A DNA stretch of 64,000 bases from an uncultured Actinomycetota bacterium (GTDB lineage Bacteria > Actinomycetota > Actinomycetes > JAFAQI01): assembly GCA_963770565.1 (NCBI GenBank), contig CAVYQE010000011.1:864001-928000 (forward strand). The letters are read 5' to 3'. Position 1 is the first letter of the stretch. Each line of letters begins with the position of its first letter. This document shows, in pieces, positions 1-64,000 of the stretch. Under the pieces are notes generated by a model. That model was not told the DNA's origin. It saw only the letters and a program-made list of their open reading frames with translations, and made no database searches. The translations under genes and the position numbers were made by a program.

Positions 1-1556
1 TGGGCTCGTAAGGTCCTCGTGTGGTGTATGTGCGGACCGTGAAGACGGCGTCGGGCGCGACGGCGGTGCAGATCGTGCACTCCACGCGGCGCGGCTCGCG
101 AGATGTTGAGCATCTGGGTTCGGCGCATACCCCGGAGCAGGTCGAGGCGCTGAAAGCTGTTGCCCGGCAACGAATCGAGGCCGGGCAAGCGCACCTCGAT
201 CTCGGCCTGGACCTCGCGGCTGCGGCTGCCGCAGGTGGCCCGCTGGAGATCACCGGCTCGCGGATGGGGCATCTGTGGGACGCGCTGTCCGGCTGCTACG
301 ACACGCTCGGGTTCGACACGGCGGCTGGCGGCGATGAGGTGTTCCGGCAGCTCGTGCTGGCCCGGATCATCGAGCCGACCAGTAAAGAGGACAGCATCCG
401 GGTGATCGAGGAGACCGGAACCTCGGCCTGCTCCTACCGCACGATCAAACGGCGGCTACCGACCTATGCCACCACGGCCTGGCGGGACCGGCTCGCGAAG
501 GCCTGCGCCACCCGGGCCGCGATCGGCCCAGCGAGCCTGGTGCTCTACGACGTGACAACGCTGTATTTCGAGACCGACACCGGTGACGGGTTCCGGGAGC
601 CTGGCTATTCCAAGGAACGCCGGTTGGAGCCGCAGATCACCGTCGGTCTGCTCACCGACGCGACCGGTTTCCCGCTGGCGTTACAGGCCTTCGAAGGCAA
701 CCGGGCCGAGACCGCCACGATGCTCCCGACGATCGAAGCGTTCATGACCGCCTACCAGCTTCGTGACGTCACCGTCGTCGCGGACGCAGGCATGGTCTCG
801 GAGAAAAACCGCAAGGCGATCGAGGCGGCCGGGTTGTCGTTCATCCTCGGGATGAAGATCCCGGACATCCCGTGGGTCGTCACCGACTGGCATGAGCGCC
901 ATCCCGGTGTCGAGGTCAGCGACGGGCAGATCTTCACCCAGCCGTGGCCGGCACCGAACGAGACTCGCCGCGACCAGGTCATCTACTACCAGTACCGCTC
1001 CGACCGGGCGCGACGGACGCTACGCGGCATCGACGAGCAGGTGAGCAAAGCCGAGAAAGCCGTCGCGGGGAAGATCCCGGTCAAACGCAACCGGTTCATC
1101 ACCATCACCGGCGCGACCAAGACAGTGAACCGAAAACTCGAGGCGAAGGCTCGTGGTCTGGCCGGGTTCAAGGGCTACATCACCAACATCGAGGACCCGA
1201 ACCCGGAGTTCGTGATCGGCGCCTACCACCAGCTCTGGCACATCGAGAAGTCGTTCCGGATGAGCAAACACGACCTGCGGGCCCGCCCGATCTACCACCA
1301 CAAGCGTGAATCGATCGATGCGCACCTGGCCATCGTGTTCGCAGCATTGGCGATCACTCGGCATCTCGAAACCGCGACCGGCTGGTCGATCAAGAAGTTC
1401 GTCCGGACCTCCCGCCGCTACCGGACCGTCCAGATCCGCGTCGGCAAACACACCGTCACGGCCGAAGACCCACTCCCCGACGACCTACGCGACGCCCTCA
1501 CCGCGATCAGTTAACTGGCCCGGCTGGCCATGCACACTAATTTGGCCCGAGTCGGG
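1..1556 (+). mobile_element. IS1634/IS1549-like insertion sequence; left end lies before the window, right end about 1556
   Basis: Contains the transposase. After ...CACTAATTTGGCCCGAGTCGGG (about 1556) the sequence switches into an unrelated coding remnant. The right end is inferred from this junction only. Confidence 0.7.
21..1514 (+). CDS. IS1634-family DDE transposase
   Basis: N-terminus YVRTVKTASGATAVQIV; DDE motifs LYDVTTLYF, VADAGM, IEKSFR; GYSKERRLEPQI; LRARPIYH. Confidence 0.93.
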   Translation: MVYVRTVKTASGATAVQIVHSTRRGSRDVEHLGSAHTPEQVEALKAVARQRIEAGQAHLDLGLDLAAAAAAGGPLEITGSRMGHLWDALSGCYDTLGFDTAAGGDEVFRQLVLARIIEPTSKEDSIRVIEETGTSACSYRTIKRRLPTYATTAWRDRLAKACATRAAIGPASLVLYDVTTLYFETDTGDGFREPGYSKERRLEPQITVGLLTDATGFPLALQAFEGNRAETATMLPTIEAFMTAYQLRDVTVVADAGMVSEKNRKAIEAAGLSFILGMKIPDIPWVVTDWHERHPGVEVSDGQIFTQPWPAPNETRRDQVIYYQYRSDRARRTLRGIDEQVSKAEKAVAGKIPVKRNRFITITGATKTVNRKLEAKARGLAGFKGYITNIEDPNPEFVIGAYHQLWHIEKSFRMSKHDLRARPIYHHKRESIDAHLAIVFAALAITRHLETATGWSIKKFVRTSRRYRTVQIRVGKHTVTAEDPLPDDLRDALTAIS

Positions 1557-1618
1557 TGGCGGCGTACGGCGAGCGGGTGATCCCCGCGGTCAACGCGCCG
1601 GCCCAAGCCAAAGCCTGA
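1556..1618 (+). pseudogene. C-terminal fragment of a gene interrupted or duplicated by the IS (AAYGERVIPAVNAPAQAKA*), resembling an LLM-class oxidoreductase C-terminus
   Basis: Starts at the IS end, has GC-rich third codon positions and ends at TGA 1616-1618. The family resemblance is from memory. Confidence 0.5.
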
Positions 1619-1624
1619 CCGTTC

Positions 1625-1705
1625 CAAGCAATGTCACATTGCCCCGCACTTCGTGGGGGCAATGTGACAGCACCCCGAGAAAACGCTGGGCAATGTGACA
1701 TTGCT
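1625..1705. repeat. Repeat family A, locus 1: three GCAATGTSACATTGC-type palindromes at 31-bp spacing
   Basis: Cores start at 1628, 1659 and 1690; near-identical copies at about 20281 and 61583. Confidence 0.92.
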
Positions 1706-3390
1706 CAGGAACAGCCGGTGGCGACGTCCTCGCGCAGCTTCTCGAGTCGGCTGGCCGCCTCCGCTCTCGCCTCGTCGAGTCCGTCGAGGCCGGGCGGGTC
1801 GGTGGTGACTTCGAGGTAGGCCTTCAGCTTGGGCTCGGTGCCGCTCGGGCGGAGCACCACCCGGCCCCGGCCACCGAGCCGTACGACGAGGGCGTCGGTC
1901 GGCGGCAGCTCGGCCGATCCCGCGGCCAGGTCCACCACCTCGGTGACGGCCAGCCCGCCGAGCTCGGTCGGCGGATCGCTGCGCCAGCGGTCGACGACGA
2001 GCGCGAGCGCCTCGATCCCGCCCGGCTCCTCGGCCCGGCGCGACCATTGCGCGGTGATGTGGACGCCGAGCCGGGCCGACAGCTCGTCGAGCCGGTCGAG
2101 CAGGCTGCGCCCGGTGGCCCGCGCGATCGCGGCCATCTCGGCGGCGACCAGCGCCGCACTCATCCCGTCCTTGTCGGCGACGACGTCGCCGATCGTGTAG
2201 CCGAGCGCTTCCTCATAGCCGAAGACCAGCCGCTTTCCGGGCTGCCGGGTCGCGGCCCGCGCGATCCACTTGAAGCCGGTCAAGGTCTCCTGGTACGCCA
2301 CGCCCGCGTCGGCGGCAAGTTTCGAGAGCATCGATGACGACACCACTGTCGTCGCCACCAGGCGGTCAGATCCGGTCGTCACGTGCAACCGCCGGTCGGC
2401 GAGCAGGATGCCGAGCTCGTCCCCGGTGAACGGCCGCCACTCACCATCACGGCCGGGCACCGCCACTGCTAGCCGGTCGGCATCCGGGTCGTTGGCGAGT
2501 ACGACGTCGGCGCCGACCCTCCGCGCGAGCGCCATCGCCAGGTCGAGCGCGCCCGGCTCCTCGGGGTTCGGGAACGGCACGGTCGGGAAATCGGGGTCCG
2601 GCTCGGCCTGCTCCGCGACGATCAGCGGCGGGTCGAAGCCCGCGGCCGCGAGCAGGTCGGGCATCACCGCGCCGCCGACGCCGTGCAGCGGCGTGTAGAC
2701 CGCGCGCAGGGTGCGCAGCCCGGCTGGGTCGAGCAGGCCGAGGACGGCCTTCCGGTAGGCGGCGAGGATCTCGTCGTCGACCACGGTCTGCGGTGCGCTC
2801 GACTCGGTGTCGGGGTCGGCACCCTCCTCGGCGGCTGCGGCGATCTCCGCGTCGTCCGGCGGAATGATCTGCGAGCCGTCGCCGGCGTACACCTTGTAGC
2901 CGTTGTCGATCGCCGGGTTGTGGCTCGCGGTGACCACGATCCCGGCGGCCGCGCCGAAGTGCCGTACGCCGAACGCGGTGAGCGGCGTCGGCAGCGGACG
3001 GGACAGCACATGCGCCGTGACGCCGAACGAGGTCAGGACGTCGGCGACGTCCGCGGCGAAGGTCTGCGAGCCGTGCCGGGCGTCGTGCCCGACCACCACG
3101 CCCGAGGCCATCGCCTCCGGGCCCCGGCGGCTCACCCACCGGGCCACCCCGGCGGTGGTACGACGGACGACCGCTCGGTTCATCCGGGCCGGGCCGCCAC
3201 CGAGCGGGGCACGCAGGCCGGCGGTCCCGAACTGCAGCGGGTGGTCGAAGCGAGCCTCGAGCTCCGCGGTGTCGCCCGCGGCGAGCAGGTCAGTGAGCTC
3301 GGCTCTGGTCTCCGGGTCCGGATCGGCGGCGATCCACGCCTCGACCCGGGTCCGCAGATCGGCCGACGTCGCGTCGCTGCCCACGGTCAC
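1705..3390 (-). CDS. Phospho-sugar mutase (PGM/PMM family; probable phosphopentomutase role)
   Basis: FGTAGLR, TASHNP phosphoserine motif, DPDADR metal loop, GYEEALG, RPSGTEPKLK. Confidence 0.93.
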   Translation of the reverse strand: MTVGSDATSADLRTRVEAWIAADPDPETRAELTDLLAAGDTAELEARFDHPLQFGTAGLRAPLGGGPARMNRAVVRRTTAGVARWVSRRGPEAMASGVVVGHDARHGSQTFAADVADVLTSFGVTAHVLSRPLPTPLTAFGVRHFGAAAGIVVTASHNPAIDNGYKVYAGDGSQIIPPDDAEIAAAAEEGADPDTESSAPQTVVDDEILAAYRKAVLGLLDPAGLRTLRAVYTPLHGVGGAVMPDLLAAAGFDPPLIVAEQAEPDPDFPTVPFPNPEEPGALDLAMALARRVGADVVLANDPDADRLAVAVPGRDGEWRPFTGDELGILLADRRLHVTTGSDRLVATTVVSSSMLSKLAADAGVAYQETLTGFKWIARAATRQPGKRLVFGYEEALGYTIGDVVADKDGMSAALVAAEMAAIARATGRSLLDRLDELSARLGVHITAQWSRRAEEPGGIEALALVVDRWRSDPPTELGGLAVTEVVDLAAGSAELPPTDALVVRLGGRGRVVLRPSGTEPKLKAYLEVTTDPPGLDGLDEARAEAASRLEKLREDVATGCS

Positions 3391-3397
3391 CGCGTCG

Positions 3398-4228
3398 TCA
3401 CAGCCGGGCGATCACGCCGGCGATCAAGGCGGCCAGCCCGGGCGCGGCAGCGGCGCCGGCGGCGAGGACCTCCTCGTGCGCGAGCGGCTCGCCGGTGACG
3501 CCCGCGGCCGCGTTGGTCACGAGCGAGAGCCCGAGCACCTCGGCACCGAGGTGGCGGGCCGCGATCGCTTCGAGCACGGTCGACATGCCGACCAGGTCCG
3601 CGCCGGCCGACCCGTACATCGCGACCTCGGCGGGCGTCTCGTAGTGCGGCCCGGGCAGGTTGGCGTACACCCCTTCGATCAGGCTCGGGTCGACTTCGTG
3701 GGCGAGGGCGCGAAGACGCGGCGACCAGCAGTCGGTGAGGTCGACGAACCGCGCGCCGTAGCCGGCCGGCGGCGGCGGGCCGGACAGCGGCGAGACACCG
3801 GTCAGGTTGAGGTGGTCGCGGATCAGCACGGTCTGCCCGACCTGGTAGGCGGGGTTGATGCCACCGGCCGCATTGGTCAGCACGATCACGCCGGCACCCG
3901 CGGCGATCGCCGTACGAACCGCATGGACGACCTGCGTCGGGGTGCGGTCCTCGTAAAGGTGGACCCGGCCGACGAGCACCAGGACGTGGTAGCCGGCGAT
4001 GTCGACCGATCGCACCCGGCCCTGGTGCCCGGCCACCGTCGGCGGGACGAATCCGGGCAGATCCGCCGTCGCGACCTCGGCAGCCGGCGCGCCCAGACTC
4101 TCGACCGCGTCCTGCCAGCCGGAGCCGAGGACGACCGCGACGTCGTGCCGGTCGATACCGGTCCGTCGAGCCAGCTCGGCGGCCGCGGCTTCGGCTTCGG
4201 CGAAGGGGTCAGGCGCGCTACCGGTCAC
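3398..4228 (-). CDS. punA: Purine nucleoside phosphorylase (trimeric type)
   Basis: [37 protein letters not shown]; GTG start at 4228 is inferred. Confidence 0.93.
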
Positions 4229-4473
4229 GGTGCGCGAACCTACCGCAATCGCGGCAACGGTCCGATCGGAGAAGCGATCCGACGAGCGATCCGACACAGC
4301 GGGTTGTTCACCCAATCGTGACCTGCCAGCGTGGCGTCGCGGGGTGTATGGTCGCCGATCAGCCACCGCACGTGGCGCCTGGGAACGGTGCACCAAGCCG
4401 GCCCGGGTCGGTTGCAGCCAAACCGGTCGGCAACCTCGAATGGGTTTTCGCAGGGGAAAGTGGTGGCTATCAG

Positions 4474-5661
4474 GTGAATGACGCTCTCGGCAATCGGTTC
4501 GGCCGTCGGAGCCTCCGCCTCGGCGCGGTCGGCATGATGGCTGTGGTGGCAATGGTGGCCGCGGCTTGCGGTGGTACCTCGACCGGAAGCGGTGGCGGCA
4601 CGAGCAGCACGCCTGCTCCCGGCGGCTCCAGTTCCCCAGCCGCGCCAGCGTCCTCCGCCCCGTCGAGCAGCTTCCTCGCCTGCGAGGTCACGGACACCGG
4701 CGGCATCAACGACCGGTCGTTCAACGCCTCGGCGTACCAAGGCCTCAAGGACGCCGCCAGTGCGGTGCCGGGGCTGAAGTACACCTACCTGCAGTCGAAC
4801 TCCACCAGCGACTACACGCCGAACATCAACACCCTGATCGGCCGGCACTGCGGCATCATCATCACGGTCGGCTTCGACATGGGCAACGCGACCAAGGCCG
4901 CGGCCAAGGCGCACCCGAGTCAGAAGTTCGCGATCGTCGACTTCAACTACGTGCCGTCGCCGAAGAACATCTCGGGCCTGACCTACGAGACCAACCAGGA
5001 CGCGTTCCTCGGTGGCTACCTCGCAGCGGCCATGAGCAAGTCGGGCAAGGTCGGCACCTTCGGCGGCCAGGACATCCCGCCGGTGACGATTTACATGGAC
5101 GGCTTCGTCGCGGGCGTCCGCTACTTCGACAAGATCAACAACGCGCACGTGACCACCCTCGGCTGGACCCCCAAGGCGGGTCGCGCGAAGAACAGCCTCG
5201 CGGGCAACGGCTTGTTCACCAACGACTTCACCAACCAGGCTCTCGGCAAGACCGACGCTTCGTCCCTGATGGCTCAGGGCGCGGACGTGATCTTCCCGGT
5301 CGCGGGCGCGGTGGGTCTCGGTGCAGCGGCCGCGGTCAAGCAGGCCGGTGGCAGCAACTACATGGAGTGGGTCGACACCGACGGTTGCGTCTCCGCTCCG
5401 CAGTACTGCTCGATCTTCCTGACCAGCGTGACCAAGGGCATCGCCACCTCGGTGGCCGGTGCGGTCGAGGCCGCGGCCAACGGCACCTTCAAGGGCGGGA
5501 CGTACGTCGGCAACCTCAAGAACAACGGGGTAGCACTGTCGGGCTACCACCAGTTCTCGAGCAAGGTCCCGTCCGCGGTGACCACGGAGCTCGCGAAGAT
5601 CAAGACCGGGATCGAGGCCGGCACCATCTCCGTCGACCCGAACTCCTACCCGGCGAGCTGA
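4474..5661 (+). CDS. BMP-family nucleoside ABC transporter substrate-binding lipoprotein
   Basis: Lipobox-like VAAAC; [11 protein letters not shown]; [10 protein letters not shown]; WVDTD; start at 4474 is inferred. Confidence 0.9.
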
Positions 5662-5665
5662 TCGT

Positions 5666-5710
5666 CGGTAAGGCGCGCCCTCCCGCTCTGCGGTAGGGCG
5701 CGCCTTACCG
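5666..5710 (+). terminator. Strong intercistronic stem-loop after the substrate-binding protein gene (mRNA stabiliser or attenuator)
   Basis: CGGTAAGGCGCGCCCT...AGGGCGCGCCTTACCG with 16-bp perfect arms and no U-tract. Confidence 0.65.
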
Positions 5711-5726
5711 CAGGGTGGGAGGTGCG

Positions 5727-7279
<1,553 letters not shown>

Positions 7280-7283
<4 letters not shown>

Positions 7284-8563
7284 GCGCGACCCCGGCCGAG
7301 GTGCCCGCCGGCGCCGAGCCCGCCGCCAAGCAGCCGCCCGGACCCGCACCGTGGTGGTTGAACGCGCTGCACCGGATGACCGAGGCAAACGTCGCCATCA
7401 CGACGCTGCTGGCGGTCGTCGTCGGGCTGGTGTTCGGCGCGATCCTGATCATCGTCACGTCGTCCAACACGTTGCACGCGTGGGGCCACCTCGGCTCGAA
7501 TCCCGGCCATGCCTTCGGCGCCAGCCTGACGACGGTCGGACACGCGTACGGCGATCTGTTCACCGGGTCGATCTTCAGCCCCTCGTCGCTCGGCCACGCG
7601 ATCTCGACCGGCCACGGCTGGACCACGCTGTTCACCCCGATCTCCGAGACGCTGGTCTCGGCGACCCCGCTGATGCTCGCCGGGATGGGTGTGGCGCTCG
7701 GGTTCTCGACCGGTGTTTTCAACATCGGTGGACAGGGCCAGTTCATCGCCGGCGCGATTGCCGCCACGTACGTCGGTTTCGGCGTGCACCTGCCATTGCC
7801 GCTGCACGTGCCGCTGGTGATCCTCGCCGGCGCGGCCGGTGGCGCGGTGGCCGGATTCATCCCGGGATTCCTGAAAGCCCGGACCGGCGCGCACGAAGTG
7901 ATCGTCACGATCATGCTCAACTACATCTTCCTCGACCTGCTCAACTATCTGCTGACCACGAAGCCCTTGCAGCAGCCTGGGCAGAGCAACTCGATCTCCC
8001 AGACGATCCCGTCGTCAGCCACGTTGCCGCACCTGTTCGGGTCGGGGCTTCGCGTCAACGCGGGGCTGATCGTCGCGCTGGTGGTCGCTGCGGGCGCCTC
8101 GTGGTTCATGCGCCGAAGCACCCTCGGCTTCACGTTCCGGGTGATCGGGTCCAACCCGAGCGCCGGTCGCACCGCGGGCATGGACGCCAAGCGGGCGACC
8201 ATCCTGGTCCTCACCATCTCGGGCGCGCTGGTCGGCCTGGCCGGGATGTCGACCCTGGCCGGCACTGACTTCTTCCTCTCCAGCTACTACGGCGGCGGCA
8301 CCGGCTTCAACGCGATCACGGTCGCCCTGCTCGGCCGCAACAAGCCGATCGGCGTCGTCCTCGGGTCATTGCTCTTCGCCTCGCTGGTGACCGGTGGCCG
8401 TTACATGCAGGCCGCGACCGGGATCCCGATCGACCTCACCACGGTGATCCAGGCGGTCATCGTCTTCTGTGTCGCCACGCCCGCGCTGGTCCGGGAGATC
8501 TTCCGGCTGCGCGAGGCCGGCACCGGCAAGATCCTGCTCTTCACCAAGGGGTGGGCGGGATGA
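7280..8563 (+). CDS. Nucleoside ABC transporter permease
   Basis: FNIGGQGQ, GAHEVIVTIMLN, many TM segments; ATGA overlap with the upstream gene. Confidence 0.92.
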
Positions 8564-9846
8564 GCCAGGCGACGATCGCCACTACGCCGCTCTCCGCCGT
8601 GCCCGAGGGCCGGCTGGTCTCGACCACGCGCGTGCGCGGGATGGGGATCTTCCTGATCGGGCTGGCCCTGATCTGCTTCTTCGGGCTCGGGCTCGGCACC
8701 GCGAGCGGCGTGCACGCGACCTTCCTGCTCACCAGCCCGCCCGCGGTCAACGTCTCGCCGCTCGACATGCCAGTGCGCGGCGTCTGCCTCGCGCTGTCAA
8801 TCGTGTGTCTGCTGCTGGGCGGGTGGTTGTCCGCCCGGCCGCCGAGGCGGGCGACGTACGTGATCTTCGGGTTCGGGGTCATCGTGTTCGTGTGGGCGTT
8901 CCTCGTCTGGGCGGCCCGCGGAAGCGAGCTCGATCTGGTGCAGCTGCTGGCCGGCACCCTGGTGTCGGCCACCCCACTCGTGTACGGCGCGCTGTCCGGC
9001 GTGATGTGCGAGCGATCCGGCGTGGTCAACATCGCGATCGAGGGCCAGTTCCTCGCGGGCGCGTTCCTGGCCGCGATGATCGACAGCGCCTCGCACCACC
9101 TGTGGCTCGGTGTGCTGGCCGGCGCGGTGTCGGGCGCGGTGTTCGGCGCGCTGCTTGCATTCTTGGCGCTGCGTTACGGCGCTGACCAGATCATCGTCGG
9201 CGTGGTGATCGTGGCGTTCTGCACCGGGCTGACCAACTTCCTCACGGCGCAGGTCCTCACGCCAGATCAGGCCACCTTGAACAGCCCGGACACCTTCAAC
9301 CCGATCACCATCCCGCTGGTGTCGAAGATCCCGATCATCGGGCCGATCCTGTTTGACCAGAACGTCTTTGTGTACGGCGCGGCCGTGCTGCTCGTCGTCG
9401 TCCATGTCGCGTTGTTCCACACCAGGTGGGGTCTGCGAGTGCGGTCGGTCGGCGAGCATCCGCGCGCTGCGGCAACGGTCGGCATCCACGTCCTGTCGGT
9501 GCGCTACCGCAACGTGATCCTCGGCGGTGCGATCGCCGGGCTCGGCGGCGCGTCGTTCACGATCGGGTCGATCGGGGAGTTCTCCTCGAACATGACCGCC
9601 GGTCTCGGGTATGTCGCATTGGCCGCGATGATCTTCGGCCGCTGGCGTCCGTTCGGCGCGTTGAGTGCGGCGCTCCTGTTCGGCTTTGCGGTGTCGTTGC
9701 AGAGCTTCCTCGCGATCCTCAACGTCGGAATCCCGTCGCCGATCCTGTCGATGGCGCCGTACGTGATCACCATCGCGGTGGTCTCGGGGTTGGTCGGCCG
9801 GGTCCGGCCGCCGGCGTCGGACGGTGTCCCGTACGTCGCCGAGTAG
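8560..9846 (+). CDS. Nucleoside ABC transporter permease
   Basis: ERSGVVNIAIEG, RSVGEHP, GYVALAAMIFGRW; ATGA overlap. Confidence 0.92.
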   Translation: MSQATIATTPLSAVPEGRLVSTTRVRGMGIFLIGLALICFFGLGLGTASGVHATFLLTSPPAVNVSPLDMPVRGVCLALSIVCLLLGGWLSARPPRRATYVIFGFGVIVFVWAFLVWAARGSELDLVQLLAGTLVSATPLVYGALSGVMCERSGVVNIAIEGQFLAGAFLAAMIDSASHHLWLGVLAGAVSGAVFGALLAFLALRYGADQIIVGVVIVAFCTGLTNFLTAQVLTPDQATLNSPDTFNPITIPLVSKIPIIGPILFDQNVFVYGAAVLLVVVHVALFHTRWGLRVRSVGEHPRAAATVGIHVLSVRYRNVILGGAIAGLGGASFTIGSIGEFSSNMTAGLGYVALAAMIFGRWRPFGALSAALLFGFAVSLQSFLAILNVGIPSPILSMAPYVITIAVVSGLVGRVRPPASDGVPYVAE

Positions 9847-9886
9847 GGACGAAGGCGACCTGAGCATTTCGGGGAGACTGCACGAC

Positions 9887-10309
9887 ATGACAACTGGCGA
9901 GGCATCGGTCGACTGGGATGCGCTGCGCGAGATCGCGATCGAGACCGCGGCCAAGGCCTATGCGCCGTACTCGCACTTGCATGTCGGTGCGGCCGGGCTG
10001 ACCGATCGCGGCGAGATTGTGGTCGGCTGCAACGTCGAGAACGCTTCCTACGGGTTGACGCTGTGCGCGGAGTGCGGCCTGGTCTCAGCGCTGTCGGCGT
10101 CGGGTGGATCGCGACTGCTCGCGGTCAGCGTCGTCGCCGGCGACGGCCAGCCGTTGACGCCCTGCGGGCGCTGCCGTCAGCTGCTGATGGAGCGCGGTGG
10201 GCCCGACCTGCTGCTCGACGCCGGGCCGGGAGCGGCGCCGGTGCGGATGGCCGACCTGCTTCCGGGCGCGTTCGACAGCGACACCCTGGTCGCCAGGCAG
10301 GAGTCGTGA
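9887..10309 (+). CDS. cdd: Cytidine deaminase
   Basis: AYAPYS, GCNVENASYGLTLCAE, PCGRCRQ zinc motif. Confidence 0.95.
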   Translation: MTTGEASVDWDALREIAIETAAKAYAPYSHLHVGAAGLTDRGEIVVGCNVENASYGLTLCAECGLVSALSASGGSRLLAVSVVAGDGQPLTPCGRCRQLLMERGGPDLLLDAGPGAAPVRMADLLPGAFDSDTLVARQES

Positions 10310-11586
10310 GCGCCGGGTTCGACGCGGTCGACGTCATCCGGGCCAAGCGCGACGGCGGTGAGCTCTCCGACCCGCAGATCGACTGGATGATCGGTGCCTA
10401 CGCGGCCGGCGGGGTCCCGGATGAGCAGATGTCCGCGCTGTTGATGGCGGTGTTCTGGCGAGGTTTGTCGCCGCGGGAGCTCACCACCTGGACCGCAGCG
10501 ATGATCGCGTCGGGGGAGCGGTTGGACCTCAGCGGGCTGTCCAGGCCGACCGTCGACAAGCACTCGACCGGCGGGGTCGGCGACAAGGTGTCGCTCGTGC
10601 TGGCCCCACTCGTGGCGGCCTGCGGTGCCGCGGTCCCGCAGCTGTCGGGACGCGGCCTCGGCCACACCGGCGGCACCCTGGACAAGCTGGAGTCGATCCC
10701 GGGGTGGCGGGCCAGCCTCAGCGTCGCCGAGATGACCGCGCAGCTCGAGGACGTCGGTGCGGTGATCTGCGCGGCCGGTGCCGGCCTTGCCCCGGCCGAC
10801 CGCAAGCTGTACGCGCTGCGCGACGTGACCGGGACGGTCGAGTCGATCCCGCTGATCTCGGCATCGATCATGTCCAAGAAGATCGCGGAGGGCACCGCCG
10901 CGCTCGTGCTCGACGTGAAGGTCGGCACCGGCGCGTTCATGCCCGACCTGCACAGTGCGCGGGAGCTGGCCGCGACGATGGTCGGCCTCGGCCAGGCCCA
11001 CGGGGTCGCAGTCCGGGCCCTGCTCACCGACATGGACACCCCGCTCGGTCGTACCGTCGGCAACGCGCTCGAGGTGCGTGAGGCGGTCGAGACCCTGCAC
11101 GGCGGCGGCCCCAACGATCTGCGCGAGGTCACGGTCGCGCTCGCCGCCGAGATGCTTGCTGCGGTGGGCATCGATGCCGATCCGGCCGCGGCGCTCGACG
11201 ACGGGTCCGCGTTCGCGGTCTGGGAGCGGATGATCGCCGCGCAGGGCGGCGACCCGGACGCCGACCTGCCGAGTGCCGCCAACGTCGAGACCGTGGTCGC
11301 GGACCGAAGCGGAGTGGTCGCGCGGCTCGACGCCCGCGGCGTCGGGGTAGCGGCCTGGCGACTCGGTGCCGGCCGGGCCCGCAAGGAGGATGCGGTGGAC
11401 TTCGGGGCCGGCATCGTCTGCCTGGTCCGCCCGGGCGACGAGGTCGCCGCCGGCGACGTACTGCTCGAGCTGCACACCGACGATCCGGGCCGGTTCGGCC
11501 GGGCCCGCGAGAGCCTCGAGGGCGCAATCGTCATCGCGGACGCCGCACCGGCCGCCCGCCCGCTCGTGCTCGAGCGGATCGGCTGA
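10306..11586 (+). CDS. deoA: Thymidine/pyrimidine-nucleoside phosphorylase
   Basis: [34 protein letters not shown]; GTGA overlap with cdd. Confidence 0.95.
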
Positions 11587-11627
11587 GTGGTGTCCGAGCC
11601 GCGACGAGCCGCACGGTAGCCTGCCGA

Positions 11628-12719
11628 ATGCCCGCGCGCACCCTCGACGTCGCACAGATCGCGGCGGTCCCCAAGGTCCTCCTGCACGACCACCTCGACG
11701 GCGGGCTGCGCCCGACGACCGTCATCGAATTGGCCGACGAGGTCGGCTACCGAGGATTGCCCGACACCGACCCGCTGGTGCTGGCGAGCTGGTTCGCCGC
11801 CGAGACGCCGAAGCGCGACCTGGTCCGCTATCTCGCCGGCTTCACCCACACCGTCGCGGTCATGCAGACCGCCGACGCGCTCCGCCGGGTGGCACGGGAG
11901 TGCGCCGAGGACCTCGCCGCGGACGGGATCGTGTACGCCGAGGTGCGCTTCGCTCCCGAGCTGCACACCGAAGCCGGCCTGCGGCTCGAGGAGGTCATCG
12001 AGGCCGTGCTCGACGGCTTCGCGGCCGGAATGGTGACCGCGCGAGCCGAGGGTCACCCGATCGTCGCCCGGGTGCTGCTCACGGCGATGCGGACCGCGGC
12101 CCGGTCGATGGAGATCGCGGAGCTCGCGATCGCCTACCGCGATCGCGGGGTGGCCGGCTTCGATGTCGCCGGTGCGGAGGCCGGCTACCCGCCGACCCGG
12201 CACCTCGACGCCTTCCATCTCGTGCAGCGCGCCAACTTCCACTCCACCCTGCACGCCGGCGAGGCGTTCGGGCTGCCGTCGATCTGGGAGGCGTTGCAGT
12301 GGTGCAACGCCGAGCGGCTCGGCCACGGCGTACGGATCATCGACGACATCACAGTCGGCGCCGACGGGCGGGCCGAGCTCGGCCGGCTGGCCGGCTACAT
12401 CCGCGATCGCCGGATCCCGCTCGAGCTGTGCCCGACCTCCAACGTCCACACCGGGGCAGTGGCGTCGCTCGCCGAGCACCCGATCGGTCTGCTGCGTCGC
12501 CTTCAGTTCCGGGTGACGGTCAACACCGACAACCGGCTGATGAGCGGGGTCACCCTGTCATCGGAGCTGGCCCGCTGCTGCGACACCTTCGGCTGGGGCT
12601 GGTTGGACCTGCGCTGGCTCACGATCAACGCGATGAAGAGCGCGTTCTGGCCGTTCGACGACCGGCTCGAGCTCATCAACAGCGTGATCAAACCGGCGTA
12701 CGCCGAGGTCTGCGGCTGA
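11628..12719 (+). CDS. add: Adenosine deaminase
   Basis: [31 protein letters not shown]. Confidence 0.95.
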
Positions 12720-12725
12720 CCTCCG

Positions 12726-12835
12726 CCCCGTTCCAGCACACAACGCCCTCGCCCGAATCGCCTACCCAGGCGGTGACGGCGGCGGGCGGGCCTGAAACGG
12801 CGGGTCGCGGGGGAGCGTTGTGTGCTGAAACGGGG
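12726..12835. repeat. 110-bp element with 21-bp terminal inverted repeats (MITE/REPIN-like or bidirectional terminator)
   Basis: CCCCGTTCCAGCACACAACGC (12726-12746) and GCGTTGTGTGCTGAAACGGGG (12815-12835), one mismatch; lies between convergent genes. Confidence 0.7.
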
Positions 12836-12858
12836 ATCGGACCGGTTGGTCGCGCGGC

Positions 12859-13728
12859 TCAGACGCCGGTCGGGTGCCAGACCGTCTTGATCTCGAGGAA
12901 CGCGGTCATCCGGCTTAGGTCCGGCGCCGCCGACCAGTCCGGCTCGGTCGCGGCCCGGCGCAGCACCCGCTTGACCGTGTCGGCAGCGGAGCGCTCGAGG
13001 TCGTCGGCGAGGCCGTCCGCACCGGCCAGGTCGAGGGCGTCGACATCGTGGTGCGAAGCCAGCCACGGCGCGAGCTCCGGCACCTCGCCGGTCAGCAGGT
13101 TGACGACGCCGCCCGGCAGGTCCGACGTGGCGAGGACCTCGGCGAACGTGATCGCCGGCAGTGGCCGCTGCGTCGACGCGATCACCACGCAGGTGTTGCC
13201 GCTGACGATGACCGGCGCGACGACCGACACCAGGCCGAGCAACGACGACGACGGCGGCGCGATGACCCCGATGACTCCGGTGGGTTCGGGCACGGAGAAG
13301 TTGAAGTACGGCCCGGCCACCGGGTTGGCGGCGCCGAGCACCTGGCTGAGCTTGTCGCTCCAGCCGGCGTACCAGACCCAGCGGTCGATCGCCGCGCTCA
13401 CCTGGGCGTCCGCGGCGCGCTCGTCGATGCCCTCGGACGCGGCTACCTCGGCGACGAACTGGGCCCGCCGGCCTTCGAGCATCTCCGCGATCCGGTACAG
13501 GATCTGGCCGCGGTTGTAGGCGGTGGCGCCCGACCAGCCGGGCTGCGCCTTGCGCGCCGCAACGACGGCATCCCGCAGGTCCTTGCGCGAGGCCAGCGCG
13601 ACGTTGGCAATGAATCCGCCGTCGGAACCGGAGATCGGGTAGGTGCGGCCGGACTCCGACCGGGGGAACGCGCCGCCGATGAACAGCTTGTAGGTCTTGC
13701 GGACCTCGATCCGGTCGTCAGTGGTCAA
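12859..13728 (-). CDS. Short aldehyde dehydrogenase-family protein (NAD-binding part, no catalytic domain)
   Basis: KTYKLFIGGAFPRSESGR, YAGWSDK, EPTGVIG, LPGGVVN, EIKTVW; no ELGGK or catalytic Cys; TTG start is inferred. Confidence 0.85.
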   Translation of the reverse strand: MTTDDRIEVRKTYKLFIGGAFPRSESGRTYPISGSDGGFIANVALASRKDLRDAVVAARKAQPGWSGATAYNRGQILYRIAEMLEGRRAQFVAEVAASEGIDERAADAQVSAAIDRWVWYAGWSDKLSQVLGAANPVAGPYFNFSVPEPTGVIGVIAPPSSSLLGLVSVVAPVIVSGNTCVVIASTQRPLPAITFAEVLATSDLPGGVVNLLTGEVPELAPWLASHHDVDALDLAGADGLADDLERSAADTVKRVLRRAATEPDWSAAPDLSRMTAFLEIKTVWHPTGV

Positions 13729-15151
13729 GGTAGGCCCCCAGCCCGTGCCGGCCGCCCTCGCGGCCGTAACCCGATTCGCTGTAACCACCGAACGGCGAGG
13801 CCGGGTCGAACCGGTTGAACGTGTTGGCCCACACCACGCCGGCCCGCAGCTTGTTCGCCATCCAGAGGATCCGCGAGCCCTTGTCGGTCCAGATGCCGGC
13901 CGACAACCCGTACGGCGTGTTGTTGGCCTTCGCGACCGCTTCTTCCGGGGTGCGGAAGGTCATCACCGCGAGCACCGGTCCGAACACTTCCTCCTGAGCC
14001 ACCCGGTGGGCGGGCGTGACGTCGGTCAGGACGGTCGGTGCGAACCAGTAGCCGGTTGTGGGCAGGTCGCACGGCGGCGACCACCGGGTCGCGCCTTCGG
14101 TCTCGGCGATCGCGGTCAGCTCGGTGATCCGCTCGAGCTGCGCAGCCGAGTTGATCGCGCCGATGTCGGTGTTCTTGTCGAGCGGGTCGCCGAGCCGCAG
14201 GTGCAGCAGCCGCCGCTGCAGCGCGTCGATCGTTTCCTCCGCGATCGACTCCTGGACCAGCAGCCGCGAGCCCGCGCAGCACACGTGTCCCTGGTTGAAG
14301 AAGATCCCGTTGACGATTCCCTCGATCGCCTGGTCCAGCGGCGCGTCGTCGAACACGATGTTCGCGGCCTTGCCGCCGAGCTCGAGGGTGAGCCGCTTCG
14401 GGGTGCCGGCCACGGTCTTGGCGATCTGCTTGCCGACCTCGGTCGATCCGGTGAATGCGACCTTGTCGACGCCCGGGTGCGCGACCAGGGCCTGGCCGAC
14501 GCTCGGGCCGCCGTTGATGATGTTGACCACGCCAGGGGGCAGGTCGGCCTGCTGGATGATGTCGGCGAGCGCGAGCGCCGACAGCGGGGTGGTCTCGGCC
14601 GACTTCAGTACGGCGGTGTTGCCCGCCGCGAGTGCGGGGGCAAGCTTCCAGGCCGCCATCAGCAGCGGGAAGTTCCACGGCACCACCTGGGCGGCGACGC
14701 CGAGCGGCTGCGGGTCGGCGCCGAACCCCGCGTACCCGAGCTTGTCGGCCCAGCCCGCGTAGTAGAAGAAGTGCGCGGCGGCGAGCGGTACGTCGACGTC
14801 GCGCGACTCGCGGATCGGCTTTCCGTTGTCGAGGGTCTCCAGGACCGCGAGCTCGCGGGCCCGCTCCTGGATCAGCCGGGCGATCCGGAACAGGTATTTC
14901 GACCGCTCCCGGCCCGGCATCGGTCGCCACACCGTGTCGGAGGCCCGGCGCGCGGCGGCCACTGCAGTGTCGATGTCGGCGGAGTCCGCGAGCGCCACCG
15001 AGGCGAGCACCGACTCGTCGGCCGGATTGACGCTCTTGAACGTGCCCCCGTTGCCGTTGGTGAACCGGCCGTCGATGAACATGCCGTAGGACTCGCGCAG
15101 CCGCGCGGTGTCCCGTGACTCAGGCGCAGGGGAGTACTCGAACTCGCTCAT
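13718..15151 (-). CDS. Aldehyde dehydrogenase (probably acts on acetaldehyde from DeoC)
   Basis: PWNFP, FTGST, LELGGK, FNQGHVCCAG, EEVFGPV. Confidence 0.93.
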   Translation of the reverse strand: MSEFEYSPAPESRDTARLRESYGMFIDGRFTNGNGGTFKSVNPADESVLASVALADSADIDTAVAAARRASDTVWRPMPGRERSKYLFRIARLIQERARELAVLETLDNGKPIRESRDVDVPLAAAHFFYYAGWADKLGYAGFGADPQPLGVAAQVVPWNFPLLMAAWKLAPALAAGNTAVLKSAETTPLSALALADIIQQADLPPGVVNIINGGPSVGQALVAHPGVDKVAFTGSTEVGKQIAKTVAGTPKRLTLELGGKAANIVFDDAPLDQAIEGIVNGIFFNQGHVCCAGSRLLVQESIAEETIDALQRRLLHLRLGDPLDKNTDIGAINSAAQLERITELTAIAETEGATRWSPPCDLPTTGYWFAPTVLTDVTPAHRVAQEEVFGPVLAVMTFRTPEEAVAKANNTPYGLSAGIWTDKGSRILWMANKLRAGVVWANTFNRFDPASPFGGYSESGYGREGGRHGLGAYLDH

Positions 15152-15236
15152 CGCTGCACCCTCACCGGGCGCAGCGATGCAGAGGCGCCGATCACATTGG
15201 AGCGAGCCACCTTCGCTCCGCTTCGGACTCGCTCAT
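15148..15236 (-). repeat. MIRU-like intercistronic mini-ORF cassette, copy 1 (mini-ORFs 15236-15192 and 15195-15148)
   Basis: Aligns with 63131-63220 and with the 5' part of 55198-55236; a 13-bp hairpin ends on the ALDH ATG. Confidence 0.8.
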
Positions 15237-15239
15237 CGC

Positions 15240-16199
15240 TCAGTCCACCGTCACGTAGTGCGGGCCGGAGTAGGTGCCGGTCCGCAGTTTCAACCGTTGC
15301 ATCAGCAGATCGTTGAGCAGGCTCGAGGCGCCGAAGCGGAACAGCCGCGGGGTCAGCCACTCGTCGCCGGCCACCTCTTTGACCGCGACCAGGTAGTGCA
15401 GCGCGTCTTTCGACGAGCGGATCCCGCCGGCCAGCTTCACACCGCGATAGTCGCCGGTAACCGCCGCGAAGTCGCGGACCGCGCCGAGCATGGTGACCGC
15501 GACCGACGGCGTGGCCGACGGGCTGATCTTGCCGGTCGAGGTCTTGATGAAGTCGGCGCCGGCCGCCAGCGCCAGCCACGACGCTCGGTGCACGTTGTCG
15601 TAGGTCGCCAGCTCGCCGGTCTCGAGAATCACCTTCAGGTGCGCCGAGCCGCACTCCTGCTTGACCGCGACGATGTCGTCGTACACCTGGGCGTAGCGGC
15701 CGGACAGGAACGCGCCGCGGTCGATGACCATGTCGATCTCGTCCGCGCCGGCGCTGACCGCTTCGCGGACGTCGGCCAGCCGCACGGCCTGCGAGGCACG
15801 GCCGGACGGGAATGCGGTCGCCACGCTGGCCACCGCGACGCCGGTGCCGGCGAGGTGCCCGACCGCTTCGGCGATCAGATCCGGATAGAGACACACCGCC
15901 GCCACCCGCGGGCACTGCGGGTCGGTCGGGTCCGGGTGGACCGCCTTCGCGCACAGGCTGCGGACCTTGCCCAGGGTGTCGTTGCCCTCCAGCGTGGTCA
16001 GATCGATCATTGCCACCGAGGTGTCGAGACCCCACTGCTTGGCGTCGGTCTTGATGCTGCGCGACCACAGCATCGCGGCCCGCTGCTCGACGCCGACCTG
16101 ATCGACCGGCGCCAGCCCGCGCAGGAACCGGCGCAGCGACGCGTCGTCGGCTCCCGCCAGCTCCGGCAGGGAGTCGCTGGACGGTCGCGCCGTGGTCAT
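15240..16199 (-). CDS. deoC: Deoxyribose-phosphate aldolase
   Basis: IDLTTLEG, ATAFPSG, EIDMVI, LKVILETGEL, DFIKTSTGK, RFGASSLL. Confidence 0.95.
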   Translation of the reverse strand: MTTARPSSDSLPELAGADDASLRRFLRGLAPVDQVGVEQRAAMLWSRSIKTDAKQWGLDTSVAMIDLTTLEGNDTLGKVRSLCAKAVHPDPTDPQCPRVAAVCLYPDLIAEAVGHLAGTGVAVASVATAFPSGRASQAVRLADVREAVSAGADEIDMVIDRGAFLSGRYAQVYDDIVAVKQECGSAHLKVILETGELATYDNVHRASWLALAAGADFIKTSTGKISPSATPSVAVTMLGAVRDFAAVTGDYRGVKLAGGIRSSKDALHYLVAVKEVAGDEWLTPRLFRFGASSLLNDLLMQRLKLRTGTYSGPHYVTVD

Positions 16200-16798
16200 C
16201 GGGGCTCGGTCGCGACCAATGCGCCGCCGCGCTTGACCTTGGGCGGCGGACGCCGAAGGCGGCGCGGGAACAACGCCCGCATGAAGGCGTACAACGCGAT
16301 CCCGCGAGCATTCGCCTTGCCGTACTTCGCGGCCACCGCGCGCCTGGCCCGGCGGCCGTTGGTCGCCCCGTCGAGGAACATCATCGCCAGGCTGAACAGC
16401 GCGATGTAGTTGTCGGCCGTGCGGATCGCGGTGTTGGGGATCAGCGAGGCCAGGAACACGACCGCGATCAGCCCGAAGAAGACCTGGCCGTAGGTGAAGC
16501 GGGAGTCGATCACGTCACGGGCCAGCCGCTTCTCCGGTCCCGCATCGCGGGCCGGCAGGTTCCGCTCGTCACCGGTCACCAGCGCCTGCCGGGCGGCGAT
16601 CCGTTCCTGGCGGCGCTTGTCGCGGACCAGCGCCGCGGCTTCCTTGCGGTTCTTCGGGGTCTGGTTGCGCCTGGCCTGGCGGGCCGCGGCGCGCTTCGGC
16701 GTCGGGCGGCCCTTGCCGGTCGGTTCGTCCAGTTCGCCGTCGAGATCGACCGAGTCGGTGGGGCCGTCCTTGACCGACGACCGCCGAAGGAGCATCAC
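16196..16798 (-). CDS. DUF3043-family membrane protein
   Basis: GKGRPTPKR, LPARDAGPEKRLARDVIDSR, two TM helices, RLRRPPPKVKRG. Confidence 0.85.
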   Translation of the reverse strand: MMLLRRSSVKDGPTDSVDLDGELDEPTGKGRPTPKRAAARQARRNQTPKNRKEAAALVRDKRRQERIAARQALVTGDERNLPARDAGPEKRLARDVIDSRFTYGQVFFGLIAVVFLASLIPNTAIRTADNYIALFSLAMMFLDGATNGRRARRAVAAKYGKANARGIALYAFMRALFPRRLRRPPPKVKRGGALVATEPR

Positions 16799-16933
16799 GG
16801 CGCCGAGTCTACGGATGATCAGGCCGTGTTCAGCATCGTGACTAGGCTTGAAGGCCCCCGGGGGCATCGTGCCCTGCGGGACCGAGGCTGGACGCAGCCG
16901 CCGGGCACGGGCGTAGGAGAGGTCGGGACCGAG

Positions 16934-17749
16934 ATGGGCATGGGTAAGCGGCTGTCCTTGATCGTGAAGTCGAAGGCGAACAAACTGCTGGACAAGCACG
17001 AGGATCCGCGCGAGACCCTCGACTACTCCTACGAGAAGCAGTTGCAGCTTCTTACGCAGGTACGCCGTGGAGTCGCCGACGTCGCGACCAGCCGCAAGCG
17101 TCTGGAGATCCAGATGCAACAGCTGCAGGTCAGCGCCGACAAGCTGCAGTCGCAGGCCCAGCAGGCGGTGACCGCCGGCCGCGACGACCTCGCCCGCGAG
17201 GCGCTGACCCGCCGCGCCGCGGCCAACACCCAGCTCGCCGACCTGCAGACCCAGCACGCCGACCTGCAGGCCCAGGAGGAGAAGCTGACCCAGGCCTCGC
17301 AGCGGCTGCAGGCCAAGGTCGACGCCTTCCGCACCCGCAAGGAGACGATCAAGGCGACCTACACCGCGGCCGAGGCCGAGACCAAGATCGGCGAGGCGGT
17401 GTCCGGCATCTCAGAGGAGATGGGCGATGTCGGCCTCGCGATGCAGCGGGCGCAGGACAAGACCCAGCAGATGCAGGCGCGTGCCGGTGCCGTCGACGAG
17501 CTGCTCGCCTCGGGCGCGCTCGACGACGTGACCGCCGGACCGGGCAGCGGCGGCGACGACATCCAGCGCGAGCTCGACTCGCTCTCGGCGGGCAGTGACG
17601 TCGACGCCGAGCTGGCCAAGCTGAAGAGCGCTCTTCCGGCCGGCGAAGCGCCGGCCGCGATCGCCAGTGGCGACTCGGCCCCGGCCGACGCAGCCGCCGC
17701 TCCGGCTGAGCCGCAGGCTGCGCAGCCGGAATCTGGGGAGCAGTCGTGA
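16934..17749 (+). CDS. pspA: PspA/IM30-family protein
   Basis: EDPRETLDYSYEKQ, RRGVADVATSRKR, coiled coil, ARAGAVDELL. Confidence 0.92.
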   Translation: MGMGKRLSLIVKSKANKLLDKHEDPRETLDYSYEKQLQLLTQVRRGVADVATSRKRLEIQMQQLQVSADKLQSQAQQAVTAGRDDLAREALTRRAAANTQLADLQTQHADLQAQEEKLTQASQRLQAKVDAFRTRKETIKATYTAAEAETKIGEAVSGISEEMGDVGLAMQRAQDKTQQMQARAGAVDELLASGALDDVTAGPGSGGDDIQRELDSLSAGSDVDAELAKLKSALPAGEAPAAIASGDSAPADAAAAPAEPQAAQPESGEQS

Positions 17750-18024
17750 TCGCGCGCATCCTCGGCGAAGGCCAGTACGACGTACCGGACAGCGCGCTCG
17801 ACGAGCTCGAGACGCTCGACGTCGCCGTACAGACGGCGAGCGACGGCGGTGACCAGGCCGACTTCACCCGGGCGCTGACCGCACTGCTCGACCGGGTGCG
17901 TGCACTCGGCACGCCGGCCGCCGACGACTACATCGGGGCCTCCGACCTCGTGCTTCCCGGCGCCGACTTCACGTTGGCCCAGGCGGCTGACCTGTTCACC
18001 GAAGAGGGACTGATACACGGATGA
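17746..18024 (+). CDS. PspA-associated protein PspAA
   Basis: MIARILGEGQY...SDLVLP...EEGLI; GTGA overlap with pspA. Confidence 0.85.
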   Translation: MIARILGEGQYDVPDSALDELETLDVAVQTASDGGDQADFTRALTALLDRVRALGTPAADDYIGASDLVLPGADFTLAQAADLFTEEGLIHG

Positions 18025-18950
18025 GCACTAACGGGCGGATCCGCCCGGACCGCGGCCTGACGGCCCGGATGACGCTGACCATCTTCCTGCTCGGCGCGCT
18101 GTACGTCGCCGTCATGGCGATCCTGATCGCGGCCGGGCTCAACGCCGGCGTCGTGATCGTGATCGCGGTCCTCGTGCTGTTCGCGCAGTACTGGTTCTCG
18201 GACCGGATCGCGCTGTATGCGATGCACGGCCAGATCGTCACGGCCGAGCAGGCGCCTGAGCTGCACGGGATCGTCGACCGGCTGTGCGCACTTGCCGACA
18301 TGCCGAAGCCCACCATCGCGATCGCCCGCGCGCCGTACCCGAACGCGTTCGCCACCGGTCGCAACCCGAAGCGCGCGGTCGTCTGCGTGACGACCGACAT
18401 CATGAGCCGGCTCAACACCGAAGAGCTCGAAGGCGTGCTGTCCCACGAGCTCTCGCACGTTGCGCACCGCGACGTCGCGGTCATGACGGTCGCGTCGTTC
18501 CTCGGCGTCGCTGCCGGGCTGGTGACCCGGTTCGCGTTCTACGGCGAGATGTTCGGCGGCGGTTTCGGTGGCGGCCGCAGCAACAACAACAACCAGAACG
18601 GCGCGGCCGTCATGGCCGTGGTCATGCTGGTGTCGATCGTGGTCTACGCGATCTCGTTCCTGCTGACCCGTGCGTTGTCGCGCTACCGCGAGCTGGCGGC
18701 GGACCGGTCCGGCGCGATCCTCACCGGCCGGCCCTCGGTGCTCGCGTCGGCGCTGCAGAAAGTCAGCGGCGACATGGCCCGGATCCCGACCCACGACCTG
18801 CGCAGCGTCGAGCCCTTCAACGCGTTCTTCTTCAGCCCGGCGCGCGCGAACGGCGTCAGCATCTCCTCGCTGTTCTCGACCCACCCGTCGTTGGAGAAGC
18901 GCCTCGAGCAGCTGGCGAAGATCTCGGTCGAGCTCGGTCAACCCGCCTGA
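18021..18950 (+). CDS. htpX: Zinc metalloprotease HtpX (M48)
   Basis: PNAFATGR, HELSH, SRYRELAAD, STHP. Confidence 0.94.
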   Translation: MSTNGRIRPDRGLTARMTLTIFLLGALYVAVMAILIAAGLNAGVVIVIAVLVLFAQYWFSDRIALYAMHGQIVTAEQAPELHGIVDRLCALADMPKPTIAIARAPYPNAFATGRNPKRAVVCVTTDIMSRLNTEELEGVLSHELSHVAHRDVAVMTVASFLGVAAGLVTRFAFYGEMFGGGFGGGRSNNNNQNGAAVMAVVMLVSIVVYAISFLLTRALSRYRELAADRSGAILTGRPSVLASALQKVSGDMARIPTHDLRSVEPFNAFFFSPARANGVSISSLFSTHPSLEKRLEQLAKISVELGQPA

Positions 18951-18962
18951 GCGGGCGCACAC

Positions 18963-19541
18963 ATGGGTCTCTTCGACACGATTCTCGGGCGCACCAAACC
19001 GGTGAAGCCCGACCTCGACGAGCTGTTCGCGTTGCCGTCGGCCGCGGTGACGTTGCAGGCGGCCGGCGACCTGCGCCCGACCGGGTGCGGGTCGGTGTGC
19101 GTGAAGTCCGCGGAGGGCGGCGCCTTTGCCGGCCTTGGCGAGCAGATCGAGCAGTTGTTGGCCGTCGATGACGACAACGGCAGCCGCAAGTACGACCAGA
19201 CCACCGACAGCTACGGGTTCAGCTGGCTCACCCGCCACACCAGCCCGGATGACGTGACCGGGCTGGTCAACGACCTGCATGCGGTCAACTCGACGCTCGA
19301 CGAAGCCGGCTTCGGGCCGGCGCTGCTGTGCACGCTGGTCGCGTTCAGCGACGGCAAGGGTCCCAACGTCGGGCTGGTCTACCTCTACAAGCGCGGCACC
19401 TGGTATCCGTTCGCGCCGACCGGACCCGACAAGCGGGATAACGCCCGTGAGCTCCAGGTTCGTGCGATGCTCGGCGACGACTTGAAGGTCGAGGACGACC
19501 TGTCCCGGTGGTTCCCGGTCTGGGGCGCGCCAGGCTTGTAG
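18963..19541 (+). CDS. PspA-associated protein PspAB
   Basis: MGLFDTILGR, LVYLYKRGTWYPFAP, SRWFPVWG; operon context. Confidence 0.83.
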   Translation: MGLFDTILGRTKPVKPDLDELFALPSAAVTLQAAGDLRPTGCGSVCVKSAEGGAFAGLGEQIEQLLAVDDDNGSRKYDQTTDSYGFSWLTRHTSPDDVTGLVNDLHAVNSTLDEAGFGPALLCTLVAFSDGKGPNVGLVYLYKRGTWYPFAPTGPDKRDNARELQVRAMLGDDLKVEDDLSRWFPVWGAPGL

Positions 19542-19595
19542 GCAGCGGGCGCGGTCGCGCCGGTCGGTGCGGAGGGGGAGTCGGGTGGTCGGCCG

Positions 19596-20267
19596 ATGAT
19601 CGACGTACTCGGGGTGCTCGCGAGCCCCAGCCCGTCGCCGAGCCCGTTGCCCGGGGTGTTCGGCTCGCTCGAGCCGACCCTGCGGCACTACGGCTATCTC
19701 GCGGTCGGCGGCGTGCTGCTGCTGGAGAACATCGGGCTTCCGGTGCCCGGCGAGACCATGCTGATCGCCGCCTCGCTGTACGCCGCGACCGGCCAGCTCA
19801 ACATCGTGCTCGTCGGCATCATCGCGGTCCTCGCGTCGACCGCGGGCAGCGCGATCGGCTACGCGATCGGGGTGTACGGCGGACGGCCGCTCGCCGAGCG
19901 CTACGGCAAGTACGTGATGCTGACCGCCGAGCGGCTGGACAAGACCGAGGACTTCTTCCGGCGCCGCGGCTGGGCGGTCGTGCTGCTGGGCCGGTTCGTC
20001 GAAGGGGTGCGGCAGGCGGCCGGCATCATCGCGGGGATCTCCGAGATGAGGTTCCCGCTGTTCCTGACCTACACCCTGGTCGGAGCCGCGCTGTGGGTGG
20101 CGACCTGGTCGGCCGTCGGTGAGCTCGCCGGCGACCACGTGACGACGATCAGCCACTACGCGACGTACGTCGCCGAAGGCCTCGCATTCATCGTCGTACT
20201 GCTGATCATCCGCGCGGTGCTTCGCTCGCGGCGACGCCGCGCGGAGGCTGGCGAGGCGCAGGCCTAG
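19596..20267 (+). CDS. DedA-family membrane protein
   Basis: LENIGLPVPGET, GYAIG, GRFVEGVR. Confidence 0.9.
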   Translation: MIDVLGVLASPSPSPSPLPGVFGSLEPTLRHYGYLAVGGVLLLENIGLPVPGETMLIAASLYAATGQLNIVLVGIIAVLASTAGSAIGYAIGVYGGRPLAERYGKYVMLTAERLDKTEDFFRRRGWAVVLLGRFVEGVRQAAGIIAGISEMRFPLFLTYTLVGAALWVATWSAVGELAGDHVTTISHYATYVAEGLAFIVVLLIIRAVLRSRRRRAEAGEAQA

Positions 20268-20269
20268 TC

Positions 20270-20367
20270 CCCCGTACCAAGCAATGTCACATTGCCCCGC
20301 ACTTTGTGGGGGTGATGTGACATCACCCCCGAATTGGCTGGGCAATGTGACATTGCCTGGTACGGGG
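20270..20367. repeat. Repeat family A, locus 2, with about 28-bp terminal inverted arms
   Basis: Cores at 20281, 20312 (variant GTGATGTGACATCAC) and 20342; arms CCCCGTACCAAGCAATG.../...CATTGCCTGGTACGGGG. Confidence 0.92.
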
Positions 20368-20387
20368 GAACGTTGATCGGGTGGCGC

Positions 20388-20415
20388 TGAACCGGGCGGC
20401 GCGGAATGCCGTTAA
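20388..20415 (+). promoter_or_regulatory. Putative ECF-type promoter for the sigma factor gene (probably autoregulatory, leaderless)
   Basis: TGAACC-N16-CGTTAA followed by 7 nt and the ATG at 20423. Confidence 0.5.
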
Positions 20416-20422
20416 GACACGT

Positions 20423-20977
20423 ATGGGTCGGGCGGCGGGCGCGGACGACGACCTCGTGCGCTCGGCCAAGCGCGGCGAGCCGTGGGCGCTGACCGAGGTC
20501 TGGCACCGGCACAGCGCTGCGGTGATGGCCTACCTCCGCGGCCGTGGCGTGGTCGACGCGGAGGACATGACCAGCGAGGTCTTCCTTCAGGTCTTTCGCG
20601 GCATCGGGCGCTTCCGCGGCGATGCCGGCGACCTTCGGACCTTCGTGTTCAGCGTGGCGCACGCTCGGTACGTCGATGAGGTCAGGCGGCTCGCCCGGCG
20701 CGGCGTCGCCGCCGAGTTCAGCGCCGACCGGCACGACAAGGCCGAGCCCAGCGCCGAGTCGGACGCCATGACCGCGCTTGCGACCGAGCGGGTCCGCCGG
20801 CTGATCGAGACCCTCTCCCCGGACCAGCGGGACGTGCTCCTGCTGCGGATCGTGGCCGACCTGAGCCTCGAGCAGACCGCGGAGGTGCTGGGCAAGAGCG
20901 TCGGGTCGGTGAAGTCGCTACAGCATCGTGGCCTGGCGGCGCTGCGGCCGATCCTGGGAATGGCCGTATCCCCATGA
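20423..20977 (+). CDS. ECF RNA polymerase sigma factor
   Basis: Region 2 AEDMTSEVFL; region 4 LSPDQRDVLLLR...SVGSVKSLQHRG. Confidence 0.92.
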   Translation: MGRAAGADDDLVRSAKRGEPWALTEVWHRHSAAVMAYLRGRGVVDAEDMTSEVFLQVFRGIGRFRGDAGDLRTFVFSVAHARYVDEVRRLARRGVAAEFSADRHDKAEPSAESDAMTALATERVRRLIETLSPDQRDVLLLRIVADLSLEQTAEVLGKSVGSVKSLQHRGLAALRPILGMAVSP

Positions 20978-21822
20978 GCCGCTTTGGCGATGACCCAGAC
21001 ATGAGGTCCTGGTTCGGGCGCGACGACGCGTCGCCGACGGATCCGTCCGACCTGGCGGTAATGCGGGCGGCGGCCGACGTCCTGCGCGACCTCGAGCCGT
21101 CCCAGCCCGTCACGCCCAGCGCCGACCTGGCCGCGTTCATGGCGGCAGGTACGCCGCGCCGCCACCCGATTGCCGCTCGCGGCCGGGCGGTGGCGACTCG
21201 GTTCGCCGGTCTCGGCGTTGCCGCCAAGGTGATGCTGGCGGCCGGGGTGGCGATCGCCGGTGCCGGCGGTGCGGCGACCGCGGTGGCCTTCTCGACCGGC
21301 CACCTCGAGCTTCATCACGGCCATCACGTGGCCGCGCATCCGCACGCCAGCGGACACCCGTCCGCGCACCCGAGTGTGCATTCGTCGAGCCACGCTTCTA
21401 CTGGGTCGGCGCCGGTGGGCACCGCACCGACCGAGCCCACCGATTCCGGGCCGGGCGACCGTCACCATCGAGGTGACCGGTCGAACCGTGGCCCGGGTAG
21501 GGGCGACGGCCGGGGCCGCCACGACCACAACGGGCGCGACCGCGGTCACCGCGGTGGCGGTCACGATGGCAGCGGCTTCGGTGACGGTCATGACGGCAAC
21601 GGCGGGGGCCGGGACGGCAACGGCGGGGGCCGGAACGGTGACGGTCAGGGCGGTCACGATGGCAACGGCGGCCTCAGCGGCGGTCATGGCGGTGACGGTG
21701 GCGGTCACGGCGGCGGCGGTGGCGGCGGTGGCGGCGGTGGTCCGAGCGGTGGTCCGAACGGTGGTCGCGGCGGTGACGGTGGCAGCCACGGCGGTGGTGG
21801 CGACGGCGGGAGCGGCGGCTAG
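20974..21822 (+). CDS. Single-TM protein with a His-rich and Gly/Asp/His-rich tail (candidate anti-sigma factor)
   Basis: ATGA overlap with the sigma gene; hydrophobic VMLAAGVAIAGAGGAATAVAF; HHGHH and GGHDGNGG repeats. Confidence 0.65.
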   Translation: MSRFGDDPDMRSWFGRDDASPTDPSDLAVMRAAADVLRDLEPSQPVTPSADLAAFMAAGTPRRHPIAARGRAVATRFAGLGVAAKVMLAAGVAIAGAGGAATAVAFSTGHLELHHGHHVAAHPHASGHPSAHPSVHSSSHASTGSAPVGTAPTEPTDSGPGDRHHRGDRSNRGPGRGDGRGRHDHNGRDRGHRGGGHDGSGFGDGHDGNGGGRDGNGGGRNGDGQGGHDGNGGLSGGHGGDGGGHGGGGGGGGGGGPSGGPNGGRGGDGGSHGGGGDGGSGG

Positions 21823-23093
21823 CCGGTCGAGGTGCTCGACTTCGACTTCGTCTTCGTCTTGGTCTTTGTCTTCGCGCTGGTCTTGACGGTCGGCGCGGCG
21901 GTAGTCGTGGTGGTGTGCTCGGGGGTCGGCGCCGCAGTCGCCGCAGTCGCCGCAATGCTCGCCTCAGCGGATGCCGCGGTGGGTGCTCGCGCGCCGGCCA
22001 AGGTGGCGACCGCAATGGTGACGAGGGCGCCAAGGATCAGCGCCGCCGGTTCCCCCGGTTTCAGCAGGTGCAACTCGGCACCGAGCGTGGCGGCCGCGAC
22101 TGGCACCCCGAGCTGGGCAGAGGCAAGCGCCCCGACCGCGATCGGCTGACCGGTCAGCCGCATCGCGACGTGGGTGAGGACCGCCCCCAGTCCGAGCACC
22201 ACGCCGAGCACGATGAACGACGGATGGTGGCCGAGGTCGCGCAGGTTCAGCGACGAACCGAGCCAGACGAAGAACAGCGGCCCGAAGAAGCCCTCGGTGA
22301 TCGCGAACAGCTGTTTGGCCAGCCGTCGCGGCTCACCGACAGCCGCGACCGCAATGCCGAACGTGAACCCGGCCAGCATGATCGACACGTGGGTCCGGGT
22401 GGCCACCGCGGCCAGCCCGAACAGCGCGGCCAGGCTGACCCGCAGCTCCAGGGCGAACAGCCGCTCCTCCGAGATCTTGTGAAGGTACTTCCGCCGCCCG
22501 GAGCGCTCGCCACGACGCAGCAGGAAGAACAGCACGACCGCGCAGGCGATCACCGCGAGCGCTCCCAGCGCCGCCCGGGCGGCGTGCGACGGATCGATCG
22601 CCAGCGGAAGCGCGACGATGCACGCGGCGTCTGCCACCGCGATCTGCGGCAGCATCCCGATCACGTCCGGCCCTCCGAGGCCGAGCGAGTCGACGATCGG
22701 CAGGATCAGAGCCGCCGACGACGACGCCATTAGTACGGCGTACAACCAGGGGTGGCCGGTGCCGAAGATGTGCGAGACGGCAATGCCGGCCGGCACGGAC
22801 ACGACACCGATCCCGACCGCCCGCAGCAAGCCGGTTCGCAGGGCGGTCTTCATGCTGGCGTCCCGCACCGGCACGTGCGAGCCGGCCACGAACATCACCA
22901 GGGCGAAGCCGATATCGGCCAGGAACGTGAAGGTCGTGTTGTCGGCGTGCAGCTGGTTGAACCCGGTGGCACCGAGGGCGATCCCGGCCGCCAGCTCGCC
23001 GAGCACGATCGGAAGGTGCCAGCCGCGGGGATAGGCAAGCAGCGGTCCGAGCAGGCCGATGACCGCGATCAGCGCCAGATTGGCAAAGCTCAT
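21819..23093 (-). CDS. Cation:proton antiporter (CPA family)
   Basis: LGELAAGIALG, GFALVMFVAG, FFGPLFFVWLG, about 12 TM segments; low-complexity T/K tail. Confidence 0.85.
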   Translation of the reverse strand: MSFANLALIAVIGLLGPLLAYPRGWHLPIVLGELAAGIALGATGFNQLHADNTTFTFLADIGFALVMFVAGSHVPVRDASMKTALRTGLLRAVGIGVVSVPAGIAVSHIFGTGHPWLYAVLMASSSAALILPIVDSLGLGGPDVIGMLPQIAVADAACIVALPLAIDPSHAARAALGALAVIACAVVLFFLLRRGERSGRRKYLHKISEERLFALELRVSLAALFGLAAVATRTHVSIMLAGFTFGIAVAAVGEPRRLAKQLFAITEGFFGPLFFVWLGSSLNLRDLGHHPSFIVLGVVLGLGAVLTHVAMRLTGQPIAVGALASAQLGVPVAAATLGAELHLLKPGEPAALILGALVTIAVATLAGARAPTAASAEASIAATAATAAPTPEHTTTTTAAPTVKTSAKTKTKTKTKSKSSTSTG

Positions 23094-23482
23094 GTGCGAG
23101 TTCTCAGCACCAACGCGACCAGGCGGCACGGGATGTCGGTGTTCTCGTCGACGTGGTAGCTCGCGCAGACCCGGTGGTAGCCGTCGGCGATCTGCAGATG
23201 GCGGCCGGACCCGATGTCGCCGCGAACCAGCAACACCGGCGACAGGTCGCGGCCCTTACGGATCTTCTTGAGGTCGGCCAGGACGTGCGGGTTGTCGACG
23301 TCGAGCAGGTCGAGGCCCGACGCCCGGAGGATGTCCTTGGCCTTCTGGTGGATGATCGGCGCGCTGCGCAAGTCCTCGACCAGACGCTTGACCACTTCGG
23401 GCCGCGCGATCAACGACAGGTAGTCCCCGGCCGCCGGGTAGTCGTGCTCGTCCGGCTCGTTCTTCCACTTGACGCCTGCCAT
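23090..23482 (-). CDS. Small conserved hypothetical protein with a ParB/sulfiredoxin-like motif
   Basis: LSPVLLV...LQIADGYHRVCA; ATGA overlap with the antiporter start. Confidence 0.75.
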   Translation of the reverse strand: MAGVKWKNEPDEHDYPAAGDYLSLIARPEVVKRLVEDLRSAPIIHQKAKDILRASGLDLLDVDNPHVLADLKKIRKGRDLSPVLLVRGDIGSGRHLQIADGYHRVCASYHVDENTDIPCRLVALVLRTRT

Positions 23483-23609
23483 CCGCCTCACCCTCTCGAA
23501 CCCCCGGGCCTCCCGGCCTTGGTTGAGTATGGCCAGCAAAGTGCAAAGATCGAGGGAATCCTTCACGGTGCCGTGCTTATGGCGACCTGGGTCAGGGCAA
23601 GGAGCAGTC

Positions 23610-24749
23610 ATGCGAATCCGACGTACGGCCCTTTGCGGGGTAGTGGCGCTGGCGGTCGGTGGCCTGGTGACCGGCCAAGCGGCACTCGGCGCGACCGACC
23701 GGGCGGTGGCTCCCAACAGCCCCACGATCGTCGGCCACCTCGCGTACCTGACCGCGAAGGACACCGTCGAGCTCGCGACGGTCGAATCGAACGGTACGAC
23801 GACCGGCGCCAAGCGGATCGGCCCGGTCACTCTCGTCACGTTGAGCGACACCGTGCAGATCGACGACCTGATGTCATCAGGCGACGGCGCGTGGCTCGCG
23901 TGGCAGGAGCAGGTCTTCACGCACAAGGGCGATCTCGTCAAGACCGTGCTCGTGCTCCGCGAGGAGGGCGATGGGGCGACCTTCACGTTGAACACCGCGC
24001 AGTCACCGCTCGGATTCGCCGGCGACCAACTCCTGACGTCCAGCGCGAACGCGACGAGGCGGGTCAGCGTGCAGCCGACCATCCATCTGATCAAGGTCAC
24101 CGATCACGCGTTCCCCCTCGCGGCGTACCCGCACGGCGTCGTCGACGGTCCGTCGTACCTGGCTCCGAAGGGTCCGGCCCAGACCTGGCGAGTCCGGCTG
24201 ACTTCCTTCGGCGGCAAGCACACGACGCTGCACGACTACGTGCTCGGCCCGACCAACTACCGCAACCCGGATGCCGCCTGGGTCAGTGGCGACGGCAAGC
24301 ACGTGGTGATCGAGCGCGGCAACCACCAGGACTTCGGCGGCCTCGGGCCGTCGTCGCTGGCCGACGAGTTCGTCCTGGGCGCAGGTCATGCCCGCAGCCA
24401 GTTAGGGCACTACGGCACCGACAAGCAGGCCTGGCGGATCGGTTCGGTGAGCTTCTCCGGCTCGTCGGACTCGGTCTGGGCGATGTGGGAACGGCTGACC
24501 AAGACCGGGGCGACCAGCGTGGTCGCGCTTCGCGAGCACGGTGCCTGGACGCTGATCGCCGGGCACGGGATCGCCGTCGCCGGCAACCACCACGGCTATG
24601 TCGTCGTGCAGCCCGGCAAGCTGGTGTTGACCAACCCCGACGTGCAGGGCTACGGCACGGTGCCGACCAGGCACGCCGAACTGCGCCACGGCAGCTCGAG
24701 CGTCACGCTGAACGCCGAAGGAACCACGTTCGTCTGGGTCAGCAGCTGA
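23610..24749 (+). CDS. Secreted hypothetical protein (beta-rich, possible propeller)
   Basis: RBS AAGGAG; signal peptide MRIRRTALCGVVALAVGG; SGDG repeats; GC-rich third positions. Confidence 0.75.
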   Translation: MRIRRTALCGVVALAVGGLVTGQAALGATDRAVAPNSPTIVGHLAYLTAKDTVELATVESNGTTTGAKRIGPVTLVTLSDTVQIDDLMSSGDGAWLAWQEQVFTHKGDLVKTVLVLREEGDGATFTLNTAQSPLGFAGDQLLTSSANATRRVSVQPTIHLIKVTDHAFPLAAYPHGVVDGPSYLAPKGPAQTWRVRLTSFGGKHTTLHDYVLGPTNYRNPDAAWVSGDGKHVVIERGNHQDFGGLGPSSLADEFVLGAGHARSQLGHYGTDKQAWRIGSVSFSGSSDSVWAMWERLTKTGATSVVALREHGAWTLIAGHGIAVAGNHHGYVVVQPGKLVLTNPDVQGYGTVPTRHAELRHGSSSVTLNAEGTTFVWVSS

Positions 24750-24777
24750 CCGTAACGCTGAAGAGCAACACCGTCAC

Positions 24778-25656
24778 TCAGAGGTACGCCCCGGACGGCA
24801 GGTAGGCCCGGGGCGGAGAGCCGCCCCGCCAGAACGCGGCTCCGCCAGGCGTCACCCGCAGCCGGGCGCGATAACAGATCTCGATCGCCCACTGTTGCTC
24901 GGCGTTGAGGTGGTAGACGTCGGCGGAGCGGCCGAGGTCGCTGACGGTCGCCAGGCAGTGCCACAGCAGCGCCCGGGCGGTGTCGTCGTCGGTGGCCGCG
25001 AGGTTGTAGAGCACGCCGTCCTCGCGGAGGTAGGCATAGCCGCGGCCCTCGACGTCGTCGACCACGAACATCTGCAGGTCCGTGGCCATCCGGACCTGGT
25101 CCGGTCCGTGCGGCGCGCCGCGCACGACCCGGTCCACCGCGTCGGCGAACTCCACGTCGGCGAGCGAGCCCGCTCGAACCGGTCGATGCGCGGCCGGTAG
25201 GACCGATCGGTCCGGTTCGCCCATGCCCTCGACCTGCGGATGTACCGCGAAGTCGCTGGTGGCATACAGCCGCATCGCCCGCGGATCGTGGGTCGACAGG
25301 ATGACCAGCTGGGAGCAGCCCTCGGCGTACGTCAACGTCGCGTCCATCAGCCGGCGCCCGATGCCGCTCGACTGCACGCTCGGGTCGACGCACATGAGGG
25401 AGAGTCCCCAGAGCTGCTCGCGTTTGAGCCCGAGGGCAGCACCGACAACGCGGTCGTCCTCGGTGGCGACCCAGGCGCCGGCCGGATCGTGGTCGAGGAA
25501 GTGCCGATAGCGACCGTGCATCCGGGCCAGGACGTCGTCGGTGACGGTTCTGGGCGTGACGCCGGAGCTGAGGTCGAGCACCTCGAACGCCGCGATCTGC
25601 GCGAGCGTGGCCGCCGCGATGTCGGCCTCGGCCATTGGTCGCACCGTGACCGCCAT
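24778..25656 (-). CDS. GNAT-family N-acetyltransferase
   Basis: Motif A VDPSVQSSGIGRRLM; AMRLY. Confidence 0.85.
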   Translation of the reverse strand: MAVTVRPMAEADIAAATLAQIAAFEVLDLSSGVTPRTVTDDVLARMHGRYRHFLDHDPAGAWVATEDDRVVGAALGLKREQLWGLSLMCVDPSVQSSGIGRRLMDATLTYAEGCSQLVILSTHDPRAMRLYATSDFAVHPQVEGMGEPDRSVLPAAHRPVRAGSLADVEFADAVDRVVRGAPHGPDQVRMATDLQMFVVDDVEGRGYAYLREDGVLYNLAATDDDTARALLWHCLATVSDLGRSADVYHLNAEQQWAIEICYRARLRVTPGGAAFWRGGSPPRAYLPSGAYL

Positions 25657-25693
25657 CGCACCTGCCTACCAGCCGGCGCGGCAGGATGGCGGC

Positions 25694-26797
25694 ATGCGGG
25701 TCGTCGTGGCGCCGGATTCATTCGGCGGGACCCTTCGCGCCGACCAGGCCGCGGCCGCGATCGCGGCCGGCTGGCGCGAGGTGGCGCCCGCTGATGAGAT
25801 CGTCTGCCGGCCGCTGTCCGACGGCGGCCCGGGGCTGGTAGCGGCGCTGGCGGCCGCGCTGCTGGACGCGGCGCGGATCCCGGTCGACTGTTCGGGCCCG
25901 ACCGGGCTGCCGATGGTCGCCGACGTCCTGCGGATCGGCCCGACCGGGTACGTCGAGAGCGCGGCGGCCTGCGGGCTGGACGACCTTCGCGCCCTGAACG
26001 GCGACGTGCGAACGGCGACGACGTACGGCGTCGGTCAGCTGGTGGCCGCGGTCGCCGCGCTGCCCGGTGTCGAGGTCGTGGTCGTCGGTCTTGGTGGATC
26101 GGGCAGCAACGACGGGGGAGCCGGGCTCTGGGCGGCGCTCGGCGCCGAGCCGGCGGCGGTCCTGCGCGGAGGCGGCGCGGCACTGCGTGGCCTCGACACG
26201 GTAACGCCGCCTGGCCCGATCGGTGCCCGGCTGGTGGCCGCGACCGACGTCGACAACCCGTTGCTCGGCCTGACCGGGGCGAGCGCGGTCTACGGGCCGC
26301 AGAAGGGCGCGGATCGCGAGGCGGTGATGAGCCTCGACCTCGCACTCGGGAACTGGGCCGATGCGGTCGAAGCCGCGACCGGTCGGGCGGGCCTGCGCGA
26401 CCGGCCTGGTGCCGGCGCCGCCGGCGGCCTCGGTTTCGGACTGCTGGCCCTCGGCGCGGAGCGGGTACCCGGCTCCGCGCTGGTGATCTCGGCGGTCGGC
26501 CTGGCCGAACAGATCGAGTCGGCCGACCTGGTGGTCACCGGCGAGGGTCACTTGGACGAGACCTCGCTGCGCGGCAAGGTGCCGGCCGCGGTCGCCCGGC
26601 TCGCCCAGGCCGCCGGCGTGCCCTGCGTGGTGGTGGCCGGCCAGTCGAGTCTGGGCGCGCGGGTGGCGGCCGCGAACGGCATCGACGAGGTCTGGTCGGT
26701 CGCCGGGGAGCTGGGTTCGGTCGAGGCCGCGCTCGGCGCGGGTGCCGAGGGCGTCCGTACGGTCGGTCGCGCGGTGGCCCGCTCATGGTCGAGATGA
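25694..26797 (+). CDS. Glycerate kinase
   Basis: VVAPDSFGGTL, LSDGGPG, GLGGSGSNDGG, YGPQKGA, GAAGGLG, TGEG. Confidence 0.92.
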   Translation: MRVVVAPDSFGGTLRADQAAAAIAAGWREVAPADEIVCRPLSDGGPGLVAALAAALLDAARIPVDCSGPTGLPMVADVLRIGPTGYVESAAACGLDDLRALNGDVRTATTYGVGQLVAAVAALPGVEVVVVGLGGSGSNDGGAGLWAALGAEPAAVLRGGGAALRGLDTVTPPGPIGARLVAATDVDNPLLGLTGASAVYGPQKGADREAVMSLDLALGNWADAVEAATGRAGLRDRPGAGAAGGLGFGLLALGAERVPGSALVISAVGLAEQIESADLVVTGEGHLDETSLRGKVPAAVARLAQAAGVPCVVVAGQSSLGARVAAANGIDEVWSVAGELGSVEAALGAGAEGVRTVGRAVARSWSR

Positions 26798-26921
26798 CCG
26801 GTTACGCGGGACGGTGTGGGATCATGGAGGCCGGGAAGAACCACGAGGGGCCGGCCGTTGCACCTCGCAGGGCCAGTTTGAAGCCGTTCGAGCCCGTAAA
26901 CCGCGACAGGGAGTTCACCGA

Positions 26922-27284
26922 ATGACCGTGCAGGACACGTCGACCGAGACCGTCGAGCCGCAGACCGTCGTGCTCAGCGACACCGCGGCCAGCAAGGTCA
27001 AGCACCTGCTCGACCAGGAAGGTCGCGACGACCTGGCGCTGCGAATCGCCGTACAGCCGGGTGGCTGCTCGGGCCTGCGCTACCAGCTGTTCTTCGACGA
27101 GCGCACGCTCGAGGGCGACCAGTTCATCGACTTCAGCGGTGTGAAGGTCGTCGTCGACCGGATGAGCGGTCCCTACCTCGCCGGCGCCACGATCGACTTC
27201 GTCGACACGATCGAGAAGCAGGGCTTCACGATCGACAACCCGAACGCAACCGGCTCCTGCGCCTGCGGCGACTCCTTCCACTAA
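26922..27284 (+). CDS. erpA: A-type Fe-S cluster carrier (HesB/IscA/ErpA)
   Basis: GGCSGLRY, NPNATGSCACGDSF. Confidence 0.93.
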   Translation: MTVQDTSTETVEPQTVVLSDTAASKVKHLLDQEGRDDLALRIAVQPGGCSGLRYQLFFDERTLEGDQFIDFSGVKVVVDRMSGPYLAGATIDFVDTIEKQGFTIDNPNATGSCACGDSFH

Positions 27285-27311
27285 TCGCGGCCCTGCCCGC
27301 CCGCAACACCA

Positions 27312-27392
27312 ATGGCCCATGCGTGGGGCCATAGCCCCACCGATGGGCCATGCGTGGGGTTATAACCCCACCGATGGGCCATGCGTGGGGTC
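27312..27392. repeat. Repeat family B, locus 1: 31-bp units ATGGSCCATGCGTGGGG-N6-CCCCACCG
   Basis: Units start at 27312, 27343 and 27374. Confidence 0.92.
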
Positions 27393-27396
27393 GGAC

Positions 27397-27594
27397 CTAG
27401 AGCTGTTGTGCGGCTTCGACCAGCGAGACAGAGGCGGCGGGGATGCAAATCACCTGCTTTTCGGCCCGCTCCGGCTCGGCCGCTGAGCGGCCCGAGCGGC
27501 TGAATGCAGCGGCCGGAATTGCCTGCCCATCGGTCACCAGCTCGGCCAGCGTCTCGGCGTCGAGCATCGAGCGAACCGCCCGCTTCGGGGTCAT
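27397..27594 (-). CDS. Small hypothetical protein (65 aa, MTPKRAVRSMLDAETLAELV...)
   Basis: TACCGT -10-like hexamer 6 nt before the ATG; fills the gap between the repeat and the kinase gene. Confidence 0.5.
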   Translation of the reverse strand: MTPKRAVRSMLDAETLAELVTDGQAIPAAAFSRSGRSAAEPERAEKQVICIPAASVSLVEAAQQL

Positions 27595-27656
27595 GATCCG
27601 ACGGTATGGGTGACCCGCGGGTAGCGGAAGGTCTACCGGCGGGTAGTTTGCCCGCT

Positions 27657-28616
27657 GTGCGCATAGCCGTGAGCGGGTCCATCGCGACCGACCATCTGAT
27701 GACCTTCGGCGGGAGCTTCTCCGAGCAGCTGATCGCCGAGCGGCTACACCACGTCTCGCTGTCATTCCTTGTCGACGGGCTCGAGATCCGTCGCGGCGGC
27801 GCGGCCGCGAACATCTGCTTCGGCCTCGGCGCGCTGCGCCTGCGCCCGGTGCTGGTCGGCTCGGTAGGGGAGGACTTCGGCGAGTACCGGGAGTGGCTCG
27901 ACGCCCACGGCGTGGACACCAGCGGGATCCGGGTCTCGAAGTCGCTCCAGACCGCGCGCTTCATCTGTACGACAGACGCCGAGCAGGCCCAGATCGCCAC
28001 CTTCTACGCGGGCGCCATGAGCGAGGCGCGGGAAATCGACCTCGACACGATCGGCGCGGTCGACCTGGTCGTGGTGAGCCCCAACGACCCCGCCGCGATG
28101 GTCGAGCACACCAAGCACTGCCGGGACGGCGGGCAGCGCTTTGCCGCCGACCCATCCCAGCAGCTCGCCATCCTCGACGCCGAGCCGATCCGGGGGCTGG
28201 TTGCCGGCGCTGACATCTTGTTCGGGAACGCCTACGAGGCAGCGCTGCTCGAGCACAAGACCGGCTGGTCGGCGGACGACGTCCTCGCTCAGGTCGGCAC
28301 CCGGGTCACCACCCATGGCGGGGACGGCATCGTGATCGAGCGGGCCGGCGAGCCGACCGTGTCGGTCGGCGTCGTACCCGCGCCGGCGCTCGTCGAGCCG
28401 ACCGGGGTGGGTGACGCGTTCCGGGCTGGCTACCTCGCCGCGCAGTCGTGGGGTCTCTCGGTCGAGCGCTCGGCCCAGATGGGTGCCCTGTTGGCGACCT
28501 GGTGCGTGGAGTCGGTGGGTCCGCAGGAATACACCGTCGACCCCGACCAAGCGAAGGAGCGGCTGGCTGCGGCGTACGACGAGGCGGCCGCGGCCGAGAT
28601 TTGCGCATATCTGTGA
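27657..28616 (+). CDS. adoK: PfkB-family carbohydrate kinase, adenosine kinase-like
   Basis: RIAVSGSIATDHLM, GGAAANI, ADPSQQLA, EPTGVGDAFRAG. Confidence 0.88.
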   Translation: MRIAVSGSIATDHLMTFGGSFSEQLIAERLHHVSLSFLVDGLEIRRGGAAANICFGLGALRLRPVLVGSVGEDFGEYREWLDAHGVDTSGIRVSKSLQTARFICTTDAEQAQIATFYAGAMSEAREIDLDTIGAVDLVVVSPNDPAAMVEHTKHCRDGGQRFAADPSQQLAILDAEPIRGLVAGADILFGNAYEAALLEHKTGWSADDVLAQVGTRVTTHGGDGIVIERAGEPTVSVGVVPAPALVEPTGVGDAFRAGYLAAQSWGLSVERSAQMGALLATWCVESVGPQEYTVDPDQAKERLAAAYDEAAAAEICAYL

Positions 28617-28687
28617 CCGGCCGGATGGCCGCGGGACACGCCGCCCCTCAGCGCAACCGCGCGCAGCCGCTGCGTTAGGGTTTCGGC

Positions 28688-29533
28688 GTGCTTGAGGACA
28701 CGACTCCGAGCCCGGACCAGCGGGCTCGCCGGAAGGCTTCGCGGGTCGTGCGAATCGCAGCTCTGGGCGGTTTGACGCTGCTCGCGACCGGGTGCACCGG
28801 CGAGGCGGCCAAGTGGGAACGCGGCGGCTGGCCGGCGCCGGTGACGGTGCAGGGCAAGCACGTCCTCGACCTCTGGGAAGGCTCGCTGCTCGCCTCCGCG
28901 ATCGTCGGCGGCCTGGTGCTCGGGATGATCGTGTACGCCGCGGTGGCGTTCCGGCGAAAGTCACCCAACCAGATCCCGCGGCAGGTCCGCTACAACCTCC
29001 CGATCGAGGTTCTCTACACGTTCATCCCGATCGTCGTGGTTTCGGTGCTCTTCTACTTCACCGCGATCGGCGAGGACAACGAGGACGCGATCAACAACAA
29101 GCCCGCCCTGCAGGTCGGCGTGGTGGGCTTCCAGTGGTCGTGGCAGTTCAACTACGCCAGCCACGCCCTGTCCATCACCGGCCGGCCGGGCCAGCCCCCG
29201 CAGCTCGTGCTCCCAGTCGGCGAGCAGATCCACTTCCACCTGACCTCACCGGACGTGATCCACTCGTTCTGGGTCGTGCCGTTCCTGTTCAAGCGCGACG
29301 TGATCCCTGGTCACCCGAACGAGTTCGAGGTCACGATCACCAAGCAGGGCACCTTCCAAGGCCGTTGCGCAGAGTTCTGCGGGATCCATCACGACCGCAT
29401 GCTGTTCACCGTCAAGGCCGTCTCGCAGACCGCGTTCAAGGCCTGGCTGGCGCAAGCCCAGCAGACCGCGATCGACGGCAGCAACGCTGAATACACCGTC
29501 TATACGGGGCCGTCGGAGGGACCAAGCCTGTGA
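28688..29533 (+). CDS. ctaC: Cytochrome c oxidase subunit II
   Basis: Lipobox LATGC; FQWSW; DVIHSFW; CuA motif [12 protein letters not shown]. Confidence 0.95.
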
Positions 29534-31229
29534 CCGTCGTCGAGCCCGTCCGCGCCGAACGGCTGCGCCCGCAACGCATCCAGGTGATGCCGGGCAGCCG
29601 GATCGTTCGATGGATGACGACGACCGATCACAAGACGATCGGGCTGATGTACCTCATCACCTCGTTCATCTTCTTCCTGATCGGCGGCGTGATGGCCGAG
29701 CTCATGCGCGCCGAGCTGGCCAGGCCGGGGCTGCAGCTGCTCACCAATGAGCAGTACAACCAGCTGTTCACGATGCACGGCACGATCATGCTGCTGTTCT
29801 TCGCAACGCCGCTGTTCGTGGGCTTCGCCAACGTCATCATGCCGCTGCAGATCGGCGCACCGGACGTCGCGTTCCCGCGGCTGAACATGTTCAGCTACTG
29901 GCTGTTCCTGTTCGGTGGCCTGATCATGATGTCGGGCTTCCTGACCCCGGGTGGAGCGGCCGACTTCGGCTGGTTCGCCTACTCGCCGCTGTCGGGCGCG
30001 CTGTATTCGCCGGGGCCCGGCGCGGACCTGTGGATCATGGGGCTCACCCTGTCCGGGTTCGGCACGATCCTCGGCGGCGTCAACTTCATCACCACGATCA
30101 TCTGTCTGCGCGCCCCAGGCATGACGATGTTCCGGATGCCGATCTTCACCTGGAACATCCTGGTCACGTCGATCCTGGTGCTGGTCGCGTTCCCGGTGCT
30201 GGCGGCGGCGTTGCTCGCCCTCGAGGCCGACCGCAAGTTCGGCGCTCACGTCTTCGACGCGAGCAACGGCGGAGCGGTGCTCTGGCAGCACCTGTTCTGG
30301 TTCTTCGGCCATCCCGAGGTCTACATCGTCGCCTTGCCCTTCTTCGGGATCATCACCGAGGTGATCCCGGTCTTCAGCCGCAAGCCCCTGTTCGGCTACA
30401 AGGGCTTGGTCTTCGCGACGATCTCGATCTCCGGGCTGTCGATCACGGTGTGGGCGCACCACATGTTCGCCACCGGGGCCGTGCTGCTTCCGTTCTTCTC
30501 GCTGCTGTCGTTCCTGATCGCGGTGCCGACCGGGGTGAAGTTCTTCAACTGGATCGGCACGATGTGGCGCGGCGCGATCTCCTTCGATACCGCGATGTTG
30601 TTCGCGATCGGCTTCCTGATCACGTTCCTGCTCGGGGGTCTGACCGGCGTACTGCTCGCCTCACCGCCGATCGACTTCCACGTCAGCGACTCCTACTTCG
30701 TCGTCGCGCACTTCCACTACGTGCTGTTCGGCACGGTCGTGTTCGCGATGTTCTCCGGCTTCTACTTCTGGTGGCCGAAGATGACCGGCACGATGCTCGA
30801 CGAACGGCTCGGCAAGATCCACTTCTGGACCCTGTTCATCGGCTTCCACATGACGTTCCTCGTGCAGCACTGGCTCGGCGTCGAGGGCATGCCACGCCGC
30901 TATCCGGACTACTTACCCACCGACGGCTGGACCACGCTCAACACGATCTCGACGATCGGTGCGCTACATCCTCGGCCTGTCAATGCTGCCGTTCATGTAC
31001 AACGTCGTGGCGATCGTGGGTCGGCAAGAACGAGCGGGTGGTCGGCGACGACCCGTGGGGCTACGGCAACTCGCTGGAGTGGGCGACGTCGTGTCCGCCA
31101 CCGCGGCACAACTTCACCTCGATCCCGCGGATCCGGTCCGAGCGGCCGGCCTTCGACCTGCACTACCCGCACTTGTCGGGGCTTCCTGAGATGCACTCGC
31201 TGCCGGTGGCCGTCGAGGATCCGGCATGA
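29530..31229 (+). CDS. ctaD: Cytochrome c oxidase subunit I, with two apparent +1 insertions near 30964 and 31007-31010
   Basis: TDHKTIG, TMHGT, GHPEVY, WAHHM, HFHYV, GMPRR; the conserved tail [23 protein letters not shown] is in another frame that ends at 31229, overlapping the ctaF ATG. Confidence 0.93.
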
Positions 31230-31618
31230 AGGTCGAGGGCTTCCTCTTCGCGTTCATCGCGGTTTTCCTCGCCGGCACCGACGTCGTCTACTGGTTCCTC
31301 TCGCACGACCCGACCGGGACGACCGCGCTGGCCCTGGGTGCACTTCTCGGGACGCTGACCGGCTCGTACCTGCTGGTGTCGGCGAGCCGGATGGATGCCC
31401 GCCCGGAGGACCGCAAGGACGCCGAGATCGGGGACGGCGCGGGCGAGATCGGCTTCTTCAGCCCGTACAGCTGGGCGCCGCTGTGGTGCGCCGGGGCGGC
31501 CGCGGTGTTCTTCACCGGGATCGTCTTCGGCTGGTGGCTGTGCTTCATCGGCGCGGCCTTCGCCGTGCCTGCAGTCGGCTCGATGGTGTTCGAGTACTAC
31601 TCCGACGACATGGCCTGA
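31226..31618 (+). CDS. ctaF: Cytochrome c oxidase subunit 4
   Basis: [30 protein letters not shown]. Confidence 0.92.
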
Positions 31619-31631
31619 CGCCTCAGTCGGT

Positions 31632-31832
31632 TCAGCCCGCCGCAGAGCTCGAGGGCTTGGCCGTCGGCGCGGTCTTGGCGTGCTCCGCGACCTCGAGCCA
31701 GATCGGATCGCGATCGGGACGTTCAGCTCGGTTGATGGCGACCGAGTCCGGGCTCTCAGTGCTGACAAGGTCGCACAGCAACGTGATCGGGACCCGCTCG
31801 TGGAGCAGGGTCATGACGGAGACGGTCCTCAT
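31632..31832 (-). CDS. Small hypothetical protein (66 aa)
   Basis: RBS AAGGGG; VPITLLCDL...PDS motif resembles small actinobacterial proteins (from memory). Confidence 0.6.
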
Positions 31833-31849
31833 GGCGCACCCCTTGGTCT

Positions 31850-31871
31850 CGAATTACACTAGTGTAATTCG
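31850..31871. promoter_or_regulatory. Perfect 22-bp AT-rich palindrome, candidate operator
   Basis: CGAATTACACTAGTGTAATTCG, about 17 nt upstream of the 66-aa ORF. Confidence 0.65.
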
Positions 31872-31908
31872 GCACCCATGCCGCATTCCTTGAGCGGTTT
31901 CGGCGTAC

Positions 31909-32592
31909 TTATTGAGGATTGGTTTGGTCTGTCCATCTGGACCCGTCCCACCACCGGTTAGTGCCGGGGATGCCCGGATCCGGGTACCAGCCCGGTGGGG
32001 GTCCGGCGCTTGCCGGCGGGTACATCATCGGTGCTGACGGCGGCCGCGGCCGGCGGCGACGCGCCGCGCCCACGATCGCCAGGACGATGCCCAGTACGGC
32101 GAGCACGAACCCCACCGCCATCAACACGAACCACCACGCCACCTGTCTGGCGATGTCACCCAACGTGTTCGACACGATGAACGGCACCCCGGGCGGGCCG
32201 CCGACGGCGACGTCGTAGTCGCCGGCCGTGGTGATCTGGAACCGCACCTGGCCGAGGTAGGTCGTCGAGTTTCGGGTCAGCGTCTCGGTGGTCGAGCCGG
32301 GGCCGTTGACCGGGATCCGCTGGCCGTTGCTCGAGGTGACCGTGACCTGCGCGGGGGAGATCGTCGCAATCACGCGCTCGGACACGTAGATCTCGTAGCT
32401 GCCGGTGCCGAAGTGGCGATGATCCGTTGTCGGCGTGGTCAGGACCGGGCTGGTGACCTCGCGGACGATCTTCCCGATTCCCTCGACCCCGCCGATCGTC
32501 GCCGCGACGACGCCGACCGCGACGATGGCCAGCGAGATACTCAGGCGCGGCCCGGGCGGCCGGGCCGGCGCAGCAAGGCCCGGATCCATCAC
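31909..32592 (-). CDS. Membrane protein with a C-terminal DUF2510 domain
   Basis: Two TM helices; PPGWYPDP...RWWDGSRWT. Confidence 0.85.
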   Translation of the reverse strand: MMDPGLAAPARPPGPRLSISLAIVAVGVVAATIGGVEGIGKIVREVTSPVLTTPTTDHRHFGTGSYEIYVSERVIATISPAQVTVTSSNGQRIPVNGPGSTTETLTRNSTTYLGQVRFQITTAGDYDVAVGGPPGVPFIVSNTLGDIARQVAWWFVLMAVGFVLAVLGIVLAIVGAARRRRPRPPSAPMMYPPASAGPPPGWYPDPGIPGTNRWWDGSRWTDQTNPQ

Positions 32593-32793
32593 GCCTCTAG
32601 CCTGCCCGATCCGGCCGCCCGGTTGCGGCCACCGCGCCGGAGCGGCCGGCCAACCGGCGGCTGGTCTTCAGGTTCCCCTCACCACCACGCTGGATGGTGG
32701 AAGCAGCAGGCGCACAGTCTTGGGCGCTTTTTTGGCCGGGGCGATGATTGAGGTGCGCACGATGTGGCCCGTTGGTGATGCGGAGCCGGCCCG

Positions 32794-33525
32794 GTGTTGA
32801 TCCGGGCCCGCCGGCACTGGAAAGGTGCCGTGCTCGGCGGTGCGGGGCTGCTCGTCGCGCTCGTGGTCGGCGGTCCGTACGTCTACATCCACGCCTTCGA
32901 GGGCAGCCAACCGGCGCCGCTCGCCCTGAGCGACGTGCCGATGTCGACCGCTCCGGCCTCCGACCACGGCAGCAGCGGTACGCCGTCGAGCAGGCCGGGG
33001 TCGCTCGACGGGGTCTGGCGGGTGACCGAAGGGTCCCAGGCGGGCTACCGGGTGAACGAGACCTTGGCCGGCCAGAGCACTACGGCGGTCGGTCGTACGT
33101 CCGCAGTCACCGGCTCGATCACGATCTCGGGCAAGGCGGTCACCGCCGCGTCGTTCACCGTGCAGATGGCGTCGGTCACCAGCGACCGCGACCAGCGCGA
33201 CCAGCAGTTCAGCGGACGGATCATGGACACCGCGCAATATCCGACCGGAACTTTCGTCCTCACCACGCCGATCGTGCTCGGCAAGGCGCCGAAGATCGGG
33301 AAGGTCATCACGGTCCAGGCCACCGGCACCCTGACCTTGCACGGCACCACCAAGCCGGTGACCTTCAGCGTGTCCGCGAAACGCACGAATGACCAGATCG
33401 CGGCCACCGGCGAGATCCCGATCACGTACGGCGACTACAACATCGACAACCCGAGCTTCGGCGGATTCGTCTCGGTCGGTAGTAGCGGAACGGTCGAGTT
33501 CCTGCTCGTCCTGACCAAGTCCTAG
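32794..33525 (+). CDS. YceI-family protein
   Basis: N-terminal TM; GYRVNE, SDRDQRD, GTLTLHGTTKPV. Confidence 0.88.
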   Translation: MLIRARRHWKGAVLGGAGLLVALVVGGPYVYIHAFEGSQPAPLALSDVPMSTAPASDHGSSGTPSSRPGSLDGVWRVTEGSQAGYRVNETLAGQSTTAVGRTSAVTGSITISGKAVTAASFTVQMASVTSDRDQRDQQFSGRIMDTAQYPTGTFVLTTPIVLGKAPKIGKVITVQATGTLTLHGTTKPVTFSVSAKRTNDQIAATGEIPITYGDYNIDNPSFGGFVSVGSSGTVEFLLVLTKS

Positions 33526-33603
33526 CGCCTCGGGCACTTGGACCCGGCGAGGCGGGACCTTAGGCCCTCGCCCGGCTCGGGCTGCCCAGTCGATCATCGA
33601 GGC

Positions 33604-34137
33604 ATGAGTGCTGTCTTCACCGATGCCCAGCGCGGCGTCCAGGCCGTCAACGCGAGTATGGGCGAGCGTGAGCTCGTCGCCACCTTGGAGCGCCACGGCG
33701 CCGACGAGGGGGAGATTCTCGCCCGCTACAACACGCTCGCGGAGGCGCTGCGCTCACCGGCGGCGCGCTATCTCGTGAGCTACATCATGGACGACGAGCG
33801 GCGGCACCACCGGATCATCGAGGAGCTCGCCAACACCGTTGCCTGGGGCGGCTTCAATGCGGCCGGCGAGGTCGCCAAGGTGCCGGATCTTCGCAACCAT
33901 CGGTACGAAGCGGCGGAGTTCATCGCGGAGACCCAGCGCCTGCTCGACTTCGAGAAGAAGGATCGGCGAGAGCTCCGCCGGCTCCGCAAGGACCTGCACG
34001 ACTTCGAAGACACGACGGTGTGGGCCTTGCTCGTCGACACGATGATTCTCGACACCGACAAGCACATCCGGATCCTGAAGTTCCTGCTCGATCACCTCAG
34101 CGCCGAGCCGACCGGCACGGTGGCCACCGAGAGCTAG
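33604..34137 (+). CDS. Ferritin-like four-helix-bundle hypothetical protein
   Basis: Paired carboxylate/His motifs DDERRHH and DTDKH. Confidence 0.65.
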   Translation: MSAVFTDAQRGVQAVNASMGERELVATLERHGADEGEILARYNTLAEALRSPAARYLVSYIMDDERRHHRIIEELANTVAWGGFNAAGEVAKVPDLRNHRYEAAEFIAETQRLLDFEKKDRRELRRLRKDLHDFEDTTVWALLVDTMILDTDKHIRILKFLLDHLSAEPTGTVATES

Positions 34138-34189
34138 GCGCCCCGCAATCGGGTTGCCGGTCAGATCGGGAAGGCGAGACGATGTCGTC

Positions 34190-34618
34190 ATGTTCGAGCC
34201 GCTGAAGGTCAATTCCCGGCTCGTGATCCCCGAGTCGGAGCTGCTTTGGCGGTTCTCGCGGTCATCCGGCCCGGGCGGGCAGTCGGTCAACACGAGCGAC
34301 AGCCGGGTCGAGCTCTCCTTCGACGTCGCCCGATCGCCCTCACTCGGGCCGATCCAGCGGTCACGCGCGCTCAACCGGCTCGAGGGCCGGTTGGTCGACG
34401 GCGTGGTCACGGTCGTGGCCGAGGAGCAACGGTCGCAGCTGCGCAACCGGGAGGCGGCCTGCGATCGGCTGGCGGAACTTCTGCGGGCAGCAATCGCACC
34501 ACCGCCGCCGCCTCGCCGCCCGACCAAGCCGTCGGCCGCGGCCCGTCAGCGCCGGCTCGACAGCAAGCGCAGCCGTGGTCAGACCAAGAAGCTGCGCCAG
34601 CCACCGGTCCCGGACTAA
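34190..34618 (+). CDS. arfB: Alternative ribosome rescue factor ArfB
   Basis: FSRSSGPGGQSVN, SQLRNR, basic tail RRPTKPS...KKLR. Confidence 0.93.
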   Translation: MFEPLKVNSRLVIPESELLWRFSRSSGPGGQSVNTSDSRVELSFDVARSPSLGPIQRSRALNRLEGRLVDGVVTVVAEEQRSQLRNREAACDRLAELLRAAIAPPPPPRRPTKPSAAARQRRLDSKRSRGQTKKLRQPPVPD

Positions 34619-35193
34619 GCAGACGCAGCGTGCCGGCCGGCTCGGAACGGCGCGTCGAGCACGAACAGCAGGACGAGCGCCAAGCCGCCAGCGCTGAAGA
34701 TGTACCAGGGCCAGGGGCCGAGCACTGACAGCAGCGACCAGTGCACCGGCCGGGAGGCAAGGAACATGTAGTCCGCGCCGAGGACGGCGTCCATGATGCC
34801 GACGAAGCCGGTGTAGACCACCGTGATCGCAAACACCCGCGGCACGGCGCCGGCCCGCGGCCGATAGCCGAGCCCGACGACCAGATACAGCGCGGCGATC
34901 ACGATCCCGAGGTGGCCGACGACGTACTCGAAGAACATCAGGTGCGGGAAACCGACCGACAGGTCCGGGGTGGCGACCGCCTGAAGGGTGCCGGCCAGCC
35001 CCCAGAACCAGGTGAGCTCGATCAGCAGCGGCTGGCTGGGCCACCAGCAGGCAGCGGCCGCGATGACCAGCGCGACGTCACACAGTGCCAGTGGCAGCGA
35101 TGCGCGGGCGGTCCAGGTGTGCCTGATCACAGGATCGACGGCGAAGACCACGGCATCGACGACCAGCATGAGCGCGAGCGCCCGGGCGGCCAC
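34615..35193 (-). CDS. TIGR02206/YwaF-family membrane protein; true start is probably about 100 nt further upstream
   Basis: LPLALCD, GTLQAVATPDL, DYMFL, LGPWPWY; an in-frame hydrophobic extension runs to about 35292. Confidence 0.82.
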   Translation of the reverse strand: MAARALALMLVVDAVVFAVDPVIRHTWTARASLPLALCDVALVIAAAACWWPSQPLLIELTWFWGLAGTLQAVATPDLSVGFPHLMFFEYVVGHLGIVIAALYLVVGLGYRPRAGAVPRVFAITVVYTGFVGIMDAVLGADYMFLASRPVHWSLLSVLGPWPWYIFSAGGLALVLLFVLDAPFRAGRHAASA

Positions 35194-35296
35194 CGTCGTC
35201 CACGGTCCGGGGGAGCGGCGGGCGGCGACGCACAGCGCGCCACATCCGCAGGCTGCGATGCCTACACAGGTCCAGTACGCGCCGGACGTCGTGACC

Positions 35297-37027
35297 TCAG
35301 TGCGATGCGCTGGTGGCGCTGCCGTCGTCGACCGGATGCTCCGGCGCGGCCTCCCGGGGCGCGGCGTAGAACTTCTCGAGCTTCAGCCGGGCTCGTTCCA
35401 TCATGGCGACCGGGCGCTTGATCGGCCGGTTCGCGGTCGGGTCGGAGGCGCGGCTTGCGGCGCCGGCCAGCTCCTTGTGACCGTTCGACGGCGTCCCGCC
35501 GTCGGCGTGGCCGTTGGGGCCCGATCCGGTAACGGCGGGAGCGTGGTGGGCGTGCAGGTCGTAGCCGATCTGGGCCGCGAGCACCGCGGCCGCCTCGGGC
35601 GCGACCGGCTCTTCCACCTCGATGTACTCACCGTGCGGCAGTCGGCGGATGATGCCGGTCTCGATGCCGTGATGCAGGAGGTTTTCGTCGTGTCGTTGTA
35701 ATCCGAGACAGAGTCGTTTCGTCAGCTTGAAGGCGATCGGTGGCAGTGCGATCAGCAGGAAGCGCAGGACCCAGGTGGTCGCCTGCAGCGACCAGTGGAA
35801 GGTGCTGGCCAGGATGTCGTTGGAGCCGCCGATCACAAGGATCATGTAGAAGGTCAGAGACATCACGCCGAGCCCGGTCCGCACCGGTACGTCGCGCGGC
35901 CGGTCAAGCAGGTTGTGGTAGCCCTTGTCCTTCGTCGCCCAGGCTTCGATGGCCGGATACATCGCGATCAGGTTGAACATGAGGCCAGGGATGATCACGC
36001 CCGGGATCAAGATGTTCCAGCTGATCGTGTGATGGAAGATGTGCGTCTCCCAGTTGGGCATCATCCGCAGTGAGCCCTCGAGGAACAGGATGTACCAGTC
36101 CGGCTGCGAACCGGCAGAGACCTGCCCTGCGTTATAGGGCCCGTACAACCAGACCGGGTTGATCTGGGCGAAGGCACCGAGTGCGGCGCACATTCCGAAG
36201 ACCATGAAGAAGAAGCCGTTGGTCTTGAGGAAGAACGTCGGGTAGAACTTCGTCCCGATCACGACGTCCTCGGTCTTGCCGGGGCCGGGGAAGTCGGTGT
36301 GCTTCTGGTGCCAGAGGATCATCATGTGCGCGGCGATCAGCGCCAGCATGATGCCGGGCACGAGCAGCACATGGATGATGAACAGCCGGGAGATGATGTC
36401 CTGGCCCGGATAGCTGCTCCCGAACAGGAAGTAGCAGACGTAGGTGCCGACCACCGGGATCGACTCGGCCACCGAGTAGGCGATCCGCAGGCCGGTGCCG
36501 GACAGCAGGTCGTCGGGCAGCGAGTAGCCGCAGAAGCCTTCCAGGATCGCCAGGATCAGCAGGATCGTCCCGATGTGCCAGTTGATCGTGCGCGGCTTGC
36601 GGAACGCGCCGGTGAAGTAGACCCGGAACATGTGCACCACGATCGACGTGGTGAACAGCAGTGCGGCCCAGTGGTGGATCTGGCGCATGAGCAGGCCGCC
36701 GCGCACATCGAAGGAGATGTGCAAGGTCGAGGCGTACGCATCGGTCATCGGTACGTTGCGCAGGTACGGGTAACTGCCGTTGTAGATGACCTGGCGCTGG
36801 CTGGCGTGGAAGAACAAGGTCAGGTAGACGCCGGTCAGCAGCAGGATGACGAAGCTGTAGAGCGCGATCTCGCCGAGCATGAACGACCAGTGGTCCGGAA
36901 AGACCTTGTCCATGCTGCGCTTGAGGAAGTTCGCCGAGCCCATCCGGTCGTCGACGTACTTCAGCACCTTGCGGGTCGACTGCTCGGCCGGCGAGACCTT
37001 CACCTCTTCGCTTGCGGTGTCGGTCAT
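35297..37027 (-). CDS. qcrB: Cytochrome bc1 complex cytochrome b
   Basis: FPDHWSFMLGE, RQIHHWAA, GYSLPDD, QPDWY. Confidence 0.96.
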   Translation of the reverse strand: MTDTASEEVKVSPAEQSTRKVLKYVDDRMGSANFLKRSMDKVFPDHWSFMLGEIALYSFVILLLTGVYLTLFFHASQRQVIYNGSYPYLRNVPMTDAYASTLHISFDVRGGLLMRQIHHWAALLFTTSIVVHMFRVYFTGAFRKPRTINWHIGTILLILAILEGFCGYSLPDDLLSGTGLRIAYSVAESIPVVGTYVCYFLFGSSYPGQDIISRLFIIHVLLVPGIMLALIAAHMMILWHQKHTDFPGPGKTEDVVIGTKFYPTFFLKTNGFFFMVFGMCAALGAFAQINPVWLYGPYNAGQVSAGSQPDWYILFLEGSLRMMPNWETHIFHHTISWNILIPGVIIPGLMFNLIAMYPAIEAWATKDKGYHNLLDRPRDVPVRTGLGVMSLTFYMILVIGGSNDILASTFHWSLQATTWVLRFLLIALPPIAFKLTKRLCLGLQRHDENLLHHGIETGIIRRLPHGEYIEVEEPVAPEAAAVLAAQIGYDLHAHHAPAVTGSGPNGHADGGTPSNGHKELAGAASRASDPTANRPIKRPVAMMERARLKLEKFYAAPREAAPEHPVDDGSATSASH

Positions 37028-38040
37028 CGGCGCTCCCAGAAGCTCGGGCCCACGGCCTCGGAGTACGGGCCCTTGGCGTAGAAGTAGCCCTCGCTGTCAA
37101 CCCCGATCTGCAGCTGCGGCAGCGGGCGCGCGGCCGGACCGAAGATGACCTTGGCGTCGCGTGCCATGTCGAACGTCGACTGGTGACACGGGCAGAGCAG
37201 GTGGTGACTCTGCTGCTCGTACAGGCTGATCGGGCAACCGGCGTGCGTGCAGATCTTGGAGTATGCGACGTGGTAGTCGACCCCCCAGTTGACCTCCTTC
37301 TCCGAGAGGATCTCGCCCGGCGCGAACCGGATCAGCATCGTCGGCGCAAGCGCCTCGTCGTTGACGTCGCCGAAGCCCTCAGGCATCACGGTCTGGATGC
37401 CGCCGATCGCCAGGCTGCCGAGCTTGACCGGCAGCCCGGTGTCCAGGTCGACCAGGCGTACGCCGGCTCGCCAGCCGGTCTCGAGCAGGCTGCGGCCGGG
37501 CAGCGGACCGAGGTCGCGCAGCATGACGACGAACGGCAGCGGAAAGAGGCCGAGCGCGCCGAGCAGGGTGCGGCGCAACATCTTGTATTTGCCGAGCCCG
37601 AGGTCGTTGGCCCCCGCGATGAAGGTGTCTTCCGCCTCCTGCTCCTCCTCGGGAGGGGAGTGAAAGTCGTGGCGGTCCTGGATCGCCTTCTCGTGCGGCA
37701 ACAGCTTCTTGGCCCACACGATGAGGCCGGCCCCGATCGCGAACAGCGCGACGGCCAGGCCGCCGCCGATCGTCTCGTTGCTGTACTTGCCGAGCTTGTC
37801 GTGGATCGAGACCGCGAAGTAGCAGACCAGCACGAAGACGGTGGCCGCGATGCCGAGGGCGAACAGAGCGGTGACCTGAAGCTCGGCAAAGCTGCGGTCG
37901 CGCGGGTCCTCGGCGTGGGTGTCCAGCTCGGCCGGGTGCTCGTCCCGGACGGCGACCGTCGTTGTGGTGGCCTCATCGGCGTCACGACGGCGACCGATCC
38001 GGCGCCGGGGTTGGCCGGCTCGAGGGTTTTCGTCGGTCAT
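37024..38040 (-). CDS. qcrA: Rieske Fe-S subunit
   Basis: CTHAGC, CPCHQS, GPAARPL. Confidence 0.95.
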   Translation of the reverse strand: MTDENPRAGQPRRRIGRRRDADEATTTTVAVRDEHPAELDTHAEDPRDRSFAELQVTALFALGIAATVFVLVCYFAVSIHDKLGKYSNETIGGGLAVALFAIGAGLIVWAKKLLPHEKAIQDRHDFHSPPEEEQEAEDTFIAGANDLGLGKYKMLRRTLLGALGLFPLPFVVMLRDLGPLPGRSLLETGWRAGVRLVDLDTGLPVKLGSLAIGGIQTVMPEGFGDVNDEALAPTMLIRFAPGEILSEKEVNWGVDYHVAYSKICTHAGCPISLYEQQSHHLLCPCHQSTFDMARDAKVIFGPAARPLPQLQIGVDSEGYFYAKGPYSEAVGPSFWERR

Positions 38041-38840
38041 GCCTTGGAGCCGATCCACATCGTGACGACGACCAGGCCTCCGATGCCGACCAGCCAGGCG
38101 ACCACGGTCTCGCTGACCGGGCCGACCCGCCCGAGCCCGGATCCGCCCGGGTTCGGCGAGGTCTTGATCTCTCGGATGTATTTGATGATCGCGAGCTTCT
38201 GCGCGGGCGTGATCTCCTGGTCACCGAAGACCGGCATGCTCTCCGGGCCGGTGATCATCGCCTCGTAGATCTGCTTCGGGGTCGCGTCGGAAAGCGTCGG
38301 CGCGTACTTGCCGTAGGTCAGCGCGCCACCCGAGCCGGCGAAGTTGTGGCACTGCGCGCAGTTCGTGCGGAACAACGCGCCGCCGAACGCGACGTCCGCG
38401 CTCTGGTAGTTGAGGTCGGTCGGGATCGCCGGACCCGGGCCGAGGCTTGCGACGTACGCCGCGATCTGCTCGGTCTGCGCGTCGGTGTAGCGGTTGCGCT
38501 TGCGCGGCGCCTCGGTGGTGTGCTGCTGCAACGGCATCCGGCCGGTGCCCACCTGGAAGTCGGCTGCGGCCGCACCGACCCCGATCAGGCTCGGCGCGGT
38601 GGCCCCGCCCTCGCCGTTGAGGCCGTGACACGACGAGCAGCCGTGCAAGTACAGCTGGTATCCCTGCTCGACCGCGGGGTTGGTGCTGGCGGCCGAGGAG
38701 TGCCCGGGCGCGAAACCGGTGTAGAGCAAGCCGATCGTGCCGAGCCCGAAGACCACGATCCCGAGGTGGGCGAACCCGCGGCGGATTCGGCGCCGGCGGG
38801 GAGCCTCAGCGGGCAGGTCGGGTGAGCTCACGGTGTCCAT
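38037..38840 (-). CDS. qcrC: Diheme cytochrome c subunit
   Basis: CSSCH and CAQCH; GRMP. Confidence 0.95.
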   Translation of the reverse strand: MDTVSSPDLPAEAPRRRRIRRGFAHLGIVVFGLGTIGLLYTGFAPGHSSAASTNPAVEQGYQLYLHGCSSCHGLNGEGGATAPSLIGVGAAAADFQVGTGRMPLQQHTTEAPRKRNRYTDAQTEQIAAYVASLGPGPAIPTDLNYQSADVAFGGALFRTNCAQCHNFAGSGGALTYGKYAPTLSDATPKQIYEAMITGPESMPVFGDQEITPAQKLAIIKYIREIKTSPNPGGSGLGRVGPVSETVVAWLVGIGGLVVVTMWIGSKA

Positions 38841-38844
38841 TCGG

Positions 38845-39441
38845 CTAGCGGATCAGGTAGATGACGGTGAACAGGCCGATCCAGACGATGTCGACGAAGT
38901 GCCAGTAGTACGACACGACGATCGCCGCGGTGGCCTGCGCAGGGGTGAACTTGCCGAATGTGGTCCGCAACATCAGCAAGACGAACGCGATCAGCCCTCC
39001 CAGCACGTGCAGGCCGTGGAACCCGGTCGTGAGGTAGTAGACCGAGCTGTAGCCGCTGGAGGAGAGCACGAAGTCGTTGTGCACGAAGTACTCGAAGGAC
39101 TGGCCGCCGATGAAGACCGATCCCATGAAGAACGTGACCATGAACCAGAACCGCAACCGCTCGACGTCTCCGCGCTCGGCCGCGAACACACCGAGCTGGC
39201 AGGTGACACTCGACAGCACCAGGATGATCGTGAACGGCGCCGCGGTCTTGAGGTCGAGCACGACCTCCTTGGGTGGCCAGTTCGGCTCGTTGACCGCGCG
39301 GACCGTGAAGTACATCGCGAACAGTGCGGCGAAGAACATCAGCTCCGACGAGAGCCAGACGATGACCCCGACACTGACCAGGTTGGGTCGATGCAGGGAG
39401 CCGTGCGACGGCAGCTGATCGATCGCGGTAGCGGAGGCCAC
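38845..39441 (-). CDS. ctaE: Cytochrome c oxidase subunit III
   Basis: [23 protein letters not shown]. Confidence 0.95.
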
Positions 39442-39529
39442 GGAGGGATTCTGCCAGTCGCCGGTGGGGAGTGGCGCAGGACCCCCGTCGGCGCGTCGCG
39501 GTCGGATTTCGCTGCTCTACGATCGGCGC

Positions 39530-39988
39530 ATGGCAGCGCACCCGCACGACCCCGGCGCGATCGGGGCGGCCGCCTCGACGGCACCACGTACGGCGACCGT
39601 GCTGGTGTATTCGAGCCACGACGCGACCCGGGCCCGGATCATCAGCGCACTTGGTCACAAGCCCGCTCCCGACCTGGAGCTCGAGTACGTCGAGGCGAGT
39701 CGGGGCGACCAGTTCATCGACCGCTGTGACGCCGGGGGGATCGACCTGGTGATCCTCGACGGCGAGGCGGCCCCGACCGGGGGCATGGGCCTGGCCCGCC
39801 AGCTCAAGGACGAGCTGGACGCGCCGCCGCCGGTCTTGCTGGTGGTCGGTCGCCGCGACGACGCCTGGCTGGCCACCTGGTCCCGCGCGGAACGCGTGAT
39901 CTCCCATCCGATCGATGCGGTTCAGATCGCCGAGGTCGTGACCTCGCTCCTGTCGAGCGCGGCCGACCCGGTCAGCGCCGCGCACTGA
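39530..39988 (+). CDS. Stand-alone receiver-like protein
   Basis: [31 protein letters not shown]. Confidence 0.8.
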
Positions 39989-40016
39989 GCCCGGCGCTGG
40001 GGAGGGAGGGTCGGTC

Positions 40017-41060
40017 GTGACCAGCTGGCCGACCTTGTTCACCGCGCTGGTCGCCGGCCGCTCGTTGCCGGCAGAGGACACCGCCTGGGCGATGACCGAG
40101 ATCATGAGCGGCTCGGCGACGACGGCGCAGATCGCCGGGTTTGCGATGGCACTTCGCGTCAAGGGCGAGAGCACCGAAGAGGTGATCGGGCTGGCGCGCG
40201 CGATGCTGGCCCATGCGACGCCCCTGACCATTGCCGGACCGGCGGTCGACACCTGCGGCACGGGTGGGGACCGGGCCGCCACGGTCAACATCTCGACCCT
40301 GGCCGCACTCGTCGTACGCGGGGCCGGCGGGCGGGTCGTGAAGCACGGCAACCGGGCAGCTTCGTCGGCGTGCGGATCGGCGGACCTCCTGGAGGAGCTC
40401 GGCGTCGTCATCGACCTGCCGCCGGACGGTGTGCGCAGCTGTGTCGAGCAGGCCGGGATCGGCTTCTGCTTCGCGCGGGTCTTCCACCCGGCGTTGCGAC
40501 ATGCCGCCGCGCCGCGCGGCGAGCTGGGCGTGGGGACCTTCTTCAACTTCCTCGGCCCGCTGGCCAACCCGGCCCAGCCAGCCGCCCAGGCGGTCGGGGT
40601 CGCCGACGAACGGATCGCCGGGGTGATGGCCGGTGTGCTCGCCGACCGGGGGACGTCGGCGCTGGTCTTCCGGGGGACCGACGGGCTCGACGAGCTGTCC
40701 GTTTCGGCGCCGTCGCGGGTGTGGGTGGTGGTCGACGGTGGCGTCCGGCCCGACACCGTCGACCCGGTCGAGCTGGGCATCGCGGTCGCCGAGGAAGGGG
40801 CGCTGCGCGGCGGCGACGCGGCCCACAACGCCGGTATCACCCGCCGGCTGCTCGACGGCGAGGCCGGACCGGTGCGCGACGCCGTCCTGCTCAACGCCGC
40901 GGCCGCGCTCGTCGCCCTCGATGGACCGACCGCCGAGCCGGTGACGAATCAGCTGGCGGCGGCGCTTCCTCGGGCCGCTGAGTCGCTCGTTTCGGGGGCA
41001 GCCGGCGCTGCGCTGGATGCCTGGGTGGCGGCGAGTGTCGCAGCTCGCGACGCGAGCTGA
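40017..41060 (+). CDS. trpD: Anthranilate phosphoribosyltransferase
   Basis: [27 protein letters not shown]. Confidence 0.95.
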
Positions 41061-41065
41061 TCTGC

Positions 41066-41180
41066 CACACGCATGGCCCATGCGTGGGCCTATGGCCCCA
41101 CCGATGGGCCATGCGTGGGCCTATGGCCCCACCGATGGGCCATGCGTGGGCCTATCGCCCCCCCGATGGGCCATGCGTGT
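41066..41180. repeat. Repeat family B, locus 2 (about 3.5 units of 31 bp)
   Basis: Units at 41073, 41104, 41135 and 41166; terminal inverted arms ACACGCATGGCCCAT/ATGGGCCATGCGTGT. Confidence 0.92.
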
Positions 41181-41182
41181 CG

Positions 41183-41470
41183 CTAGTCCGAGTCGCTGAT
41201 CCCGAGCGAGAACGCCGCCTCGAGGTCGTGCTGGGTGTAGGTCCGGAACGCGACGTGGGTCTCGGTGGCGAGCACGCCGTCGACCTTGTTGAGCCGGTCC
41301 GCGACCACGTCGGCGATCTCCTCGTGCGACCGGACCCGGATGAGCGCGATCAGGTCGATCTCGCCGGTCACTGAGTAGACCTCGGTCACCCCGGGCAGAG
41401 TGGCGATCTCCTCGGCCACCTCAGGGATCCGATCGACGGCGGCCGACACGAAAACGATCGCAGTGATCAC
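41183..41470 (-). CDS. Lrp/AsnC ligand-binding-domain protein (no HTH)
   Basis: EVYSVTGEIDLIA, TETHVAFRTY, DLEAAF. Confidence 0.88.
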   Translation of the reverse strand: MITAIVFVSAAVDRIPEVAEEIATLPGVTEVYSVTGEIDLIALIRVRSHEEIADVVADRLNKVDGVLATETHVAFRTYTQHDLEAAFSLGISDSD

Positions 41471-41480
41471 GGGCCGGAGC

Positions 41481-42575
41481 CTATCGCCCGGCCAGCGCCA
41501 GCTCGCCGAGGTCGAGGGCGCGCTCGACCACCCGCGCCTTGTGGGCCACGATCTCGGCATAGGGCAGCCCGTGCCGGCGCTCACTGGTCTCGATGTGCCC
41601 CTGCATCGCCGCGTTCATCGCCTGGAACGCGGCAAGCGGGCCGTAGTGCACGGATGCGGCGGCGGCGTACCAGCGTCGAAGCGAGGCCTCGTCGAGATCG
41701 ACCCCGGAGGTCCGAAGCCCGGACAGATATCCCTGCAGGACGTTGGCCTCGAGCTTGTCCAGCGGTGCGTCCGGCAGCACGAGCATCCAGACCGGGTCAA
41801 GAGTGAGCTGGTCGAGGTCCTGGCCGAGCGCGCCGATCCCGACCTGCGACCAGTCGATCGCGACGGTCGTGCCGTCGTCGGCCGCGATCAGGTTGGTCGG
41901 CCACAGGTCGCAGTGCACGACGGTCTGCGGCGCGGACTCGACGATCGCGAGCAGCTCCTCGCGGGCCGCCCACAGCTCCCGGGCCCGTGGCCGCAGGATC
42001 GCCATCGGCCCCTGCCAGACCTCAGTCCACAGCGAGTCGTCGTCAAGCGCGCCGATCTGGTTGCCGACGGTCTCGACCCAGCCGCGCAGCCAGCGCCGCG
42101 ACAGCCACTCGTCGGCCGGCAGGATGCTGCGCCCACAGGCGTACGCCGCCTGGGTCGTCGCAAGGTCGAACGCCGCGCTGTCGTAGTCGTCGATCTCCCA
42201 CTCGCCGCCCGGCCGGCCTTCGACGTCCTCCATCCAGATCCAGCACTCGTCATCCGCGGGTTGGGTCGCGAGCAGCGTGCGCGGCGCTCGCAGCTCGCCG
42301 GGCAGGGTGTCGAGCATGCCGCTGCTGTAGGCGAGCCACTCGCGCTTCCAGTAGTTGCGATGCGAGGGGTGCTCGCCCGAGACCCACATCGCCTCGGGGT
42401 CCGCGTCGTCGCCGTGCCTGACCACCTTGATCACGATCGAGAAGTCGTCACCGTGGACGCGGAAGACCCCGCCGGTGACCGAGTGCAGCCGCAGCTCAGG
42501 CTCGATCGGGTCGACGGCGTACGAGGTCACCTCTCGCCCGAGCGCGCGGGAGAGCTCTGCGGGATCGACGTTCAC
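41481..42575 (-). CDS. APH/choline-kinase-like phosphotransferase
   Basis: IVIKV, HCDLWPTNL, IDW. Confidence 0.82.
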   Translation of the reverse strand: MNVDPAELSRALGREVTSYAVDPIEPELRLHSVTGGVFRVHGDDFSIVIKVVRHGDDADPEAMWVSGEHPSHRNYWKREWLAYSSGMLDTLPGELRAPRTLLATQPADDECWIWMEDVEGRPGGEWEIDDYDSAAFDLATTQAAYACGRSILPADEWLSRRWLRGWVETVGNQIGALDDDSLWTEVWQGPMAILRPRARELWAAREELLAIVESAPQTVVHCDLWPTNLIAADDGTTVAIDWSQVGIGALGQDLDQLTLDPVWMLVLPDAPLDKLEANVLQGYLSGLRTSGVDLDEASLRRWYAAAASVHYGPLAAFQAMNAAMQGHIETSERRHGLPYAEIVAHKARVVERALDLGELALAGR

Positions 42576-42667
42576 TTCATGATCATGTCGCTCGTACCCG
42601 GGTGCCGCCCGGTCGAATCGCGGCGGCCGGGGTCACGAAAGGACAACGAGCGGCGAACGGTCCGAGC

Positions 42668-44485
42668 TCAGACCACCGCACGAGCCGGGCGATGCATCGG
42701 CCGCAGCCCACGCCGGTCGTCGAACGGCCGGGCCGCTTCGCGGCCGGCTTCGGCCGCGGCCAGCCACTCCTGCAGACCGCCCGCGCCGTTCGCGGGGGAG
42801 CACCAGGTGCCGTCGAGGGAGACCAGGCGGGCGCCCGGCCCGGCCAGCCAGGCCAGGATGTGCTCCATTTCTTCTGCGCTCGCCGCAGCCAGGGGCCCGA
42901 TCCCCGCGGTGACCACTTCGGCGGTCGACACCAGCGCCTCGACGTACGGCATCGCGCGGACCCCGGCCGGGACCGCCGACGCAGCGGCCAGTCGGCCGAA
43001 CCGTACGACGGCCAGGTCCCACCCGCCGGCGAATCCCGGGCGCGCGGCGACGAGCTGCGGGCAGGCGGACAGTGCGGTCAGCCGCTGCATCCGGCCCGAG
43101 ATCCGGACGAACGCGCTGGCCCGATCGCGGTGCGCAGCGGCCTCCTCGTAGCGCTCCTGTGCGCTCAGAGTGGCCATCCGGCGCCGGGCCGCGTCGAGCA
43201 ACGGCCGGGCGTCGCCGCTCATCAGCTCCCGCGCTGCTGCGGCGGTCGGGGCGTAGTCGTCGCGGCTGACCGCGCCCTCGCAGGGTGCGGCGCAGCGCCC
43301 CATCCCGGCCAGCACGCAGGCGGCGCTCGGGCGGCTCGGCGCGATCCGCTGCGTGCACTGGCGCAGCGGGACCGTCTCGTAGATCGCCGCCATCGCGGCC
43401 TGGGCGGTCTTCATCGAGCCGAACGGGCCGAGGTAGGTCGCGCCGTCGTCGCACACCCGGCGGACCAGGGCGAGTCGCGGGAACGGCTCGGCGGTGAGCT
43501 TGAGCCAGGCGGCGCGCTCGGGGAAGCGCGACCGGCGGTTGTAGCGCGGCTTGTGCTCGGCGATCAGGCGCAGCTCGCGGACCTCGGCTTCGAGCGGATG
43601 GGCGCAGGCGATCGCGTCGACCCGCTCGGCGATCCCGACCATCTCGGCCATCCGGGTCCGCGGCTCCGAGGCCAGGAAGTAGTTGCCGGACCCGGGCGCG
43701 GACGTGGCGGCTGCGTGCCGATGTAGAGCGGCTGCCCGCGATGGTCGCGGAAGATGTAGACGCCGGGCCCGTCGGGCAGCCCGTCGGCGAGGTGGCGCTT
43801 GCGTCGCTGCGCGGCGGTCGCCAGCCCGTTGAACGACACCAGCTCCTCGTAGGTGCCGACTCCCAGATTGCCGACCCGCTCGAGCAGCCCATGGAGGACG
43901 TCGGTTGTCGCACGGGCGTCGGCAAGGGCGCGGTGGCAGGGCGGGGTGGTGGCACGAAACAGCCTGGCCAAGGTCGCGAGCTTGCAGTTCGGGGCCTCGT
44001 CGCGGGTCAGCACCCGCCGGGCCAGCCTGGCGGTGTCGACGGAGTCGAAGCCCGGCCAGTCGAGCCCGAGCGTGGCCGCGCCGGCGCGCAGGAAGCCGAG
44101 GTCGAACGGCGCGTTGTGGGCCACCAGCACCGCGCCCCTTGGCGCACTCGAGGAACGCCGGGAGTACGGCGGGAAGGGCCGGCGCGGTTGCCACCATGGC
44201 GTCGGTGATCCCGGTCAGCACCGCGATGAACGGCGGAACACTGCACATCGGGTTGACCAGGGTCTGGAACTCGCCGAGCCGCTCACCGCCGCGGACCTTG
44301 ACCGCGCCGATCTCGGTAATTGCGGACAGCGCGGGCGAGCCGCCGGTGGTCTCGAGGTCGACGACCACGAAGGTCACCTCGGCGAGCGGCACGCCGAGCT
44401 CGTCGAAGGTGCCCTGGAGCGCGATCGTATGGCCGCGGGCCGGCCGGTCGGCCGACTCGCCGGTCGCGACCAGGCCCGCTGTCAT
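42668..44485 (-). CDS. DEDD exonuclease / GIY-YIG (UvrC-like) protein, with three apparent +1 insertions
   Basis: VVDLETTG, then [15 protein letters not shown] and GVYIF..LYIG in a second frame, then ERYEEAA; insertions near 44135-44138, 43713 and 43685. Confidence 0.88.
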
Positions 44486-44614
44486 AGCCGTCACGGTAGG
44501 AGCGGTCCCCGACAAGTTCCGGGCAACGCGCCGCGACCGGTCGACCGGCGGCTCGGGTGAGATTTGTTGTCGGACCCTCGCTTTAGCGTCATGGGCAGTG
44601 ACGGAGGAGGCGAG

Positions 44615-44833
44615 ATGATCATCGATTGCGATCGGTGCGAGATGCGCGACGTGGCGTGTGACGACTGTGTGGTCTCGGTGCTGCTCGCGGCGCCGCGGGC
44701 CCGCGAGTCCGGCGACATCGAGTGGGGCGAGGCCGAGTCGGGAGCACTGCGCGCACTCGCCGCCGGAGGGCTGGTGCCGCCGGTGCGGATGCGGCCGAGG
44801 CGGGCGGCAGGCGGCGGTCGCGCGGTCGGGTGA
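44615..44833 (+). CDS. Small Cys-rich conserved hypothetical protein
   Basis: RBS GGAGG; IDCDRC...ACDDCVV; GLVPP. Confidence 0.8.
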   Translation: MIIDCDRCEMRDVACDDCVVSVLLAAPRARESGDIEWGEAESGALRALAAGGLVPPVRMRPRRAAGGGRAVG

Positions 44834-44987
44834 GCCGATGGGGTCTGTTACGGGTGTGACGCATGTGAAAGTCGCTCCGACGCGCCGGAGGCCCGGTTGG
44901 GGGTGCAGGCTTGGCGGTACCCGTAGGACTGGCTAGGGTGGCGTCAGTCGCTGCATCCATCTCCGCCAGCCGGGCGGAGAAGTGGCG

Positions 44988-45155
44988 GCTACCGCCGAGT
45001 CGCGGTCGGGTAACACCGACCAGAGCCGGGGACCCATTCCCCATTGGGGTGAATCGGTCCTCCGCCGGTTCGCTGGCAGCACGCCAGCAGACCGGCAGGG
45101 ACCGTAGGGCGATCTTCCCGCCCGAACCCGTCAGCTGACCCGGTAGGCGGTTGAG
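44988..45155 (+). ncRNA. c-di-AMP (ydaO/yuaA) riboswitch
   Basis: GGGGACCCA, TGGGGTGAATC, TAGGG, CCCGAACCCGTCAGCTGACCCGGTAGGC; ACCGCC/GGCGGT closing stem; sits upstream of a cell-wall hydrolase. Confidence 0.92.
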
Positions 45156-45175
45156 GAAGAAGGAGAGCCGCCCGC

Positions 45176-46246
45176 GTGGCGATGAGTTCTCTTTCGAGTG
45201 GTGGCGCTCGGCCATCCGCTCGCATCAGAAGCCTGCGTCTTCCCGTCCTGGCCTGCGCCGCCGCGGCGATCGCGGCGAGCGTGATCCCGACCGGCGTCGG
45301 TGGCGCGGCTCCGGCCTCGCACCTGTCGCTGCACACCGTGGAGTCGCGGATCTCGGCGCTGAACGCCCGGGCCGAGCGGATCACCGAGGCTTACGACAGC
45401 GCCACCACCCAGCTCGGCGCGTTGCAGCGCAAGGAGCGGGCCACGAACGCCTTGCTGGCGCGTGACCGGGCCCTGCTCGCGAAGGTCGAGCGACGCGTCG
45501 CGGCCGGCGCGGCTGCGGCCTACCGGACCGGCGGTCTCGACCCGACGCTGTCACTGGTGTCCTCCGGCAGCCCGCAGACCTTCCTCGACCAGACCGCCAG
45601 CCTCGACGAGGTGGCCCGCTACGACGCCAGCCAGGTCGCCGAGGCAGACGCCGCGCAGCGCCAGGTCGCCGCGGCCGAGGTGGTCCACAACGCTCAGGTC
45701 GCCCAGCAGAAGGCGACCTTGGCAGCGATCTCGAGCGCACGCACCCAGATCAACGGCTTGCTCAGCCAGCAGAACCAGCTGCTCGACCGGCTCAAGGCCG
45801 CGCAGCGGGCCCGGCTCGCCAACCAGGAGAACGCGCGGGCCACGCACGAGACGTCGCTCCGCCACAGCTACAACCCGCCGCCGTACACCGGCGCGGCGAG
45901 TGGCCGGGCCGCGATCGCGGTGCGGTACGCCTACGCCCAGCTCGGCAAGCCCTACCAGTGGGGTGGCGCCGGCCCGAACAGCTTCGACTGCTCCGGCCTG
46001 ACCATGCGGTCGTGGGGCGCGGCCGGCGTGAGTCTTCCGCACAGTGCGGCCGGCCAGCAGGCCGAGCTTCCACGGGTGTCGCTGTCCGCACTCGAGCCCG
46101 GTGACCTGGTCTTCTTCGGCGATCCGGCCTACCACACCGCGATCTACATCGGCGGCGGCGAGATCATCCAGGCCCCCCACACCGGCGCGGTCGTGGAGAT
46201 CAGCTCGCTGTCCGACATGCCACCGACGAGCGCCGGGCGGCCGTAG
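45176..46246 (+). CDS. NlpC/P60 (C40) peptidoglycan endopeptidase with a coiled coil
   Basis: Signal peptide; QLGKPYQWGG, FDCSGL, PGDLVFF, HTAIYIG. Confidence 0.93.
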   Translation: MAMSSLSSGGARPSARIRSLRLPVLACAAAAIAASVIPTGVGGAAPASHLSLHTVESRISALNARAERITEAYDSATTQLGALQRKERATNALLARDRALLAKVERRVAAGAAAAYRTGGLDPTLSLVSSGSPQTFLDQTASLDEVARYDASQVAEADAAQRQVAAAEVVHNAQVAQQKATLAAISSARTQINGLLSQQNQLLDRLKAAQRARLANQENARATHETSLRHSYNPPPYTGAASGRAAIAVRYAYAQLGKPYQWGGAGPNSFDCSGLTMRSWGAAGVSLPHSAAGQQAELPRVSLSALEPGDLVFFGDPAYHTAIYIGGGEIIQAPHTGAVVEISSLSDMPPTSAGRP

Positions 46247-46369
46247 CCCGCACGGTTGCGCGCCGCGCCCGAATGGCGGCAATTTGCGTTTGGCTTGTGG
46301 CCGGCGTGGCGGACGAGGCAGACTTCTTGATGGGCGGGACATCCCGGTCCTGATCCGGGAGGTCCGCGC

Positions 46370-47236
46370 GTGCGCCAGTTGGAAGTCGTTGCCGTCAGTG
46401 ATGACGGCACCCAGGTGCTGCTGGCGAGCGCCCAAGGTGCCGCCAAAGCGACCCACGCGGTCCGGATCGACGGCCGGCTGCACGCCGCGGTCCGCGGCAC
46501 GCTGAACGACGCGGATCGGCGCGAGAGCGCACTCTCGCCGAAGGAGATCCAGTCCCGGCTGCGTGCCGGAGATGCGGTCGAGCAGGTCGCCAAGGTCGCC
46601 AACGTGCCGATCGCCCGGGTGATGCGCTACGCCGGCCCGGTGATCTCCGAGCGTGAACGGATCGTCGACCAGGCCCGGGCTGCGGTGTTGCAGCGCCCGC
46701 GCGGTGCCAACGCCGCGGAGACCGCCCCGCTCGGCGTCATGGTCGAGAAGCGGCTGGCCCAGACCCCGGGGCTTCGCACCGAGACGGTGGCCTGGACCGC
46801 CAAGCGCCGTGGTGACGGGGCCTGGGTCGTCGCGCTGACCTACGCGGCGAAGGGCGGGGCGCGGACCGCGTCGTGGCTCTGGCAGCCGGCCAGCCGGGCG
46901 CTGACCTCGCTGAACGCGCTTGCCACTCGCCTCGGTGCCGCCGATGTCGTGCCACCGCCACGCCGTAAGCGGCCCGCCCCGCCGCGCCGATCCACCGTGA
47001 CCCGAACGCCGGCCCGCCAGCCGAGTACGTCGCCCACGCCGCCCGCCGCCGCGACGCCGGTGACGAGGGGGAAGAACGGCCGGGTCGCCGTACCGTCCTG
47101 GTCGGACGTGCTGATCGGCGTCCAGGCGCCGGCCGCGGCGCGGGGCGTCACCGCCAAGTCGCCCGCGAAGACTGCGAAGCGGGTCGCCCCCAAGTCCAGT
47201 GCCAAAGGCGCCGCACGGGGCCGCCCTCGGTCGTGA
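46370..47236 (+). CDS. sepH: SepH-like septation protein (DUF3071)
   Basis: LEVVAVSDDG, LSPKEIQSRLRAG, RYAGPVISER, VPSWSDVL. Confidence 0.8.
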   Translation: MRQLEVVAVSDDGTQVLLASAQGAAKATHAVRIDGRLHAAVRGTLNDADRRESALSPKEIQSRLRAGDAVEQVAKVANVPIARVMRYAGPVISERERIVDQARAAVLQRPRGANAAETAPLGVMVEKRLAQTPGLRTETVAWTAKRRGDGAWVVALTYAAKGGARTASWLWQPASRALTSLNALATRLGAADVVPPPRRKRPAPPRRSTVTRTPARQPSTSPTPPAAATPVTRGKNGRVAVPSWSDVLIGVQAPAAARGVTAKSPAKTAKRVAPKSSAKGAARGRPRS

Positions 47237-48585
47237 CCGTGCCGCCGGAGGCACCTCGCGCTCGCCGTGACCTGAGGCCGGTCCTCGCGCTGTTGATCCT
47301 GATGACGTTGGGTGCCAGCCTCGCCACCCTGGTGGTGCGCAGCGGGGATCCCGGCGCCAGCCCGGCCGGGCCCCGGCCGGCCGCAACCGATGTGGCGGCG
47401 GCCCGGCACGAGCCCCGGCTGGTCGCCATTCGCGACCTGCTCGAGGCCCGGTCGACCGCGATCCTGCACCACGACCGGGCCGCGTTCCTGTCGACCGTCG
47501 ACCCGAGCGAGACGGCGTTCTACGCCTCGCAGGCGAAGATGTTCGCCAACCTCGCCAAGGTGAAATTCGCCTCGTGGTCCTACTCCATGAGCCGGCATCC
47601 GGCCAGCTACGACGGCGGCAAGCTGCTCGCCTACAACGCTCCGGCGTGGGCGCCGGCCCGGTTCGCGCTGCGATACCGGATCGCCGGGTTCGATCTGGCG
47701 CCGACCAGGCTGCGCCAGTATCCGACCTTCGTCGAGCGGTCCGGCCTCTGGTTGCTGGCGTCATTCTCGGACTTCGCGAGGCGGGGCCAGGTCTCGGCGA
47801 CCGACCTGTGGGACTACGCGCCGGTGCAGGTCGTGCACCTGGGCAACGTGCTCGTGCTCGGACCCTCCACCGAGCAGGCCACCCTGCTCGACGTGGCGAC
47901 CGAGGCACAGATGGAGATCGCGGCGGTCACCAAGGTGTGGGGGAGCGGCTGGGCGCGCCGGGTAGTCGTCCAGGTGCCGGCCACCCAGCACGAGATGGCG
48001 TTGATCACCGACGATCCCGACGACCTCGACCAGATCGCGGCGCTGACCAGTGCCGAGCTCAGCGACCGGCGCGGGCGGCCCGATCCGGTCGGTGACCGGA
48101 TCACCGTCAACCCCTACGTCTGGCCGAGCCTGAGCGCGCTCGGCACCTCAGTGCTCATGGCGCACGAACTCACCCATATCGCGACCCGGGCGGACACCGG
48201 CGTCCAGACGCCCAGGTGGTTGGAGGAGGGCTTCGCGGACTACGTCGGCTTCCACGCCGTGAAGGTCATCCCGGTGGCGACGTTCGGGGCCGAGCTGGCG
48301 AAGCAGGTGCGAGCCGGCCGGCTGCCGCGCTCGCTGCCGACCGCAGCGAACTTCCGGGGTGGCGCGCGCGGCCTGGCCCGGTCCTACGAGGAGGCCTGGC
48401 TGGCCTGCGGGTACATCGCCCAACGGGCCGGCCAGCCCGGACTCGTCCGCTTCTACCGGTTGGTCGGCCGGTCCCGAAAGCCGACCGGACCTGCCGTGAC
48501 GAGCGCACTGCATCGCGTGCTGCGCCTCACCCCGGTCCGGTTCGTCGCGCGCTGGCGCCACTACGTCGAGAAGCAGCTCGGATGA
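47233..48585 (+). CDS. Membrane-anchored or secreted MA-clan metallopeptidase-like protein
   Basis: N-terminal TM; HELTH...PRWLEEGFADY. Confidence 0.8.
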   Translation: MTVPPEAPRARRDLRPVLALLILMTLGASLATLVVRSGDPGASPAGPRPAATDVAAARHEPRLVAIRDLLEARSTAILHHDRAAFLSTVDPSETAFYASQAKMFANLAKVKFASWSYSMSRHPASYDGGKLLAYNAPAWAPARFALRYRIAGFDLAPTRLRQYPTFVERSGLWLLASFSDFARRGQVSATDLWDYAPVQVVHLGNVLVLGPSTEQATLLDVATEAQMEIAAVTKVWGSGWARRVVVQVPATQHEMALITDDPDDLDQIAALTSAELSDRRGRPDPVGDRITVNPYVWPSLSALGTSVLMAHELTHIATRADTGVQTPRWLEEGFADYVGFHAVKVIPVATFGAELAKQVRAGRLPRSLPTAANFRGGARGLARSYEEAWLACGYIAQRAGQPGLVRFYRLVGRSRKPTGPAVTSALHRVLRLTPVRFVARWRHYVEKQLG

Positions 48586-49730
48586 CCCCGCCGCGCCTGC
48601 TCGTCGTCACCAACGACTTCCCACCCCGGCCGGGCGGGATCCAGTCCTTCGTCCACGGCGTGGTGTCGCGGTTGCCGGCCGACCGGGTCGTGGTGTTGAC
48701 CTCGCGCTGGCGCGACTGGGAAGCCTGGGATCACCGCGCGCCGTTCGAGGTCGTCCGCCACGACACCTCGGTCCTGCTGCCGACCCCCGCGGTACGACGG
48801 CAGGCGACCGCACTGCTTCGCGACCACGGCTGCACCGCGGTGTGGTTCGGTGCCGCCGCGCCGCTGGGCTTGCTCGCGCCGGCCTTGCGCGCGGCCGGTG
48901 CGGACCGGCTGGTCGCGACGACCCACGGCCACGAGGCGGGCTGGGCCCGGTTGCCGGGTGCTCGGTCGCTGCTGCGGCGGATCGCGGCCAACGTCGACGC
49001 GCTGACCTACCTCGGTGACTACACCCGGGCGCCGCTGGCGAAAGCGGTGGCGCCGTACGGTGACCGGCTGCAACGGCTGGTGCCGGCGGTCGATGCCGAG
49101 GTCTTCCGCCCGGACGCCGGCGGGCGGGAGCTGCGCGCGACGCTCGGGCTGGCCGACCGGCCGGTCGTCGTCTGCGTGTCGCGGCTGATGCCGCGCAAGG
49201 GCCAGGACGTGCTGATCAAGGCGCTGCCGGAGATCCGGCGCCGGGTGCCCGACACCGCGATCGTGCTGGTCGGCGGCGGTCCGTCGCGCCGGCGGCTGAC
49301 CCGGCTCGCCGCCGAGTTGGGTGTCACCGAGCACGTGCACTTCACCGGATCGGTCGACCACGACGACCTGCCGGCCTGGTACGGCGCTGGCGACGTGTTC
49401 GCGATGCCCTGCCGAGCCCGGCTGGGCGGTCTTGACGTCGAAGGCCTGGGAATGGTCTTCCTGGAGGCGGCTGCCTGCGGGCTGCCGGTCGTTGCCGGCG
49501 TCTCCGGCGGGTCGGTCGATGCCGTCCTCGACGGCCGGACCGGCAGGCTGGTCGACGGCACCGCCGCCGGTTCGGTCGCGACCGCCGTGGCCGAACTGCT
49601 CGCCGATCCGGCCCGGGCCGCGCAGATGGGGGCCGAAGGCCGGGCTTGGGTCAGCAGCGCCTGGTCGTGGGAGTCCACCGTGGCCGACCTGGTGGCGATG
49701 CTCGGCGGTCAGTCCTTCGATCGGGAGTAG
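48582..49730 (+). CDS. GT4 glycosyltransferase (PimB'-like)
   Basis: VTNDFPPRPGGIQ, THGHE, RLMPRKGQD, EGLGMVFLEA. Confidence 0.9.
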   Translation: MTPPRLLVVTNDFPPRPGGIQSFVHGVVSRLPADRVVVLTSRWRDWEAWDHRAPFEVVRHDTSVLLPTPAVRRQATALLRDHGCTAVWFGAAAPLGLLAPALRAAGADRLVATTHGHEAGWARLPGARSLLRRIAANVDALTYLGDYTRAPLAKAVAPYGDRLQRLVPAVDAEVFRPDAGGRELRATLGLADRPVVVCVSRLMPRKGQDVLIKALPEIRRRVPDTAIVLVGGGPSRRRLTRLAAELGVTEHVHFTGSVDHDDLPAWYGAGDVFAMPCRARLGGLDVEGLGMVFLEAAACGLPVVAGVSGGSVDAVLDGRTGRLVDGTAAGSVATAVAELLADPARAAQMGAEGRAWVSSAWSWESTVADLVAMLGGQSFDRE

Positions 49731-51511
49731 ATCGCCGCGACCTCGTCCGCGTAGTCCTCGAGCACGACGTTCCGCTTGACCTTGAGCGACGGGGTGAGCC
49801 GGCCGTTCTCGACCGTCCAGTCGGCGGAGAGGATCCGGAACGACTTGATCGCCTCGGCCTTCGACACCGCCTTGTTGGCCTCGTCGACGGCCGACTGGAT
49901 CGAGGCCCGCAGGTCGGGGTCGTCGACCAGGTCCGCGACGGTGGCAGTGTCCGGCTTGCCGTGCTCGGCCCGCCAGGCCGGGAAGGCCTCCTCGTCGATC
50001 GTGACGAGTGCGCCGATGAACGGCTTCTGGTCGCCGACGACGAGGCACTGACTGACCAGCGCGTTGGCCCGGAGCCGGTCCTCGAGCACCGCGGGGGCGA
50101 CGTTCTTGCCGCCCGCGGTCACGATCAGCTCCTTCTTCCGCCCGGTGATCGTGAGGTAGCCCTCGGCGTCGAGCTCACCGATGTCGCCGGTCCGGAACCA
50201 GCCGTCGTCGATCGCCTCGTCGGTGGCCTTGACGTTGTTGTAGTAGCCGCCGAAGATGTGGCCGCCCTTGAGCAGGATCTCGCCGTCATCGGCGATCCGG
50301 ACCGTGCAGCCCGGGATCGGCCGGCCGACCGAGCCGACCTTCATCGCGTCCGGGCGGTTGACCGTCGCGCCCGCGGTCGTCTCGGTCAGCCCGTAGCCCT
50401 CGTAGATCGGGATGCCGCAGCCGCGGAAGAAGTGCCCGAGCCGGGCGCCGAGTGGAGCACCGCCGGAGATCGCGCCGCGCGTCTCGCCGCCGAGCGCGGC
50501 CCGCAGCTTGGCGTACACCAGCTTGTCGAAGATCCGGTGCGGCACCTCGTACATGGACCGCTTCAGCACGCCCCCGTCGAGCGCCTTGCTGTACTCGATC
50601 GCCACGTTCTCGGCGAGGTCGAAGACCTTGCCCTTGCCGTCGGCGTGCGCGCGCTGCTTCGCGGTGTTGTAGACCTTCTCGAACACCCGCGGCACCGACA
50701 GTACGAAGGTCGGCTTGAACGCGGCGAGGTCCGGCATCAGGTTCTTGATGTCCGCGGTGTGCCCCATCCGTACGCCGGTTTGCACACACCCGATCTCGAT
50801 CACCCGGGCGAAGACATGGGCGAGCGGCAGGAAGAGCAGCGTCGACTGGTCCTCACCGAACAGCTCGTCGAGGCCTTCGACCGTCGAGGTCGCGTCGAAC
50901 AGGAAGTTGTAGTGGGTGAGCTCGCAACCCTTGGGTCGCCCGGTCGTTCCCGAGGTGTAGATGATCGTCGCCAGGCTGGCCGGCGTGAGGGTGCGCCGGC
51001 GTTGCTCGATCTCGTCGTAGCTGATCCCTTTGCCGGCCGCGACCAGCTCGTCGATCGACCCGCCGTCGATGCTCCAGACGTTGCGAACGTTGCTGAGCGA
51101 GCCGCTGACCTCGTCATAGCTTTTGCGGTGGGAGTCCCCCTCACAGAAGATCGCGACCGCGCCGGAGTCCGAGACGATCCACTGGATCTGCTCGGAGGAG
51201 GAGGTCTCGTAGATCGGCACCGGGACCGCGCCCGCGGTCCAGATCGCGTAGTCGAGCACGGTCCACTCGTAGCGGGTGCTGGACATGATGCAGACCCGCT
51301 CGTTCGGCTGGATGCCCGACGCGATCAGCCCGGCGGCAACCGAGATCACCTCGTCGGCGAACTGCTTGGCCGTCACCGGCTGCCAGGCGCCGTCGATCTT
51401 GCGGTCGAAGATCACCTGGCCGGGCTGTTCGGCGGCCCGCGCGACCACCGTGTCGGTCAGGTTGGCGTCGCCCGGAATCTCGAACTCCGCTGCTACCGAG
51501 AACTCAGCCAC
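49709..51511 (-). CDS. fadD: Long-chain fatty acid-CoA ligase
   Basis: YTSGTTGRPKG, EGYGLTET, GWFRTGD, TPSLKVKR. Confidence 0.93.
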   Translation of the reverse strand: MAEFSVAAEFEIPGDANLTDTVVARAAEQPGQVIFDRKIDGAWQPVTAKQFADEVISVAAGLIASGIQPNERVCIMSSTRYEWTVLDYAIWTAGAVPVPIYETSSSEQIQWIVSDSGAVAIFCEGDSHRKSYDEVSGSLSNVRNVWSIDGGSIDELVAAGKGISYDEIEQRRRTLTPASLATIIYTSGTTGRPKGCELTHYNFLFDATSTVEGLDELFGEDQSTLLFLPLAHVFARVIEIGCVQTGVRMGHTADIKNLMPDLAAFKPTFVLSVPRVFEKVYNTAKQRAHADGKGKVFDLAENVAIEYSKALDGGVLKRSMYEVPHRIFDKLVYAKLRAALGGETRGAISGGAPLGARLGHFFRGCGIPIYEGYGLTETTAGATVNRPDAMKVGSVGRPIPGCTVRIADDGEILLKGGHIFGGYYNNVKATDEAIDDGWFRTGDIGELDAEGYLTITGRKKELIVTAGGKNVAPAVLEDRLRANALVSQCLVVGDQKPFIGALVTIDEEAFPAWRAEHGKPDTATVADLVDDPDLRASIQSAVDEANKAVSKAEAIKSFRILSADWTVENGRLTPSLKVKRNVVLEDYADEVAAIYSRSKD

Positions 51512-51692
51512 GCCGCCCCTCGATCTGGCTCCGGCTGATCGAAGCGCCCCTGTCGGGGCTCCGCCGGCGCCAAGCAGGACACTAGTCGCGATATCCCCTC
51601 AGCGTAAGGGGAACTCTGAGGCCGGCTCACCCGTTCGATCCAGGCCGAGATCGGCCATTCAGTCCAGCGGCGGACCTGCCGAGGATTGCTAG

Positions 51693-52229
51693 GTGAGCGA
51701 TCTTCGATGTCGCGCATGCGGTGCTGCTGTGACGAGTGAGGCGCAGTGGTGCTCGCTGTGCTATGCCGACCTGCGTGAGCCTGCGCCTGTGCGCGAGCGT
51801 GTCGTGGCACCGGTCGCCCCGACCCCCGACGAGGCCCACGTGCCGATGGCGATGGCGGCCCGGAACGGCTCGCCGCTGCCCAGCCCGGCTGGTTCGGACC
51901 ACGCCGGCCTGCTCGATCGGCCCGAGCCCGACGAACCGGGGCCCGTGGCCGAGGCCAAGGAGGGTGCGGCCGACCCGGCCGATCCGGCCGAGGCGAAATG
52001 GCCCTGCCTGGCCTGCGGTGAGCAGGTCCCGCTCTCTTTTGACTCCTGCCCGGCCTGCGGCGCCGGCTTCCTTGCCGGCGCGACGACGACCGCGTCGACC
52101 CGGTTGCCCATGGTGGGCGATATCGGACGGATGTCGCGGACGCAGCGGTTGATGGTGGGCTTCGGCATCGCGGTCGCCGTCATGATCCTGCTGGTCGTGA
52201 TCGCCACGATCTTCGGCCACGTCTTCTAG
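51693..52229 (+). CDS. Hypothetical protein with two zinc-ribbon-like units and a C-terminal TM anchor
   Basis: CRAC/CSLC and CLAC/CPAC pairs; hydrophobic C-terminus. Confidence 0.72.
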   Translation: MSDLRCRACGAAVTSEAQWCSLCYADLREPAPVRERVVAPVAPTPDEAHVPMAMAARNGSPLPSPAGSDHAGLLDRPEPDEPGPVAEAKEGAADPADPAEAKWPCLACGEQVPLSFDSCPACGAGFLAGATTTASTRLPMVGDIGRMSRTQRLMVGFGIAVAVMILLVVIATIFGHVF

Positions 52230-52350
52230 CCACACGCGTGGCCCATCGGTGGGGTCATAGCCCCACGCATGGCCCATTGGTGGGGCTCTGGCCACACGCG
52301 TGGCCCATCGGTGGGGTCATAGCCCCACGCATGGCCCATTGGTGGGGCAC
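52229..52350. repeat. Repeat family B, locus 3 (four 31-bp units as a 62-bp dimer, opposite orientation)
   Basis: Units at 52229, 52260, 52291 and 52322 in ABAB order. Confidence 0.92.
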
Positions 52351-52375
52351 GACCGGGCGTTCGTAGGCTGCCGGA

Positions 52376-53140
52376 ATGCGGGTCCACGTCGTCTCCGACG
52401 TCCATGGGCGAAGTGACGCCCTGGCCCGGGCCGGCGACGGTGCCGACGCGCTGATCTGCCTCGGCGACCTCGTGCTGTTCCTCGACTACGACGACGTCGG
52501 GGTCGGGATCTTCGCCGACCTGTTCGGTGCCGAGGCGGCGGCCACCCTGATCGACCTGCGCACGCAGCGCCGGTACGACGAAGCGCGGACGTTCTCGCGC
52601 GGGCTGTGGGATCGGGTCGGCGACCGGCGGGCCGCGATCGAGGCGGCGGTGCGCAAGCAGTACGCCGAGTTGTTCGCGGCGATGCCGACCCCGGCGTACG
52701 TCACCTACGGCAACGTCGACATCCCGGCGATGTGGCCGGACTTCGCCAAGCCGGGGGTGCAGATCCTCGACGGACAGACCGCGGAGATCGGCGGCCGCAG
52801 CTTCGGTTTCGTCGGCGGCGGCCTGCAGACGCCGATGCGCACGCCGTTCGAGATCACTGAAGAGGAGTACGCCGCCAAGGTCGCTGCAGTCGGGGCGGTC
52901 GACGTGCTGTGCTGCCACATCCCGCCCGATGTCCCCGATCTGCTCTACGACGTCGGCGGCCGCCGGCTGGAGCGCGGCAGCGTCGCGATCCTGGATGCGA
53001 TCCGCGACACCCAGCCGGGAATTGTGCTGTTCGGGCACGTCCACAACCCGCTGTCGCGCCGGACCCGGATCGGCCGGACCGAGTGCGTGAACGTCGGTCA
53101 CTTCCGGGGTCGGGGTACGCCGTACGTCCTCACCTGGTGA
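52376..53140 (+). CDS. Metallophosphoesterase
   Basis: SDVHG, LGDL, GNVD, HIPP, FGHVH. Confidence 0.9.
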   Translation: MRVHVVSDVHGRSDALARAGDGADALICLGDLVLFLDYDDVGVGIFADLFGAEAAATLIDLRTQRRYDEARTFSRGLWDRVGDRRAAIEAAVRKQYAELFAAMPTPAYVTYGNVDIPAMWPDFAKPGVQILDGQTAEIGGRSFGFVGGGLQTPMRTPFEITEEEYAAKVAAVGAVDVLCCHIPPDVPDLLYDVGGRRLERGSVAILDAIRDTQPGIVLFGHVHNPLSRRTRIGRTECVNVGHFRGRGTPYVLTW

Positions 53141-53177
53141 CGAGGGGCGTTAGTCTCCGCTCGACGAGGAGGTTGCC

Positions 53178-53618
53178 GTGGTCGACAAGGCCAGTGCGAG
53201 CATCATGATCCAGGCGGACAAGCAGGCCGTCATGGCCGTCATCGCCGACCTGCCCGTGTATCCGGAGTGGTCCACCGCGATCAAGGCGGTGAACGTCAAC
53301 GAGGTCGGCGACGACGGCCGAGCCGCCACGGCGACCTTCACCCTCGATGCCGGGATCCTCAAGGACACCTACACCCTCGCCTACGACTGGGACGGCGACG
53401 ACCGGGTCGATTGGCACCTGGTCAGCGGCCGGGCGCTCAAGGCCCAGGTCGGCAACTATCAGCTGCGCGAGACCGGCGGCGGCACCGAGGTCACCTACGA
53501 GCTGGCGGTCGACCTCGCGGTGCCGATGCTGGGCATGTTCAAGCGCAAAGCGGAGCGCGCCATCATCGACACCGCGCTCAAGGGTCTCAAGAAGCGCGTG
53601 GAAGCCGGCGGGGGTTGA
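53178..53618 (+). CDS. SRPBCC-family protein
   Basis: IADLPVYPEW, KRKAERAIIDTALKGLKKRVE. Confidence 0.9.
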   Translation: MVDKASASIMIQADKQAVMAVIADLPVYPEWSTAIKAVNVNEVGDDGRAATATFTLDAGILKDTYTLAYDWDGDDRVDWHLVSGRALKAQVGNYQLRETGGGTEVTYELAVDLAVPMLGMFKRKAERAIIDTALKGLKKRVEAGGG

Positions 53619-53666
53619 ACCGGGATGGTGCGTACGTCGCGACCGCCCAACACATAGCCTGACCCG

Positions 53667-54857
53667 ATGCGCATCCTGCTGTTCACGGGGAAGGGCGGCG
53701 TCGGCAAGACGACGGCGGCGGCGGCCACCGCTGTGTTCGCCGCTGCCCGCGGCAGCAAGACGCTGGTGCTCTCGACCGATCCCGCTCATTCGCTGGCCGA
53801 TGCGTTCGGGGTCGACCTGGCCGGAACCCCCACCGAGATCGACACCGGGCTCTACGGCCAGCAGGTCGATGCGCAGCGGGCGTTCGAGGCGAGCTGGCGC
53901 GATGTCCAGCACTACCTGCGCGGCGTGCTCGAGCAGGGCGGGGTCGACCCGCTCGAGGCCGAGGAGCTGACCGTTCTTCCGGGCGCGGAAGAGGTGCTCG
54001 CCCTCCTGGAGCTGCGGGCCCAGGTCGCCGGCGGGCGGTGGGACACCGTGATCGTCGACTGCGCGCCGACCGGCGAGACCTTGCGGCTGCTCGCGCTGCC
54101 GGAGGCCCTGCAGTGGTGGATGCAGCGGATGTTCCCGCCCGAGCGGCGGGTCCTGCGAAACCTGCGCCCGGTGCTGTCGCATCTGGTCGGGCTGCCGCTG
54201 CCGCCCGACGCGGTCTTCGCGGCGGTTGATCGGCTCTCGAGCGAGCTCACCGAGGTCCGCGACCTGCTGGTCGATCCCGCCGTGACCTCGGTCCGGCTCG
54301 TTCTCACGCCGGAGTCGGTCGTGGTGGCCGAGGCGCGGCGCACCCTGACTTCGCTGTCGTTGTACGGCTACCGGGTCGACGGCGTGGTCGCCAACCGGGT
54401 CTTCCCGCTCGACAGCGACGACCCGTGGCGGGCCGGCTGGGTGGCCGCTCAGCGCACCCAACTGGAGGCGGTGCGGGTCGGATTCCCCGGTCTGCCGATC
54501 TGGTCGGCGTCGTACGCCGCGGCCGAGCCGGTCGGCCTGGACGCGCTCGCCGAACTCGCGGTCGCGACGTACGGCGAAAGCGACCCGCTGGCGGTGTCGA
54601 CGACGCCCGAGCCGCTGATTGTCGAGCGGGTCGCGACCGACGAGTACGTCCTGTCGGTGTCGCTGCCGCACGCCGAGCGGCGCGACGTCGAGCTGGTCCG
54701 CAAGGGCGATGACCTGGTGCTCACGGTCGGCGCCCATCGCCGGGCGCTCGCGCTGCCGAGCGCGCTGCAGCGCTGCGTCGTGGACGGGGCGGCATTGCGC
54801 GACGGGCGGTTACGGGTGCGGTTCCGGGTCGATCCAGACGCTTGGGTGCGCTCGTGA
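53667..54857 (+). CDS. ArsA/Get3-family ATPase
   Basis: GKGGVGKTT, STDPAHSL, DCAPTGETLRLL. Confidence 0.92.
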   Translation: MRILLFTGKGGVGKTTAAAATAVFAAARGSKTLVLSTDPAHSLADAFGVDLAGTPTEIDTGLYGQQVDAQRAFEASWRDVQHYLRGVLEQGGVDPLEAEELTVLPGAEEVLALLELRAQVAGGRWDTVIVDCAPTGETLRLLALPEALQWWMQRMFPPERRVLRNLRPVLSHLVGLPLPPDAVFAAVDRLSSELTEVRDLLVDPAVTSVRLVLTPESVVVAEARRTLTSLSLYGYRVDGVVANRVFPLDSDDPWRAGWVAAQRTQLEAVRVGFPGLPIWSASYAAAEPVGLDALAELAVATYGESDPLAVSTTPEPLIVERVATDEYVLSVSLPHAERRDVELVRKGDDLVLTVGAHRRALALPSALQRCVVDGAALRDGRLRVRFRVDPDAWVRS

Positions 54858-55201
54858 CCACCACTCCTCCGGGCCCGCTGGCGGAAGAGGCGGCCCGGCT
54901 GGTCGAGGCAATCGGCGAGTGGGCCCGCGGCGCGGTCGGTGACGTCCGGGCGCCGTCGATCGGCGGCAGCAAGGAATGTCAGATCTGCCCGATCTGCCAG
55001 CTGCTCGCGCTGGTCCGCCGGACCCAGCCGGAAACGTTCGGGCATCTGGCGGAAGCGTCGGCGTCGATGCTCGCGGCGCTGCGGACGATCGTCGAGCGAC
55101 ATGACCACGGCAGCGCGCGCACGAGCGGGGTCGAGCGGGTCGACCTCGACGACCTCGACGACCTCGACGACCTGCACGTCGACACGGGCCTGGCCACGTG
55201 A
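54854..55201 (+). CDS. Conserved hypothetical protein (DUF5304-like)
   Basis: LAEEAARL, ECQICPICQ, VERVDLD; GTGA overlap with the ArsA gene. Confidence 0.75.
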   Translation: MTTTPPGPLAEEAARLVEAIGEWARGAVGDVRAPSIGGSKECQICPICQLLALVRRTQPETFGHLAEASASMLAALRTIVERHDHGSARTSGVERVDLDDLDDLDDLHVDTGLAT

Positions 55202-55236
55202 GCGAGTACCGGAGCGAAGCGACGATGCCGCGATGA
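55198..55236 (+). repeat. MIRU-like mini-ORF cassette, copy 2 (short form, MSEYRSEATMPR*)
   Basis: GTGA overlap with the upstream stop and ATGA overlap with the glucokinase start; shares TGAGCGAGTACCG.AGCGAAGCGA with 63131-63220. Confidence 0.8.
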
Positions 55237-56177
55237 GCCTGGCGATCGGCATCGACATCGGCGGCACCAAGGTGGCGGCCGGGGTCGTGGACGAGGCCGG
55301 GCAGGTGCTGGCCGTGGTTCGCCGTCGTACTCCGAGCCGAGATCCGGGCCACATCGTCGACGTGGTGGTCGAGATCGTCGGCCAGCTGCGTGCCGACCAC
55401 AAGGTCGCCGCGGTCGGGATCGGGGCGGCCGGCTTCGTCGATGCGGCTCGGTCGACCGTGGTCTTCGCCGCGAACCTGGCCTGGCGGGACACCCCGATTC
55501 GCGCCGACATCAGCAGCCGGCTCGACCTGCCGGTGGTGGTCGAGAACGACGCGAACGCGGCCGCCTGGGGCGAGTTCCGCTTCGGGGCCGGCGACCAGGA
55601 GCCCGATGTCATGGTCCTGACGATCGGCACCGGGATCGGTGCCGGGATCGTGATCGACGGCGCGCTGTATCGCGGCCGGTTCGGGATGGCGGGTGAGCCC
55701 GGGCACATGCGGGTGGTGCCGGGTGGCCGGCTGTGCGGCTGCGGCAATCGCGGCTGTCTCGAGCAGTATTGCAGCGGTACTGCCCTGGTCCGGGCCGCGC
55801 GCGAGGTGGCGCAGGAGCGGCCGGCCGATGCAGCCCGGCTGCTCGAGCTCGCCCATGGCGACGTGGCCAACATCGACGGCCCGGTGGTCACCAAGGCCGC
55901 GCAGGAGGGCGATCCGGCCGCGGTGGACTGCTTCGACGAGATCGGACGCTGGCTCGGGCAGGGTCTGGCCGATCTGGCCGCGTTGATCGATCCCGGCCGG
56001 TTCGTCATCGGCGGAGGGGTTGCCGAGGCCGGCGACCTGCTCCTGGTCGCCGGGCGCGAGTCGTACGCGGCGGTCCTGAGCGGCCGGGGCTACCGGCCGT
56101 TGGCGGATGTTGTCCCGGCCCAGCTCGGGGCGCAGGCGGGCCTCATCGGCGCGGCCGATCTGGCCCGCCGGCTCTGA
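55233..56177 (+). CDS. glkA: ROK-family glucokinase
   Basis: GIDIGGTK, ENDANAAAWGE, GTGIGAG, CGCGNRGCLEQY. Confidence 0.93.
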   Translation: MSLAIGIDIGGTKVAAGVVDEAGQVLAVVRRRTPSRDPGHIVDVVVEIVGQLRADHKVAAVGIGAAGFVDAARSTVVFAANLAWRDTPIRADISSRLDLPVVVENDANAAAWGEFRFGAGDQEPDVMVLTIGTGIGAGIVIDGALYRGRFGMAGEPGHMRVVPGGRLCGCGNRGCLEQYCSGTALVRAAREVAQERPADAARLLELAHGDVANIDGPVVTKAAQEGDPAAVDCFDEIGRWLGQGLADLAALIDPGRFVIGGGVAEAGDLLLVAGRESYAAVLSGRGYRPLADVVPAQLGAQAGLIGAADLARRL

Positions 56178-57154
56178 TGGCGCGCCCGGCCGGGCCGGCA
56201 GCGACCCGAGTGGTCGTCGCGCTCGGCGGCAACGCGCTGAGCCCGTCCGGCGGTACCGGCGACGTGCGGGAGATCCGGGCTGCCCTTGCCACGACCGCGG
56301 AGTCGCTCGCCGACCTGGTCGAGCACGGCGTGAGCCTGGTGATCACGCACGGCAACGGCCCCCAGGTCGGGCGGATCCTGCTTCAACAGGAGTACGCCGC
56401 CGCCCAGGTGCCGCCGATGCCGATGGACGTCTGCGGCGCCCAGAGCCAGGGCCAGATCGGCTACCTGCTCGCGCAGACCCTCGACAGCGCGATGTCGCGC
56501 CGCGGGATCGAGACCCGGGCGTTGTGCCTGGTCACGCAGGTCGTCGTCGACGGCCGCGACCCGGCCTTCCGGCGCCCCACCAAGCCGGTCGGACCGACGT
56601 ACGACCGGGCCGAGGCCCGGCGGATCGCGCACGAGACCGGCTATGTCTTCCGGGCGATGCCGGACGGCCGGTGGCGGCGCGCGGTCGCCTCACCACGACC
56701 GCAGCGGATCGTCGAGGCAGAGCCGCTCCGCCAGATCATCGACGCCGGGCATGTCGTCGTGGCGGCCGGTGGCGGCGGAGTGCCGGTGGTCGAGGTCGGC
56801 GACGAGCTGCACGGCGTCGAGGCCGTGATCGACAAGGACCTGACCGCGGCCCGGCTCGCCTTGCTCGTCGAGGCCGACCAGCTGGTCATCCTGACCGAGG
56901 TGCCACGAGTGCAGGTGCAGTTCGGCACTGCCGCGGCGCGCGAGCTGACCCGGCTGTCGGTGGCGGAGGCGCGCGAGCTCCTCGCCGAGGGCGAGTTCCC
57001 AGAGGGCTCGATGGGGCCGAAGGTGCGGGCCTGCGTCAACTTCGTCAGCGGCGGCGGCCGGCGCGCGGTCATCGGCTCGCTCGCTGAGACACGTGAGGTC
57101 GTGTTCGGCGACGCCGGCACCATCTTCGAGGCCGATCGGAGTGCGGATGGCTGA
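56177..57154 (+). CDS. arcC: Carbamate kinase
   Basis: ALGGNAL, THGNGPQVG, PTKPVGP, GGGGVPV, EAVIDKD, GSMGPKV. Confidence 0.92.
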   Translation: MARPAGPAATRVVVALGGNALSPSGGTGDVREIRAALATTAESLADLVEHGVSLVITHGNGPQVGRILLQQEYAAAQVPPMPMDVCGAQSQGQIGYLLAQTLDSAMSRRGIETRALCLVTQVVVDGRDPAFRRPTKPVGPTYDRAEARRIAHETGYVFRAMPDGRWRRAVASPRPQRIVEAEPLRQIIDAGHVVVAAGGGGVPVVEVGDELHGVEAVIDKDLTAARLALLVEADQLVILTEVPRVQVQFGTAAARELTRLSVAEARELLAEGEFPEGSMGPKVRACVNFVSGGGRRAVIGSLAETREVVFGDAGTIFEADRSADG

Positions 57155-57848
57155 GACCGCCGAGCTTCGGGTGATGACGTACAACGTCCGGTCGCTCCGC
57201 GACGATGTGGAGGCACTCGCCACGGTGGTCCGGTCATGCGCCCCGGATGTCGTGCTCGTGCAGGAGGCACCGAGGTTTCTTCGCTGGCGGTCCAAGCGGG
57301 CCGCGCTGGCTCGCCGTTGCGGCCTGGTCGTCGCGACCGCCGACCGGCCGGGCGGGCTTTGCGTGCTGACCGCGCTACGGGTCGACGTACTTCGGACCTC
57401 GTTTTCGTTGCTACCCAAGACATCTCGGCACCATCAGCGCGCAATCGCAGGCGCGACGGTACGTTGCGACGGCGCGCAGTGGGAGGTGCTGTCGGTGCAT
57501 ATGAGCACCGATCCGAGCGAGCGACAGCGACACCTGCCGGCGATCGACTCCGCACTGTCGGCGATGGCGGTCGCGCCGCTGGTGGTGGGCGGCGACATCA
57601 ACGAGGACCCCGGGGGAGTGCTCTTCAGCGACCTGTCGACCTGGCTGCAGGACTGCTTCGTCGTGGCCGGTTCGGGCGCCGGGCTGACCTCGCCGGCCGC
57701 CTCGCCGCGGCGCCGCCTCGACGCCATCTTCGCAAGCTCGGCGCTGCACGTGGTGAGCTGCGAGGTGGTGGACGCGCCCGGCATCACCGCCGCCAGCGAC
57801 CATCGGCCGGTCGTTGCGGTGCTCAGCCAGCCGCTGAAACCCTCCTAG
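57147..57848 (+). CDS. Endonuclease/exonuclease/phosphatase-family protein
   Basis: MTYNV, LVQE, GDINE, SDHRPV. Confidence 0.9.
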   Translation: MAETAELRVMTYNVRSLRDDVEALATVVRSCAPDVVLVQEAPRFLRWRSKRAALARRCGLVVATADRPGGLCVLTALRVDVLRTSFSLLPKTSRHHQRAIAGATVRCDGAQWEVLSVHMSTDPSERQRHLPAIDSALSAMAVAPLVVGGDINEDPGGVLFSDLSTWLQDCFVVAGSGAGLTSPAASPRRRLDAIFASSALHVVSCEVVDAPGITAASDHRPVVAVLSQPLKPS

Positions 57849-57855
57849 CGGTTCC

Positions 57856-59088
57856 CTACGGCCTTCGGTAGTCCGGCACGAGCTCGCGGGCGAGCTGTTC
57901 GAGAAACAAGCCGATGTCCGTCACGATCCCGATCGCCTGCGCGCTGCCGCGGTCGGCGAGCTTCGTCACGGTGGCCGGGTTGATGTCGACCGCAACCAGC
58001 GGTACCGAGGCGGGCAGGATGTTGCCGGTCCCGATCGAGTGCAACATCGTGGCGACCATGATCGCGAATCCGACGCCGGGCAGCTGGGCCCGCATCGCGC
58101 GCTGCCCTTCGATCACGTCGGTGTAGACGTCGGGGAGCGGCCCGTCGTCGCGGACCGAGCCGACCAGTACGAACGGGCGGCCGGCGGTCACCATCGCGTG
58201 CATGACCCCGCTGGTGAGGACGCCATTGTCGACCGCTGCCTTGATCGAGCCGGCCGCGCGGATCTCATTGATCGCGCGGATGTGGTGCTCATGGCCGTGC
58301 GTGACACCGACAGCGGCGTCGAGGTCGACCCCTAGTGAGGTGCCGAACAGCGAGGATTCGATGTCGTGGGTCGCCAGCGCGTTGCCGCTGAACAGCACGT
58401 CGACCCAGCCGTGGTCGACCAGCGACACCATCGGGATCGACGCGCCGGTGTGCACGACAGCCGGGCCGGCGACCCAGAGGATCCGGCCGCCGTCGCCCTT
58501 GACCTCGCGCATCCGGTCGGCGATCTGGCGCACCAATACGGCCTGCGGCTTCTCACTCGACACGATCGAGCTCATGAACCCGAAGTCGCCGTCGAACTTC
58601 TTGTGCTGATGCGACGGGAGTACGACGCGGACCCCGCTCGCGCCGCACACGATCAGGTCGCCCTCGCGTACGTCGCTGACCGGCACGGTTCGCACCCGGC
58701 CGGCATCGACGATCAGGCCGCAGTCCATCTCGGGTTGTTCGACCGGCACCCACTGGCCGCCGAGGCGGACCACGGTCTCGAGGTTGGTGGTCGAGTAGAA
58801 GTCCTCCGGGAACACCCCGTCGGCCGGCGCGATCCGGGTGGCCGCCTCGCCCGGGTCGACCTGGTTGACGCCGTGCACCTGTAGTCGCATCAGGATCCGG
58901 CTGAGCTGCTCGTCGTTGTTGGCGCCGACGAGGATCACCGCGTGCGACTCGTCCTCGTGTGCCTTGCCGAGGTCGATCCGCTCGACCGTGTAGTCACCGC
59001 CGTACTCGAGGACGTCGTCGAGGACCCGCGCGAGGACGCCGGAGTCCATCAGGTGGCCGCTGATCTCCACGGTTTCGGTGAACTGCAC
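57856..59088 (-). CDS. TIGR00300-family protein (ornithine cyclodeaminase-like, homologous to the ArgZ/AgrE C-terminal part)
   Basis: GHLMDSG, FYSTTN, EMDC, FMSSIVSSEK, GNALATHD, GSVRDDGPLP, KLADRGS. Confidence 0.87.
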   Translation of the reverse strand: MQFTETVEISGHLMDSGVLARVLDDVLEYGGDYTVERIDLGKAHEDESHAVILVGANNDEQLSRILMRLQVHGVNQVDPGEAATRIAPADGVFPEDFYSTTNLETVVRLGGQWVPVEQPEMDCGLIVDAGRVRTVPVSDVREGDLIVCGASGVRVVLPSHQHKKFDGDFGFMSSIVSSEKPQAVLVRQIADRMREVKGDGGRILWVAGPAVVHTGASIPMVSLVDHGWVDVLFSGNALATHDIESSLFGTSLGVDLDAAVGVTHGHEHHIRAINEIRAAGSIKAAVDNGVLTSGVMHAMVTAGRPFVLVGSVRDDGPLPDVYTDVIEGQRAMRAQLPGVGFAIMVATMLHSIGTGNILPASVPLVAVDINPATVTKLADRGSAQAIGIVTDIGLFLEQLARELVPDYRRP

Positions 59089-59113
59089 GGCTCAGACTGT
59101 AGATCGTCGGTGG

Positions 59114-59278
59114 CTAATGCCCCATCAACCGACGTTCGGCCTGTTGCGCGACACCCAGGCGGCGACCGGCGGCGTTCTCGTCGGCCCCGATGGCGCTGCC
59201 ATCGCGACCTCCTCGGCCTTGCCGCTCATCCATCTGGACGCCGCTCACGACGGCCCACGTTGGTTGATGGGGCACTAG
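59114..59278. mobile_element. 165-bp MITE-like element with 22-bp terminal inverted repeats
   Basis: CTAATGCCCCATCAACCGACGT (59114-59135) versus ACGTTGGTTGATGGGGCACTAG (59257-59278), 20/22 match. Confidence 0.65.
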
Positions 59279-59892
59279 ACGACCGCGCCGTCGTCCCAGC
59301 CGGAGTCGTTCGGCGGGCCTTCCTTGACGTGGTAGACCAGCGCGGCACCGCCACCGAGGATGGCGAGGATCGCGAGCCAGATCAGGGCACCGCCATCGAG
59401 GTTGGTCACGATCAGGATCAGCCCACCGAGGATCGACAGCAGCGACGCCACCGTGACCCGGCGGAGCCTGGGCAGCGGAGGTGGGGGCGGCGGGACGAAG
59501 TGCTCGTCGAGCTCCGGCGGGGTGGCGAACGACGCGGCGCTGAGCGGGACCGAGGTGGCCGGGTCGCCGGCCTGCAATGTGCCGACCAGGTGTCGCCACT
59601 CGGACTCGAAGTCGATCTCGTTGTCGGGGCCGGCCCCGGTCGCCGGCATCGCGGGGTCGGGCGCCGCGGCGAGCAGCTCGTGGGCGCGCGCGGCCTGGGT
59701 CGAGTCGGCGTACAGGCGGTCGCTGGGTGCGCCGGGCGTCGGCGAGACGTACGCCGCGATGCCTTCGGTCCGCAGCGACTCCAGCAGCTCGTCGGCCACC
59801 CGCGGGTCGAGATCGCCGACGGCCACGTATCCGGCGCAGCGAAGGCCGTTGTCGCGCGCCCCCGAACGGGGGCCCTGACCCGGCTCGACCAC
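59275..59892 (-). CDS. Conserved membrane protein
   Basis: RBS GGAGG; EHFVPPPPPPLP, two TM helices, C-terminal DDGAVV. Confidence 0.8.
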   Translation of the reverse strand: MVEPGQGPRSGARDNGLRCAGYVAVGDLDPRVADELLESLRTEGIAAYVSPTPGAPSDRLYADSTQAARAHELLAAAPDPAMPATGAGPDNEIDFESEWRHLVGTLQAGDPATSVPLSAASFATPPELDEHFVPPPPPPLPRLRRVTVASLLSILGGLILIVTNLDGGALIWLAILAILGGGAALVYHVKEGPPNDSGWDDGAVV

Positions 59893-59901
59893 GACCGCCT
59901 C

Positions 59902-60666
59902 CTAGCGCCCGGCGTCCGCTCGATGCGCCTCGATGAACGCGAGCGACTCCTTGATGATGACCGGCAGGTCGTTGTCGAGGGTCGCGACGTGATAGCTGTC
60001 CTCGAGCCAGACCTGGCGCTTGTCGGCCGAGCCCGCGGCGGACATCAGCCGCTCGGAGTTGGCGGTCTCGACGACATGGTCCTCGCGGCTGGTCATGACC
60101 AGCAGCGGCTGGGTGATCGCGCCGAGGTCGGCGTTGGTCAGCTCCCACAGCTTCGACAGCTGCCAGGCCGCCTTGACCGGCAGCCGGTCGTACGCCGGCT
60201 CGGTCACTCCCGGCGCCTTGATGTCGCTCGCGATCGGCGGTAGCGACGGCAGGAGGTGGCGCAGCACCGGGAGCAGCTTGGCGTCCTTGCGGGTCGTGAA
60301 CAGAGAGCCGTTGACCACGATCAGGCCGGCGACGTCCGCGCCGCGCTGCTCGGCCAGCCGCATCACGAGCGTCCCGCCCATCGACAGGCCCATGACGAAG
60401 GTCTGGCTGCACTGAGCCCTGGTCTCGTCGAAGGCGCGTTCGAGCTCGGCGTACCAGTCCTGCCAGCCGACCTGGTTGGCGTCCTGCCAGCGGGTGCCGT
60501 GGCCGGGCAGGAGCGGCACCCGGACGGTGTGGCCGGCCTCGCCGAGGGCCTCGGCCCACGGCCGCATGCTGCCGGGCATCCCGGTGAAGCCGTGGCAGAG
60601 CACCGCGCCGACCGGCCCGCCTGCCGCGGCGTAGGGCTCGGCGTCGGCTGAGGCGGCAATCGTCAC
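59902..60666 (-). CDS. Carboxylesterase / monoacylglycerol lipase-like alpha/beta hydrolase
   Basis: CHGFTG, LPGHGT, GLSMGG, DHVV, SYHVATLD. Confidence 0.9.
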   Translation of the reverse strand: MTIAASADAEPYAAAGGPVGAVLCHGFTGMPGSMRPWAEALGEAGHTVRVPLLPGHGTRWQDANQVGWQDWYAELERAFDETRAQCSQTFVMGLSMGGTLVMRLAEQRGADVAGLIVVNGSLFTTRKDAKLLPVLRHLLPSLPPIASDIKAPGVTEPAYDRLPVKAAWQLSKLWELTNADLGAITQPLLVMTSREDHVVETANSERLMSAAGSADKRQVWLEDSYHVATLDNDLPVIIKESLAFIEAHRADAGR

Positions 60667-60824
60667 CCCTTGATGGTGCCACGCGGGGCCGACCGGACGT
60701 CCGGGCAAGCGCCCACCCGGTCACCACATCGAGGCAAGCAACTTCGCAGACTGGACACTAGGATCGAGGCAGGCAGGGAGCCACAGGCGGGATTCAGCGG
60801 GAGGCAGAGAGGAGGTCGAGCCGG

Positions 60825-61571
60825 GTGTTGTACTGGTTCCTGAAGCACATCGCGCTCGGACCGATCCTCCGGACCATCTTCCGCCCCTGGGTCGAGGGGA
60901 TGGACAACATCCCGGAGCAGGGCGGTGCGATTCTTGCCAGCAACCACCTGTCGTTCTCGGACTCGATCTTCCTGCCGATGGAGATGCAGCGCCGGCTGAC
61001 TTTCCTGGCCAAGGGCGACTACTTCACCGGTCGAGGGATCAAGGGCCGGCTCACGGCCGCGTTCTTCAAGGGCATCAACCAGGTCCCGGTCGACCGGTCC
61101 GGCGGGCGGGCAAGCGAGGCGGCGCTCGAGGCCGGCGTCAAGATCCTCAAGCGCGGTGAGTTGCTCGGGATCTATCCGGAGGGCACCCGCTCGCCCGACG
61201 GCCGGCTCTACCGCGGCAAGACCGGCATTGCCCGGATGGCGTTGGAAGCGGGCGTGCCGGTGATCCCGGTGGCGATGATCAACACCTTCGAGATCCAGCC
61301 CCCCGGTCAGCTCATCCCGCGGGTCATGCGGGCCGGCATCCGGATCGGCAAGCCGCTCGACTTCTCCCGCTACGCCGGGATGGAGGGTGACCGCTTCGTC
61401 TTGCGGTCGATCACCGACGAGATCATGTACGAGCTGATGTTGCTGTCCGGGCAGGAGTACGTCGACCAGTACGCGACCAAGGCCAAGGAAGACATCGCCG
61501 ATGCGCGCGCGGCGGCCAGCGAGGCACTCGTCGCGGATGCGCCGTACGAAACCGAGCGCAAAGCCAGCTAA
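60825..61571 (+). CDS. plsC: 1-acyl-sn-glycerol-3-phosphate acyltransferase
   Basis: SNHLSFSD, YPEGTRS, LSGQEYVD. Confidence 0.92.
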   Translation: MLYWFLKHIALGPILRTIFRPWVEGMDNIPEQGGAILASNHLSFSDSIFLPMEMQRRLTFLAKGDYFTGRGIKGRLTAAFFKGINQVPVDRSGGRASEAALEAGVKILKRGELLGIYPEGTRSPDGRLYRGKTGIARMALEAGVPVIPVAMINTFEIQPPGQLIPRVMRAGIRIGKPLDFSRYAGMEGDRFVLRSITDEIMYELMLLSGQEYVDQYATKAKEDIADARAAASEALVADAPYETERKAS

Positions 61572-61577
61572 CCCCCT

Positions 61578-61664
61578 GCCAAGCAATGTCACATTGCCCC
61601 GCACTTCGTGGGGGCAATGTGACAGCACCCCCAGCTTCGGCGGGGCAATGTGACATTGCTTGGC
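61578..61664. repeat. Repeat family A, locus 3
   Basis: Cores at 61583, 61614 and 61645; arms GCCAAGCAATG/CATTGCTTGGC; lies between convergent plsC and glpK. Confidence 0.92.
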
Positions 61665-61676
61665 GCGCGCGCTGGG

Positions 61677-63134
61677 TTAGGCGCGGAGCTTGCGGAGCGC
61701 GGTGAGCCAGCGGTCGTAGTCGGCGTCGTTTCGTTGTCCCGGCTCGAATCGGCGGTCGAGCCGCCAGGTGTCACGCAGCTCGTCGGTCGATGACCAGGTA
61801 CCGACCGCGAGCCCGGCCAGGAATGCGGCGCCGAGCCCGGTGGTCTCGGCCACCTGCGGCCGCCGCACCGGCACCTGCAGCTGGGTCGCCTGCATTTGAC
61901 AGAGCAGGTTGTTAGCGGCCGCGCCACCGTCGACGGACAGCTCCGGTACTCCGATCCCGGCGTCACGCGTCATCACGTCGACCACGTCCCGCACCTCGAA
62001 CGCGATCGCTTCGAGCGTTGCTCGGACGACATGCGCGCGCGTGGTGCCGCGGGTGATCCCGATGATCATGCCGCGCGCGTCGGGATCCCAGTGCGGGGCG
62101 CCGAGCCCGGTGAGCGCGGGCACGAACACGACTCCGCCCGAGTCCTCGACCGACCCGGCAACCGCCTCGGACTCGCTCGCATTGCTGATGATCCCGAGCC
62201 CATCGCGAAGCCACTGAATCGCCGAGCCGGTGACGAACACCGCGCCCTCGAGGGCATAGACCAGGCCGTGGCCGATGTCCCAGGCCACCGTTGTCAGCAG
62301 GCCGGCGTCCGAGCGCACGGCGGTGCCGCCGGTGTTGACCAGGACGAACGAACCGGTGCCGTACGTGCACTTGCTATCGCCGTCGCCGAAACAGGCTTGG
62401 CCGAACAACGCCGCCTGCTGGTCGCCGGCCACGCCGGCGATCGGCAGGTCGAGACCGAGGAACGCGCCCGGGTCGGTCCGGCCGAAGTCGCCGCTCGATC
62501 GTCGTACCTCTGGCAGTGCGGCTCGCGGCACCGCCAGCAGGTCGCACAGCTCCTCGCTCCACTCACCGGCTCGGATGTCGAACAACAGCGTGCGGCTGGC
62601 GTTGCTGGGGTCGGTCGCGTGGACCGCCCCGCCGGTCAACCGGGCGACCAAGTAGGCGTCAACCGTGCCGACCGCGACCTGGCCGGAGGTGACGCCGGCC
62701 CAGCTTGTCGGGTCGTTCTCCGCCAGCCAGGTCAGCTTCGTGCCGGTGAAGTACGGGTCGAGCCGCAGGCCGGTCAGTTCGGCGACCCGCGGCTCGTGCC
62801 CGGCGTCGCGTAGCCGGCCACAGATCGCGGTCGTACGCCGGTCCTGCCACACGATCGCGCGGCGGGGGGCGGCGAGGGTCTGGCGGTCCCAGAGCACCGC
62901 GGTCTCGCGCTGGTTGGTGATGCCGACCGCTTCGGGTGCGGGGCCGGTGGCCAGCGCGCTGCGGCAGGCCGCGAGGGTGGCCTGCCAGATCTCCTCGGGT
63001 TCGTGCTCGACCAGGCCGGGCTGCGGGAAGTGCTGGGCGAACTCCTGGTAGCCGCGCGCGGCGACCTCGCCGGTCTCGGTGACGATCAGCGCGGTGACGC
63101 CGGTCGTGCCGGCGTCGATGGCCAGGATGCTCAC
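61677..63134 (-). CDS. glpK: Glycerol kinase
   Basis: AIDAGTT, GITNQRET, IVWQDRRT, GDQQAALFG, KCTYGTG, GLGAPHW. Confidence 0.95.
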   Translation of the reverse strand: MSILAIDAGTTGVTALIVTETGEVAARGYQEFAQHFPQPGLVEHEPEEIWQATLAACRSALATGPAPEAVGITNQRETAVLWDRQTLAAPRRAIVWQDRRTTAICGRLRDAGHEPRVAELTGLRLDPYFTGTKLTWLAENDPTSWAGVTSGQVAVGTVDAYLVARLTGGAVHATDPSNASRTLLFDIRAGEWSEELCDLLAVPRAALPEVRRSSGDFGRTDPGAFLGLDLPIAGVAGDQQAALFGQACFGDGDSKCTYGTGSFVLVNTGGTAVRSDAGLLTTVAWDIGHGLVYALEGAVFVTGSAIQWLRDGLGIISNASESEAVAGSVEDSGGVVFVPALTGLGAPHWDPDARGMIIGITRGTTRAHVVRATLEAIAFEVRDVVDVMTRDAGIGVPELSVDGGAAANNLLCQMQATQLQVPVRRPQVAETTGLGAAFLAGLAVGTWSSTDELRDTWRLDRRFEPGQRNDADYDRWLTALRKLRA

Positions 63135-63220
63135 TGGTGCACCCACAACGGGTGCACCAGTGCGGTGACGCCGACGTCATGGGGGCGAGCCACCTTCGCT
63201 TCGCTTCGGTACTCGCTCAT
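63131..63220 (-). repeat. MIRU-like mini-ORF cassette, copy 3 (29 aa, MSEYRSEAKVARPHDVGVTALVHPLWVHQ*)
   Basis: ATGA overlap with the DUF1028 stop and GTGA overlap with the glpK start; a perfect 13-bp stem covers the glpK GTG. Confidence 0.82.
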
Positions 63221-64000
63221 TGGCTTGCTGCGGCTGCCTTGTCCCGCAGCACCTGGAGCACGACCGGGTCGATCTTCGGCTCGGATACGAGGCGGTCCTC
63301 GAGGTTCTCGATGCCGGCCCAGTCCCACAGCGCGAGCCCGATCGATGCCACGTCGTCACCGGCCGGGGGATGGCCGAGCGTGGTCAGCAGCCCGCTCACC
63401 TCCCGGGCGATCTCGTCGGTGACCACGAGCAGGTCCTCGGTGTCGGCCTTGGAGAACAGCAGCTCGTGCAGGTCGAGCAGTCGATTCAGCTCCGGCACCG
63501 GCCGCTCCGCGTCGTCGACCCGCAGGTCGACGTGGATGTCCGAGGTCGCGCCGTACCCGCTGTCGGCCCGGGCGACCAGCAGGGCAGTGCTCTGCCGGCC
63601 GCGGCGGTCGCCGCCGGCGTCGTCACCGGCAGCCAGCGCGGCCATCAGCCGGCGGGCGAGCGGGGCGGCTGGATCGCTGGCCAGCCAGGCCTTCGCCATC
63701 TCGTCGACCACTTCGGGCCCGGTCAGGATGTTGCCCTGGATCGCGTAGCCGGCGCCGGTAACGCCACCGGCCCACGGGTGGCAGCCGTCGCCGGTGAACG
63801 TCGCGGCCCGGCCCTCGCCGTCGACGATGCCGGCCTGGCGCTGCTCGCGCAACTCGTCCGCGGCGGTGAGTGCGTCGAGGGTCTGCTGGGCGCTCAGGCC
63901 CTGCTCGAGGTGGGACAGGCCCTGCGGCCGGTAGGCGAGGTTGGCGAAGGACTGGGTGGCGATCGCGCCGACGCCCGCTCGGGCGGCCGGCACCGCCGAT
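63217..64000 (-). CDS. DUF1028-family (Ntn-hydrolase-like) protein, 5' end beyond the window
   Basis: GAIATQS, AIQGNIL, AGGDRRGRQS, DLRVDD, AGIENLE. Confidence 0.88.
   Translation of the reverse strand, partial: SAVPAARAGVGAIATQSFANLAYRPQGLSHLEQGLSAQQTLDALTAADELREQRQAGIVDGEGRAATFTGDGCHPWAGGVTGAGYAIQGNILTGPEVVDEMAKAWLASDPAAPLARRLMAALAAGDDAGGDRRGRQSTALLVARADSGYGATSDIHVDLRVDDAERPVPELNRLLDLHELLFSKADTEDLLVVTDEIAREVSGLLTTLGHPPAGDDVASIGLALWDWAGIENLEDRLVSEPKIDPVVLQVLRDKAAAASQ

What the first reader, a model, noticed from the sequence alone, without database searches (positions are those of the whole stretch)
15148..15236. Dispersed family of mini-ORF cassettes that bridge stop and start codons inside operons (MIRU-like); this copy is a two-step relay
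Seen: three unrelated gene junctions (deoC>ALDH, DUF5304-like>glkA, DUF1028>glpK) contain a cassette beginning RTGAGCGAGT(A)CCGRAGCGRAGCGA, always in the direction of transcription and always ending in a stop that overlaps the next start as RTGA. This copy is one base shorter than the 90-nt copy at 63131. It reads MSESEAERRWLAPM* (15236-15192), whose TGA is overlapped by a GTG opening MIGASASLRPVRVQR* (15195-15148), which ends on the ALDH ATGA. Coupling therefore survives the indel. Known: mycobacterial MIRUs are intercistronic units whose small ORFs overlap flanking codons at DTGA sites. Inference: an analogous, possibly undescribed, mobile or regulatory element family that inserts at coupled junctions without polarity. 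All three downstream genes are carbon-catabolic enzymes, which may be chance.
Basis: partly seen in the sequence, partly recalled or inferred. Interest (0 to 1): 0.82.

Follow-up and report, generated by a model that had tools for sequence, protein, structure and literature searches.

The report
MIRU-like relay repeat at gene starts
An 86-base repeat of an uncultured soil actinobacterium has recently copied itself onto the start codons of many unrelated genes, and carries a tiny reading frame and a hairpin over the new start codon that probably pass ribosomes on to the gene, the same design as the MIRU repeats of the tuberculosis bacillus but with unrelated sequence.

Summary
The window holds three copies (15236-15148 -, 55198-55236 +, 63220-63131 -) of a dispersed repeat. 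The genome has 10 full 86-nt units at 9 loci and one 35-nt internally deleted unit. All lie between Pfam-verified genes, in sense, running from an RTGA to an RTGA.

The canonical unit is 3n-1 long and encodes a 29-codon mini-ORF. It has two hairpins. The 3' one (13 bp, about -26 kcal/mol) pairs the downstream start codon and shows compensatory changes (0 of 500 shuffles).

Orthologous empty sites show insertion: six of the ten loci are empty in the closest relative, G003. Targets are RTGA, mostly RTGAGC.

The 15236 copy does lack one base and does read as a two-step relay through a mid-unit GTGA. I could not check the missing base in reads.

The family occurs in 15 of 37 other genomes of the order and in one other family of the class. 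It was not found in 151 mycobacterial genomes, plasmids, phages or Rfam. It scores 3 bits against 77-nt MIRU-type units.

No Y1 transposase was found in 38 genomes, so the way it moves is unknown.

This scan has already noted other MIRU-like relay families on other DNA, but not this one.

Verdict: a new, unrelated family of a known kind.

The parts
15148..15236 (-). Repeat unit, the finding's copy. It measures 85 nt from its ATG (15236) to the ALDH ATG (15151), one base short of the canonical 86: the A of GAGTACCG is missing.
   Evidence: (nhmmer E 4e-23). The orthologous copy in G003 has the A.
15192..15236 (-). Mini-ORF 1, MSESEAERRWLAPM*. It ends on the mid-unit GTGA.
15148..15195 (-). Mini-ORF 2, GTG-initiated (M/V)IGASASLRPVRVQR*. 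Its TGA overlaps the ALDH start codon as ATGA.
15149..15179 (-). Hairpin 2: 13-bp stem and 5-nt loop. The last three bases of the 3' arm are the ALDH start codon ATG (15151-15149).
   Evidence: -26.1 kcal/mol, z -7.45; covariation
15240..16199 (-). Upstream gene, DeoC-family aldolase. Its stop TGA is at 15242-15240, 3 nt before the unit's ATG.
13718..15151 (-). Downstream gene, aldehyde dehydrogenase (477 aa).
55198..55236 (+). Internally deleted unit: about 25 nt of the 5' end joined to about 12 nt of the 3' end. It measures 35 nt start to start (3n-1) and has lost both hairpins. The mini-ORF VSEYRSEATMPR* runs from a GTGA on the DUF5304 stop to an ATGA on the ROK start. G003 shares this copy.
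   Evidence: (z -1.08)
55233..56177 (+). Downstream gene, ROK-family glucokinase (314 aa).
54713..55201 (+). Upstream frame with a weak DUF5304 match. Its TGA is overlapped by the unit's GTG.
63131..63220 (-). Canonical 86-nt unit plus its terminal GTGA. The mini-ORF is MSEYRSEAKVARPHDVGVTALVHPLWVHQ*. This copy is absent from the orthologous site of G003.
63132..63162 (-). Hairpin 2 of the 63220 copy. The 3' arm ends in the glpK start codon GTG, which is paired with CAC.
   Evidence: -26.2 kcal/mol, z -5.13
61677..63134 (-). Downstream gene, FGGY-family glycerol kinase (485 aa).
63217..64000 (-). Upstream gene with DUF1028 and PG_binding_2 domains (cut by the window end). Its TGA is overlapped by the unit's ATG.

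Best explanation
This is a non-autonomous, MIRU-type 'relay' repeat: a short DNA element that copies itself onto RTGA sequences at gene starts, always in the sense orientation.

Shown:
- It is an insertion. Empty orthologous sites exist.
- It was recently active. Six of the ten loci are empty in the closest relative.
- It prefers RTGAGC.
- Its canonical length is 3n-1, so a 29-codon frame opens at the old start or stop/start overlap and stops on a TGA that overlaps a new RTG start supplied by the element's 3' end.
- That new start codon sits in a 13-bp hairpin that is kept by compensatory changes.
- The peptide itself is not conserved.

Inferred:
- Ribosomes that arrive from the upstream gene or the gene's old ribosome-binding site translate the mini-ORF. 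They melt the hairpin, terminate on the TGA and reinitiate at the overlapping start.
- The insertion therefore costs the gene little, and only insertions that keep this relay survive.
- In the 15236 copy a 1-nt deletion sends the frame onto a mid-unit GTGA, where termination and restart put the ribosome back in the frame that ends on the ALDH start.

The copying mechanism is unknown. My guess is homology-guided copying, meaning template switching between the TGAGC(GAG) at the element's 5' end and the same letters at the target, and not a transposase.
For: Family and anatomy:
- 10 full units at 9 loci plus one truncated unit.
- 10 of 10 loci lie between Pfam-verified co-oriented genes; 20 of 20 flanking proteins match a family.
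- At 7 loci the unit directly overlaps the upstream stop. One locus relays through a 14-nt micro-unit. Two loci have gaps of 3 and 14 nt.

Relay:
- Of 61 distinct units in all loci fetched, 47 relay through one or more mini-ORFs into an ORF of 60 or more codons. Six open the long ORF directly and 8 do not relay.
- Random RTGA sites that open a short ORF relay in 16% of cases.
- Units recognised end to end have lengths of 86, 83, 89 and 35 nt, all 3n-1.

Structure:
- On 41 full units, 93.3% of cells are paired, against 31-42% when the partner columns are slid.
- 10 pairs show changes on both sides and 0 of 500 shuffles reach any measure. Seven of the 13 pairs of the start-codon hairpin are compensatory, including R of RTG against Y of CAY.
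- G-U pairs are frequent (U-G in 34 of 41 at one pair), which favours the sense strand.
- Hairpin 2 folds at -26 kcal/mol.

Peptide:
- Third codon positions are no more variable than the first two: entropy 0.455 against 0.534 and 0.592.

Insertion:
- G003 is empty at glpK, asd, AMP-binding, CoxL, AurF and thiolase, with flanks 91-95% identical. It is filled at ALDH, hemA and ROK.
- A soil-metagenome contig joins 15150 to 15242 without the unit.

Proliferation within lineages:
- 19 of 41 units have their nearest unit in the same genome, against 5.1 expected and a maximum of 15 in 2000 shuffles.

Target:
- The second codon after the unit is AGC in 34 of 41 units, against 17.8% of 1296 junction-like RTGA sites.
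- 4 of the 6 empty G003 sites already read RTGAGC.

Host selection acts on the frame and not on the hairpins:
- The 35-nt copy shared by G000 and G003 has lost both hairpins but keeps RTGA ends and the 3n-1 phase.
Against: - There are no RNA or ribosome data. No RNA run holds the stretch, so translation of the mini-ORFs and reinitiation are inferred.
- No mobilising enzyme was found. Y1_Tnp is absent from all 38 genomes of the order.
- Compensatory changes in a palindrome can also arise by templated correction of one arm from the other (recalled mechanism), without selection on RNA.
- Both strands fold well, with antisense z of -3.8 and -4.2.
- G000's units are only 85% alike on average, while G000 and G003 flanks differ by 5-9%. 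Six gains since that split therefore need several diverged donor copies or fast change in the units.
- One unit (L115, G014) lies between convergent genes with no gene to relay to, so landing on a start codon is not obligatory.
- 8 of 61 units lack a 5' start codon or a relay.
- At two loci the filled allele reads AGC where relatives' empty alleles read AAC or ACC/ACG. Part of the 'target preference' may therefore be overwriting by the element.
Confidence: 0.72

Rival explanations
1. A host-selected regulatory cassette. The start-codon hairpin is kept because it makes translation of the downstream enzyme strictly dependent on translation of the upstream frame, or sets a fixed ratio. The repeats would then be recruited regulators, not tolerated parasites.
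For: - The hairpin covers the start codon in every full unit and covaries with it, and it is strong.
- Some copies are kept at orthologous sites in two species: ALDH, hemA and ROK in G000 and G003.
- The AurF junction is filled in two genera, G000 and G044, while the four congeners of G000 are empty.
Against: - The target genes have no common function.
- Close relatives do without the element at the same junctions. Six of the ten loci of G000 were checked and found empty in G003.
- The oldest shared copy (ROK) has lost both hairpins and kept only the frame.
- Units cluster by genome as a proliferating element would.
Confidence: 0.15
2. The hairpins are DNA-level signals for a dedicated transposase, of the REP/RAYT or IS200/IS605 type that recognises hairpins in single-stranded DNA. 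The relay frame would be only a survival filter.
For: - There are two hairpins near the two ends.
- Orientation is strictly one-stranded.
- Insertion is next to a fixed short sequence.
- Units cluster by lineage.
Against: - The Y1_Tnp family (PF01797) is absent from G000 and from all 38 genomes of the order. The same search found it in 6 of 14 control genomes.
- The repeated letters at the two ends vary from 4 to 12 nt. This fits homology-guided copying better than a fixed cut.
Confidence: 0.1
3. The mini-ORF encodes a functional small protein (MSEYRSEAKVARSN...).
For: - The first 14 codons are well conserved.
- They appear as N-terminal extensions of real proteins at 5 loci.
Against: - There is no excess of third-position change.
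- The C-terminal half changes freely with the stem (peptide list).
- The conserved 5' half is itself a hairpin.
Confidence: 0.02
4. Chance similarity or an assembly artefact.
For: The genome is a metagenome bin (94.9% complete, 4% contamination). The single-base deletion could not be checked in reads.
Against: - The pattern matches 2 times in the window against 0.01 expected, and 0 matches to the control pattern in the genome.
- The family is present in independent assemblies: 12 other genomes at E of 1e-8 or better, 6 named MAG records and 11 metagenome contigs.
Confidence: 0.01

Closest known systems
MIRU, mycobacterial interspersed repetitive units (Supply et al. 1997). I did not see the paper itself. 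The features come from passages of PMC3184786, PMC12548453 and PMC4213456.
   Same: - Dispersed units of 40-100 bp inside operons, in sense to the genes.
- A small ORF whose ends overlap the neighbouring stop and start codons at -4 spacing.
- Unit lengths of 3n-1: 77 and 53 nt there, 86 and 35 nt here.
- Internally deleted variants, occasional tandem copies, filled and empty sites with short direct repeats, and no known transposase.
- I confirmed the design on a 3 x 77-nt array in genome G427.
   Different: - No detectable sequence similarity: the model R1 scores 3.1 bits (E about 1) on those units, and the alignment needs large gaps.
- The host is a different, uncultured lineage.
- The family was not found in 151 sampled mycobacterial genomes.
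- The G427 unit folds no better than shuffles (z +0.23). This family has a covarying 13-bp hairpin over the new start codon (z -4.4 for the unit).
REP / REPIN elements with RAYT transposases (recalled)
   Same: Short, GC-rich, hairpin-forming dispersed repeats that proliferate within lineages.
   Different: - REPs lie outside genes, usually after them.
- They do not carry phased ORFs.
- They come with a Y1 transposase. None is present in 38 genomes of this order.
Other MIRU-like relay families noted earlier in this scan (AI notes: Gaiellales, Acidimicrobiia, Rokubacteria and other actinomycetes)
   Same: RTGA-to-RTGA mini-ORF repeats of 3n-1 length at start codons, apparently undescribed.
   Different: The sequences differ. 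I did not re-test those notes.
Rickettsia palindromic elements, RPEs (recalled)
   Same: Palindromic repeats that can end up in frame inside protein-coding genes. Here the 5' module forms N-terminal extensions of GluRS, ArgJ, an SDR, an ABC-2 permease and a radical-SAM protein.
   Different: RPEs insert within ORFs and are not stop/start relays.

Membership tests
MIRU (design class) | Dispersed units of 40-100 bp, many copies per genome | tested here: met
   86-nt unit. G000 has 10 full units at 9 loci plus a 35-nt and a 14-nt derivative. This is fewer than the 40-50 copies reported for M. tuberculosis (PMC3184786 passage).
MIRU (design class) | Lies between genes of an operon, in the same direction as the genes | tested here: met
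   10 of 10 loci in G000 lie between co-oriented genes with Pfam matches. One exception elsewhere: L115 lies between convergent genes.
MIRU (design class) | Small ORF whose start and stop overlap the flanking stop and start codons (-4 spacing) | tested here: met
   The 3' overlap is RTGA in 10 of 10 loci. The 5' overlap with the upstream stop is direct in 7 of 10 and goes through a micro-ORF in 1 of 10.
MIRU (design class) | Filled and empty sites with short direct repeats | tested here: met
   Empty orthologous sites were found at 9 loci. The repeated letters span 4 to 12 nt: ATGA up to ATGAGCGAGTAC.
MIRU (design class) | Tandem copy-number variation | tested here: inconclusive
   One locus (IspF > thiolase) has two units 86 nt apart. 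Variation between strains was not examined.
MIRU (design class) | Co-transcribed with the operon | not testable with these tools
   No RNA run holds the stretch. No promoter-like or terminator-like site lies in 14800-15600.
MIRU (sequence family of the M. tuberculosis complex) | Sequence homology to the 77/53-nt units | tested here: not met
   R1 with filters off scores 3.1 bits (E 1.3) on three 77-nt units of G427, and 3.5 bits on the units of G381. The alignment shows no shared blocks.
MIRU (sequence family of the M. tuberculosis complex) | Occurs in Mycobacterium | tested here: not met
   3 weak hits (E 1e-4 to 5e-3) in 151 genomes of the PE-bearing genus. On inspection none has RTGA ends.
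REP/REPIN-RAYT and IS200/IS605-derived elements | A Y1 (HUH) transposase in the genome | tested here: not met
   PF01797 was found in 0 of 38 genomes of the order. The control search found it in 6 of 14 known genomes.
MITE | Terminal inverted repeats | tested here: not met
   By inspection of the consensus. The 5' end reads ATGAGCGAGTACCG and the reverse complement of the 3' end reads TCATCGGTGCACCC. These are unlike. The ends are direct repeats (RTGA), and the inverted repeats are internal.
Any Rfam family | Match to a curated covariance model | tested here: not met
   Four unit-bearing loci gave no match at the units at E up to 1.

The most novel reading that the evidence does not exclude
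This would be a transposase-free 'start-codon parasite'. The element spreads by homology between its own 5' end (ATGAGCGAG...) and the first codons of genes, and sometimes rewrites those codons to Met-Ser-Glu. It then makes the gene's translation depend on itself, because it locks the new start codon in a hairpin that only a ribosome reading the mini-ORF can open. The conserved mid-unit RTGA would work as a built-in frame corrector, so that single-base indels such as the one at 15226 do not break the relay.
Probability: 0.2. Interest if true: 0.8.

Novelty: new variant of a known kind. Interest (0 to 1): 0.58.

Why it matters
- How MIRUs move and what they do to expression has been unclear since their description (recalled). 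As far as my searches of the held library show, they are described only in mycobacteria.
- This family shows the same design arising with unrelated sequence in another actinobacterial lineage.
- It offers unusually clean material for the open questions:
  - six recent gains with matching empty sites;
  - a clear target (RTGAGC);
  - repeated end letters of variable length, which argue for homology-guided copying;
  - a covarying hairpin over the start codon, which gives a concrete and testable coupling mechanism.
- It matters for annotation. Such units create false small genes, shift predicted start codons, and in five cases appear to have become N-terminal extensions of housekeeping proteins.

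Tried and rejected
- Reads for the missing A at 15226. The best runs hold at most 0.33 of the sampled words. The contigs that cover the unit are paralogous copies (their flanks match C1:514547 and C2:12379), apart from one that carries the empty allele. The deletion is therefore neither confirmed nor refuted.
- RNA evidence. No RNA holder is listed.
- Y1 transposase or RAYT. None in G000 or in 38 genomes of the order.
- Rfam: nothing at the units.
- Plasmids and phages by blastn: no match.
- R1 in mycobacteria: 3 weak hits in 151 genomes, rejected on inspection.
- A look-alike motif (GAGCGAGGACCGGAGCGAGC) in a 77-nt tandem array of genome G256 scored 1.4 bits and was rejected.
- A weak hit beside one G427 array (11.8 bits, E 0.006 in 2.3 kb) would not be significant genome-wide.
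- The weak order-level hits in G006 and G021 (E 0.003 and 0.0096) and the class-level hit in G112 do not look like units.
- I first counted a second 85-nt unit (L115, G014) as another rescued two-step relay. It lies between convergent genes with no gene downstream, so I dropped that claim.
- What I took for a remnant third unit before the thiolase array is the native spacer, also present in G003 and G001.
- 'Carbon-catabolic targets' is rejected as chance.
- The first script timed out and one script failed on a sample size. The script machine was lost. The coordinates of the fused ORFs were then worked out by hand and checked only through their Pfam matches.
- Supplementary files were not consulted. 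The Supply 1997 paper is not in the library.
Full report
**Observation.**
Each carries the cassette RTGAGCGAGT(A)CCGRAGCGRAGCGA in the direction of the flanking genes.
The 15236 copy escapes only because it lacks one A.
- In the whole genome (4.43 Mb, 11 contigs, 68-70% G+C) a loosened pattern matches 11 times, against 0 for the reversed control.
- An nhmmer profile finds 10 full-length units at 9 loci (E 1e-22 or better) and the shortened copy at window 55198.
- From the 5' RTG of every locus a chain of frames leads into an ORF of 273-789 codons.
- For the finding's copy the chain is exactly as described: MSESEAERRWLAPM*, then a GTG inside GTGA opening IGASASLRPVRVQR*, then the ATGA of the downstream gene.
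- One correction: the deoC stop does not overlap the cassette. It lies 3 nt upstream.

**Anatomy.**
- The canonical unit measures 86 nt from start codon to start codon, which is 3n-1. A 29-codon frame (MSEYRSEAKVARSNVIGVSASVRPVRVHR in the consensus) therefore starts on one RTGA and stops on the next.
- RNAalifold on the ten copies of the genome predicts two hairpins.
  - The first runs from the G of the mini-ORF's ATG.
  - The second has 13 bp, and its 3' arm ends with the start codon of the downstream gene.
- Alone, the second hairpin folds at about -26 kcal/mol, with z of -5 to -7.
- On 41 full units from 14 genomes:
  - 93.3% of cells pair, against 31-42% when the partner columns are slid.
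  - 10 pairs show changes on both sides. Seven of these are among the 13 pairs of the start-codon hairpin.
  - No shuffle out of 500 reaches any measure.
  - The first letter of the start codon covaries with its partner (ATG with CAT, GTG with CAC; 10 sequences carry the second form).
  - Frequent G-U pairs favour the sense strand. The antisense strand of a palindrome also folds well.
- Third codon positions are not more variable than the first two (0.455 against 0.534 and 0.592), so the peptide is not what is conserved.
- No promoter-like or terminator-like site lies in 14800-15600.

**Context.** All 20 flanking proteins of the ten loci match Pfam families, and all pairs are co-oriented with the unit:

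| Upstream gene | Downstream gene |
|---|---|
| DeoC | aldehyde dehydrogenase |
| DUF5304 | ROK kinase |
| DUF1028 | FGGY kinase |
| SDR | AMP-binding enzyme |
| TetR | AurF-like oxygenase |
| IspF | thiolase (two units in tandem) |
| CoxS-like | CoxL-like |
| acyl-CoA dehydrogenase | PhnD-like protein |
| aspartokinase | aspartate-semialdehyde dehydrogenase |
| Rex | glutamyl-tRNA reductase |

- At seven loci the unit's RTG overlaps the upstream stop directly.
- At ask > asd a 14-nt micro-unit (MRVQR*) bridges the gap.
- At two loci there are gaps of 3 and 14 nt. The 14-nt gap is the native spacer, also present in relatives.

**It is an insertion, and a recent one.** I compared orthologous junctions in relatives. 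G003 is the closest: its flanks are 91-95% identical in DNA and its sampled proteins 94-100% identical.

| Locus | State in G003 | Sequence at the G003 site |
|---|---|---|
| glpK | empty | ...cccgATGAGCATC |
| asd | empty | ...gtcgATGACTGG; Asd N-terminus 100% identical |
| AMP-binding | empty | |
| CoxL | empty (G001 also empty) | |
| AurF | empty (G001, G002 and G004 also empty) | |
| thiolase | empty | |
| ALDH | filled | |
| hemA | filled | |
| ROK | filled | the same shortened copy as in G000 |

- The tenth locus was not found in G003.
- At ALDH, five other genomes are empty.
- A soil-metagenome contig with 3 differences in 231 nt of flank also joins 15150 to 15242 without the unit.
- With outgroups empty, gains in the G000 lineage are the economical reading.
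- Units resemble each other more within a genome than between genomes: 19 of 41 nearest neighbours are in the same genome, against 5.1 expected.
- Units carry lineage-specific mid-unit motifs, as expected for proliferation within lineages.

**Target and junctions.**
- After the unit's 3' RTG the next codon is AGC in 34 of 41 units. Among 1296 junction-like RTGA sites of the genome it is AGC in 17.8%.
- Four of the six empty G003 sites already read RTGAGC. This gives roughly p = 0.01 by my own binomial arithmetic on those figures.
- The letters repeated at both ends of a filled site vary from 4 nt (ATGA at asd) through 6 nt (ATGAGC) and 9 nt (ATGAGCGAG at CoxL). At the thiolase site 12 nt of the native gene start match the unit's 5' end.
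- At two loci the filled allele reads AGC where relatives' empty alleles read AAC or ACC/ACG. The element may sometimes overwrite the first codons.
- This variable overlap, together with the absence of a Y1 transposase from all 38 genomes of the order, makes me favour homology-guided copying over a cut-and-paste enzyme. That is inference.

**Is the frame selected?**
- Across all loci fetched there are 61 distinct units.
  - 47 relay through mini-ORFs into an ORF of at least 60 codons.
  - 6 open the long ORF directly.
  - 8 lack a 5' start codon or a relay.
- The chance rate for RTGA sites that open a short ORF is 16%.
- Units whose two ends are both recognised have lengths of 86, 83, 89 and 35 nt, all 3n-1.
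- The 35-nt copy shared by G000 and G003 has lost both hairpins (z -1.08) but keeps its RTGA ends and its phase. This suggests that host-level selection protects the relay and that the hairpins serve the element or are transient.
- Two units are 85 nt long.
  - The finding's copy is rescued by the mid-unit GTGA. That motif (ATGTGA) is present in 6 of the 10 full units of G000 and in the G003 orthologue, which still has the A.
  - The other, L115 of G014, lies between convergent genes and has nothing to relay to. This fits relaxed constraint and is not a second rescue.
- Whether the missing A is real could not be settled.

**Distribution.**
- The organism is an uncultured soil actinobacterium. 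Exact-pattern matches fall in six MAG records titled Mycobacteriales, Frankiaceae or Frankiales bacterium and in 11 metagenome contigs.
- The covariance model R1 finds the family in 15 of 37 other genomes of the order at E 0.01 or better. Twelve of these are at 1e-8 or better. All lie in one family, in 7 of 15 genera.
- It also finds the family in one genome of another family of the class (G093, two relay-competent copies).
- It finds no other convincing match among the 151 class-level genomes sampled.
- There is no match in plasmids, phages or Rfam.

**Comparison with MIRUs.**
- Passages of two reviews and one research paper give the MIRU features (PMC3184786, PMC12548453, PMC4213456):
  - 40-100 bp;
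  - tens of copies;
  - located inside operons;
  - ORFs overlapping the neighbouring genes at -4 spacing;
  - insertion at start codons;
  - tetranucleotide direct repeats;
  - 77-nt and 53-nt units.
- The original 1997 paper is not in the library.
- All of these design features are met here, apart from transcription (untestable) and copy-number variation (one tandem locus only).
- To test homology I located the mycobacterial genus through the PE family and searched 151 of its genomes with R1. There were three weak hits, none with RTGA ends.
- A phased RTGA pattern then found a 3 x 77-nt array in genome G427, in front of an ORF beginning MTSVLIVEDEE.
- R1 with filters off scores these units at 3.1 bits (E about 1). 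An alignment shows no shared blocks.
- The 77-nt unit folds no better than shuffles (z +0.23).
- This is therefore an independent family of the same design, with an added strong start-codon hairpin.
- Literature searches for MIRU-like elements outside mycobacteria found nothing relevant. These cover open-access papers and preprints only.
- Earlier AI notes of this scan describe other MIRU-like relay families in Gaiellales, Acidimicrobiia, Rokubacteria and other actinomycetes. None shares this sequence. The kind is evidently widespread in high-G+C soil bacteria.

**Verdict.**
- The most likely account is a non-autonomous element that lands on RTGA(GC) gene starts. It is tolerated because its 3n-1 mini-ORF and overlapping stop/start hand ribosomes on.
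- The start-codon hairpin makes that hand-over obligatory. This last step is inferred.
- It is a new, unrelated family of a known kind. Its interest is moderate to good because it offers recent, clean insertion events and a testable coupling structure.

Noticed in passing
L140, L144, L145, L147, L152 (ask > asd junction of G042, G048, G047, G044, G043): Genomes of another genus of the family carry a different insert of about 55 nt between ask and asd. It runs from an ATGA to an ATGA and begins ATGAGAGACACCCCACGAA. It looks like a second relay-type repeat family at the same junction.
   Followed up: no
L168 (G002), L185 (G051), L178 (G005) at rex > hemA; L137 (G001) at ask > asd: Unrelated short inserts sit at junctions that are otherwise empty. 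They run from RTGA to RTGA and measure 23, 20, about 56 and 20 nt. The three I counted are 3n-1.
   Followed up: partly
L129, L044, L057, L067, L032 (also L126, which has no Pfam match): The unit's 5' module (MSEYRSEAEVARSN-like) opens directly into long ORFs for GluRS, ArgJ, an SDR, an ABC-2 permease and a radical-SAM protein. Pfam domains start at residues 18-32 (149 for the last). These are apparent element-derived N-terminal extensions.
   Followed up: partly
L061:1470-1660 (G044, TetR > AurF junction): A 23-nt stretch that includes the gene junction (ATGAAGGGTGAGTCATGAGCGAG) is duplicated in tandem just before the unit. The same junction is filled in G000 and empty in four congeners, so it may have been hit twice independently.
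   Followed up: partly
L237:1920-2040 (G003, IspF > thiolase): The native thiolase gene of G003 begins ATGAGCGAGTAC, which is 12 nt identical to the unit's 5' end. In G000 the gene behind the two units lacks the TAC codon.
   Followed up: no
L043, L118, L123, L125, L127, L066: The 5' module (hairpin 1) is joined to other 3' halves. These still give relays of 59-86 nt, which suggests a modular family with alternative 3' modules.
   Followed up: no
L243 (G256:C14:272100-272900) and L222 (G381:C1:2449300-2450100): Other genomes of the mycobacterial genus hold long tandem arrays of 77-nt RTGA-phased units with an internal second RTGA. The G256 unit is unlike the G427 unit in sequence.
   Followed up: partly
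same genome, other windows: Earlier notes of the scan list three further hairpin-repeat families in this genome: a 61-bp palindrome, a unit of about 97 bp behind rpsI, and an 85-bp hairpin repeat. My profile search did not pick them up, so they are distinct from this family.
   Followed up: no
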